Below are positions 1 to 64,000 of a stretch of DNA of 64,000 nt, piece by piece. How positions within the stretch are numbered: the first letter of the stretch is position 1; every line of letters starts with the position of its first letter. A program made the translations under genes and the position numbers. This DNA is from Ylistrum balloti (taxonomy: Eukaryota). Location: positions 496,001 through 560,000 of the forward strand of contig NW_026781958.1 of assembly GCF_031769215.1 (NCBI RefSeq), given 5' to 3'. The notes under the pieces were generated by a model. That model was not told where the DNA came from. It saw only the letters and a program-made list of their open reading frames with translations, and made no database searches.

Positions 1-334
1 TTCAGAATAAATCTGTCTTGACGTCTGTCACTTTTAGAGCTGATGCCTACATTTTTCGAAAACATCTTGATCTTCTCAATGTTTGATTTTGTTTAAGAAA
101 ATGATATAAATCTCAAACGCACCAAAAAGACATGTTGATCTTATTTTCTCTTTTATTTATCTATTTATTTATGTATTACCGTTTGACGAAATATGGAAAA
201 TCAATGTTGAGTTTTCGTGTAAAAAGCAAAACGTGTCGGTCGTCTGTTTAGAATACGAGAAAGGTGTCAAAAAAATCTGCTACTGGAAAATGTTCAAGTA
301 CAATGTCGATCACGTTTCCTCAAATTATACAAGG

Positions 335-2975
335 TATATCTAACAGGTAAATAGGATATATCTAACAGGTAAATAGGATATATCTAACAGGTAAATAGGA
401 TATATCTAACAGGTAAATAGGATATATCTAACAGGTAAATAGGATATAGCTAACAGGTAAATAGGTTATATCTAACAGGTAAATAGGATATATCTAACAG
501 GTAAATAGGATATATCTAACAGGTAAATAGGATATATAATGTGTAAAACACGTCATATGTAATATATATCTTATAAGATATATAATGTGTAAAACACCTC
601 CTATGTAATATACATATATATCTTATAAGATATATATTGTGTAAAACACGTCGTATATAATATACATATATATCTAACAGGTAAATAGGATATATAATGT
701 GTAAAACACCTCATATGTAATATACATATATATCTAACAGGTAAATAGGATATATAATGTGTAAAACACGTCATATGTAATATACATATATATCTTATAA
801 GATATATAATGTGTAAAACACCTCCTATGTAATATACATATATATCTTATAAGATATATATTGTGTAAAACACGTCGTATATAATATACATATAAATCTA
901 ACAGGTAAATAGGATATATAATGTGTAAAACACCTCATATGTAATATACATATATATCTAACAGGTAAATAGGATATATCATGTGTAAAACACCTCATAT
1001 GTAATATACATATATATCTAACAGGTAAATAGGATATATAATGTGTAAATCACCTCATATGTAATATACATATATTGCTTACAGGTAAATAGGATATATC
1101 ATGTGTAAAACACCTCATATGTAATATACATATATATCTAACAGGTAAATAGGATATATAATGTGTAAAACACGTCGTATATAATATACATATATATCTA
1201 ACAGGTAAATAGGATATATAATGTGTAATACACCTCATATGTAATATACATATATATCTAACAGGTAAATAGGATATATCATGTGTAAAACACCTCATAT
1301 GTAATATACATATATATCTAACAGGTAAATAGGATATATAATGTGTAAAACACGTCATATGTAATATACATATATATCTAACAGGTAAATAGGATATATC
1401 ATGTGTAAAACACCTCATATGTAATATACATATATATCTAACAGGTAAATAGGATATATAATGTGTAAAACACCTCATATGTAATATTCATATATATCTA
1501 ACTGGTAAATAGGATATATCATGTGTAAAACACCTCATATGTAATATACATATATATCTAACAGGTAAATAGGATATATAATGTGTAAAACACGTCATAT
1601 GTAATATACATATATATCTAACAGGTAAATAGGATATATCATGTGTAAAACACCTCATATGTAATATACATATATATCTAACAGGTAAATAGGATATATA
1701 ATGTGTAAAACACCTCATATGTAATATACATATATATCTAACAGGTAAATAGGATATATCATGTGTAAAACACCTCATATGTAATATACATATATATCTA
1801 ACAGGTAAATAGGATATATAATGTGTAAATCACCTCATATGTAATATACATATATTCTAACAGGTAAATAGGATATAGCTAACAGGTAAATAGGTTATAT
1901 CTAACAGGTAAACAGGATATATCATGTGTAAAACACCTCATATGTAATATACATATATATCTAACAGGTAAACAGGATATATCATGTGTAAAACACCTCA
2001 TATGTAATATACATATATATCTAACAGGTAAATAGGATATATAATGTGTAAAACACCTCATATGTAATATACATATATATCTAACAGGTAAATAGGATAT
2101 ATCATGTGTAAAACACCTCATATGTAATATACATATATATCTAACAGGTAAATAGGATATATCATGTGTAAAACACCTCATATGTACTATACATATATAT
2201 CTTATAAGATATATAATGTGTAAAACACGTCATATGTAATATACATATATACCTTATAAGATATATATTGTGTAAAACACCTCCTATGTAATATACATAT
2301 ATATCTTATAAGATATATATTGTGTAAAACACCTCATATGTAATATACATATATATCTAACAGGTAAACAGGATATATCATGTGTAAAACACCTCATATG
2401 TAATATACATATATATCTAACAGGTAAATAGGATATATAATGTGTAAAACACCTCATATGTAATATACATATATATCTAACAGGTAAATAGGATATATCA
2501 TGTGTAAAACACCTCATATGTAATATACATATATATCTAACAGGTAAATAGGATATATCATGTGTAAAACACCTCATATGTACTATACATATATATCTTA
2601 TAAGATATATAATGTGTAAAACACGTCATATGTAATATACATATATACCTTATAAGATATATATTGTGTAAAACACCTCCTATGTAATATACATATATAT
2701 CTTATAAGATATATATTGTGTAAAACACCTCCTATGTAATATACATATATATCTTATAAGATATATATTGTGTAAAACACCTCATATGTAATATACATAT
2801 ATATCTTATAAGATATATATTGTGTAAAACACCTCATATGTAATATACATATATATCTTATAAGATATATAATGTGTAAAACACCTCATATGTAATATAC
2901 ATATATACCTTATAAGATATATATTGTGTAAAACACCTCCTATGTAATATACATATATATCTTATAAGATATATA
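335..2975. repeat. Composite AT-rich satellite: 23-bp monomer run, then 60-bp (23+37) and 52-bp derived units
   Basis: (TATATCTAACAGGTAAATAGGAT)n at 335-540; 60-bp unit visible as vertically aligned columns at 901-1800; 52-bp unit CTTATAAGATATATATTGTGTAAAACACC... at 2701/2753. ORFs 1050-2577 are translations of this repeat. Confidence 0.97.
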
Positions 2976-3337
2976 CTGAATGAAATTCCATGGCATCGAA
3001 AACGAAAACTTAATTCTCCAAAGAATAATCCAGAGAGTTTCCGAATATGCGCTCGATGACAGAGACCCTCTGTTCAACGATGTCGAGAAAATGTCGAGAT
3101 AACAAAACAGTACCTTAACAAGGATCATTGTTCTTAAGAACGTATTGTTGGTCTTATGAAACAATGAGAACACTCTCTCATTGTGTTGAAAGGTCAACAT
3201 GATTTGTCCACACACGTTTGACACATTTGCTAGTGTTCGAGAACGTGTACAAAGTCTGGTCCCTTTCTCTTATACAAGACGGGACATCACATAAAATATG
3301 TCATAAAGTATACGATATTTTCAGTATAAAACCAATT

Positions 3338-3408
3338 GAGATATCTGACATATCACATGAGATATCTGACATACCACATGAGATATCTGATAAAGCACCA
3401 GATATCTT
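3338..3408. repeat. Short tandem repeat, 21-bp unit x~3 (GAGATATCTGACATATCACAT)
   Basis: GAGATATCTGA recurs at 3338, 3359 and 3380. Confidence 0.85.
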
Positions 3409-3459
3409 ACAAAGCCCATGATGTATATTATATAGCACATGTGATATTTTATAAATGCT

Positions 3460-3530
3460 TTAGATGAACCTCTCGTATGTTGTTCAGTGAGGTAACCACC
3501 AGCTTTATCAACGAGACTCCGCCTCAGAAT
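3460..3530 (+). mobile_element. Fragment of the same SINE-like family as 58389-58620
   Basis: ATGAACCTCTCGTATGTTGTTCAGTGAGGTAACCACCAGCT aligns by eye with ATGGTCCTCCTGTATGTTGTTTAATGAGGTAGCCACCAGCT at ~58540. Confidence 0.55.
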
Positions 3531-4625
3531 GACATTTGATGTTGACAGAGAAGTAAGCCCAATAAACCTGCGTCTTTTAAGGCTGTATATATGTAGGCAT
3601 CCGCCTTCGCCCATTGATAGGACCTCTGTTAAAGACGGAAGACTGAAACTTGGGGAAGTTTTCTTTCATTTTGAGAAGTATTTATACGTAAGAAGTATGC
3701 TTTCTGTTGCCAGTTATTTTAAATTATAGTCACGCAGTTGGGTTCTACCAAATAACTGTAAGATTATCATTTTAACTACGATCTTATGCGAAATACTAGT
3801 AGAATATTATATATATTTTATTATATAATGCTTTTTTCCATTAAACGGTCATCTTTTTCTCATTATTTTGGTAAGTTTTGGAAACTTTCGGCTCGGAACA
3901 TGTTTGGTCGAATCCCAGATTTCTCAACGGGTGTCATTAGTCGCGTTTTCTAAGGAAGTTTTTGTGTAGAAAACCCTTTGTTAATTCTCCGTGGGAATAA
4001 TGCCACAGACTGGCACAGTATATACATATATACAAGGCAAATATTTCGATTAATTTGATTTTCATTTGTCAATATTGATCCTCCTGCGCGAAAAGTTCAT
4101 CCTTAGTGCCCCCGTAGACGAAATCACAGACTACAAATATGCACACAACTAAGAACAGTCCATTCACACCAGAGGGGAAACGTCTGGCTGCTTTACACCA
4201 CTTTTTCAACATCTAACTGATGTTACTATAAAGAATAACTGAAAACGAATAGATCTACAGTTAGCATGAATTTTTAGCGATATAAAAGTATGTACAACGT
4301 CTGTGTTATTGATTAATTAAAACTGATAGAGAACTTGTGTAACCTTACTCAATGGACTTATCTGTTGCTGGCTGAACCAATGACTGAGTTGTATACCCAT
4401 TCAGCTGATTGTTAGCCTGTCTACTGAACACATTGTACGGGATAGTCGTACACACAGTAACTCCTAATCTGAGCGAGCAGACGACACACCACGATGTAGG
4501 GAACACAGGGAGCAAGTGAATAGTAGGAGTTTTCCCAAGTCCAGTATCATAGATAATAATTTATTTTTCTCCATTTCAAAGTTGGACAGACTGAGAAAAG
4601 CTGATGTGTTTACATTAGTTTCGAC

Positions 4626-4860
4626 ATGGATGGAAACTATTATACCGCAGTATTTCTACTGTGGATTAATTTCTTCCTTAGGAGAGAGGGTCAGTGTTAC
4701 GACTTGCCACAGTTAGTGCCGTGTCCATCAGAGTGTGACGTCACCAAATGTTCAGTTGTCCAGTACTGTACGGGAACAATCGTCAAAGATGCTTGTGGCT
4801 GCTGTCCGACATGTTCTTCAGACATGTGGATCCATCCTAAATACCCAATAATCAAAAAAG
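4626..4860 (+). CDS. Exon 1 of secreted IGFBP-related/follistatin-Kazal protein (signal peptide + IGFBP N-terminal Cys motif)
   Basis: MDGNYYTAVFLLWINFFLRREGQC (hydrophobic leader), then CPSECDVTKCSVVQYCTGTIVKDACGCCPTC containing the IGFBP-type CGCCxxC motif; phase-1 donor AAAAAG|GTAATT at 4860/4861. Confidence 0.88.
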
Positions 4861-6474
4861 GTAATTATTATTTATTAATTATTTGAAATATATATATATA
4901 TATATTGATCTTTACTATTTACTTTCTACTTCAATAAGTGTATTAAATATTCGTGTGATGAATTCCGGGTACATTTGTACCATATCTTACTGTCTTTTCA
5001 AATTTACATGGACAGATAGGACGCTTTAATGATGCGTGTGTCATCAAATATGATTAAACGTTGCTTTTTTCATAAAATTTTAGTTTTTCATCTCGACGTG
5101 TCATCTTCAGTTATTCAGCATATAAACTTCGTCATGGCTATTATTAGATACAGAACTGAAATATTTCGGCTTACTTTGCAAAATGGTCTCGTTCCCATGT
5201 AGATCTTACTTCAGATGAAACAGTCTAGGACAAAACGATGTGAACATTTTATGATATAAGTTATCAGTAAATTAAATCCTGTACCCTTCAACGAAGACTG
5301 GACAAGAATTTCATCACTCCATTCACAATACAAATTTAATATGACATTTAAAGTCTAATGAGACAATGCTCACAATAGGACGACCCCTTAGCAAGCGTGT
5401 AATTAGCGATCAAATAGGATCTACAGATAAACTGTGTATCGCCAAGCTGTTTCATACATAAAAAAAATATTCAAAGACGCAAAATTGGTAGACAGACATT
5501 GAAACTTTTTCTTTCTATTCAAGTTGTTTATAAGTTTTGAATTCGCGAACATATTATGAGCTGTCAGATATATACACATTTCAGTGTATGTAAATTTAAA
5601 TATGTCATTTAACACTCAATTAACCAATCAATCTGTCAATAAATTAATTTAATTATTCAATTAAGCTATGCATTTCTTTCCTTTCTTGAGTTGTAGGAAA
5701 GATCAGATAAATCGTAAGTTGATGAAGACAGTACACATATATAATGGGGTGTCGTTTGAAAGTCAATTTTATGACGTATATCTAAAATCGCACCAAGACC
5801 CACCTTCAGACACAAGTAGCTCTGTTATATATGTGTGTGTGAGTTTACAGTCCTAACTGGCTCGAGGCTTGCATAGACTTAACACGGAAAATACCTTCTC
5901 AGTCCAGTGTGACGTAATCTTCAATGGGCATTCATAGGAATTAACTATACATGCCTTCACTCAAAGGGACAAAGTCGTAAACGATTTAACATGTATACGA
6001 GGATATATATAAGTGTAAAAGGCGTTTTGCTTTGTCACTGAAGTATTCCCAGCCTAATGAGAGCTTTAAATTATGCAGAAGTTGTAAATCCTAAAGTGTA
6101 TACCGTGGGAGTACATAGTCTGACACAAAACGCTCGAGTTGTGTCTGAAAGGCATTTATTATCATACTATTATATACCTATGAAGGAAATATTCGAATGC
6201 TTGGTTAACTTTAAGGTATGTCGGTAGAAATGTTCGATAAATTATTCACAGATGAATCAAAGGGGGAAAAAGACGTTTTATCTTGCCATCTTTCCATAGT
6301 GATGTAAATTATCTGTAAGTATTGGAAAGTTGAATCTTTAACGCAAGGGGAAAAATGACTGATTTAAGTGCGGCCTGACTAATCTTTAGGTTGTGTCTGA
6401 TATCGGTCGACTTTCGTCTAGGTCTAGTCTGTCTTCGACCTGACCACAAGTTCATATATCATAACTATACTCGT

Positions 6475-6560
6475 CCTCCTCTCATTCTCCTCTCCTCGTC
6501 GTTCTCCTCCTCTCCTCAATTTGCCCCCTCCCCCCAACCTCTGTCGTCGTCCTTCCGTCC
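6475..6560. repeat. Pyrimidine-rich low-complexity (CCT/TCC) tract in intron
   Basis: CGTCCTCCTCTCATTCTCCTCTCCTCGTCGTTCTCCTCCTCTCCTC... Confidence 0.7.
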
Positions 6561-6649
6561 GCATCGCCCATGGACTCCTGGTACATAATAATGATACATG
6601 TTTATTCGTATACATCCTACCTACAAGAGGCCATCAATCTCCTACAAAC

Positions 6650-6752
6650 ATACAGGCAAGCAATGAACAACACGCGTGTTCATATCCTAATGAATTACAT
6701 TAATGGGCCGACAGGCAATGAACAACGCGCGTGTCCATATCCCAATGAATTA
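6650..6752. repeat. Imperfect local duplication (~58 bp spacing)
   Basis: ACAGGC..AATGAACAACACGCGTGTTCATATCCTAATGAATTA repeated as ACAGGCAATGAACAACGCGCGTGTCCATATCCCAATGAATTA. Confidence 0.75.
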
Positions 6753-7009
6753 TAGCTACACTACGTAGACGTAGCATACCCACACGTAATAATCTGGCTT
6801 TGTACCAAACAGTGACAAACTTAGAATCATGGACATTTCCATTTGTATGGCAGTGTCTCTAAATAAACTAGCCAGGAAGAAGTGTGAATCATTGTACCAT
6901 AAATGACATTCATCACGCGACCAATATTACGTCGTTAGTGTGATCGCTGAAGAGACAACAATATAAAACATCGCACTGCCTCGTGTTGGCAAAAGTGCGC
7001 AATCAACAT

Positions 7010-7260
7010 GGCAACATAATCATGATTTAAACTCAAATTCTATAAAACTATGGTAAAAAATGAACAAAAGAAAGATTTACAAGGAGGCTCCTGAAAAAGT
7101 ACAAGGAAAATAAGACCAGGTGCTCCGGAAGAGTAAACGTCTTCCACTTCATTGACGACACACGCCATGTAAAAACCTTGGGTCGATCGAAGTAAGTAAT
7201 GTCACCTTCTCAAATGAGAGCAAGGTATAAACCGAACCAACAGGTAAACTAACGAGCAAT
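7010..7260 (+). mobile_element. Dispersed repeat family copy A (core TAAGACCAGGTGYTCCGGAAGAGTAA)
   Basis: Core at 7111; related cores at 25937, 27767 and (reverse) ~30970-31010. Family identity not assigned. Confidence 0.7.
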
Positions 7261-10200
7261 TCCAGTACGACATCTCTCCAACTCCCAACTAATAACTGAG
7301 AGGGACGAAACAGTTTCTTGCTGCAGATTTTTGGTCTAAATTTGTATCAATAGACGCTAAATCTCCCCGTTAGTCCATCTTTGATATATGGTTAACATTA
7401 GTAAAATCTGAACACATAATTAAGGGTGTAATTTAATAAGATTTTGTTTTGAATGATGGGGACATGAACTGTATAGTGTCATCAACCATCATGTACAAAC
7501 ATGACATAATGCTACACGGTTACAAAAAATAAATAGTCGTCCGACCAATCAATTAATTAGTCAATCAATTAATCAAACATCTTGAATCAATTGATTAGAT
7601 TACAGATAATTCTGAAATTCGACAATTTTGCGTGATGATTCCAACTATTAAAGTACACGTATTCCTCGATTTCCCGAAATAAGTATTTACGAGTGTAACG
7701 TAGTATATGATGTTAATATCAACACACGAGGATAATGCTTGTCCGAAGAACACAAAATTGATTACCAGGTGGAATTGAGATACGAGTGTTCACATTTTTA
7801 CAAATGCGCGGAGAATAAATCAACGGCATTTTAAAAAAGTTTGAAATACATGGAGATGTATGCACACAGGTAAAGATATTGGGGCAACAAAGTCGTTTGA
7901 AGTATCCGAGTGAAGAAAGAAGGAAAGAAAATATATCCTGTGAAGTGCGTACTTCTTAGTCTAATCGCACGTGTCTTTAAATGTACGTAATTGATATTTA
8001 ACGCATTAAAACGGATTTAATGGACATAAAATGGTAGTTACACGAAGGTAATGTGAACGTTAAACATCGGACGAGGGGATCTGTTAGTGGAGTTTCTGAC
8101 CTCACACATCGGCAAAGTTTAAATAGTTTTATCGGTTGAAAACTTTCATCTCCCAGAAATATTGTCTATATTAATTACACAAAATCTTGAATATGGTGAT
8201 CGCAGTCTCAATTAACTGATTTTCTGAGGAACAACCTTCTCCTCGGTTTACTGTATAACGTTCTCGTCTAAATGTCAAGATTTTTTTTCTAGTAAGCAAA
8301 TAAAAATTTTCACGTTTTATTCATTTTTAAATCCACAGAATTTCAACTTAAATAGTCAGTATGAATGTACTTACCAGGAAGTATTTTAAGAGATTTCCGC
8401 TAATGATAGGTCGGTTTTAAACACTTAACTTCCGCGAAAGCTCTCTAAAATTCTCTATGTATGTAAGGACATATGCTTTTCCTTTTTTATACAAACATGT
8501 ATCATATTTGTTAATAAGATAAAGCACGTGACATTCAGTTTCGGATAAAGCAACGTTTATGGTTGTTATGGTGACCGATCATATTATCCTTACGTGATCC
8601 AGGTTTGAGTATTGCCACATTTTAAACTTTCGGTAAATAATTTATTCTATTGAATAAGACAGTTTATATCATAAGCGTTAATATATACACCGGCGGATTT
8701 TATCGCTGTGTGGTAGATTTCACCAGGGACGTATAATAAAGACTTCAGTCTGTAAATATACATAACGAGTGATCAATCTTTAGTATATTTTTATCAGTCT
8801 CCCACATGGTAAAATGTAAGTATTTCCAGAAATTCTATGAGTCATAAAAAAGTCCTAAGAGTACATGAACATAGCTCGGGACTTGCATTTAAATTTACCA
8901 CTTCATAAGACATCTAATATTGTCTGTATTGTACGTCCCTGGTTTCGCAGACATCGGACAAGGTTGTCATGTTTCCTTATTAAAGCGAACACTTAAAAGT
9001 ATTGATGAAGGATGATGAGTTCTACAGTCTACCGAAATGATGCCAAATATATATATAAAGCTGCCGCTGATTAAAAAAAATCGAGACAGAACTCCAATTT
9101 TCGTAAAGGATATTTGTAAGCAAAGAATTAATCGCAATACAGGAAAAACTCACTTAAAGGAAGAATTTGTAAAAATATGGGACGTCGAGTGTGTAAGCCA
9201 GTAGGGAAGTTGTAGGAGATCGTCTTATCTGCTAATTCCCCATTTCGTCGGGATATATAAACCATGTCAGTACATTAAGGTCATATCAGTTTTATAGCCT
9301 ACAAAGTATAGACGGTGTCAGTCTACTGTGTCTGTTTCAGGGTTACCGCTCATCGTGCTCTCGACGTTTCTTTCACACGTGCCAACAACGCTCTCTACTA
9401 ATATTGAATATACCTAGTTGTCATTTACTTTAGTTGAAGCATATTTTATAGCTTAGAGAAAGACAATAGGACTGGACACAAGTTAGTACAGCATTATTAA
9501 CGCACTGCCCAGTGACACATATTTCATCTATACATTAAGATTGGCCTTGGTGGTTGAATTTCATGATTGATGATTTAAACATATTTATTGCCCCAAAATT
9601 GAGCTGAGGACTAGGCACAAGTTATTTCAACTTATGATCGCCTTTTCCTCTAATACAATACATGATAATATTTATATGATAACATTAACAAGGCATACAA
9701 TTTCATGCATGTGCAACTAAAAAAAGAAGACGAAAGTGAGATAGAGAGGGTACGAGAGAAATCAAGATCGAGAGAGATAAAATATTTCACAAATGTACAA
9801 ATAATATGATTTTTTTATGAAACCAACCTCGACTTGTCTTTATAAATCTGTTGTCGTTGCATGTTACCTGGAAATCTTATTCTCTGACTCAGTATATCGA
9901 TATAAGTAAATAGAATATTCTTGTATCAAAGCAGTTTAAATCTCTTGGCGTTGGTATCACATGTTTAAGAAAATTAAGAAATTTCGTTTAAAAATATATA
10001 TTTATGCAATAACAACCGTTTCCCAGATTACTAAGATGAGACGAAGATTTCTTGCAACAACTGGTTTCATTTTTTAATTCGGATTTCTTTCAGTTCACAA
10101 AACATTATCTTTTGTCAATTCATTGGAGTCACTTATATCATAAGGTTGTCGAAATGATAGGATAGGACATAAGAAATTGTTCCTCGTTTTCTCAGTTGTG

Positions 10201-13200
10201 TCTCCACGTTCATCTTGAATTAGTAGGCGATACGGATAGGATGTGATCGGGAATCGTCTAATCGTGTCCAAGGTAGGACATTTCTGTGTGATGACACTAT
10301 AAAAGAAACCTATAATAGCCCCAGCATTGGGTGTTGTAAGTATCTGAGTATGTCTTATCTGGAGACTGATGAACACGAAATTTATACTCGGATACTTGTC
10401 AAGATTTAACTTAAAAAATATAACGTATGCTGTTTTCCAGCACAAATTTAAGTTATAATTGCCAATTCATCATCTGATGCAGTCAATCGGAGTTTTACCC
10501 CGAAACTAACAAAAAGGACAGGGGTTGGAGATTAGAAATTAGGGAGGATTCAAATCTTCGTACGCCCCACAATACGTGTATTGTAAGAGAAGAAGAATCG
10601 CACCAGATTCTGGTCTAGACTGAAAAATCAAGCTTGCTACTCATTCTCATAACAGGCGTGCCTTCCAAAGCGACAGGTGGTTTGATGAAGATAACGTCGT
10701 TATCCAATTTGCTGTCGTAATTAAACTCTTTCGGTTAGTTGACCTTGCTAATTTGCTGATAAACGATTACACCTCGTTTTAACAAACACAGATTTAAAGT
10801 TTTACAGATTTCTAGTCAAAGTTTAAAACAACTCAACAGCCACTCCCTTTTTTAAGTTTGAAAAAAAAACTTGCTAATTTTGTTAAACGGATTTGTCCCT
10901 CCCTCGCCTTTATCGAGATCCCATCAGTCACATCTTCACAAACATTCAACTCTGGTCGGAAGTCCATATCTCTGGCCCGGTATTTTCCCTCTGTCCGTTT
11001 AGTGCGATGATAACTTTTTTGACCTGCCCCGGCTCGTTACCCTCCCCCGTAATAAAAACAAGCACGAATTACCCCTCCCTTCCCTTTAACCCCTGCTCTT
11101 TAATCGTGATTTGTATCAATTTTTTATCAATTTATCTCGAATGGATAGTCACGATTAGGAATAATAACCGACTGAAGCAGATAACAAGATGAATTTTCTT
11201 CAGTTTTGTCCTTGTTCGGAACTCCTCGAAACTGATTCTCACAGGGCATTGACAACTTACGTCAAATTATGTGCAGCGTTTCACATCAAAATGCAAATTA
11301 TACAATCATTTAGAAAATTATATTTGGTTTGTAGTCACTTAATTATAGCATTTAGTTGGTTGTGATCTATTTTGGGAAGACTAATGACGGTTTAAAATGT
11401 CTGACAATATAATATAAAACTAGCGATGCTTTTTAACTAGGATTAAAGTTGACAGTTTCTGAGACACGAACTGTATATTAAATCATTTAATACGTCATAG
11501 TGACAAAAGATAACGTCAACCAGAACCTACTTCAAAATTACAACCTCGTGTCCATCTAGCCATAAAAAACCGGGTAAAACAAAGCCAGCCTTCTTTTATA
11601 CTGTATCCACATTCGATAACAAGACTTGCCGGGGTATAGGCACGGGGTGTCGCGTTTCGCACAGTGTCACCAACAGTTACTGTATGTAACACGACCAACC
11701 CAGTTAGAGTACTTGTCTGATAGAAGATATGAGAGATCTTATCCTTGTAGGTTTAAAGCGGTGCGTATCCGATATCTGCTAATATTACACACAATTATAC
11801 ATAATAATATCTTTACATTCTATTATACGCAACACTATGGATAGTTGAGCGTTCTAATGAGCAGAGGGTTCGATGGCAATGTTAATTGATTGTAATGATA
11901 TCCTTTAATAAATTAATTGATAAATTGACGTTTGTTGAACTCCTGTCTGAGGATTTAATCTTAAATCAATATATCAATCTATATTTGTATATCAAAACGA
12001 TGTTCTTGAATTGCCAATCCCAGTAAAAGTCTGCCGAACACACCCATCTTCATATATAAATAATGGTTATAATGACTGGCGCACTTAATGTCAGTTAATA
12101 TTACTATACATGTCTCCAGAAATAGATAATGAATTTTGACAAGATTCTTAATAAATATGCTGACAGCAGTATTTATCGTAAATAGCAAATTACGACTGAA
12201 ATTTAATGGTGATGGATTTATTAATAGCAGTTATGTTGTCAAAACGGCTCGTTTGGAGTCGAGATGTATTAAACACTACACGTAAATGGTCCACATTTAG
12301 TTTTTCCTGCCTTCTAGAAATTCTAATGTTAAATTGACGTTTACATAACAGACTTTGAAATGACGTCGGTCTTTACCAATTCAAAGATTCCCTGTTTTCC
12401 ATGAAGACAATTTCAACCAAACCTTTTTTTACTTACTTTAAATCAAACGTAATCAGAAACTGCCACTTATAAAATTCCTTTTAATACGCGTTACAAGCGG
12501 ATGTAACTGTAATTAAGTTTTACTGATACATCTATGTTGCATCATCGACTTCCTTCTGTAATGAGAAGCATGCTAATCAAACGTTTTATTGACCACACCA
12601 GATGCTTGGTAAACCGGAAATAGGTGTTTAGGAACCCCCAAGAGCCCGTTACGCGAAGGAACAATTTTGGTTAGGGAGTATTAATAAGAAAATTTCCACT
12701 GACATACCACAAACTCCTGTGGCTATCGTTCTTAGTGTGCCAGTAGATTTCGACAAGCGTATTGTGTAAACGTTTGACTAGTCATTCTGTAACATGCGTC
12801 CCTAGTCGCTACAAAGTGACGTCTTCAATCAGCGAATACCGTGTATATTAAATGAAAAATGAGAGAGCGTTTGTGAAACTCCAGCAAGACAATTTCTATT
12901 GTAGACTAATTCAATTCGTCTGTTCTCGTTCATTCCCTAACCGTGCGTGATCACAAACGTGATTACAGCGTGATATACCGCCCTGTCTACTGCCAGACTT
13001 CTTTGCGGTAATGGCGATTGATGGTCGTTGTAACTAAATATGTGGGTGATGATAGCTTTATGTCAACGGCTTCTGAAGAGAGTGGATGTTAAATCTTAAT
13101 AAAACAACTTGTGAGGTTATCGTATAACCCTCCTCGCCGGCCTCTGTTACTAAACACGGCCAATAAAATCCTCTCCGAACAGCAGTATCAAGTGGAGCGT

Positions 13201-14188
13201 GTTGGGGAAGCATACAATACTTTTCACAACTTTCTTTCGGAACACTGTACACGAAAATAAATCACGAAAATTTCATGATCTAGCAAAGGATAAAAAGCTT
13301 TTGTTCGTTCTTTTATGTATACTCCAACGTTCCGATCAGATAGTTTCAACCAGCCTCTTCATCTGAAGTCGAAATTTGTCACGATTTTGATAAACAGAAA
13401 TATCTGTGATATAACGTACACTATCGAAATATATCTATCATTTATATGAAATTGTAGCGCATTCTTAAAAGTCAAACAAAAAAACTTTACAACAATGTCT
13501 TGAGTTTATAACCAAATGGTTTAGCCTCCACTAAAGGTTCCACGTACGTTTCTGATTTGGGTTCAAAACGTCTCCCACAATAATTCTGATACCATTGTGC
13601 CGTATTTGGATGTTTGTTATTGTCGTCCATTTAACCGTAGCGCCACGAAGTGCACTAACCTGTCTACATGAAGTGCCTATAGTCTGACTCAGTATATCCT
13701 GCTCATGGCTTGGGAAAGGTGGTCAGATTTCATTTTATATTTGGCAATTTGATTTACTGGTATATGTATTCGGAAAGTGACAATACCGCTGGTTTTTACT
13801 ACAAATTCACATTCAAATTGTCTTCTATATACCTGATAAACGAAATAGTTCAATTTTCAACCAGATTTAATGACACATGACGTCATTCGATTGATTAGAT
13901 TGTCAATTTTTGACATCAATTTTCCCCAAACTACAACACGGAAACTCAGAATTTTATATAAAAAAAAACCCCATTAAAACAAATATTTATCTATTTTTGC
14001 AACGACTAACAAACTGATTTTGCTTGACAACAGACATTACGGTACTCCTGTGTTTCTTCGGAGACTGATAATAATTTCCTTCCAATCAGCTTTAATTTTT
14101 GCATTTCTAAAATTAACCCTTGTTTGATTAAGTTCGATAAAGTTAAAAAGTCTACGGGCGTTCAATTTCATAATTTGTGTATTTTCAG

Positions 14189-14679
14189 GTGGATCCTGCG
14201 AGCAGGTTAAATGTCCAAAATTCAAAGTATGCATGGAAAATATGCAAGGACTTCCATTGTGCACGTGTCCAAACATTCTGATATGTAAACGGCGCAGGCG
14301 CAATACCAAGGAAGTGTGCGGAAGTGACGGAAATACCTATTATTCTCGTTGCCACATGAGAGTGACTGGATGCACAATGAAAACAAGGCTGAAGGTCAGA
14401 CATAAGGGCCCGTGCTCACCAAATTCATATATGGTTGCCACGCAACAATATGGTGGCCCAGTGAAATACCCGGATAGTGAATATGATTTACGTAGACGAA
14501 GAAAGAAGAACAGACGAAGGGACAAACGTAAACAAAAACAGAAAAAACTTAGACGACGAAAGAGACGTTTTAGGAAAAGAAAATATGATTATCAGCGACA
14601 CCGAAGAAGAAAGACGAAGTTTTTCAAAAATAAGAAAAAGGTAGCGAAAACCTCAACGGAAAAAAGACTATCAGAATAA
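14189..14679 (+). CDS. Exon 2 of the same gene: follistatin module (FOLN + Kazal) and Arg/Lys-rich tail
   Basis: Acceptor ATTTTCAG|GT at 14188/14189 is phase-compatible with exon 1. It reads GSCEQVKCPKFKVCMENMQGLPLCTCPNILIC...VCGSDGNTYYSRCHMRVTGC...HKGPC (10 Cys, Kazal VCGSDGxTY motif); stop TAA at 14677-14679. Spliced CDS 726 nt = 241 aa. Confidence 0.9.
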
Positions 14680-15974
14680 ACTTTGTGATATCAAAAACAG
14701 GTTCACGAAATCACACACAAAGATAATCAAGAAAAACTAGTAAAAAGTGTCCGGCAGAGTTTTGGTTATATGTTTTTATTTTGTGGGTTTTTTTAGATGG
14801 GGGCTTTAAGATAATTTTAATCTTTTTTGAACTCGATTTTACAGACAAAGAGTTTATAATTTCTGTTCAGTTCTTAGAAAAGTGAAAGAATGTTAGGAAA
14901 GTACATGCATAATATGTAAAGGAAAAAGCATACTTAAATTAAGCACAAACAGTTAAAAAGATGTATTTTATCTTACACCAATCAATTTGCTGCTAAGCAT
15001 ACTTTAAACACTGTAAAATGTCTTAATGGATTTCGTTAGATCGTTGGAGCTGACTTTGTATAAAATGAAGATTGAATTTAAGAAAATTCGACAGTCGAGA
15101 TTTTGCTATGAAGTATTTGAAGAATTTAAACAAAGGAATTTACTCGATGCAAAACGAAATTGACATTATAAAAATCGTTTAGAATTGTGTTGAACCGGAA
15201 TAAATTCCACAGACTGAAATGGAATTTGGGCTGGAGCGATCGGGACAGGGAGTAATATGTAGTAGGATTTAGTTTGGATAAGGTGATAGGCCAGTGAGAT
15301 TTTGGTATTTTGTGGTCCTGTGATAAGTGAGCTGGACCTGACAAGCTGTATAAATGTCTAAAGGCATGTTGGGATACATTTTCTTCGTGGACAGATATTA
15401 CAGTTTAGAACTACTCATTGACTCAATTTATTTTATTGGTAGGTTTTTCCCTTTTTTAAATATATATTTTTAAATTTCTAAAAAAATATTGTGTTTTCTT
15501 TAATAAGATTTTTTATTATTTGAGACCTTTTTTGTGTATTATGATAATTATGATTATGTTGATATTGCTGATCAGGAATACCATATCAAGAAGACAAACT
15601 AGGTTACTAGTTATACAACTAGCATACCTTGAACACTAGTACTCAACAGTATTGATGGAAACGTCTTTCCTCTAACATTTCCATAAGTAAATATTCTTAG
15701 AGAGAATATCTGTCGCTTTGGGAGAAAATTGTCCCAAGATAGTAAATCAAAGTAGACTTAATGCCTAGGAGTACGATATGTGCCAGTTGCGATTTTGAGT
15801 GGTATATTATGGAGTTTAAGATAAAGTGTAGAGCTGTATGTAAAGAGCGGATTTGTACGAGAAAATTAGTGTGGAATTGATTGCGGAATGGAGTATGGGG
15901 TTATATGTGAAGTGTGCAGGAATGTAAAGTGCACAGTTTTATGAGAAGGTAGGGGCAGAGTGTAGTTGGGGGTT

Positions 15975-16545
15975 CAATGTGGAGTTGTATGAGAAGTTCG
16001 GTGCGGAGTTGTGGACGAAGTGGAGTATGGAGTTCGGTGTGGAGTTGTATGAGAAGTTAGGTGCGGAGTGGTGGACGGAGTGGAGTAGGGAGTTCAGTGT
16101 GGAGTTGTATGAGAAGTTAGGTGCGGAGTTGTGGGCGGAGCGGAGTATGGAGTTCAGTGCGGAGTTGTAAGCGAAGTTATTTGCGGAGTTGTGGACGCAG
16201 TGGAGTATGGAGTTGTTTGAGAAGTACTGTGCGGAGTTGTGGACGGATTGGAGTTAGGAGTTCAGTGTGGAGTTGTATGAGAAGTTAGGTGCGGAGTTGT
16301 GGACGGAGTGGAGTTAGGAGTTTAGTGTGGAGTTGTATGAGAAGTAATGTGCGGAGTTGTGGCCGGAGCGGAGTTAGGAGTTCAGTGTGGAGTTGTATGA
16401 GAAGTAATATGCAGACTTGTGGACGGAGTGGAGTTAGGAGTTCAGTGTGGAGTTTTATGAGAAGTAATGTGCGGAGTTGTGGCCGGAGCGGAGTTAGTCG
16501 TATGAGAAGTAATGTGCGGTGTTGTATGTGGAATATGGAGCTGTA
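15975..16545. repeat. G-rich minisatellite, ~60-bp unit built from GGAGTT sub-repeats
   Basis: GGAGTTCAGTGTGGAGTTGTATGAGAAGTTAGGTGCGGAGTTGTGGACGGAGTGGAGTTA, about 9 copies with degenerate left flank. Confidence 0.92.
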
Positions 16546-18932
16546 TGTATAGTGCATAGTTGAATATAGCGTTGCGTGAGCAATGTTCTTCATCCGTTTG
16601 TGTACGTCATGTGATGTAAAAGTTAATTAAAAGTAAAACTTCATGTTAATTAGCACGTGTTCACATATTTATTGAGAAAACATTGGGCCTGGTATTTACG
16701 GAGATCTTCCTCTACTGGGACTTTTTTACCCTGTCTGTCTCCTTGTTGGAGTTGGTGACTGCCTCATTGAACAACGGGCGGGAATTCCACCGCTTGCCAT
16801 CGAAAACAGTTTGGTTGAATATCCACAAGGACAACCACAACAACAGCACAGAACAGTCCACGATCTCACTTTCCTGAGAATTACAAACCTGCCGTGGGAA
16901 GGGCAGAAATCTTCACGCCTGAACTGAACTGATGATGTCTGATTGCTCTGCTGATTGAAATATCGAGGCCCCATTTTGCAATTGTGATCATTTCTCTATT
17001 AAATGAATTTAATTTCGTATTTAAATTGCAGTGTATTTTGCAAACTCTTACCTTTCTGTCCATTTCTTGTTCATTTTGAATTGAAATAGCAGGTTGGTTT
17101 GTTGATAAACGTAGGCATTGTCTATGTACGTCAGTTATTCGACAAGATAAACACGAGCTAGGCACAAAGAAAACAAACTTTTGCAATAAACGTGTCGTAA
17201 AAGCACCTATATGAAAGAACAAGTTAAAATTCCCAAAGACATTCAATAAAATACAGGCTGTTGAATCACCTATCATGGTAACAGACGAATGCATACCAAG
17301 GGCAAGAGACGACACGATTAGTTTGTTACACAATGTCGTCTGCTTCAGTAGGGAGCTTAAGGTCAAGCTGAGACCTCACATTGGTAGACACATTTGGGCC
17401 CTACACCGAGACTCTTTTATATCAAATTTACAGCCGTTAACGTGTAAATTAAAGTATGCAGTCTATGCGATACCCAACCGGTTAAATAAAAGATATTTCG
17501 TTTTTGTTAAAACTTGTACATAAAAGAATGCATATATTGTTTGTAGCATTTATATACGTATCAATCATAAACACGCGCATTTAATACGATATCATAATAA
17601 AACAATAACATATCCCTGACATATGCCACCAATAACAATTACCAATAGAACACATAACAGCAAGGACCGGAACTGGCATGTTCTCTTTTTTGTTTTTGCT
17701 GTTGGGAGTTTAAATGAAATTAAATAAAAACAGTTTTAACATATCTGCGTATAAACAGGCATGTCAAATATCCATCCAAATAGACTACATGTCATTGCTG
17801 AGGTATTCTAATGAGTGTCAAAGAGTGCATGTTTTTGGTGCAAAATCTGTCTCGACGTTAGAGATCTATTTACGTCTACACTGCAATCCGTTCTATAAAC
17901 TTAACAGGCGGTATTTGTCAGACTGTAAGTGGCGTCATCATAACTCAACAGCGTGGTCCACAATGATACATTGTATAAAAGAAACAATAATTTGTTACAA
18001 TAATAAGTGCATGAGCTGTTAATACGACTACAAACTAGACTGGTCCTGTCTCCGTAATATTGAATAATTCTCGTCTCTGGAAATTGTTTTATTCTAGAAG
18101 TCTTAAACTAAGTGGATATATGCTACAAGAGGAATTTATATCTTTAATGATATGTCTTAAAAACAGTATCATTTACAAAACACTTCTATATAAATTTATC
18201 TGTAAATGTCAAGAGATGTAGCTTTTTTGTGGAATACCTTACGTAATTTTGATGAAATACGAGGTCGGCAGTTATATTGCTTTCTTTGTAAGGTGTTACG
18301 TGTGGTTGCATGCATTATAAGATATACCTACTACCAGTTTCAGACTGGTACAGATCAATGGCTTGTTGATGGTTGGAGACAACAAGGCAGACACCTGCGC
18401 TTTAACAAAAGTACTTTCTTTTGTCTTTTATTATTTTTTTCTTTTCAATGTATGGAATATTATTATCATTATAAGACATTGATAGTAACAAATTTCTTTA
18501 TTTTTCATTGTCTGTCTTAAATGTGTTATATATGAAACAATACATAGAAATACAAGCTGGGAAATGTCAGCCAGTACCGAGACACTTACTAGCCAACACA
18601 TATGCATTCTTTAACCAATTTACGGCACGATGATATATTCGTATTATTTGAATAAAAAAAAACGAACTATTAATTAACTCCTGGCTAGAATCTTAAATAG
18701 TTATGTATGCATTAAAAACACCAGAATAAATGAATACACAGAATAAAAAACAAACAAACAAGGTATGATATATATGCATCGTCATTCCTTGTAATGTTTA
18801 ATGGAGCAAATGTCTTTTTAAACCTTAACTTATTTACACATATCTTTCTGAACTGCTCGACTGACAACTCAGTTGTAAAAGTGCAGCATGACTGCAGTAA
18901 AATACATTTGTCACATTGGTTGATCCGTTAAC

Positions 18933-19790
18933 CGTGTACATCTCTGGACGTACATGGTGATATAAAACCAATCGACCGTAGCTTGTGTACTGTACATCTC
19001 TGGACGTACATGGTGATATAAAACCATTCGACCGTAGCTTGTGTACTGTACATCTCTGGACGTACATGGTGATATAAAACCATCCGACCGTAGCTTGTGT
19101 ACTGTACATCTCTGGACGTACATGGTGATGTAAATCCATTCGACCGTAGCTTGTGTACTGTACATCTCTGGACGTACATGGTGATGTAAAACCATTCGAC
19201 CGTAGCTTGTGTACTGTACATCTCTGGACGTACATGGTGATGTAAAACCATCCGACCGTAGCTTGTGTACTGTACATCTCTGGACGTACATGTTGATATA
19301 AAACCATTCGACCGTAGCTTGTGTACTGTACATCTCTGGACGTACATGGTGATATAAAACCATTCGACCGTAGCTTGTGTACTGTACATCTCTGGACGTA
19401 CATGGTGATATAAAACCATCCGACCGTAGCTTGTGTACTGTACATCTCTGGACGTACATGTTGATATAAAACCATTCGACCGTAGCTTGTGTACTGTACA
19501 TCTCTGGACGTACATGGTGATATAAAACCATCCGACCGTAGCTTGTGTACTGTATATCACTGGACGTACATGGTGATCTAAAACCATCCGACCATAGCTT
19601 GTGTACTGTACATCTCTGGACGTACAGGTTGATATAAAACCATTCGACCGTAGCTTGTGTACTGTACATCTCTGGACGTACAGGTTGATATAAAACCATT
19701 CGACCGTAGCTTGTGTACTGTACATCACTGGACGCACATGGTGATATAAAACCATTCGACCGTAACTTGTGTGCGGTATATCTCTGGATG
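18933..19790. repeat. 56-bp minisatellite, ~15 copies
   Basis: TATAAAACC recurs at 18961, 19017, 19073; unit CGTACATGGTGATATAAAACCATTCGACCGTAGCTTGTGTACTGTACATCTCTGGA. Confidence 0.97.
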
Positions 19791-20469
19791 ACCTGTTGAT
19801 CTGAGACCATTATTTAGCTATGCACATGACATAAATTCATACGAGATTCATCGGATACTTCTGTTCTAAGTTGATAGAGAAAGGTCTTTCTTCAGTCACA
19901 GCATCTCGGTGAAATTTCCGGTTATCTTCGGGAAATTAGAATTCCGAAAATTGTCGAACATTTCGCCGAGATGTTTTAAATTTTCCTATATTTAGTGTAC
20001 ATTTCTGTTGAAATAGCTTTTTCGTTCCTCATGTCGTTCCAGAGTCAAAGGAAATCCGCTGCTCCGCAATCGCAGAAATATTGCTTCGATCATACCCCCT
20101 CCCCCATTCCCCTCCCCCGATCCTTACGAAGACATGTGTTGGCAATCTAAGCCGTTTAAGTCTATCTGAATAGGACATTTCCTTAAGTCAAGGTAATTGT
20201 TGAGTTTTCATCCGTTGCACAGCTTCAAGCATATCAATATGTACTAAGCTATTGTCTTGTACAGTAACGAAAAGTTGTAGATATTTAAAAAAAAAGAAGA
20301 AGGAAAGTTCGTCTCACAGTGCAAACAGAATTTGTTTCTTAGCTTACGTACTTTACGTTCATCAAAAGAAGAGGTTGGTCTAATAACTACTCCCCTGTTG
20401 TCATTGTCTACTTCTTGCAATTTTGTTTTTTTTGCTATTAATTCTTTCATCGTTATTGCTTCCAATACA

Positions 20470-23320
20470 CATTAACTAACATAGTTGTGGAAGGAATTTC
20501 GGTAGCCATTTGGCAATCCAAGCTACCAGATCTTGGAGTATATTTACATCAGCACTTCCATGGATACATCTAAATAATGCCGTGTCGTCTGCAGAAGGGT
20601 AAGCCTCAGACTGTATTGTATCAAGTGGGTAATCTATATATATGACGAAGAATGTTAGTCCGAGTAACGATCTCTGGGGAGCTACCGAGTGTACACCGCT
20701 TTAGTTGGAAAGGTGCGATCCCTGGGGAACTAAGGAGGGTACACCGCTCCAGTCGGAAAGGTGCGATCCCCGAGGAACTACGAGGGTACACCGCTCCAGT
20801 CGGAAAGGTGCAATCCCTGGGGAACTACGAGGGTACACCGCTCCAGTCGGAAAGGTGCGATCCCTGGGGAGCTACCGAGTGTACACCGCTCCAGTCGGAA
20901 AGGAGCGGTCCCTGGAGAACTACAAGGGTACACCGCTCCAGTCAGAAAGGTGCGATCCCTGGGGAACTACCGATGGTACACCGCTCCAGTCGGAAAGGAG
21001 CGATCCCTGGGGAGCTACCGAGTGTACACCGCTCCAGTCGGAAAGGAGCGATCCATGGGGAACTACGAGGGTACACCGCTCCAGTCGGAAAGGTGCGATC
21101 CCTGGGGAACTACGAGGGTACACCGCTCCAGTCGGAAAGGTGCGATCACTGGGAACTACCGAGTGTACACCGCTCCAGTCGGAAAGGAGCGATCCCTGGG
21201 GAACTACCGAGGGTACACCACTCCAGTCAGAAAGGTGCGATCCCTGGGGAACTACGAGGGTACACCGCTCCAGTCGGAAAGGTGCAATCCCTGGGGAACT
21301 AAGGAGGGTACACCACTCCAGTCAGAAAGGTGCGATCCTTGGGAACTACCGAGTGTACACCGCTTTAGTCGGAAAGGTGCGATCCCGGGGGAACTACCGA
21401 GGGTTCACCACTCCAGTCAGAAAGGTGTGATCCCTGAGGAGCTACCGAGTGTACACCGCTCCAGTCGGAAAGGTGCAATCTCTGGGGAACTAAAGAGGGT
21501 ACACTGCTCCAGTCAGAAAGGTGCGATCCCTGGGAACTACCGAGTGTACACCGCTTTAGTCGGAAAGGTGCGATCCCTGGGGAACTAAGGAGGGTACACC
21601 GCTCTAGTCGGAAAGTTGCGATCCTTGGGAACTACCGAAGGTTCACCACTCCAATCGGAAAGGTGTGATCATTGGGGAGCTACCGAGTGTACACCGCTCC
21701 AGTCAGAAAGGTGCAATCCATTGGGAACTACGAGGGTACACCGCTCCAGTCGGAAAGGTGCAATCCCTTGGGAACTACGAGGGTACACAGCTCCAGTCGG
21801 AAAGGTGCGATCCCTGGGGAACTACCGAGGGTACACCGCTCCAGTCGGAAAGGTGCAATCTCTGGGGAACTAAGGAGGGTACACTGCTCCAGTCGGACAG
21901 GTGCGATCACTGGGGAACTACCGAGTGTACACCGCTCCAGTCGGAAAGGTGCGATCCCAGGGGAACTACCGAGGGTACACCGCTCCAGTCGGAAAAGTAG
22001 GATCCCTGGGGAACTACCGAGGGTACACCGCTCCAGTCGGAAAGGTGCGATCCCTGGGGAACTACCGATGGTGCACCGCTCCAGTCGGAAAGGTGCATTC
22101 CTGGGGAATTACCGAGGGTACACCGCACCAGTCGGAAAGGTGCGATCCCTGGGGAGCTACCGAGGGTACACCGCTCCAGTCGGAAAGGTGCGATCCCTGG
22201 GGAACTGAGGAGGGTGACCAGCTCCAGTCGTAAAGGTACGATCCCTGGGAACTACCGAGTGTACACCGCTCCAGTCGGAAAGGTGCAATCTCTGGGGAAC
22301 TACCGAGTGTACACCGCTCCAGTCAGAAAGGTGCAATCTCTGAGGAACTACCGAGGATGCACAGCTCCAGTCGGAAAGGTGCATTCCTGGGGAATTACCG
22401 AGGGTACACCGCTCCAGTCGGAAAAGTAGGATCCCTGGGGAACTACCGATGGTGCACCGCTCCAGTCGGAAAGGTGCGATCCCTGGGGAACTACCGAGGG
22501 TACACCGCTTCAGTCGGAAAGGTGCGATCCCTGGGGAACTGAGGAGGGTGACCAGCTCCAGTCGTAAAGGTACGATCCCTGGGAACTACCGAGTGTACAC
22601 CGCTCCAGTCAGAAAGGTGCAATCTCTGAGGAACTACCGAGGATGCACAGCTCCAGTCGGAAAGGTGCGATCCCTGGGGAACTACCGAGTGTACACCACT
22701 CCAGTCAGAATGGTATGGAAAGGTTCCTCATGTCGTTTTACTTAAAATGCTGTTGTATCGGACTTTATCGAACGCTTTCTGGAAATCCATATATATATAT
22801 ATATATCGATGTAACGACAATTGCACAGTTTCAAAGGTTGTAAGGAAGTAGATTTGACAGAATAGGCTGTCGTAGTGTTTCCTCTCTCTGCTAGACTTCG
22901 CTTCGAAAACACAACGTATGCAGTGGAGAAAAGCGGTAATAAGACCGGTCATTTCGTCTGTTGAGTCGACCTACCAGACATACATTTTTACTTTTTTTAA
23001 GAATGTTGCTATTGGGGTCTTCCATAGTCCCATACGAGTTGTGCCCTTGGACGAATAACATCATCATCGGAATTGGGATAAACAGAGTAAACGGTGTTTT
23101 AAATACCACTGTTTTCATTTCTTCTAACCGGAACCAATATCATTGTGTATCCCTGAATATGGATTCCATGGAAGTCAATGCTCAAAAGTCTTTTTCCACA
23201 ATCAAAGCCTCGGATTTCTTATTTGAGAGTGCTTGTTTTGCGACCTGTCAATCAAGTACAAGACTGAGATGGTGGCGGTTTTGTTGTGATTTATATGAAA
23301 TGACAATATCCTGGAGGTAG
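20470..23320 (-). mobile_element. Degraded CR1/L2-type LINE reverse-transcriptase fragment interrupted by a minisatellite
   Basis: Minus-strand motifs in RT order: WKTPIATFLKK (~23000), YMDFQKAFDKV (22762-22793), SDWSGVxSVVPQGS (array), then PQRSLLGLTFFVIYID...SADDTALFRCI...LQDL...WLPKF (20678-20470; ADDT at 20581-20592). Confidence 0.85.
20672..22708. repeat. 47/48-bp GC-rich minisatellite, ~43 copies, derived from LINE RT coding sequence
   Basis: Unit GAACTACCGAGGGTACACCGCTCCAGTCGGAAAGGTGCGATCCCTGGG; its reverse complement encodes PQGSHLSDWSGVPSVV. Confidence 0.97.
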
Positions 23321-23853
23321 CTTGAAGATTTATACTGCAAAACTGTTTGGAGAAGAGAAACTATATATAGTATTTTCGGAAATAGAAGAAGTAGTCCTTG
23401 TATTCAAAATTTCAAAATGTACATGTTGTTTTATACCTCAAATATCATCCATATACTTTTTATCTGTAGTGATTAATTGTCACTGTGATGGTATGTTATT
23501 CCTGTCAGGTACATGTCGGGTACTCCATTCAGGCGACAAATTTCAACCCCATTAGCCATTGTTTTAATGCATTTTAATCTAAATCTCCTGATGTTGTGTA
23601 CGCCATCGCTTAGAGTACCCATCATCTTATACACAGTCAAATAAGCTATATCTATTAACACCCCACAAAAATATGACGATTTAAATTTTCCCTCTCTGGG
23701 TATTTGTCACTGTAACTTGGACGTCTCCATTGCATCCCTATCTTGCGAAATCGAAAGTTACGGAACGCATAAATTGTTTTCTTGTCCAATAACGAATCAC
23801 GTGTAACGATTATCCAATGAAATAAGATATCCACGAGAACGATCTGTGATATA

Positions 23854-25014
23854 TACTCAACAAAAACAGAAACGAACAATTAAATCATGCAATCAGTAGC
23901 CTTTGATAATTTGTGCAAAATTCAATATGAAGGGACAAATCTACTCTTTGCAATACTGTAGAAGAATAGTCTGTGTGACGTCACTCGTGTCGTCAGTAGT
24001 TACTGGGTTAACCGCGAAAAAACAAAATGAAACTGCAGTACCTGGTGTGGGCACCTCTTGCACCAATCTCTGCACGGATTATCTTATGCATTGAATTCAC
24101 GAGAACATTAAATCACCTTAAGGGAATGTTGTTTCATTGTTATGTTAATGCTATGACAAACTGGGCGCGGTTAGTTGGGTGTTTTGACGTTTCCTAATAC
24201 GCCTGTCCAGCTCATCCCACAGATGCTCAATAAGAGACGACGGGGCTATATGGGTGCCATTCCAGAGGCTGAACGTCGCCTGCCGTGAAAAATTCACGAC
24301 AGACTCTGGCAACAAGGACATGTGGTTGGAGAATCTGGTCTCTGTATCGAACGGCATTGCGGTTTGGATCCAGGACCATTAAGGGGGATTTTACTCCTTG
24401 GGAGATGCCTCCTGAAACCATTACAAAAGCCCCACCGAATCTATCACGATCAACCACGCATGCGTCAGCGAAAAGTTCACGGCGTCTACGATATACCCTT
24501 TTTCTTTCGTCTGCGCGATACAGACTGAATCTAGACTCGTCGGTGAACATCACACGCCTTCACCGATACACCCTGAACCTATTCGGGCCATGTCTGCGCA
24601 TCCAGTCAAGACGCACTTGTAGCCGCCATGGTGTCAGAGGTGGTCCGACATAAGGTAGGCGCGTAATGATTCCCTCGGCACGCAAAGTTGTGGCAGTTGG
24701 AGCACTAATGGGTCTGCCAAGAGTACCTGAGGTATGCAACGCAGTCTCTACAGCAGTCTTGGATTTGTTGCGCAAGTGTTACAATCGAACCGCCCTGTCG
24801 TGCGGTCGTTACACGCGGACGACCGCTCCTGGGACGATCGGAAACTTACCCAGTAGCATGGAAACGGGACAACGCCGACCTGCCGTGTTACAGGGTAGAT
24901 TGTCGAGAGAGGAGATCATTCTTGATGTAATACCTGACCAAATATTCCATTATTTTCTAACAGCTAACTTGTACTGCAATGGAGAGCTTTGTGCGTTTCT
25001 ATTTTTGTTGAGCA
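23854..25014 (-). mobile_element. Tc1-family DNA transposon, defective, with both TIRs
   Basis: Left end TA|TACTCAACAAAAACAGAAACG, right end CGTTTCTATTTTTGTTGAGCA|TA. Minus-strand transposase remnants: GRPISAPT..., FTDESRF, GGAFVMVSGGIS, WHPYSP, IEHLWDELDRRIR, with frameshifts. Confidence 0.88.
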
Positions 25015-25191
25015 TATTTACAAATCCTCTGTCTTTTGTGTTTCTTATCATTCCGATATTGATTAGTAGTCATATACCGTAACCAATGTTTACATCTTAG
25101 TCTCAGCCTCACACAAAATCACAGTTACTGATGACGACAATATCACGTGACATCGGCAGAGAGACGTCATTGTGGGTGAAAAAAAGCGAAG

Positions 25192-25880
25192 AAAATACCA
25201 ACATGTCAACATTATCATAATCCAAACTCAAATTCAATAAAACTAGGGCAGAAACAACAAAATACCAACACATCAACATAATCCAAACTCAAATTCAATA
25301 AAACTAGGACAGAAATAACAAAATACCAACATGTCAACATTATCATAATCCAAACTCAAATTCAATAAAACTAGGGCAGAAACAACAAAATACCAACATG
25401 TCAACATTATCATAATCCAAACTCAAATTCAATAAAACTAGGACAGAAACAACAAAATACCAACACATCAACATAATCCAAACTCAAATTCAATAAAACT
25501 AGGACAGAAACATTAAAATACCAACACGTCAACATAATCATGATCCGAACTTAAATTCAATATAACTAGGACAGAAACAACAAAATGCCAACATGTCAAT
25601 ATAATCATAATCCAAACTCAGATTAAATAAAACTAGGACAGAAACAACAAAATGCCAACATGTTAACATAATTATAATCCAAACTCAGATTCAATAAAAC
25701 TAGGACAGAAACAACAAAATACCAATATGTCTACATAATCCAAACTCAAATTCAATAAAACTATGACAGAAACATTAAAATACCAACACGTCAACATAAT
25801 CATAATCCAAACTCTAATTCAATAAAACTAGGACAGAAACAACAAAATACCAACACATCAACATAATCATAATCTCAGTA
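25192..25880. repeat. 61/67-bp tandem array, ~10 copies, inside dispersed repeat copy B
   Basis: AAAATACCAACATGTCAACATTATCATAATCCAAACTCAAATTCAATAAAACTAGGGCAGAAACAAC; first units at 25192 and 25259. Confidence 0.93.
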
Positions 25881-26070
25881 AAACTAGGGCCAAATGTGAA
25901 CAAAAAATGTTGACACGGAGATTTATAAAAGGAGAATAAGACCAGGTGTTCCGGAAGAGTAAGATTCTTCTGCTTTATCGACGACACACTCGACCTTGGT
26001 TAATCCAAGTGAGCACTGCCATGGTTGCATATGAGAACAAGGTGTACAACGAGCATCAAACACGTCCAGC
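25880..26070 (+). mobile_element. Dispersed repeat family copy B (core part)
   Basis: TAAGACCAGGTGTTCCGGAAGAGTAAGATTCTTCTGCTTTATCGACGACACAC at 25937. Confidence 0.7.
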
Positions 26071-27689
26071 TCATCCTCAAATCATCCGGTATTTTATAAC
26101 TTCGTGTTGGATACAGTCTAGCGGATGTTTGTTGTATCAACTCATCTGCACCTAAATATACTAAAACGAAAGATTTAACGGAAACAGATACTTATAACGG
26201 AAGAAACCACTTGCGGCGCGGAACTCGATGTACACACGGTATTCCATCTGTCGATATAGTCAATGATAGACATAAAACAAACCCTGAAATATGGATTTTT
26301 AAAAATGTTTTTGACTTGGTCCATCTTTTGGATGTCCTTTGCATTATTTGTTATCGCTCGAGCAGACTGATTTTTGCGAGAATACAACGTGCGAACCGTC
26401 GAATGAAAAGAATATGTTAAAATAATTCACGATCTTTACCCATGTAAAATGTAACCTGATTATTTCATACATAGCACCGTTAAACACGAAATTTAAATTA
26501 AATACGATAGAGTCCAACATTAAATTAAACTGTACCATCCAGCTGTTTCGTCCTTCTAGACTGGTCAGTGATGCCAAGGGCCTAAAGTTTGAAGCATAGG
26601 AGGCGGCGGGAGGATATTCAAAGTGATTGATAGAACTGTTAAAATCAAGGTACACTTGAATTCAATGAATTTCGTGATTTTGCGATGTCAAATAATTTTG
26701 GAAGAACATCAAGTACATGTGAACATTCTGAACCGTGCCACTATTGGATTGAATTCAGATAGGCAATTTACGGCAAATCTTGGGGACTGTCCACCAGCGG
26801 TGTCTACCACCTGCAATCTCGAAGATTGAACCTTACATTTTTTTAATGAGACATGAATCGAACAACTGCCAAGAATTGTACATAACAATAATATGCTAAT
26901 AACTACACTGAAACGTGTGCATTTCAGAAATAATTTGCCATTTCAAATGGGTGACCTTTATCCATTTTTCAAGGTCAGACTGGTGCTTTTTTATGTGGTA
27001 TAAGTTTCACTTTTGTCATAAAAGAATTGTTACTTACAATGGATATCATAAATTATTCATGTAAAATTTACACGCAGGCACGTCCCAATTGAGATTTCTG
27101 TCACCTCGTTCGTTCCACTTCTTTTGTGGGATGTTATAAAACAATTTACAACCACTAGGTCAAGGATCTTAAAAGCAGAGTTAGCTTACAAAATGTCTGT
27201 TAAAAAAACTCCTGTTCAACTTGGAACATCTCAGTTACAAAGTGGAAGTATTTTTTTTAAATTTGATTTGTATTTGGTTTGAACAGGTAACCAATAAGTC
27301 TTATAGAAACAATCTTTTATAATAATGTCATCAAAATCTGAAAATTCTCTACGATTCAGTAAGTGCGTTGACAGAGTTGGGAAGGATGTAGGATACAGTT
27401 TTCGTCTTCTCAAGTAAATTTGAAGTATTGAAAAAATATAAATATATCCACCATCTCGATGATTCTTACCGGAGAGAAAAAGGTAAGGTGCGGGGTATAT
27501 CGGGGTAAAGATGACTTCGAACTTTACTAACGAAACAGCAATATCAGAGTTCTCTCCATGTTTTTAGAATGCTTCACGACTGGGACCTAGACAGAAGGGG
27601 ACACGTGTAGATAGTTAATCATACCAAATGCGTATTCAATGACCTTCACTACAACAGAAAAGAAAATACCGATTTGTCAACAGTTTCCA

Positions 27690-27910
27690 TTTAAACTCAA
27701 AAGTCGATTAAACTAGGAAACAATATTAACAAACGAAAGATTCACAGGGAGACCCATGAAGAAGTTTAAGACCAGTGTTTCAGAAGAGTAAGCGTCTTCT
27801 GCTTCATCCACAACATCCGACATGTAAGTCTTGATGAATCCAAGCAAATAAGGTCACGTTTCCAAAATAAAAACAAGGTAAGCAACAACGGAACAAGCGG
27901 ACATACTAAC
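27690..27910 (+). mobile_element. Dispersed repeat family copy C
   Basis: TAAGACCAGTGTTTCAGAAGAGTAAGCGTCTTCTGCTTCATC at 27767, preceded by CTCAAAAGTCGATTAAACTAGG. Confidence 0.6.
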
Positions 27911-29897
27911 GAGCATAAAAAGCATCCACCTTAAAATCACACAATGAAATATTGACCAAGGAGATCAGTATGACGACCATAACCTTCAGCAATCTGTATA
28001 GATCTAAACTAATTATATCACAGTCACATCAGTATTTTCTGTTAAAGACAAACTGGATGGGAGAATGTTCTGAAACCGCAAGAAATATTCTTAATGATAC
28101 TCCAAGAATACTTGAAGACAAATTAAATTAGCTAACTAGGCCATTTTTAAATCGAGATGAAGGGTCCCATATACTTTCTCGCCGATTTGACTTTCAGAAG
28201 ATATTTAATACATTGCAAACAAACACTTATATGTTTGAAGTGTAACCGAATTGGTCGATATTTTACAATCTGATAGTCCTTTTGCACACGGTTTTAACGA
28301 AACGTTTTCATGCGCTTAAACGTTAGGCGAGAAGACCTGTCGATCTGATTGACATCTTACACACCTAACACCTCGGTGAACCTAGATCATGTCTGATGGA
28401 GGTGACGGAGTGTGAGTTGCTGAAACGTAACACACATTTCCTGCTAAAGCTGTTTGAAATTCTATTCACCCTTTTCCAAGGGACTTGTTGTCCAAATTAT
28501 TTATCTAATAATGAAAAAGACAATCTTGACAGAATGTTTTTGTTTTCTTGAAAAAATACAATCATATCTTTATATAAGGTGATACCCGAGTGAAAACAAC
28601 TAAAATAATCTCTCATTGACATCGATTCTCTCAGAAAATGTAATAACATAGTTCAGAAATTAAAAAGGTATTTTGAAGTTGTACTTAAAATTTTTTCTCT
28701 GAAAACCTGGACGGATGACTCTTGAAATAAATGACTGTGATTTATGACCGCTTTACAAGAATATATGTCGAATTTGAAGGAGAAATGCGATATTAAGTCT
28801 GTGTTACACTATCCTAATAAAATCACGTCGTATTTTAGTAAGAGACAGGGATGACTCATTTTTTTACCCCCTCAAAGAACGAAACCAAGGATTACGAAAC
28901 CTTGTGTAATTTATCATGTCTATAATAATATATTTCTTTCAAGAGAAAATCGAGTTAAGTTCAAATTAAAAAGTTCGACACCAACTTGTCGAGGTAGCGA
29001 TACGAGGACGTTTTCAGTATTACAACAACACAAAAGTTTATTGGAAGTTAAACAAATATACCCACACCTAGCAGAAAGTGTTTTGTATCATATCGGGTTT
29101 GTTATCCAAACAATGACTCTGGAAGAATAACAAACATCCGAAAGAAATACATTAAAACGGATACCGACTAATTGGGTATACTGAACTGTGAGACGTCATA
29201 CTTTCATATCCATCTGCATTAATAATCATTCATATATATATATATCTTGAAAATGATAAAACAATTTCACAAGACGAAAACGAAGATAATTCAGAATAGA
29301 AAAACTATTTTGAATCACCTCATCGTTTAATAAAACAACGCACTTAAAATTTATTTTAAGTGCGGGGTAAAACTGATGATTGACAAGAAAGCATGGTGAA
29401 TTAAGAAAGAAAAGGAACACACTGATTTTAAATAACTTACATGTTAGACTAAGACATCACGAAATCCGTGACGAGAATTATTGTCCTGGTTCAGTATTAG
29501 ATTTTATTAAACTGGTTAACAACAGACGGATAAAACACAGGAATTTCGACATTCTTCATAAAAATACAAAATATCACATAAAAACAAGAATGCGGAAAAA
29601 ACTAAAATGTATAATTATCGTCTGTCACGGTCGGTAAACTTCGGAACTGCAGTCCGTCTTCCAATGTGAAACACCGGCAGCGAAGGTGCAGACGACCTGA
29701 ATAACTTTCGTGCGTCAATGCTTGTCCTTCCCAAACCAGGCAGGAGAAGGGGGACCGCGTCTATCACTTACATTTTGTTGAATTTTCAAAGATCACATCG
29801 CTATGCAAGATTGTTTGAGCGTGAACGTTTTTCACTTTCATGGATGATTTGGAGCAAGAGCTTTTGAAAGAAAGCCAACTGGTCCTGCTGTGCTCTA

Positions 29898-29978
29898 CCC
29901 AATGATGAACCTTCGTGGATTACGAACTACAGAACGTGATTGCCATGGTAATGGTGTGTTGTAACCATCCTCTGATGG
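29898..29978 (+). ncRNA. Candidate box C/D snoRNA-like sequence
   Basis: Box C ATGATGA at 29902-29908, possible D' CAGA and C' GTGATTG, box D CTGA at 29972-29975, short CC/GG-type terminal pairing. No target identified. Confidence 0.25.
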
Positions 29979-30959
29979 ACTTTGACCCTTCATACGCCAC
30001 TCCAGTATTCAGTTGTAAATTGATATACACATATAATTGAAATTTAAAGAAATTCATAAACAGAATTTAGGTAAGAAATTAATGAAAAATGAGGGTAATG
30101 GGGTAAAGTTACCTCGGCCAACTTTAAAAAAAAAAAAAAAAATCCTGGGAAAGCATAGTGGGGTTCCCTACCAATGACGTTTCAGTACAATGATACATGT
30201 TTAAGTTGATATTTTGAATATCAAAATAATGTTACTGAAATAAATTCAGGATGTTGATTTATTTTCGGTCAACTTTTAACAGTTTTTTGTCCTGGTGGTA
30301 TATATTTACATAATTTTGTTTCAATAAAAAAACTATCTGTGCAAAAATGATCGATGACTGTTATAAATATATATCCACCCAAATAACTTACTCGTTTTTT
30401 ACATAGGTGGCCACAATACAATATATGGCTAAGAATAAGTATGCACAGAAATATTGTTTTACCAGGTATCAAATACACATTAAATTGTCAAAAAAATAAA
30501 CATGAAAACAAGTAATTGAACTGAGGTGGGAATGTCAACAAACTATCATTTTATATCTTACATACTTAATTGTGCTTGGGTATGTTGGAAAGAGAGATAA
30601 ATCTATTATCTAAGACCTTTCTTTCTAAAATGCTAAAAGCTGTGTGTTTTCAGTGTATCCATTAAATCTGATGTGATATACATTGTGGTTTGCACCTCAT
30701 GATTGACAAGGACAAGATCAGGTCTTAAACTCCATCAAGTCAAACAAGTAGAACAGGAAAGCCAAATCTGGTGAAAAAGTAGACAGAAGTGTGTCTGTTG
30801 ACTATATTTAGTGGGTTCCAGGCCTATCAAGGAAAACTTTTCAGGCGGCCAATTATTGTCACCCTCAAATTTCAGTTTTGAGAGTCATTCTTGCTGCTAT
30901 CCTTCTTCTTGCTTGAGAATGTGCCATTAATTTTCTAAATTTATCTAGATTTGCCTGGC

Positions 30960-31090
30960 TGCTATTGGCGGTGAAGCAGAAGACCGGTACTTCAGGAACA
31001 CCTGGTCTTTTAACATTTGCACTTTTTTTAATGATCTCTGCATGAATTTTGCCATCATTTCATGAATATTGATACTTTGCCTTCGTTTCC
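30960..31090 (-). mobile_element. Dispersed repeat family copy D (inverted)
   Basis: Reverse complement reads AAAGACCAGGTGTTCCTGAAGTACCGGTCTTCTGCTTCACC. Confidence 0.55.
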
Positions 31091-31147
31091 TATATGTTTG
31101 TTCTGATTTTGCTATAATATGCATGTTTAAAAAGAAATTCTAAAGAT

Positions 31148-31341
31148 GCCTTGTCAGCTTGACAATACAAAATATTCTCTAATAAAGATAAGTGTAGGTG
31201 TTGTTTAATAGTGCAGATAAAACCATGAGAAAATATGTCATATTTCTGCAGCCTTGTCAGCTTGACAATGCATAATATTTCCTTAAAGGTAAGTGTAGGT
31301 GTTGTTTAATAGTGCAGATAAAATAATGAGAAAAATACGTC
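31148..31341. repeat. Tandem duplication, 103-bp unit x~2
   Basis: GCCTTGTCAGCTTGACAAT...TAAGTGTAGGTGTTGTTTAATAGTGCAGATAAAA at 31148 and 31251. Confidence 0.85.
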
Positions 31342-32212
31342 ATAAATTAGAAATATCAGCCGATAATGGCCGTCTCAGTTTCTCTACAGCTATCTAGATT
31401 TTAGTTTTCATTATGCAGTGGGTTTAGGTACTTGTGATCATGTTATAATGATAGTGTTTAAAAGGCTACTGAATCAATTAAATGTATTATCCTGGTACAT
31501 TGTACCACCCAAAACTATTATCTTAAAGGACATACACAATAATTGCATGTAGTCATTGATCAGCGTGGGAGTACTGACTTTGTAATTACGCAACTTCAGT
31601 CAGATTTCTGGAACACACTACAGGATTTTTTTTTGTTTTGTTTGATGTCTAATTGGTGTCTGTTGTGGTCGTTATCATCTTATTTTGTCCAGGTAACAAT
31701 CTATGTTCATATTTAGTCAGAATGGTTTTCTGATCAATAGCAAGCAAGTTAATGCGTATGTAGACCATGACCTAACATCATCATATCAGCATGACACAGT
31801 TGCCATGATAAATATTAACAAAAAAACTGTTTGATAACTTGTTCATATGGTCCTTTCTTATTATTAATTAACTTCAAAATATACAGATGAAACTTTAACA
31901 TATGGTTTATTCATACCTTTCCCAAATTAGCTGACGTGATGATGATGTTATCAAAATCATTCATCTTGTCTGTGAAATCGATGCTTTCTTTTAATAGTTT
32001 AGTTGTTCCACAGTTAAGTCATGCAAAGCTGTTGCTATAGTGTTGCTATGCTGTTGCTATGCTGACAGCCATCAAATCATTCTGAAGGTGTTCTCTTATC
32101 AGAAATAACTTGTGTACATAGTTATCCACATACTGCAATAAACTAAACATTAATTCCTTTTTGTTATTTTATTAAATAATTTGTTGCTTTATTTTTCAAA
32201 AACAAAGCCAGC

Positions 32213-32312
32213 TTTTCCAGTTGCCAGACGTAAAACCATGGATACATGCCCAATGAGGTTTCCAGTTGCCAGACGTAAAACCATGGATACATGCCCAATG
32301 AGGTTTCCAGTT
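32213..32312. repeat. 45-bp near-perfect tandem duplication in probable NAA20 3' UTR
   Basis: TTGCCAGACGTAAAACCATGGATACATGCCCAATGAGGTTTCCAG at 32221 and 32266. Confidence 0.9.
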
Positions 32313-32989
32313 GAGTACTGTCACCTTGAACACACATTTTAATAATGTTTACAAAAAATATCCTTTACATCCTCTCACCAGTATGAACAGGAGATGGTAC
32401 ATGTCTCTCAAGCACTTCCAAAATTTTGAAAATACCGAGACAAGATTTCTTGCAATGGAAAAGATTTTTTTTTCGACTGTCCACACCTTAGTAATCAATT
32501 GATTTGCTTCATAGCAACAATACTGGTATTTAACATGTTGTTGCAGACATTAAGAAATTTATTTTCTGCACTTGCTGCAGTTATAACGAAAGTTTGTTTG
32601 ATTTTCAAAATTATTATTTTGTATGTAATTTTTTTGATTTTCTTAAGAATACATATTGCTCCAGTCCCGATTTTTGACTGATAGTAACAAGATTTCACAT
32701 TTATTAAACAGACTGAAAACTTTGAAAATCCTCTTAATTGGCTCATTTGTGTACTCATGGTACACAAAGACAGACAAGTGTTGCTTGTGTTTGCTTTCTT
32801 TAACTATATTTTACGAATTCATTGGCAGTTTTCTTAAGTCTCTGTCCATGTTTCCAGAAGCAAAGTGTTGAACCCCAAAAGACAGTTACTTCATCAGCAT
32901 GCTCATAAAACTGAGAGCGAGAACACAGGACGATAATACCACTATGGTAAACCAAAACATGTCTCCATGGTCATTCGTCTGGCTTATGT

Positions 32990-33075
32990 TCAATCCAACT
33001 CCTCCGGTCTAACTGGATGTGGAATCGGAACCATGGACTTTTTCTCTACATCCCGTGACAGAGCTTTCCTCATAT
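32990..33075 (-). CDS. NAA20: N-alpha-acetyltransferase 20, terminal coding exon
   Basis: Acceptor TACAG|AT; reads (D)MRKALSRDVEKKSMVPIPHPVRPEELD*, matching the NAA20 C-terminus DMRKALSRDxEKKSxxPxxHPVRPE; TGA at 32990-32992. Confidence 0.95.
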
Positions 33076-35084
33076 CTGTAACATAAAGACTCTAGGTAAG
33101 AAGAAATGTTGAACGTCATTATCTTACAACAATTAGAAAAGAAGCTAAATCATCTTCAAGTATATCTCCAAACTGGAATCGAAGCATGCAGGGGGTCTAA
33201 ATGTGGAATTAAACTAAATTACAAGTAGAAACCCATAGTGGTTGGGCAGTTGACTATGATTTCATAAATACCATTCTTATGTACTTTGAATGTCCTTTGT
33301 CATCATACATTATGACACAGATATATAACTATTGGATCCTGTACACTGTAAAAGATTCCTCATAACTTTATACCATAAGTTAGGCATGTTTTTATTGAGG
33401 AATGTTCCCTTGTGTGATTTTGACTTTTATTTAGAAATACATTCCTATTTGTACATGAGTTTATCTTAATTGCTAAAAAGTCCTTTTACCAGTATTGATG
33501 ACAGTCTTCAAGTCACAAATCCCCAGATGTAATAATTAAGGGAGATAACTCTAACTTGAAATGTGCATGTGTAGCTGACTCAAATTTTTTTAAATGATTT
33601 AATTTCATATCTACTCTTCACAATAGATAACAAAGAGTGTTCTAATAAAAGTACAATTAGGATATGAATGATATTCTTGCCAGTAATAAATATAGTTATA
33701 CCATTAATCTTGGAAATTCATTCAAGCGACCAATACCTTTATTAACTCGCTCCAGTAAACAGTTACAAGGGTGTCCCTCTCTAGCTTGATATATGATCTA
33801 CTAATATTGGAATTATTTCACCAATTTCCCATTTCAGCAAAAATGATATACGTGGGCTATTTTGTCCATTGAAATAAACACACATTTTCCGGTAAATGAA
33901 GACCTCTCTTTTATTGCTGTACTTGGAACATAAATTTTCAAGAAATTTTGTGGACAATCGTTATTTCCCATAAGTATTATGATATATGTGCTCTAGGTTC
34001 ATAAGTCTGAGGGAATCCTCCTCAACAACTCTAAATAGTTATGCATCCTTGAGACCATCATCATTCTGTCTCAATTTATGGCTTCAATAAAGTGACTAGG
34101 GGAGCATGGCGAAGGCAATCTAGCATAGAGAGAGGGAATGAAATTCATTGATTGTTACAACAATTAATGATCATACTCAGATTTCTTAGATTCCCTGTGT
34201 GTTGATAGGAACACATATCATTCCTCTGCTACCCAATAACCATAGATTTTGTTTTATAAAATTAATCACACACATGGAGGATCTTGAATGAGTTCAATAA
34301 TTTGATACCATTTTACTAACCTTAAGTCAGGCAGCATATGAAATTATTTAAAGTGTGTCAAATAGTTCTATATTACATGGAGAAAAGTGTTGAAGAATCT
34401 ATTTATCACAAACACACACACTACACTTTACTTTAAAGACAACTGCATTATCTTAAAATATCTGATATAAATACAGATCTGTTGATGTGCTGTTTTGATA
34501 CCAGTAGCTGAATTTTATCAATCTGCACCGGACAAAAATGTGATTTTCCTTCTGATAGTTGTTATTCTTGAAAGTGATGTCATGGCTGTAGGCACAGATG
34601 TTGCAAATTTTTTTTATTATTTCTTAAACTATCAGTGGTTTACCCAAGAAATGAAAATGACCAAACTTTGAATAGTCGTAACATCATTTATTCTTGTCAA
34701 CCATGTAAATTTCATAATGAATTTTCTTCCTTTTTCTATATCCATTGGTTCACTAATTAAACCCTTGATGAGAATGTTCTCAGCAGCATTCAACAGCATC
34801 TTGTACTTTTTTAACAACCTAACACATTATATGTTATATCAATATCATTTAAGATTTGTTGTAAAATATAATTAAATTGGAAAATGTTTGTAATGATAGC
34901 AAATTACAGCAATTAGTTTATTTCATCATGGTCTTCTGTTACTAAAGATGATAACAAAAATATTTCCAATATTCAAAGACTTCAATTCTTGTAATCAACG
35001 AAGGTTATACTTGTACGGGTCCCTTCTTTGTTTTTTTTTTTTTGTAAATATTGCATGTAACATTCATATGATGGGGGTACCTAA

Positions 35085-36476
35085 TCATTGTCCATTGGGT
35101 GACCTTTTTGACACTGTATGTAACAGGTATAAGATTAGGGTACCTGATCAGCGTCCATTGGGTGACCTTTTTGACACTGTATGTAACAGGTATAAGATTA
35201 GGGTACCTAATCAGTGTCCATTGGGTGACCTTTTTGACACTGTATGTAACAGGTATAAGATTAGGGTACCTGATCAGCGTCCATTGGGTGACCTTTTTGA
35301 CATTGTATGTAACAGGTATAAGATTAGGGTACCTAATCAGTGTCCATTGGGTGACCTTTTTGACATTGTATGTAACAGGTATAAGATTAGGGTACCTGAT
35401 CAGCGTCCATTGGGTGACCTTTTTGACACTGTATGTAACAGGTATAAGATTAGGGTACCTGATCAGCGTCCATTGGGTGACCTTTTTGACACTGTATGTA
35501 ACAGGTATAAGATTAGGGTACCTGATCAGCGTCCATTGGGTGACCTTTTTGACATTGTATGTAACAGGTATAAGATTAGGGTACCTAATCAGTGTCCATT
35601 GGGTGACCTTTTTGACATTGTATGTAACAGGTATAAGATTAGGGTACCTGATCAGTGTCCATTGGGTGACCTTTTTGACATTGTATGTAACAGGTATAAG
35701 ATTAGGGTACCTAATGTCCATTGGGTGACCTTTTTGACATTGTATGTAACAGGTATAAGATTAGGGTACCTGATCAGTGTCCATTGGGTGACCTTTTTGA
35801 CATTGTATGTAACAGGTATAAGATTAGGGTCAGTGTCCATTGGGTGACCTTTTTGACATTGTATGTAACAGGTATAGATCAGTGTCCACCTTTTTGACAT
35901 TGTATGTAACAGGTATAAGATTAGGGTACCTTTGGGTGACCTTTTTGACATGACACTGTATGTAACAGGTATAAGATTAGGGTACCTGATCAGCGTCCAT
36001 TGGGTGACCTTTTTGACACTGTATGTAACAGGTATAAGATTAGGGTACCTAATCAGTGTCCATTGGGTGACCTTTTTGACACTGTATGTAACAGGTATAA
36101 GATTAGGGTACCTGATCAGCGTCCATTGGGTGACCTTTTTGACATTGTATGTAACAGGTATAAGATTAGGGTACCTAATCAGTGTCCATTGGGTGACCTT
36201 TTTGACATTGTATGTAACAGGTATAAGATTAGGGTACCTAATCAGTGTCCATTGGGTGACCTTTTTGACACTGTATGTAACAGGTATAAGATTAGGGTAC
36301 CTGATCAGCGTCCATCGGGTGACCTTTTTGACATTGTATGTAACAGGTATAAGATTAGGGTACCTAATCAGCGTCCATTGGGTGACCTTTTTGACACTGT
36401 ATGTAACAGGTATAAGATTGGGGTACCTAATCTGTGTCCATTAGATGACCTGTTTTGACACTGTATGTAACAGGTA
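35085..36476. repeat. 63-bp minisatellite, ~22 copies
   Basis: GTCCATTGGGTGACCTTTTTGACACTGTATGTAACAGGTATAAGATTAGGGTACCTGATCAGC; 21-codon periodicity in the ORF track. Confidence 0.97.
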
Positions 36477-38526
36477 GATGATTGGCGTACCTATTGACTC
36501 CTACATGCCTTCAGTCCAGAGAAGACTGTGCAGCAAACTGCACTTAGATAATGCAATGTTTCATGTTAAGGGGTCATAAATCAAAGGATTTCTGTCCCAC
36601 CGACACTTGATTTGTACCAGATAAATGGTGGTGGGTATTGATCATGGAACACTGTATATCATACATGTAACACATCTCAGGTGCCAACCAAACTCCACCA
36701 ACCTTTCATTTCATTTTTCATTTTCTTTTTTCTCTCACATTTCTTTGCTATATCACTTCATTGTGTTTCAATATACAGATTAATTACAAAAAATAAATAA
36801 AAAGATATTGTAAACAAATAAAACATTAATCTGTACTACACAAAAATATCCCCGACAATGATAGAATTCTACACTGTAGCATGTAACAATCAATATAGTG
36901 GGTTATCACGTGCACGGCTTTATACAGTAAAACAAAATTAACAAAACTTCGAAAAAACGATCAGAAATCCCCTACAGTGATAAATCTGTATCATATACGT
37001 CATATCTATGAAATAATTAATTTCGAGTCTGTTATATATACTTCTGAGGTTGATAATGAGAGATATAGTATCAACTATAAATTAAAATACCCAATATAAA
37101 ATACAATTTCTGATTAAAAATCACCTGCGTACATCTATTTTGGGGGAATTGAACAGCCACTATGCATTGATATAACAGTTATTTTACATAAATCATATCA
37201 TAATAAAGCATTTCTAGATCAACTCTTGTTATATTGTTTCAATGAAGAAGATATTATTAATCGTCTCAAGGCTTCTAAGTACATTCACATTGAGATTAAT
37301 TTTCAGTGACCAAAATCTGATTATTTCCATTGATAGAAATCTTGCAGTAGGTTCATTTTGAGATGAATCATTATATCTGTGGGTGGTTTGTATTATGTAA
37401 CATATAATAGAGTTGTAAGCTGTGTGACTTCAAAGGTCTTTCTGATTTAAACAGTATCTTAATTTCAGTAATACATTGTGCCATTTTGATTACAAGCAAC
37501 AATGAACATCGTGCATTTTAAATAAGAACAGATGAACTTTTGGAATTGAATCATGCTTTGAAAGCATATTTATTTTCAATCACTTTTCCTGTGTTACTTG
37601 TAAATGTATCTAAATGCATTGAAATAACACATCAAATTAATGTCAATCATTCACTAAAATAAAAAAAGATGAATTCAATTTCAAGCTTGAATTCAGAGAA
37701 ATTGTCCTTTGAAGCTATATACGTTTCAATTTGTCACTTTTCTATACAATTTATCGGAATATGTGGGGAAAAAAGTCCACAATGAATACTGAATTGTTTT
37801 TCTGTCTGAAGTACTAGATGGCCAGGGTTGTAAAAAGCTTCATATAAAAGCGGATTATTTTGGTAATTTGCCGAGCTAAATGCCATTTTAATGGTCAATC
37901 TCTCCTCATTATCTGCTATATGATCAAGCTATCACAGAGTCCCTGTACCTAGTAATGTAATCACTTGGTTCCAGCATGAACACAAACATTAAACTCCAAT
38001 TCACAACGATTCGTTTGATCATATAGAGTCCTGCGTTTTTCATAGAGGTAATCAGCCATCATACAGACTACCTGCGTGTAATATGCATGGAGATTTGCAA
38101 TTTGATTTAATATACAATATCCATGTACTGTGTATATATACATATAAGTATGGATATGGATCCAGACAGGGATGGCGAATCAGAAAAATGAACATACAAA
38201 GGGAGAGATAATATTCATTTATCTGAAAACATGTATTCCTTCCTTACTACTCTGTTTCCATGTAATTTTTCATCCGATTTCAATTTGTTGTGTTAAATTA
38301 ATAATTAAATAATAATTAAATCAATAAATTAATACTGATTAAGCATAAATAAATACAATTTTACAACAAATTCAGGTCAACTTATATCAATCACTATTGC
38401 CGGCCCCAGTGTTGTACAAAAAAAAATGGACAACAAACAGGAAAACTTGGTTGCTCAGCAAATGACTTTATATCCTTTTTGTCCAATCAGAGAATCAAAC
38501 CACAGACGCCCAAATGAAGGTAAGTG

Positions 38527-39470
38527 TATTGTCTCTGTTTCTATGTATTGCCTCTGTTTCTATGTATTGCCACTGTTTTTATGTTATTGCCATGGTTTTT
38601 ATGTTATTGCCACTGTTTCTATGTGTTGCCACTGTTTCTATGTTATTGCCACTGTTTCTATGTATTGACATTGCTCCTGTGTATTGCCACTGTCTCTATG
38701 TTATTGCCATTGTTTCTATGTGTTGCCATTGTTTCTATGTGTTGCCACTGTTTCTATGAATTGCCACTGCTCCTGTGTATTGCCACTGCTTCTATGTATT
38801 GCCACTGTTTCTATGTATTGACACTGTCTCTATGTGTTGACATTGTCTCTATGTATTGCCACTGTTTCTATGTGTTGCCACTGTTTCTATGATATTGCCA
38901 CTGTTTCTATGTATTGCCACTGCTTCTTTGTTATTGCCACTGTTTCTATGTTATTGCCACTGTTTCTATGTATTGACACTGTCTCTATGTGTTGACATTG
39001 TCTCTATGTATTGCCACTGTTTCTATGTGTTGCCACTGTTTCTATGATATTGCCACTGTTTCTATGTATTGAGATTGCTCTTGTGTATTGCCACTGTTTC
39101 TATGTATTGCCACTGCTTCTTTGTTATTGCCACTGTTTCTATGTTATTGCCACTGTTTCTATGATATTGCCACTGTTTCTATGTTAGTGCCACTGTTTCT
39201 ATGTTATTGCCACTGTTTCTATGTATTGAGATTGCTCTTGTGTATTGCCACTGTTTCTATGTATTGCCACTGCTTCTGTGTTATTGCCACTGTTTCTATG
39301 TTAGTGCCACTGTTTCTATGTGTTGCCACTGTTTCTATGTATTGACACTGTCTCTTGTGTATTGCCACTGTTTCTATGTTATTGCCACTGTTTCTATGTA
39401 TTGCCACTGCTTCTGTGTTGTTGCCACTGTTTCTATGTTTTTGCCACTGTTTCTATGCATTACCACTAAT
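38527..39470. repeat. Degenerate 19-22-bp tandem repeat (ATTGCCACTGTTTCTATGT+GT/T)
   Basis: Dozens of TGCCACTGTTTCTATG copies; the Cys/Leu-rich ORFs here are artefacts. Confidence 0.95.
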
Positions 39471-41312
39471 CATCTGCCACATGTTAACTATCATGCTACC
39501 CATCCATCCTGTGACTATTCTCTCCTAATGCAGGACTTTAATATTGAATGTTTTTATCCTACAAAGACACTGGAATTACATTGTAAGAAAATGACTTTCA
39601 GTGATGATTATAACATTTCATATTGATATCATCAGTGTCAGTTAACAAGCATACAAGCCATCAAACACTACAGAGTCTTCAATCTTATACAGAGTAAGGT
39701 ATAATGTTGGGGAAAATCAGACACTTTAATTTTCAGTATCATTCAAACTACTGATTGGAAACTCTGTAACTTTCTCATCATCAATTTTGTTAAAGTCAAC
39801 CTTTTTTATGATGATAATGATATCTTTTATTAATCCAGGGTACGACAAATCTAGTTTACCACTCGCCCTGCATCAACTTATCACACTGTAACAAACGTCT
39901 TAAAAAGCTTTCTTATTCTTTGCCTTCAACATACCTCAGTACATTTCATCTACACTGTCAAATATCATGGCTTCTGTTTGATGCTATGAAAATCTATGTG
40001 TAAGTTAACGGTTCCAACACCAAGTGATGTAGCCAAACATCAGTGAATCCTGCAGATAAAATATTTCTCCTGAATGCTAAGTACACAATTCTCTGTGGGA
40101 GAGCTGCATCCTATGGTGAGAATTTTACATACAGAAATAATCACTTTAAATCGCCTAACAGAAGTCATTTTCTGGTGAGTTATGGGGAAGAGTTATTTCA
40201 TATTGAGAAAAAAGTCAAACTGTTGAAAGAATAGTGATAGTGTAAAGTGACAGAAATCAACAGGAAAATTATCAAATACATAAAAAACTATCTACAATCT
40301 GAATTAATTCCAAACACACTCCACTGGAGGCAAGATTTCTTATAATACCAGTAACAATTTAAACATGTGCCTGGCATTTGTAGCATTTTCAGAAAATCTG
40401 CATTACTTCTGGTTATAAATACATATATAGAAACTTATTCCATTCATACCTGATCACTCATCCTTTTCTACTCAATTTGAAGCTTGAGATAAAACTGAAC
40501 AGATCTACACAGAAGTAAAACACTAAACAGATCTGGATTGATGAATCACACAACTAAACTCCATATCAACATGACTGATATAGTATTAATTTGTAAAGTA
40601 CTTATTGAACCAAGCTGGAGAATATGTGTTTCTATAACTGATATTTTATGATAATTCTCAGAAATAACTCTCATGAACTTTGTATGTTATTTGGATACTG
40701 TTTTTCATTGAACTAAAATTTTGGGAAAGAAATGAATGTATGGGTGGTACTCATGGAAATGATTTGACGATGAGGACAAAGATGAAACAGAGGGATAGGA
40801 ATGAGAAGGACTATACAACAATTTAAAAAGCACGCCTTTGGAAACTTTTGCTTAGTTGACAAGTAAAAATTTCCACAAAAGTGTTCAGCATCATTTTTTT
40901 GTCTTTTCTGCTTGGAATAGTACATATACTGCAAGTGTGTTACTTTTTTGAGGTTCTTTTAATCACTATGTTTAAGGATGGAACAAAATCACAAAAACAG
41001 GAAGAAAGAAAAAAAAGCATACATGTAATAATTAATTAATCAGGAGAGTTTAATGCTGGAGTTTGTTTCACTACTTCTGTGAAAAAATTAATCCTTTTTT
41101 CCTTCATGGTTTTGGTAAGTCAGCAAAAATTTACTGCGACAAAAATGATCTTCACAGTATGTAGTGATTATAAGGTCAATGTGTTTAAAAGCTAACAGTC
41201 TTTCTGACCTCGATGACCTAAACTAAACAGAAACCAACATGTTGCTGCCAGTTACAACTATTTCTAGTGTAGAAAATAAATATCAATCAGCCTTGCCACA
41301 GAGAGATGTAAT

Positions 41313-42628
41313 TGGCTGAGATCAGTAGATGAGAGATGGCCATGTAGTGCCACTGGTGGCTGAGATCAGTAGACAGGAGATGGCCATGTAGTACCACTGG
41401 TGGCTGAGATCAGTAGATGAGAGATGGCCATGTAGTGCCACTGGTGGCTGGATCAGTAGATAAGAGATGGCCATGTAGTGCCACTGGTGGCTGAGATCAA
41501 TAGATGAGAGATGGCCATGTAGTGCCACTGGTGGCTGAGATAAGTAGATGAGAGATGGCCATGTAGTGCCACTGGTGGCTGAGATCAGTAGATGAGAGAT
41601 GGCCATGTAGTGCCACTGGTGGCTGAGATCAGTAGATGAGAGATGGCCATGTAGTGCCACTGGTGGCTGAGATCAGTAGATGAGAGATGGCCATGTAGTG
41701 CCACTGGTGGCTGAGATCAGTAGATGAGAGATGGCCATGTAGTGCCACTGGTGGCTGAGATCAGTAGATGAGAGATGGCCATGTAGTGCCACTGGTGGCT
41801 GAGATCAATAGACAGGAGATGGCCATGTAGTGCCACTGGTGGCTGAGATCAATAGACAGGAGATGGCCATGTAGTGCCACTGGTGGCTGAGATCAATAGA
41901 CAGGAGATGGCTATGTAGTGCCAATGGTGGCTGAGATCAATAGACAGGAGATGGCTATGTAGTGCCACTGGTGGCTGAGATCAGTAGACAGCAGATGGCT
42001 ATGTAGTGCCACTGGTGGCTGAGATCAGTAGACGGCTATGTAGTGCCACTGGTGGCTGAGATCAATAGACACGAGATGGCTATAAGTACCACTGGTGGCT
42101 AAAATCAGTAGACAGGTGATGGCTCAGTAGACAGGAGATGGCTATGTAGTACCACTGGTGGCTGAGATCAGTAGACAGGAGATGGCTATGTAGTGCCACT
42201 GGTGGCTGAGATCAGTAGACAGCAGATGGCTATATAGTGCCAATGGTGGCTGAGATCAATAGACAGGAGATGGCTATGTAGTGCCACTGGTGGCTGAGAT
42301 CAGTAGACAGCAGATGGCTATGTAGTGCCACTGGTGGCTGAGATCAGTAGACGGCTATGTAGTGCCAATGGTGGCTGAGATCAATAGACAGGAGATGGCT
42401 ATGTAGTGCCACTGGTGGCTGAGATCAGTAGACAGCAGATGGCTATGTAGTGCCACTGGTGGCTGAGATCAGTAGACAGCAGATGGCTATATAGTGCCAA
42501 TGGTGGCTGAGATCAGTAGACAGCAGATGGCTATGTAGTGCCACTGGTGGCTGAGATCAGTAGACGGCTATGTAGTGCCACTGGTGGCTGAGATCAGTAG
42601 ACAGGAGATGGCTATGTAGTACCACTGG
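41313..42628. repeat. 44-bp minisatellite, ~30 copies
   Basis: GCTGAGATCAGTAGATGAGAGATGGCCATGTAGTGCCACTGGTG and variants. Confidence 0.97.
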
Positions 42629-45600
42629 AAGTCTGGGAATTTCACACTTGTACATAATTATTTCCATGGCCATTCATTTTTATTTTTTTACACCATCCTT
42701 ACATTTTTATACACATTTTAGAAGTATTTATCTGAAGTATGTAGCCGCTCACTCTTCACACTGCAATGTCTGTATCGCGTGAGGAGTTCTCTGTTAACCT
42801 TTCATATCAAAGACAGCACATGCTGTAATGTCATCAATTTTTGTGGGGTTTTTATTTTTTGGCATTTTGAAAGGTAAATATTCATCCATAAAGTCATAAC
42901 ATTGATGAAATGATCAACAGCGTAAAATTGTTATAAACTTGTAGTGAATTTGGTGACTACTATACTCAAGATTCAATAAAAAATGATTTTAAAAGATTGA
43001 ACCCATGAAATATATGGTTGAACCGTGTCTGTCACATGCCTCATGACAATCATTAGTACAGGGACCTTCATATTCTGAAAGACTTATGTAAACTTGACCC
43101 TGTGTATATGTACAATATATCTGTAGGATATTACATGAAATACATACAGGACTCCATCAGTTTTATGGTTTTGTTATCAAATCCAAATACTCTGAACCAT
43201 TCCCAAATCCTACCAAATCCATCTGGAATCTTACCGCATTATGAGGTGGCATCTGACAGTCTATATGAAAAATGTGGTAGGTGTGGAACCACATCAAAAT
43301 CAGGATATTATCATCTAAACCAAGAGGGGGAAGTGCGAATCTATTAGAAATAGATAATTCGTGTGGTGATTGAACTAAACCATCAATGCATCCCTTGCAA
43401 ACACATTTCAGAATATACTGTGAAGTCATTAATTTTCAGAGGGGATTTATTTTCATTGATTTTTGTGGGTTTTCTTAATCCATGTATTCATATATATGTC
43501 CTCCAACTGTTAAATTCAGTATATGTAAATTCATTTAGCTATATTTAGCAATGAAATCAAGTGTCAACGAAATTGTGATTTTTTGAAAAACCATCAAAAT
43601 TGAGCCCCATGTATGATTTTACAGTATATTTATTCAATTTTAAAGAATGTTTTTAATTCTTGATTAAAGACTTCTAACAAGTCTATTTTTGGGATAGGAA
43701 AGTAGGCTTGGGTCTTAATCAAAAGTCCTTACTTACACAAACATACATACTTTGGATAGTACACATATGTTGAATATTTCAATGTTTTTGAAATTATTTC
43801 ACTTTCATTCTCTGACAATAAATTACATCTATATGAAAAAAAAATTGCTTTGAACAGACATTTTGGCAAAGATGTTACAGAAAACTGCCTTTATACTTAA
43901 GCAGAATAATCATTGATTTAATTAGATTTTTCTTTTTTCATTTTGAATACTAAATCAACTGATGCACTAAGACTGAAAATCAAATTTGATTGTGATATAA
44001 TATCTAATCAGAGCTATATAAAGTAACAAATTTGTTTTACAAGCCAATAGGCCATGCCTTAAGTCTCCAGCACTTAAAAGCACAGACAAAATAAATCAAA
44101 CCTAGAATTCATCACTCATATTCAAGATGTAAAACTTACTAGTTAACAACCAAGAATTTGAGAACCAGGATTGTGAGAACAATTTAGCCCATGAAAGAAG
44201 TGACGGAAATTATCAATATTTCTAAGGCACATAACATATACTGTATGTGATTTTTAGAATAAGAGTAAGCTTTATGAATTCAATTAGACAGAAAATACTT
44301 TAAACAAGTTTGGTGCGATATAGTGTATATCTGGTTCAATAATAAATTATTCCAATGTATTTTAATAATCACACTTTCTCACAGCTTATTTCTAAATTCC
44401 AATGTATTTTAACAGTTCTCATTCTGTAGTTCTGAAATGATGTAATCCTAAAGACGGATATTAAATACCAGGTATATCTCTGATACTAAAACAATGTCAG
44501 CCGAGATTTCTCTTAAAAAAGTAGGGAAATTGAAACTGAAAATCCATTAAATATAGCACCAAAATTATACAGCAGGAAAAATGTATCATTTTGATACTGA
44601 AAATCCATCAAATATTATACTAAATTATACAGCAGGAAAAATGTATCGTTTTAATACTTTATACTTTCAAGTAAGATGTCTGACTTCCCAAGATTCCAAC
44701 ATTCACTCATCAACAGACTATTCAAAAACAATTATCATGACAGAAAGTCAAACAAAATGTTTTAAAAAGACTTCTGTGATTTAGCCAAACTTTTAGAATC
44801 TTGATACATTGGGGGTCAGGATTCTGTTTTGGTACATGGTTATCTATCTAAAGGCCATTAACATTAAAGTTGAGGGTTCTGATGATGTTTTAGGGGAAGG
44901 TCTAGACCAAATTTCTTCTGCAGATTCAGGTTGTCAAACTCTTTACTGTATCACGTTGAGCCTTATTTAATATGTACAAAGAAACTACCAAAGTAATGAT
45001 TTGTATACCGACTAATTCATGATCTACACAATTGCTTTTTTCACAAAAATTCCTGGTTTTGTGTGCACCAGTTAATGATTATGCCTAGTGTAATAATGTG
45101 TTGTAATTCCCGAGGCACTCCTCCCAAATCTATCATCTCATCTGCCTGTAATAAACAAATTGTCTTTCCCAGATCACCAACTCTTCCTCACTGCTACAAC
45201 AGATTTCTAACACATGTAAGACAGTGTAATCCCCACCATTGCCAAAACTACTTTCTCTTGCCTAGGCACCGAAGCCATCAATCAAGAAATGCTTCGGGTA
45301 CAAATACAACTCCAGCAGCTTTTGGATACAGAGTGATGTACCCTGCCCTGTCAGATCATCCACAACACCTGTCTAGATCCAATATTAAGACAATGTCAAC
45401 AAGGGTTGTCCAACTCCTGCCAAATAGTCTGCCAACATAAATGCCTACTGACTTTTGACCTCTGACCTACTGTCTTACATAGTGCAAGTATTTTTAACAA
45501 CTATTTATTGAATGCCAATGGCAGAAATGTATGAACTGCATTAGTGATGAAACTTCTCCTGTAAAACTACTGTTCAACAACTAACTCATAAGAAGTAGTA

Positions 45601-46090
45601 AATATCAGTAATAACCTTTGACACGTCAATTAAGGCACAAATGAACTATGACCTTTACATATCACACTGAATATGAACTATGACCTTCAACACACCAATT
45701 AAAGTACTTATGAACTACTGGACTTTGGTACATTAATTACAAAGGACACATGAACTATGACCTTTAACAATAGGAACAAGTTGCCTTGAGGTTTTAAAGT
45801 TGATTTTAATTGCAGACAGGTCTTAACACTGATTTTCCTTCATTTGTTCGTGGTTATTTTGTGATACCCATACTAACTAACAATATCCCTGACTCACTTC
45901 ATCAGCTGAGTACAACTTAGAATAGACAAATGACAGATCTCCATACTTCAAACGATGAGTACAATGTCCAGCTCTTTTACTTACAAAGAAATAGCATATG
46001 CCTTGGCATCATAACACTTAGGACCTTAGTCACAGATCTCTTACACTATTCTGTAGTTACATGTACTACCTGGTATCATCGAATAGGGAC

Positions 46091-46288
46091 AAAGGTATTC
46101 TTAGGAATAACACCTAAATGGAATCCTGATTTACTGAAGAAAGGTATTCTTAGGAATAACACCTAAATGGAATCCTGATTTACGGAAGAAAGGTATTCTT
46201 AGGAATAACACCTAAATGGAATCCTGATTTACGGAAGAAAGGTATTCTTAGGAATAACACCTAAATGGAATCCTGATTTACTGAAGAA
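46091..46288. repeat. 49-bp tandem repeat x4
   Basis: AAAGGTATTCTTAGGAATAACACCTAAATGGAATCCTGATTTACTGAAG at 46091, 46140, etc. Confidence 0.95.
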
Positions 46289-47182
46289 TTTGGAATGAAA
46301 GGAATATTCAGTACAAGTTAAGATTTCATATGTTGTTTCTTACAAAACGATCGTCTTGTGTTGTTTTTGAAATTGTACATTAAAAGTTCACCACAAAACA
46401 AATTTAAGATATTTAATTTATAGAAATTTCATGTAGATCTAGCTAAATCAATTTACAAACATTACTTCCACCAAGATTCAGCCACAACAGATTTGCTTTA
46501 TATCAACTAAACAGTGTGAAATATTAGTGAATATTTTAAAACTGACAAGAAATATTCTGAACAAACCAATGGCATTCCAATCCCAGTAAAAAGTATAAGT
46601 GACCCGCCTACAGACTGAATGACCTAGTAAGTGTCTGAGTTCTGGATTCTCCAATGTTCTATATTTAGACAGTCTAATTTTATATTGGCAGAAATATTCC
46701 TACCATTTCCACTTGTCCGACCTTAGAAAAGATATATTTTGATGCTGGCAATAGTTTTAGAATCACTAGGAAAAAATAAGTACAAAATAGCCCAAAATTT
46801 GCCAACATGATTAGAGTTTCCCTATAACAGGAGGAATGTAAAAGACTTCATTATGATATGAACTTGGAATGACAGTAAGACAGACGCACAGAGTAATGGA
46901 CTGATGGACACTCTTCATTTGGTATTATATCATGTCATTACTTTAACAAATGTATAAAAAGGTAAATATACGACAGATTATCTTTTCAACTTTGATGATT
47001 TTCATTGTTTATATGGAGCTGAATCAAAACGCCAAAGAAACAAAATCTTAGTAAAAGTTACTTGGATGGCTTTATCAAATAAATAACAGTCATACCTTTG
47101 ACAGTTTATAAAGTAAAATTTCTACATTCATGATACATATACTTTAACTGATGGCAAGATCAAATGAAACAAGTTCTCTTAG

Positions 47183-47462
47183 AAACAAGAGTATCAGTAA
47201 AACTGATAATGCTCCCTGAAAACAACTTTATAAGACATACAATTTTAAACAAAGGGCAATAACTCTTTACTTTTGGGATTCAGGTACAGAATTTGGTACA
47301 CTGCACATCAGTGTGATCAATGTATACACCAAGTTTCATCATCCTTGCTTAAATGTGTAATATAAGCTGTGGCAAAAAAGGATGGATGTAAAGACAGACA
47401 GCAGGAAAGAACAGGTGGCAAATATTTGCTTCCTTAAAAATTTCCAGGGAGCATAATAAAAC
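47183..47462 (+). mobile_element. Degenerate short non-autonomous Helentron-type (HINE-like) element
   Basis: Starts AAACAAGAG..., contains GGATGGATG/AGACAGACAG microsatellite remnants, ends ...GCTTCC...GGGAGCATAA; same layout as the 62824-63784 insertion. Confidence 0.45.
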
Positions 47463-48685
47463 ATTGATATTTTTGTAAACTATTCAAGGAAGAATAATGG
47501 AAGCTTGATATAAAATGATTATGAATCATAAAATTTCCAGCAATCCAGTTTGCAGCCGGAAGTGGTTGCATAATGACTTTTCCACATCCATAGATACAGA
47601 CTGCACCCCCTGTTTAACACTACAGCGATGATGTATATACAAAGCATGCAAAGATCTGAGAATACCTGACCATGTCAGGAATATCTTGCCGTTGCAAGGC
47701 AGGAAATACACTAGAAGGTTCATCACATACTTCCCCAGAGCCGGTAATTGTCAACATATTTGTGCAATTCTAATGTCTTTTATTTCGGCATTCAACCACA
47801 GTCACATGTGGAATCCCGATCACAACTCGTCAATGATTTGTCAGCTTGATAAAAAGAATATGAAATTTGCAAAAACTATGATAAATATTTATTCAAATTT
47901 TTTCACTTCTTGACTTCAACTGAAATGATATAAACACTTGATTATAAGAAATGGATTGGTACAAATAAAAAAAATGTTTATGTAAATTTGTTTTGTTAAG
48001 CTTGACATGCTGGGAAGACCTGGCCAAGGTTAGTCTAATGAAGTACATGTATCTGCCATCTAGGACAACCTGCTGAATAATTATGCAATGTACTGTCTGA
48101 GGAACTCTAATGCTGAGCTATACACAGGATACAAAATATCTGGGTTGTCTTCTGAGGGATTCTACAAAATGTCCACCATGCAAGGAATTTGTGACCGTGG
48201 AAATTTCTGCCCAGGATAACTAGGATGTTTTGAATACTTCATAGCACAAACACAACATTGTATTTCACTTAATTAGTGTTCATATATAAACAACAGAAGT
48301 GGAAGAGGATCAAAGAAACATTCAGGATTTATAAACATGGTAATACCGTATTTGACCCATTAAGCACTCAAGGCACTTAACAAATTTCAGAAATGGAGAG
48401 GCAGTCACTAGGCCACTTTAACAAGATTAATTTCATCTAGGGAAATCCCCAAAAGTACTTTCATTTTCTAAATATAGACTCATTACATCACTTACCCACC
48501 ATTCATTTACCTCATTTTCAATATTAAAAAGATGGCACTGATGGAAGCAACTAAATGTTTCTCATCAATTTTCAATCTTCTGGAATATTTTGATAGCAGA
48601 CAATATTTTCACCCATTTTACTACTTGTTTGACATTCACTTAAACAAATTATTGGCTCATGAAACAATTTCAGACTGCAAGATGA

Positions 48686-48773
48686 ATTAAGGAGTTTATA
48701 CTGTTAATTAAGGAGTTTATACTGTTAATTAAGGAGTTTATACTGTTAATTAAGGAGTTTATACTGTTAATTT
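48686..48773. repeat. 21-bp tandem repeat x4
   Basis: (AATTAAGGAGTTTATACTGTT)4. Confidence 0.92.
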
Positions 48774-48869
48774 AAATCTTCATACTTATACATCATTTAC
48801 CTTCTTTACAGTATAAATGTTCACGATGAAATAATGAAAGACGTCATTAAAAGAACTAAGAAATTTGAC

Positions 48870-49250
48870 ACCATTAACCTTGAAAGTTGGCCAAGGTCAT
48901 TCATTTGAACAAACTTGGTAACCTTAATTTTTAATACCAGCATATTACAGGACCAAGATCATGTTCCTGGACTGGGCTTTTTAGCTCAGAGATGTTTCTA
49001 GAAGACCCATAAGGCCACAGTTAATGACCCTGAGCATATTACTTATTTAGAAGTTGCTTGTTTTGATATTTTTCAATACATTGACACACGTGACCTTGAA
49101 AGTGGGTCAAGGTTATTTATTTGGAAAAACTTGGTCGTTCTTCATCCATGTTTTTTACGAGCCAATATCATAACTTGGGCCCATCCCTTATAAAGAAGAT
49201 TTTGTTTCAAGGAAAAAGTTATGCCGGAGATTGCGTGACTTGTCCTAAGA
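48870..49250. mobile_element. Degenerate repeat with two TGACCTTGAAAG..GGTCAAGGT units (HINE-type internal repeats)
   Basis: TAACCTTGAAAGTTGGCCAAGGTCATTCATTTGAACAAACTTGGT at ~48876 vs TGACCTTGAAAGTGGGTCAAGGTTATTTATTTGGAAAAACTTGGT at ~49091. Confidence 0.45.
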
Positions 49251-50569
49251 ACAGATCGGCTAAAAATCAAACATATACAATACTTTATGTGTGACTGAAT
49301 GGATTCTATTGTCCAGAAGATTATGAAGTCATTAAAGTTTCATTGTTTCTGATTCTATACAAGAGAAATTCGTTTTACCAGCTGGTAATGCTAACTTCTG
49401 CCAAATTTATAGTCGGATTTGTTTCCTGTTTTAGTAAAATCTTCACTGAATATGGATTTTATAAAAGTCACAATCAAATCAATGTCTAAAGTACGAGACT
49501 GATCTGTGCCACATGAAAATGCCATACATCCTGAGGCACCAACTGTGTTGCCTAAATTAGTATCTCTTAAGTTCCCAATATAAACATCCAGGTACGTCTG
49601 CAGGACATTACATACCCATCATTATCAAAATTTATTTCATGATGAGCCTAAAGCAGATTCCATCACCACACTTCCCAATGAATTTGTCATGATGTCTTGC
49701 ATGCAGCATTGATAAAGATCAAATGCTCGGACCAATTCTAGAGCCTGAGCACATGCTTGGAAGTCGGAAGCTATAAAAAGTCCCCTGGAAGCTGCTGACT
49801 TTTAATGAGTCGAAAGCACTTCGATATATAAAGTAATAATATCTGGTTAGCTGTACAATATACAGACCCAAACCTCGCTAACTATACCTTTTAGCTTTGA
49901 CGTTAAAGGCTGCTGACTCATAATGACTACATAGAGCTGGAGGTGCTATTTCTAACTTTTGATAACCGGTATCTTACAATGTGCTTCATACTTTTCTTTG
50001 CATAACAAATAATTTTTTCTCTAAATTAAATAATTATTAAACATTTAAAAAAGATATAACAAAAATTAAGTAATCCTGAATCTTACACATCCATCATAGC
50101 CCATAGGACAGAAAATGGTTCCAATAGTTGTCTTCATAAGGATGCAGCCTGTTACAGAATTTTTAACAGAAGCTAATACCCGATTTAACAGCTTGATAAA
50201 CAGAAACATTCAAAATACAGAGTTATGCATCATTGTAAGGCTTGTTTATCCGGACTTGTTTGTATGTGTAAAACTTAACTATTTCATTGTCCACTGTATG
50301 ATCTAGGTATTCACATAAAGTTTGGTTACAATTGAACTTACATACTTTTTGAGCATTAGATCGACACCAAACAGTGTAAAGAGAAATATAGACAACTATG
50401 CCAACACAGCTAGTACGGTAACACCACAGTCTTGTTTTCTGGACTTTTCATAAGCGGCAGATCAAAACGCACCAAATTTAAAGTGAAATATTGACAATGA
50501 CACCATCAACACTGGTAATAAACTAACATTATAGCTTCGATTCATTTCTGTGCTTCTTCATCACTGGTG

Positions 50570-50672
50570 AGACAAAAATGAGTTTTTCATCACAGACGAG
50601 ACAAAAATGAGTTCTTCATTACAGGCGCAACGAAAATGAGTTCTTCATCACAGGCGCGACAAAAATGAGTTA
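50570..50672. repeat. ~29-bp tandem repeat x~3.5
   Basis: GACAAAAATGAGTTYTTCATCACAG recurs. Confidence 0.8.
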
Positions 50673-51049
50673 ATCAAGAACATAGTACAAGATGACTTTT
50701 GTAAGTAACCACTGGATACAGTAGTCAAAAGACTACTGTAGTATGCTGTTCCTTGTTACAACTCTATCCACTTAATTGAATCACTGAGTGAACATCACAG
50801 AAATACACAGTACATATCTGATACAAACTTTGTTTAGAACTATCAGGCTCTTTGTACCTCATTAAATATTGAATAAGAAGCTATATGCCATAGTGTTTAA
50901 GTAATCCTCTCGACTAAACCTATAAAGCACCATGTACTTACGGCTGTCACTACAATTAAGTGGACAAAGACCTAAAGGGGATCCACATTGTACTTTGTAT
51001 CTTTTCAAGAGTTCATTATTTTTTCATGAACTTATTTCAAACATCAACA

Positions 51050-52281
51050 AACAACTACTGTATATGTGGTAATAGTCACCCCCCGCCCACCCCAATAAAC
51101 AGTTATTGTATATGAGGTAATAGTCACACCCCCCCCCCAATAAACAGTTACTGTATGTGTGGTAATAGTCACACACACCCCCCACCCCAATAAACAGTTA
51201 TTGTATATGTAGTAATAGTCACCCCTCCCCAATAAACAGTTACTGTATGTGTGGTAATAGTCACCCCTCCCCAATAAACAGTTACTGTATGTATGGTAAT
51301 AGTCACCCCTCCCCAATAAACAGTTACTGTATGTGTGGTAATAGTCACCCTTCCCAATAAACAGTTACTGTATGTGTGGTAATAGTCACCCCTCCCCAAT
51401 AAACAGTTACTGTATGTATGGTAATAGTCACCCCTCCCCAATACACAGTTACTGTATGTGTGGTAATAGTCACCCCTCCCCAATAAACAGTTACTGTATG
51501 TGTGGTAATAGTCACCCTTCCCAATAAACAGTTACTGTATGTGTGGTAATAGTCACCCCTCCCCAATAAACAGTTACTGTATGTGTGGTAATAGTCACTC
51601 CCCCAATAAACAGTTATTGTGTGTGTGGTAATAGGCACCCCTCCCCAATAATCAGTTACTGTATGTGTTGTAATAGTCACCCCTCCCCAATAAACAGTTA
51701 CTGTATGTGTTGTAATAGTGGTATGTGTGGTAATAGTCACCCCTCCCCAATAAACAGTTACTGTATGTGTGGTAATAGTCACTCCCCCAATAAACAGTTA
51801 TTGTATGTGTGGTAATAGGCACCCCTCCCCAATAATCAGTTACTGTATGTGTTGTAATAGTCACCCCTCCCCAATAAACAGTTACTGTATGTGTTGTAAT
51901 AGTCACCCTTCCCCAATACACAGTTACTGTATGTGTGGTAATAGTCACCCCTCCCCAATAAACAGTTACTGTATGTGTGGTAATAGTCACCCCTCCCCAA
52001 TAAACAGTTACTGTATGTGTTGTAATAGTCACCCCTCCCCAATAAACAGTTACTGTATGTGTGGAAATAGTCACCCCTCCCCAATAAACAGTTACTGTAT
52101 GAGTGGTAATAGTCACCCCTCCCCAATAAACAGTTACTGTATGTGTGGTAATAGTCACCCCTCCCCAATAAACAGTTACTGTATGTGTGGTAATAGTCAC
52201 CCCTCCCCAATAAACAGTTACTGTATGTGTGGTAATAGTTACCCCTCCCCAATAAACAACTACTATATGTGTGGTAATAGT
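51050..52281. repeat. 42-bp minisatellite, ~29 copies
   Basis: TAATAGTCACCCCTCCCCAATAAACAGTTACTGTATGTGTGG. Confidence 0.97.
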
Positions 52282-53062
52282 TCACATCTCCATACACATA
52301 AACAGACCATATCTATCAGATATTAGCAACTAAATTGCCCTTTTATAAGACTATCGAATATAAATTGCCTCATTTTATTTAAATAGTACATGTAACAGTA
52401 ACCTTACGTGACCTTTGACCCAGTAACCTGATTTCACTGAAGACTCCATGGAAAATCAATGAAGCAAACAGAAGCAAATTAGGTGAACACAGAATAGGAG
52501 ACTTAATGATGAACATATATGATCACTACATACACCTTCAATTCAAGTGAGACTGAATGTTTAATGAAAAGGTTGGCCAGGACAGACCAAATACTTCAAA
52601 ATTAAATGGAGTCTTTGAGTTCTATGAGTTCAAGATAACAAGGTTCAACTGTATATCCAACAAAAAAGTGATTTTATCTATAAAATAGCTAAATCTTTGA
52701 TAAGGTTAAAACTGAGAACTAATAACATTATTATAATAACCCACACAAAATTATTTCAAATAAGACAGTAACAACCAAAGATTATAGACATGGTTAAGTA
52801 CTAGGTAAATTTGGAATTAATGTGAATATGTAGATGTAAAAGATATTACAGTCAACACTGTCTATGAAGGCCACTGAAGGGAGCAGAAAAATGGCCTTTA
52901 AAATGGGAGGTCTTTATATAGAGGTTAATTTTATTGGCCTTCAGGACAGGTTTGACTTAATTTTACACTATTCTGGTATTTGATATTTTTTATTTCACGT
53001 GGAAATATCTGTATGAACTTTCTTGATATTGAATTTCAATATAATGCATAACTTGTACTCAC

Positions 53063-53199
53063 CAAAAGCATCCTCGTCAACTTCGCCCGAATAGTACTCG
53101 ATGACTCTCCGGTACACTGCGTAACCAAGCTTGTTGTACATCTCCACAGCCACCTTGTTTGACACCCGCACAAAGAGGTCGACAAAGTAGCAGTGTTTC
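53063..53199 (-). CDS. NAA20: N-alpha-acetyltransferase 20, penultimate coding exon (137 nt)
   Basis: Acceptor TTACAG|G, donor G|GTGAGT; encodes KHCYFVDLFVRVSNKVAVEMYNKLGYAVYRRVIEYYSGEVDEDAF (GNAT motif FVDLFVRxSN). Confidence 0.96.
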
Positions 53200-54063
53200 C
53201 TGTAACCAATGGTACTTCACATCAAACGCTCACTCCTCTAATTCACACACATTAGAAGTATTCCTGTCTTTCTCCAACAAGTAAAACTTTCTATAATCAC
53301 TCCTTCAATTCACACACATTAGAAGTAATCCAGTCTTTCTCCAACAAGTAAAACTTTCTAACATCAACTTCTTTTTCAGACAATATCACCATTTTCTTGA
53401 CAACAGACATTGTAATGAAAATGAGTTCATATTACATATTCTAACGCTATTATCCTTACTCAGATGGATTAGAATGACTTTGAAATATTAATATAATTGT
53501 TTTTATGGGGAGACATTCCATAGCTTTATTTTATTTCACAATAAAACTTGATTTTTAAGATTTTTGAATTTTTCTGCTGCTTAACATTAAACTTCAGTTT
53601 ATTACTTTCTCCTAATTGACAAACCGGTGAAATGGGTGAAAAAAGCGTGGAGACTTTCAAATTAGACCGACCACAGCACATAAAATTTTATGTTTTGGAA
53701 AATATCAAATGTATGTATCATTAGAGTTTTTCATTTTTTTTTTTGTTGTATTTACATCAGAAACAGTCCTTGACATCATAACGCTGATTTGAAATAGAGG
53801 GCATTAGAGGTGGGCTTAATACAGGATAAATACTGTAATATGATAATGATGGTTATCTGAGTATATAATGTGGTGTAACCCAGGATGACGTACCAGCAAG
53901 CAACTCTTTTTACATCAGAAACGGAAGGGGAGATAACTCATAGAATGCTGGTCATATAATTTGTGTGTTAAAATTTTAATTTTTTTTTTTTTTTGAAAAT
54001 ACATTGCTGTCCTCTTTATATCAATCACATTTTAACATTTAGACAATGTAAATATAAACTTAC

Positions 54064-54193
54064 TTTTCTGAGATTTCCTCAAGTATGTTCATAAGTTTGC
54101 CAGCAAGACCGAGCCGCCTGTACTCTGGAGCGATTGTCAGAGCAGTAACATGACCATGCCATAGCTCTCCTCCACCTTCTGCCTTTCCCATGA
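54064..54193 (-). CDS. NAA20: N-alpha-acetyltransferase 20, internal coding exon (130 nt)
   Basis: Acceptor TTGCAG|TC, donor AA|GTAAGT; encodes MGKAEGGGELWHGHVTALTIAPEYRRLGLAGKLMNILEEISEK (acetyl-CoA binding RRLGLA). Phases join correctly to the next two exons. Confidence 0.96.
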
Positions 54194-57100
54194 CTGCAAC
54201 AGTAATAATTCAAGTGAAAACATCTCTGAAGTCAAAACTTATCTTTATAAAAGCTCTATCTAGACTATTGATATATTGTTTTCTGTATATTTTGATTTGT
54301 AATTAATATAGAGAAAATTAACACAGATAATATGCCTGAAATTGTTCAATCGTAAAACCCCGATAAATCTGAGTTTTGTTTTGGTGGTAATGATGATTTT
54401 CAATTAACAATTAAAAGAACTAACAACAAGGCAACACTGATCTATAAAGACAGTGAAAAATTGATGTAGGTTTGTCTTTTGTGGTGAATGAATATGATTC
54501 TAGGGAAGATTTTTGGGACAATGCTATTTCCCATATTTTTGAAAGTAGCTACCTCGAAACATCCTAGTAACAGGACTCACCAAAAGTTTGAGAAAATGGC
54601 ATATTGGACTTAATCCAACGTTGAAACACATACAGAAGATATAGAAACAAAACAAACTGCATTTCAGATAGTTATAAGCCAATCCATGATATTTTGTTTC
54701 TTAAGTATGTTCCTGGTACAGACATTAAACCTATATAAAATGTTGTTCTACAAACATTCATTTAATACATAAGATTAGACCATTGTTTTTGGCTTTCCAA
54801 AATAAGCTTCGTCACCTAAAATTAGTGTAGTTTCTCCATGAAATGATCTGACCTTGTAATTTACCACATAATTTGTTGTAAACCATAATTATATGATTAC
54901 TAGGTTTAGAAATGGATTTTAGTGACATGTACATCAATATTGTGAAACAAGCAAATAAACTAATATCTTCATCGACTACATTAACGTTATGGCATTGCTA
55001 ACTTTCGCTAAGTCCAGAAATCGGTAAGTGCTATTAAGACATCCCTGCATTCTACTAACACAGAAACGGTAATTACCGACACAAGAATAGTTTTATCTTC
55101 GGAAATGTACATTACATCACTCTAGCGCTGGTGTATTTCATTTCCTTGATTTCTCTAAGTCTACTACGATAAAAAATTTAATTGTATTTGAATCACATCC
55201 AACCCATAACTGCTGTTAATAGAGGATGATGCATCTGCTTTACCCATCAGTATTCTTAGTGCTCCGTCTGTTCATAGTAGTTACAGGTGTGTAGTGCCAC
55301 AACCGCATCGCTTGATAATGAACAACTATTGATTGACAACATCCAAACAAGTTCTGTTCATCATCTTTCTTCCATAAAACTTCAGTAATTAAGATCTGGA
55401 TGTTCTATTGCAAATATTAATTCTCGATCATAAGAAGCATATTGCCCCGATTTCAGAAATTTAGTGAATGTTATCAGACTCGACAGTGATTTTCTCATTT
55501 GTCTGTCTGTCTGGTATTGAATGTAAGCTATTATGCTTAACATCGGAATGTTAAATCAAAATGGAAGATGCATGATATAAGATACATCTGTCAATAATAG
55601 ATTTGCGTTAAAAAAATAGTTATATCTCATAAAGATAAAATGCACATTATCTGCCAACAGTTAGCCAGACAACAAAACACAAGTGTGTTTTCAAAACTTT
55701 ATTGGGTAATACCCAAGAAACATAATCATGAAAATGTAGGGATTGTGATGAATTTCACAGGTCAACATATGAAATTTTTAGCTAATATTCCCAGCTGACA
55801 AGCTGTTCTTAGTGATAATCACAATCTGACAGCACATCTTAAACGGTGAATGTCACTTTTTCAAACAGACATGATTTGGCTGATAGCTGTATTCATCATG
55901 TAGTCTATTTTCCGCTGGAATACCATACAATTACGTATTATCACTTTACATATCGTGTCATCTTATGCGTGGGGGAGCAGGATGATGGATTAGTTTCAGT
56001 GAGAAAAATGCAGAGACAGGCTGTTGATAATTTCATGAGGTGGTGAGGCATATCAAATTTTACCTTCAAAAATATCATTTTTCAAAATTTAAACAAACTG
56101 AAATGGACACTGTAGGTATCATTTCAATATTTTTTGAAAAACTAAAATACATTGTAGTTGTATTAATTTTAAGGAAGGTGATCAAAATCACAATGAAAGC
56201 ATGCGATATCCTGGGAATAAAGAAAACAGTATATAAACATGTGATCTATCAGTTATGCTACTCTGGTACCAAATGTATACACTTATCTGATAATCCTTTA
56301 GGATACCTAAAACTCTCAGATCATCACTAGGGTAAAATATTATACAGGAAACAGGACATGTCTGTTTTCAATTTATCATAAAAGACCGAAAATTTGTCCC
56401 AAAAGACAGTTTCAAATAATTGTTTGATTTCATACAATAGAATATTTGACAAGATATCATACTAATAATATATTACAGAAATCTCGAAATCTCAAATCCA
56501 TGGTCTGTTTATTTTCTATACTATGCTACCATATTTATATACAAAGCTTGGCATAACAATAGACGTTCATACAGTGTACCATTAAATAAGTACACTGTTT
56601 TTCTACTGAAGTTGGAGTACCAGCTCCCTGTATGACCTAGTCATATTAAAAAGACATACACATTGCAGGTATAGTAACATTAATGAACAGTAAATATTTC
56701 TTTCTTTTAATTAATACATTACAATAATCATACTTGCTTCATATATCTGTCTAACACACTAACATGATAACTGTTCAAGTGTTTGTCTCAAAATCAAATT
56801 TGATATTTACCTGATACAATTTAAATACACATTAACACTGAAAAAGAGATAACAAGGGAAACACAGATTGCTATTGCCAAACATAGGTCATCAAGTCAAT
56901 TTTACAATGTTCAGTGTTCCTCATGTAATTTACAATTACAGCAATTTACATATAAAGTTGTCTCCCTTGAACAACATTAACTAACACTGTTTTCTAGTTA
57001 ACGTGAGTTTATCTAACAATATATGAATCAATAAATGGTAGATATTTAAAAGGAATTATCTTTTTTTATCATTTATACACAAAGTTTTTAATATGTTACC

Positions 57101-58388
57101 TAAGTCATACTTATCGTTCAAAATATGAATATAATCAAGTGTTTTAAGTTTAGTGTTTAAAAGTATCATCCTGCAATCTTTTAATGTGTCAAAGAGCCTT
57201 ATATATATTCTAAACCTGTCTCATATTCATCAACAACGAAGAAATTACTGTCTATATATTTGACATTTCTTACCGTTCAACAAATGACCTTTGACTTACA
57301 GTAGGAAAATCATGCACAAGATTTTAATTACAAGACATTGATGACGCAACTGTTGACTTTTCTACTGAAACTGCGACAGATGAGGGTGGGCTTATTAACT
57401 AATGAATCTACATAATGCAGACAACTTACTGGACACAGAACATGCTTTGTTCAACTATCTATAGGCTTCTTTAGAAGTAAATTGTAGGGTGAAGGTACTT
57501 GAATACAAATACCCAAGGTCACAAGAAACACTCTCGTGTTAAGATACTATCAATAAAAACAATATATATAATGTATGTTACATAATTATGATGGATTTCA
57601 TTTTTTTGGATACCACACCCCAAACAAAATTGTGATGACAATGATAGTTTTATATTCAGAAGGAAAAGTTCAGTAAAAATGTTCTGATATCATTTCATGT
57701 GTAAAGATATTTAAACAAGTAATTATTATTCTATTTATCAAAACAAATTAGTCTGTCAGAAGATTAAAAAGTTAAAGTATTTAACTAGTGAAAATGATCT
57801 TTTAATTCAATTTTATTTCTACAGACGTAAATGGAATTGACCTTTCCCTGATCTCTGCCAGAGTGCATTATAGGCTAAACCAAGGGTACATTTACATATT
57901 AAACTGATTTATGTACAAAAATTTAACGGGCATAATGAAAATAGCCGTGACACTGCTCAAGTTTATAATGTTGACAAAATATATTTAGATCAGTCTTGGT
58001 TACGCCCATGCTTGAAATCTTAACCATCGCTGCACTTCTATTCATAAGGATTTACATCTACAATAAGGAGTAGCGCCTTTTCAAAATAGCACTGACAATC
58101 ATTATATACACGTGTAGGAAAAAGTAATAATATCATTTACCTGCATCCAATGAGAAGTTATCTTTCAATTTTCTGCCTTTGAAGAATTCTGGCAAAGGCT
58201 CAGATGTTTTCCCATTACTTTTCTTGTAATAATTAGATTTGTAACTTGCATCTAAATACGAATTTGATCAAGGGCTGCTTAAGATGAATGCATATACTTT
58301 ATTACATCAAACTTGTGCATATTCATATTAATTTAATGGTTCCTTCTGTTCTATAAGAACCTACAATAGTTCTGTTGGTTAGAAAATC

Positions 58389-58620
58389 GGCCTACTTGAC
58401 CTCCGGTGAAGACCCGAGGTTCACAGTTCGATCCTCCCTACATGTGGTGGCTTGTGTTTCTGGAGAAACTGGAAACTGGACCAATCTATGCTGATGGTAT
58501 TGAGTCCTTGAGCGATACACTTTACCCTGATTGTTCTGGATGGTCCTCCTGTATGTTGTTTAATGAGGTAGCCACCAGCTACTACAAGGAGACCCTGGCT
58601 AGTATTGACAGAGTTATATA
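58389..58620 (+). mobile_element. Degenerate tRNA-derived SINE with CORE-like segment
   Basis: B-box-like AGTTCGATCCT at 58425-58435; GAGTCCTTGAGCGATACACTTTACCCTGATTG at ~58502 resembles the CORE-type CCTTGGGCAAG.CACTT motif. Confidence 0.55.
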
Positions 58621-58669
58621 CCCAGTAATCAAACAAGCAATATTTCAATTGCATAGAACACATTGTTTT

Positions 58670-59459
58670 CTGTTTATGTCGTCCCAAATCTCATCTCCAT
58701 TTCTGTTTACCATGTCCCCAATCTCATCTCCCTTTCTGTTTACCATGTCCCAAATCTCATCTCCCTTTCTGTTTACGATGTCCCAAATCTCATCTCCATT
58801 TCTGTTTACCATGTCCCCAATCTCATCTCCCTTTCTGTTTACGATGTCCCAAATCTCATCTCCCTTTCTGTTTACCATGTCCCAAATCTCATCTCCCTTT
58901 CTGTTTACGATGTCCCAAATCTCATCTCCATTTCTGTTTACCATGTCCCCAATCTCATCTCCCTTTCTGTTTACCATGTCCCCAATCTCATCTCCCTTTC
59001 TGTTTACGATGTCCCAAATTTCATCTCCCTTTCTGTTTACGATGTCCCCAATCTCATCTCCCTTTCTGTTTACGATGTCCCCAATCTCATCTCCCTTTCT
59101 GTTTACCATGTCCCAAATCTCATCTCCCTTTCTGTTTACCATGTCCCCAATCTCATCTCCCTTTCTGTTTACCATGTCCCCAATCTCATCTCCCTTTCTG
59201 TTTACCATGTCCCAAATCTCAACTCCCTTTCTGTTTACCATGTCCCAAATCTCATCTCCCTTTCTGTTTACCATGTCCCAAATCTCATCTCCCTTTCTGT
59301 TTACCATGTCCCCAATCTCATCTCCCTTTCTGTTTACCATGACCCCAATCTCATCTCCCTTTCTGTTTACCATGTCCCAAACTTCATCTCCCTTTCTGTT
59401 TACCATGTCCCAAATCTCATCTCCCTTTCTGTTTACCATGTCCTAAATCTCATCTCCCT
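58670..59459. repeat. 33-bp minisatellite, ~24 copies
   Basis: TGTCCCAAATCTCATCTCCCTTTCTGTTTACCA; the 346/264/281-aa ORFs are 11-residue repeat artefacts. Confidence 0.97.
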
Positions 59460-60124
59460 ATCAGCAAAATGCATGTATCCAGTAGTTTGTGATATGTCGA
59501 CACACTGACAGTTTTAAAAATGAAATAAGCTTGACAAAATTTAAACGGTACAATAGGTTTGTGAATAAATAAATAGATATGAAAAGAAAATCCCATCAAC
59601 AAGAATATTTGAGTGAATGGGTGTATAAGGTTATACACTACCCCTGAGCAGAGTACCTTTCTCGTCCAGAAATTCCTTAACTTGGTAGGTTTTATAAATA
59701 TGACAGGAAATGATGTTTCTCTGATTCAATGATTCAACAAATATTGAAAGATTTGATGCGCTGTGTAATTCTTGAACATTTTAATATAAAAATCTTGTCA
59801 GGAAATCCCCTCCATCAGTGTTCAATCCATCTCTTTCAAACCACAACATGTGCTCCTCAGCAGTTTAAGAAATTTTTTATAACATTTTTATATGTTTTTG
59901 AATTTAAATGCTATAAATTCTTCCACAATCAATCTCACACAGCTCCTACTGTCTTGTATGATATGCCATCATCACTGTGTTCATTGTGACATCGCAATCA
60001 TTATTAGTAATTATATAAACAATGTATATATGATCAAAAGATTAATTAAACCTCATTTATTTTACAATAACTGCATACAAGTTTTTTCCAACTTAAATCA
60101 ATCACTCTTGTTGGCTCTGACAAT

Positions 60125-60277
60125 TTAATAGGAGTCTTACTATGGGAGAAATCTGGAGCATGCATGGGAAACCCACGTGGTTGGGCAAGTGACCTGTATC
60201 CTTTTTCACGTTCAGGAATCGAACCCCGGACGTCTCTAGATGAAAGGCATGTGTTACCACTGCATCACAGGACCACC
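60125..60277 (-). mobile_element. tRNA-derived SINE (Meta/MESC-like central domain)
   Basis: Minus strand: A-box-like GTGATGCAGTGGTAA, B-box GGTTCGATTCC (60215-60225), then GTGGGTTTCCC...TGCTCCAGATTTCTCCCA. Confidence 0.7.
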
Positions 60278-61492
60278 CAGTACAACAGAATGTAACAAAG
60301 TGCATCACTTCTCTACATTGCAGAATATTGCATCCACTATATCTTACAAAAATCAGACCAGAAATTTATTTATGTTTGCTATTAAACTCTATAGATGTTA
60401 CTAGCAATTTAAAAGGAGCAAAGGTTTTGAAAATTTTTATTTTCAAAACTATAAATTAATGATTTGCACTTGAAAATGGCCCTGAAATTTTCTCTGGTGA
60501 TTCTGATAGGACCACCTACTACTGTCCGTATCCAGAATCTCACCAGTACAGACAACGACAGGTGTACGACCACTGCCAGCAGTAATCAATCAATCTATGT
60601 GTAGAATTTGAGATTAAGTTCTCTCATCAACCGGATACAGAAGCATTCTTTATTTCTAATGTCTATCTACACTAACCTGCCAAACTTATGCGTGTAATTA
60701 CGCCTACAATCCTCCAACATGTTTTTAAAATTAACGACGAACATGAACCACCAGCAGGTAAACCAGTCCCAGACAGACATTTGATTCTTAACACCCTCAT
60801 ACAAATTTAATTACCAGCATTTTCTCCTGTAAATATAAGTGTCTTGACACATCATGATAGAGTTTCATTATTCAGATTGAACAAAATGCCTTTGATCACT
60901 AAGGATTGAATTTGTAAACAAATGCAGCATGAAATGATGCGTATCTATTAGGGGAACTTGTCAGATATATACTGGCATTTCATTATCAAGTACGGAACTG
61001 ACACACTTTCTCTTCTTATTCCACAAGGAAACATACAGATAAAACATTGTCTTTCTAATACTATAGAAAACATGTTTTTTTATTTATTTGTTATTTTTTT
61101 TATGTTTTTGGTGTAGATTTTGATGATACATATCTGTATCTAGAGACAATCATTGTAAAGAATGGAATTTTTCATAAAGTGAGTCAAGGAAAAAGGAAGA
61201 TTTTCTTGAACAAAAAAAATTCCATCACATGTTCTCCTCCATGTACCAATCTAGAAGATTTACACAAGCGTTTTGTATATCTGTTGGATCATATACAATA
61301 TTTTATGTTTTATTTTTATCATCAATTATCAAGCTAAAGTGATCAAGGTGTGTTTTGGGGAAATTGTGGTTACACATCATTTTCATACCTGATTACAGCT
61401 GTTTACCCAAGGTTAGTTGCGGTACATTCTTATCCAGACCAAGACAATTTCCATGAAGTTTAGCTTTCATGGTTTTACAAAAAAAATCACTA

Positions 61493-64000
61493 CCGTATTT
61501 ATTCCAATAAATGCCCCGTGGGCGTGAAATTTTTCAGACAGGGGGCGATTAATAGAACACAAAATTTCATAATTTGTTGGTCATGACATGCCATGGCTGC
61601 CACTTAAAAACATTGTTTAACAAACTAATGAATTACTCAGCAAAGAATGCATTTGAAAATTGCATTGTTGTCAATTGCATTCTGATAACCTGAATTCTTG
61701 TATGAAATGACACGATGTCAATCATGTCAGCTTCAGTCAAAAACGTACAATGTTCATCATCGCTTGTAGGCCTAGTTTGCATAACAAAATAAAAAAATAC
61801 AGCGGTATATAAGCCAGTCTTTTTCTTAATAAATCCCACATACCTGATAACAATGTCTGGGACAAAACGAAGTTATGACACTGCTTTCAAGCTTAAAGTA
61901 ATCGCCTTTGCAGAGGAGAAGGGTAAACATGCCGCCGCGAAAGTGTTTCGTGTTGACTGAAAACGAGTGCAGGACTGGTGTCAAAACAAAGAAAAATTTA
62001 AAAATCTTTCTAAAACATCTAAACACTGTAAAGGAGGTGGGAGGCATGTCAGATATGAAGATATTGACAAAAATCTGATGAGATGGCTTCAGGACAGACG
62101 GGAGGCCGGAATACGAGTGACTGGGAAAGCATTGCGGTTTGAGGCCCTGCGTATGCATAAGGCAAATGGTAGTCAATCGTTCAAAGCCTCATATGGATGG
62201 TTTCTAAATTCAAAAAGAGACATAACATTTCGTTCAGGCGATCTACGCATGTGGCACAACATGAAGTTTCATTAATTGATGATCGTATTGACAGTTTTTT
62301 GAATTTCGTGTTAAGAATGCGTCGGCTACGAGAATACCCCGATAGCCATATCGCTAACATGGACCAAACCCCGGTGTGGTTTGACATGCCAGGAAAATCG
62401 ACATTAGCAATAAAGGGGGAAAAGGAGGTCAGAGTTTACAGTACTGGCCACGAAAAACAAAAAAAATAACGGTGACACTGGCAGCATATGCCGATGGGAC
62501 TAAAATCGCCCCCCTTGTGCACATGCCAGGCATTCGTCCCCTTCCGAAAGATGACATACCAAGTGGTATTGTGGTATACATGTGCGGGGCCGGACAAAAA
62601 TCCTGGGCAAATGAGGAAAGTATAAAATTTTGGTTAAAAAAACTCTGGGGTGTGAATAATACAGCTAGGCGGTTATTAGTATGGGACGCTTTCCGTGGTC
62701 ATCTTACTGAAGATGTAAAAAAACTGGTTCGTCAAAAATATAATTCAGACATCTGTGTTATACCCAGAGGATGTACATGTAAGCTACAGCCAGCAGATGT
62801 GTCATGGAATAAACCCTTCAAACAACAAGAGATCCCAGAGGGATCTTGGCGCCCACTATTTGAGGATCTATTTTCAGTTCTTGAAGATTTGTTTATTTTT
62901 TTTGTTTGTTACAGGTGTTGTAAATGTTCATGAACTGGTCTTCATTGAATGTACTCAATGATGGCACAAGATATTTTTATCAAGCACTTATTAGCAAATA
63001 TCATTTGAAAAAGATCCCAAAGTATTATTAGATAGCAGTCAGTTACAGGTGGATAATGGACAATATGTTTGTGCTGTATTACTGTCGATATCCAAGGTGG
63101 CGGCCTGTGGGCCACCTTGATTTCAACTCAGTCCAAAAAAAGGTACAATGCACAACTAGGGACCAAGGGAAACCAATATCTATGAAATATCAGAAGGATC
63201 CATCCAGTATTTCCTCAGATATAGCAGTAACAAGATTTTACTCTCAAAATTCAAGATGGCTGCCTGTCAGCCATCTTGATTTCCGATCAGTCCAAAAAAC
63301 TACAATGCACAACTTGGAACCAAAGGGAACCTGCATATGAAATTACAGAAAGATCCATCCAGTACTTTCTCAGAAATAGTGGTAACAAACTTTTACTTTC
63401 AAAATCCAATATGGCCACCTGTCGGCCATCTTGAATTCGAATCAATCCAAAAAAGGTACAATGCACAACTAGGGACCAAGGGGAAACTGGATATAAAATT
63501 ACAGAAAGATCCATCCAGTACTTTCTCAGAAATAGCGGTAACAAACTTTTACTTCCAAAATCCAATATGGCCACCTGTCGGCCATCTTGAATTCGAATCA
63601 ATCCAAAAAAGGTACAATGCACAACTAGGGACCAAGGGGAACCTGCATATGAAATTTGAGAAATATCTATCCAGTACTTTTCCAGAAATAGCGGTAACAA
63701 AAATTGTTTACGGACGGACGGACGGACCACGGACCACAGACGCAAGGCGATTTGAATACCCCACCATTTGATGATGGTTGGCTAAAAACTTGGAGAGGAG
63801 AGTTGTATGACAAATGGTGTTTCAATGGCCCCATTGAGAAAACCAAAGCAGGGAATCGTAAAGCCCCATCTAAAGCTGTAATGTTGTCTTGGGTCAAGAC
63901 AGCATGGGATAGCATTAGCCCGGACACAATCAGAAGATCGTTCAAAAAATGCGGTATCACAAATTCGCTGGACGGCAGCGAGGATCATATTTTCCAGCAT
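61493..64000 (+). mobile_element. pogo-family (POGK-like: Brinker DBD + CENP-B HTH + DDE_1) transposon, pseudogenised, runs off window
   Basis: TA|CCGTATTTATTCCAATAAATGCCCC terminus. ORF from ATG 61853 (MSGTKRSYDTAFKLKVIAFAEE...) has an in-frame TGA at 61958 and frameshifts near 62205 and 62460. Motifs NMDQTP, LVWDAFRGH, LQPADVSWNKPFK; resumes after 63785 as LYDKW...WVKTAWDSI...SFKKCGITNSLDGSED. Confidence 0.93.
62824..63784 (+). mobile_element. Non-autonomous Helentron-type (HINE-like) insertion with ~156-bp internal tandem repeats, nested in the pogo transposase
   Basis: Starts AACAAGAGATCCCAGAGGGATCTT; ~156-159-bp units at 63110, 63269, 63424, 63580; (GGAC)n microsatellite at ~63712; subterminal hairpin CCACCATTTGATGATGGTTGG; inserted in an A run. 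Confidence 0.8.

What the first reader, a model, noticed from the sequence alone, without database searches (positions are those of the whole stretch)
20470..23320. A 2-kb minisatellite born from the SGVPQGS motif of a LINE reverse transcriptase
The 47/48-bp unit translates on the minus strand as (L)SDWSGVPSVVPQGSH, the conserved CR1/L2 RT segment SDWxxVxSGVPQGSVLGP. The flanks continue the RT in the expected order: YMDFQKAFDKV just upstream (22762-22793) and PQRSLLGLTFFVIYID...ADDT...LQDL just downstream. So about 43 copies of one RT motif were amplified in place within a dead LINE, leaving its origin readable. A deletion of roughly 25 codons lies right at the array's upstream edge, hinting that one repair or slippage event caused both (inference).
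Basis: partly seen in the sequence, partly recalled or inferred. Interest (0 to 1): 0.7.

Follow-up and report, generated by a model that had tools for sequence, protein, structure and literature searches.

The report
Minisatellite grown from dead LINE gene
A 2-kb tandem repeat in this scallop genome is 43 copies of a 16-codon piece of the reverse-transcriptase gene of a decayed jumping element, multiplied where it lay; it is a clean but ordinary example of a known way that repeats arise.

Summary
Window 20668-22714 is a 43-unit array: 27 units of 48 bp and 16 of 47 bp, about 86% matching. On the minus strand the unit reads (H)LSDWSGVPSVVPQGS.

Both flanks align collinearly with reverse-transcriptase (RT) open frames of related non-LTR elements in the same genome:
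- upstream, IYMDFQKAFDKV (RT motif A);
- downstream, the end of motif B, then ADD (motif C), then the C-terminal part down to about 19954.

The unit consensus is 80-83% identical at DNA level to the relatives' codons for SDWSEVSSGVPQGS, at the expected position. A 48-mer search with up to 3 mismatches over the 648.5-Mb assembly finds the unit only in this array. So the array is not a dispersed satellite, and other copies of the element do not carry it. Contigs from four other sequencing runs (two studies) contain the downstream junction; two of them also show the upstream one.

About 22 codons are missing just upstream of the array. Whether the deletion and the array share one cause is untested. 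One odd lead is a 15-nt exact copy of a downstream LINE segment lying at the deletion junction.

The CR1/L2 clade was not tested; the evidence reaches only an APE-type, jockey-like LINE.

This scan already noted several RT-derived minisatellites on other DNA of this genome. I met one more, in L028. Verdict: reading supported, a known kind of event, low interest.

The parts
20668..22714 (-). Minisatellite of 43 units (47 or 48 bp). Each unit is a copy of the RT motif-B codons SDWSxVxSGVPQGS plus a 2-codon joint (H-L).
   Evidence: The unit consensus is 80-83% identical to the relatives' RT DNA at the matching position. The unit is unique to this locus in the genome.
22737..22811 (-). Upstream flank: RT motif A region, reading HRYIYIYMDFQKAFDKVRYNSILSK. 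An (AT)n microsatellite runs into its 5' part.
   Evidence: tblastn: L074 aa 51-75 and L072 aa 44-63 at 52-65% identity. DNA identity to L072/L074 is 77-79% over 62 nt.
22820..22855 (-). Possible further upstream RT remnant (KSTSLQPLKLCN against the relatives' RSMSLQLLKVLD), in another frame. Weak.
   Evidence: E 1.6 only. It is collinear with, and correctly spaced from, the motif A block.
22710..22735 (-). 26-nt junction patch standing where relatives have 92 nt, so about 22 codons are lost. It overlaps the 15-nt repeat copy (22723-22737), the 8-mer ACCTTTCC that equals the unit start (22717-22724), and the first 5 nt of unit 1.
20479..20700 (-). Downstream flank, an open 74-codon piece: the last unit runs on into ...PQRSLLGLTFFVIYID (end of motif B), SADDT (motif C, ADD at 20584-20592) and ILQDLVAWIAKW.
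   Evidence: 148 matches in the genome, many inside long RT open frames; 70-75% DNA identity over 87-121 nt, starting inside the last unit.
19954..20478 (-). Rest of the decayed LINE open frame, with stops and frameshifts, including LKEMSYSDRLKRLRLPT (20032-20187) and the TT*G (TTRG) C-terminal motif.
   Evidence: tblastn of L073 aa 8-277 to 20682-19954, E 5e-35. DNA alignment.
20024..20038 (-). Downstream copy of the 15-nt exact direct repeat. It is native here, coding the LINE's TTRG motif.

Best explanation
An old, 5'-truncated or heavily decayed non-LTR retrotransposon lies on the minus strand from about 22855 (perhaps 22960) down to at least 19954. It is an APE-type LINE, jockey/CR1/L2-like.

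Inside it, a 47-48-bp stretch coding the RT motif-B segment SDWSxVxSGVPQGS was duplicated in tandem. It then expanded at the DNA level to 43 units, by replication slippage and/or unequal exchange or gene conversion, including multi-unit block duplications.

Shown: the array is non-coding, since units of 47 and 48 bp are mixed and every frame has stops.
Inferred: it is drifting neutrally, with shared unit variants.
Suggested only: it probably varies in length among individuals.
Inferred: it does nothing for the element or the host.

Shown: its origin from the local RT sequence, and its confinement to this one locus. Inferred: the mechanism of the first duplication and of later growth.
For: - The array and its units are.
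- Relatives in the same genome are true LINE RTs. L071 has a 1049-aa open frame with Exo_endo_phos_2, Exo_endo_phos and RVT_1 (E 3e-34). L072, L073 and L075 carry RVT_1.
- Both flanks are collinear with these RTs.
- At DNA level the upstream flank, first unit, last unit and downstream flank map to relative positions 18-79, 172-212 and 193-312 in order.
- The 48-mer with up to 3 mismatches gives 14 hits in 648.5 Mb, all in this array. The reversed-pattern control gives 0. BLAST with 293 bp of the array finds only the array.
- Blocks of units recur: u02=u08, u04=u11, u03~u10, u05~u12, u07~u13, u36=u39, u31=u34. This fits multi-unit exchange.
- In all four runs (two studies) contigs cross the downstream flank-array junction. 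In two runs the loose ends of contigs read the upstream junction. Contigs of two runs show an extra 94-bp (two-unit) block at the array's end.
- Tandem arrays are very common here: 15 arrays cover 21% of the window.
- A relative of the same LINE (L028) carries another array made from its own open-frame codons.
Against: - Pfam does not recognise the short flank pieces by themselves, so the RT identity of the flanks rests on relatives from the same genome.
- No orthologous pre-expansion allele was seen, so 'in place' is inferred from collinearity and uniqueness, not watched.
- The short direct repeat expected by slippage-birth models is weak: only CCGACT at the unit start against CGGACT in the 3' flank, about 47 nt apart.
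- The single-stranded unit has no unusual fold that would favour slippage (z 0.13).
- The exact copy number of 43 depends on the assembly.
Confidence: 0.9

Rival explanations
1. A single complex repair or template-switch event produced three things together: the roughly 22-codon deletion, the junction patch and the first duplication. This refines the best explanation rather than replacing it.
For: - The deletion abuts the first unit.
- The junction patch holds a 15-nt exact copy of a LINE segment 2.7 kb downstream, which was about 0.7 kb away before the expansion.
- That copy is the only exact match of 10 nt or more between the two flanks, and only 1 of 2000 shuffles reached 15 nt.
- The downstream copy is native there, coding the TTRG motif.
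- The patch also holds ACCTTTCC, the start of the unit, just before unit 1.
Against: - The upstream 15-mer can also be aligned to the relatives' native codons, 8 of 12 matches after a 3-nt gap, so it may be native and the identity chance.
- This was a post-hoc observation.
- This LINE copy has many other indels.
- Adjacency alone is weak evidence in a copy this decayed.
Confidence: 0.18
2. The array is a copy of an independent, dispersed satellite that inserted into or recombined with a LINE. The resemblance to the RT motif would then be coincidence.
For: The genome is full of minisatellites (and earlier notes of this scan).
Against: - The unit is found only here.
- The unit is 80-83% identical to the relatives' RT DNA, in register with both flanks, and the last unit runs straight on into the RT.
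Confidence: 0.02
3. The internal tandem repeat belongs to a LINE subfamily and was retrotransposed together with the element.
For: Some mobile elements of bivalves carry internal tandem repeats, for example the tandem-repeat-containing MITE reported in a clam (PMC3879986, seen as title and abstract only).
Against: - No second locus holds the unit.
- The closest relatives (L072, L074, L075, L015, L039) have a single copy of the segment.
Confidence: 0.03
4. The array, or its size, is an assembly artefact.
For: Repeat arrays are often mis-sized in assemblies. No read-level check of the 43 units was possible.
Against: - Independent runs from two studies hold the flank-array junction, and the unit words reach a summed depth several to many times that of the flank.
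- The units carry a structured pattern of variants.
Confidence: 0.03

Closest known systems
TE-derived minisatellites (Ahmed & Liang 2012, PMC3389668; Alu-derived minisatellites of Jurka & Gentles, as cited there)
   Same: A tandem array whose unit is an internal piece of a transposable element, still embedded in that element, and grown by local duplication of units. In human, 23% of minisatellites and satellites are reported as TE-derived.
   Different: The host is a scallop, the source is a LINE RT coding motif (motif B) rather than an Alu or L1 untranslated part, and the array is rather long at 43 units. The paper's two birth signatures are at best weakly present here: flanking direct repeats of 5-20 bp, and an incomplete terminal unit.
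Other RT-derived minisatellites noted by this scan in the same genome (s1-258779, s1-258930, s1-262854, s1-254267), and L028 seen here
   Same: Arrays sitting inside decayed retroelement RT genes and made of the element's own codons. In L028 a 32-bp x 15 array reads LTGFKEM, the LINE's QLSGFKEL segment, and runs in register into the LINE.
   Different: They use different units and different RT segments. The earlier notes were not re-tested here.
Dispersed satellite DNAs linked to mobile elements in bivalves (e.g. PMC5139131, PMC3879986; titles and abstracts only)
   Same: A link between tandem repeats and mobile elements in bivalve genomes.
   Different: Those are multi-locus families spread by or with elements. 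This unit is single-locus.
APE-type non-LTR retrotransposons of the Jockey superfamily (CR1, CR1-Zenon, L2 and L2-2 in bivalves; PMC10294476)
   Same: The parent element has RT motifs A, B and C in order, plus the C-terminal SYxERLxxLxLPTLxxRR and TRG motifs. A more distant relative (L071) has APE plus RT in one open frame. The nearest named Atlas clusters are 'jockey-like' RVT_1 proteins.
   Different: The clade was not determined. The copy is broken, lacks the endonuclease part, and has no recognisable 3' tail.

Membership tests
TE-derived, single-locus minisatellite | The repeat unit is homologous to an internal segment of a transposable element. | tested here: met
   The unit consensus is 80-83% identical over 41 nt to the RT DNA of L072, L074 and L075. 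At peptide level, SDWSGVPSVVPQGS stands against SDWSEVSSGVPQGS.
TE-derived, single-locus minisatellite | The array is embedded in the parent element, with both flanks collinear to it. | tested here: met
TE-derived, single-locus minisatellite | The unit is absent from other loci. | tested here: met
   14 of 14 hits lie in the array and the control gives 0. Limit: one assembly, and the DNA search skips very common words.
TE-derived, single-locus minisatellite | A birth signature: flanking short direct repeats or an incomplete terminal unit (models cited in PMC3389668). | tested here: inconclusive
   Only a 5-of-6 match (CCGACT against CGGACT), about 47 nt apart at the 3' edge, and an ACCTTTCC fragment at the 5' edge.
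Non-LTR retrotransposon (LINE) reverse transcriptase | RT motifs A (DFxKAFD), B (PQGS) and C (ADD) in order. | tested here: met
   Relatives score RVT_1 at E 3e-34 to 2e-14. The window's own short pieces fail Pfam by themselves.
Non-LTR retrotransposon (LINE) reverse transcriptase | An APE endonuclease domain upstream of the RT. | tested here: not met
   No endonuclease homology was found upstream of 22855, so the copy is truncated or decayed. It is present in the relative L071.
CR1 / L2 clade specifically | Placement within the clade by RT phylogeny or by a match to curated consensus sequences (Repbase, Dfam). | not testable with these tools
   No reference LINE library was on hand. There are only automatic 'jockey-like' names.
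Dispersed satellite DNA family | Arrays or monomers at many loci. | tested here: not met

The most novel reading that the evidence does not exclude
One template-switching repair event inside the dead LINE deleted about 22-31 codons. It patched the break with a 15-nt copy of the element's own C-terminal codons and seeded the first tandem duplication. The locus would then preserve the scar of a minisatellite's birth.
Probability: 0.15. Interest if true: 0.4.

Novelty: new member of a known kind. Interest (0 to 1): 0.18.

Why it matters
This is a tidy, fully readable case of a minisatellite made from a transposon's coding sequence. The parent motif, both junctions and the internal block structure are all visible.

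On its own it adds little. TE-derived minisatellites are well documented, and this scallop genome produces arrays from many kinds of local sequence. Its value is as one data point for a genome-wide census of how and where minisatellites are born in bivalves. If the 15-nt junction copy is not chance, the locus would also be a rare one that keeps the scar of the founding event.

Tried and rejected
- **Pfam on flank and array pieces.** Seven pieces gave nothing meaningful because they are too short and decayed. I used relatives from the same genome instead.
- **DNA search with the flanks.** The best relative is only 68% identical, so this copy is old and no close sister copy exists to serve as a pre-expansion reference.
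- **First three fetched relatives, L038-L040.** They had few or no long open frames. Better ones came from the protein search.
- **Target-site-duplication reading of the 15-nt direct repeat.** Rejected, because LINE homology continues collinearly past the downstream copy to 19954. That model would also need an insertion supplying exactly the part missing from a deleted host LINE.
- **Hairpin-driven slippage.** Three units folded as DNA give z 0.13, so there is no support.
- **The 56-bp array at 18935-19788 as part of the LINE 3' end.** No similarity to any relative locus, so this stays open.
- **Pfam on the Tc1-like remnant.** Only a weak HTH_Tnp_Tc3_2 hit.
- **Tool limits.** The large protein searches were not used, because the claim does not rest on them.

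Full report
**The array.** Tandem Repeats Finder reports an array at window 20668-22714 with period 48, 43.0 copies, 86% matches and 1% indels. Splitting at a fixed anchor gives 43 units, 27 of 48 bp and 16 of 47 bp. The 47-bp forms come from at least three different one-base losses.

On the minus strand the consensus unit reads H-L-S-D-W-S-G-V-P-S-V-V-P-Q-G-S. Because 47- and 48-bp units are mixed, no frame stays open. The longest stop-free stretch is 142 codons and has no Pfam match.

**The flanks are RT.** The short flank pieces are not recognised by Pfam on their own. I therefore searched the window's own assembly (648.5 Mb, 1372 contigs).

The 74-codon downstream piece (20479-20700, minus strand) has 148 matches, many inside long open frames. 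Fetched examples are true LINE genes:
- L071 has a 1049-aa frame with Exo_endo_phos_2, Exo_endo_phos and RVT_1 (E 3e-34).
- L072, L073 and L075 carry RVT_1.

tblastn of these frames against the window is collinear:
- L074 aa 51-75 maps to 22811-22737 (motif A, IYMDFQKAFDKV).
- L074 aa 96-178 maps to 20802-20506.
- L073 aa 8-277 maps to 20682-19954 (E 5e-35).

This covers the end of motif B, ADD (motif C) and the C-terminal SYSDRLKRLRLPT and TTRG motifs. The naming of motifs A, B and C rests on general knowledge of reverse transcriptases.

**The unit sits at the right place.** The DNA comparison is.
- The upstream flank matches the relatives' segment positions 18-79 (77-79% identity).
- The first unit and the unit consensus match positions 172-212 (78-83%).
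- The second half of the last unit plus the downstream flank match positions 193-312 (70-75%).

The array therefore stands exactly where one copy of the segment belongs, and its last unit continues into the RT without a break. Between positions 79 and 172 the relatives have 92 nt where the window has 26 nt. The relatives do not share this loss.

**The unit is unique to this locus.** The 48-mer consensus with up to 3 mismatches occurs 14 times in the assembly, all within the array. The reversed control gives 0. A 293-bp BLAST finds only the array. This rules out an independent dispersed satellite and a LINE subfamily that carries the repeat. The limits are that only one assembly was searched and that the DNA search skips very common words.

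**Growth pattern.**
- Units differ from the consensus by 3.7 of 48 positions on average, and from each other by about 6.3.
- Variant units recur in blocks: u02=u08, u03~u10, u04=u11, u05~u12, u07~u13. Further on, u25~u29, u31=u34 and u36=u39. This points to multi-unit duplications by unequal exchange or conversion, on top of single-unit changes.
- Variants cluster by region. For example, a one-base loss at column 29 and a T at column 1 are found mostly in the 3' third.
- CpG transitions make up 29 of 160 variant cells.
- Three units folded as single-stranded DNA show no unusual structure (z 0.13).

**Other individuals.** Five runs from two studies hold about half the sampled words of the downstream junction region. 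I laid the contigs of four of them on 19800-20860.
- In all four, contigs cross from the flank into the array, with 1-2% differences.
- In two runs, loose ends read the upstream junction, including the 15-nt segment described below.
- In two runs, contigs show a 'goes back 94' joint, meaning two extra units near the array's end.
- Summed unit-word depth relative to flank depth ranges from about 9 to about 75.

The tool warns that this depth is not a copy number. I take it only as a hint of length variation.

**The deletion junction.** The 26-nt patch contains a 15-nt exact copy (22723-22737) of a segment at 20024-20038.
- It is the only exact match of 10 nt or more between the two non-array flanks.
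- A match that long arose in 1 of 2000 shuffles.
- It is the best local match of the junction anywhere in the window on either strand.

The downstream copy is native: it codes the TTRG motif and aligns to L073. A target-site-duplication reading fails, because LINE homology runs on past that copy.

The upstream copy might be a templated patch from a repair event, which would tie the deletion to the array's birth. It can also be aligned, less well, to the relatives' native codons. I leave it unexplained and give the single-event idea about 0.15-0.2.

**Context.** The window holds 15 tandem arrays covering 13.6 kb, or 21%. In 202 kb of other LINE-bearing loci from this genome, arrays cover 3.9%.

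One of those loci, L028, has a 32-bp x 15 array. Its unit reads LTGFKEM, the LINE's QLSGFKEL codons, and it runs in register into the LINE.

Earlier notes of this scan list further RT-derived minisatellites on other DNA of the same genome: s1-258779, s1-258930, s1-262854 and s1-254267. They also list many arrays seeded on other local sequences. One note names the species as the scallop Ylistrum balloti; I did not verify this. In human, 23% of minisatellites and satellites are reported to be TE-derived (PMC3389668). Bivalves host many LINE clades, including CR1, CR1-Zenon, L2 and L2-2 (PMC10294476).

**Clade.** The clade of this element was not determined. The only pointer is that the nearest named Atlas clusters for relative L073 are 'jockey-like' RVT_1 proteins.

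**Verdict.** This is an in-place, single-locus minisatellite made from the motif-B codons of a dead LINE reverse transcriptase. It is a new member of a known kind and of low general interest. One small open point remains: the 15-nt junction copy.

Noticed in passing
L028:1042-1532 (G000:C723, about 819966-820456): A 32-bp x 15.3 array whose unit reads LTGFKEM, the LINE's QLSGFKEL codons. It runs in register into LINE C-terminal homology at 1502-1726. This is a second minisatellite made from open-frame codons, in a relative of the same LINE.
   Followed up: partly
L072:4179-4642 (G000:C948): A 49-bp x 9.5 array begins exactly where LINE homology stops, after ...LKLPTLAFRRI. The LINE open frame reads on through it as a repetitive peptide. 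The unit does not look LINE-derived.
   Followed up: partly
window 18935-19788: A 56-bp x 15 array (95% matches) lies about 165 bp downstream of the last detectable LINE homology (19954). It has no similarity to the 3' regions of the fetched relatives, so its link to the LINE 3' end is unknown.
   Followed up: partly
window 22723-22737 and 20024-20038: A 15-nt exact direct repeat. One copy is at the deletion junction next to the array, the other in the LINE's C-terminal TTRG codons. Only 1 of 2000 shuffles reached this length.
   Followed up: partly
window 1-64000: The window is unusually dense in minisatellites: 15 arrays with periods 19-180 bp, 13.6 kb in all (21%). In 202 kb of other loci of the same genome, arrays cover 3.9%.
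   Followed up: partly
window 24154-24778, minus strand: Stop-free pieces resembling a Tc1/mariner transposase (by memory: ...RVYRRRRELFADACVV..., ...IEHLWDELDRR...). Pfam gives only HTH_Tnp_Tc3_2 at E 0.0046, below its cut-off. Probably a decayed DNA transposon next to the LINE.
   Followed up: partly
window 20241-20242: Contigs of other individuals carry 10-32 extra letters here, and one run lacks 13 nt at 20096. These are indel polymorphisms inside the dead LINE.
   Followed up: no
L015:2140-2290 (G000:C224): A 28-bp x 5.5 array starts within 6 bp of the 5' end of LINE homology in another copy. Arrays often sit at break points of LINE fragments in this genome.
   Followed up: no
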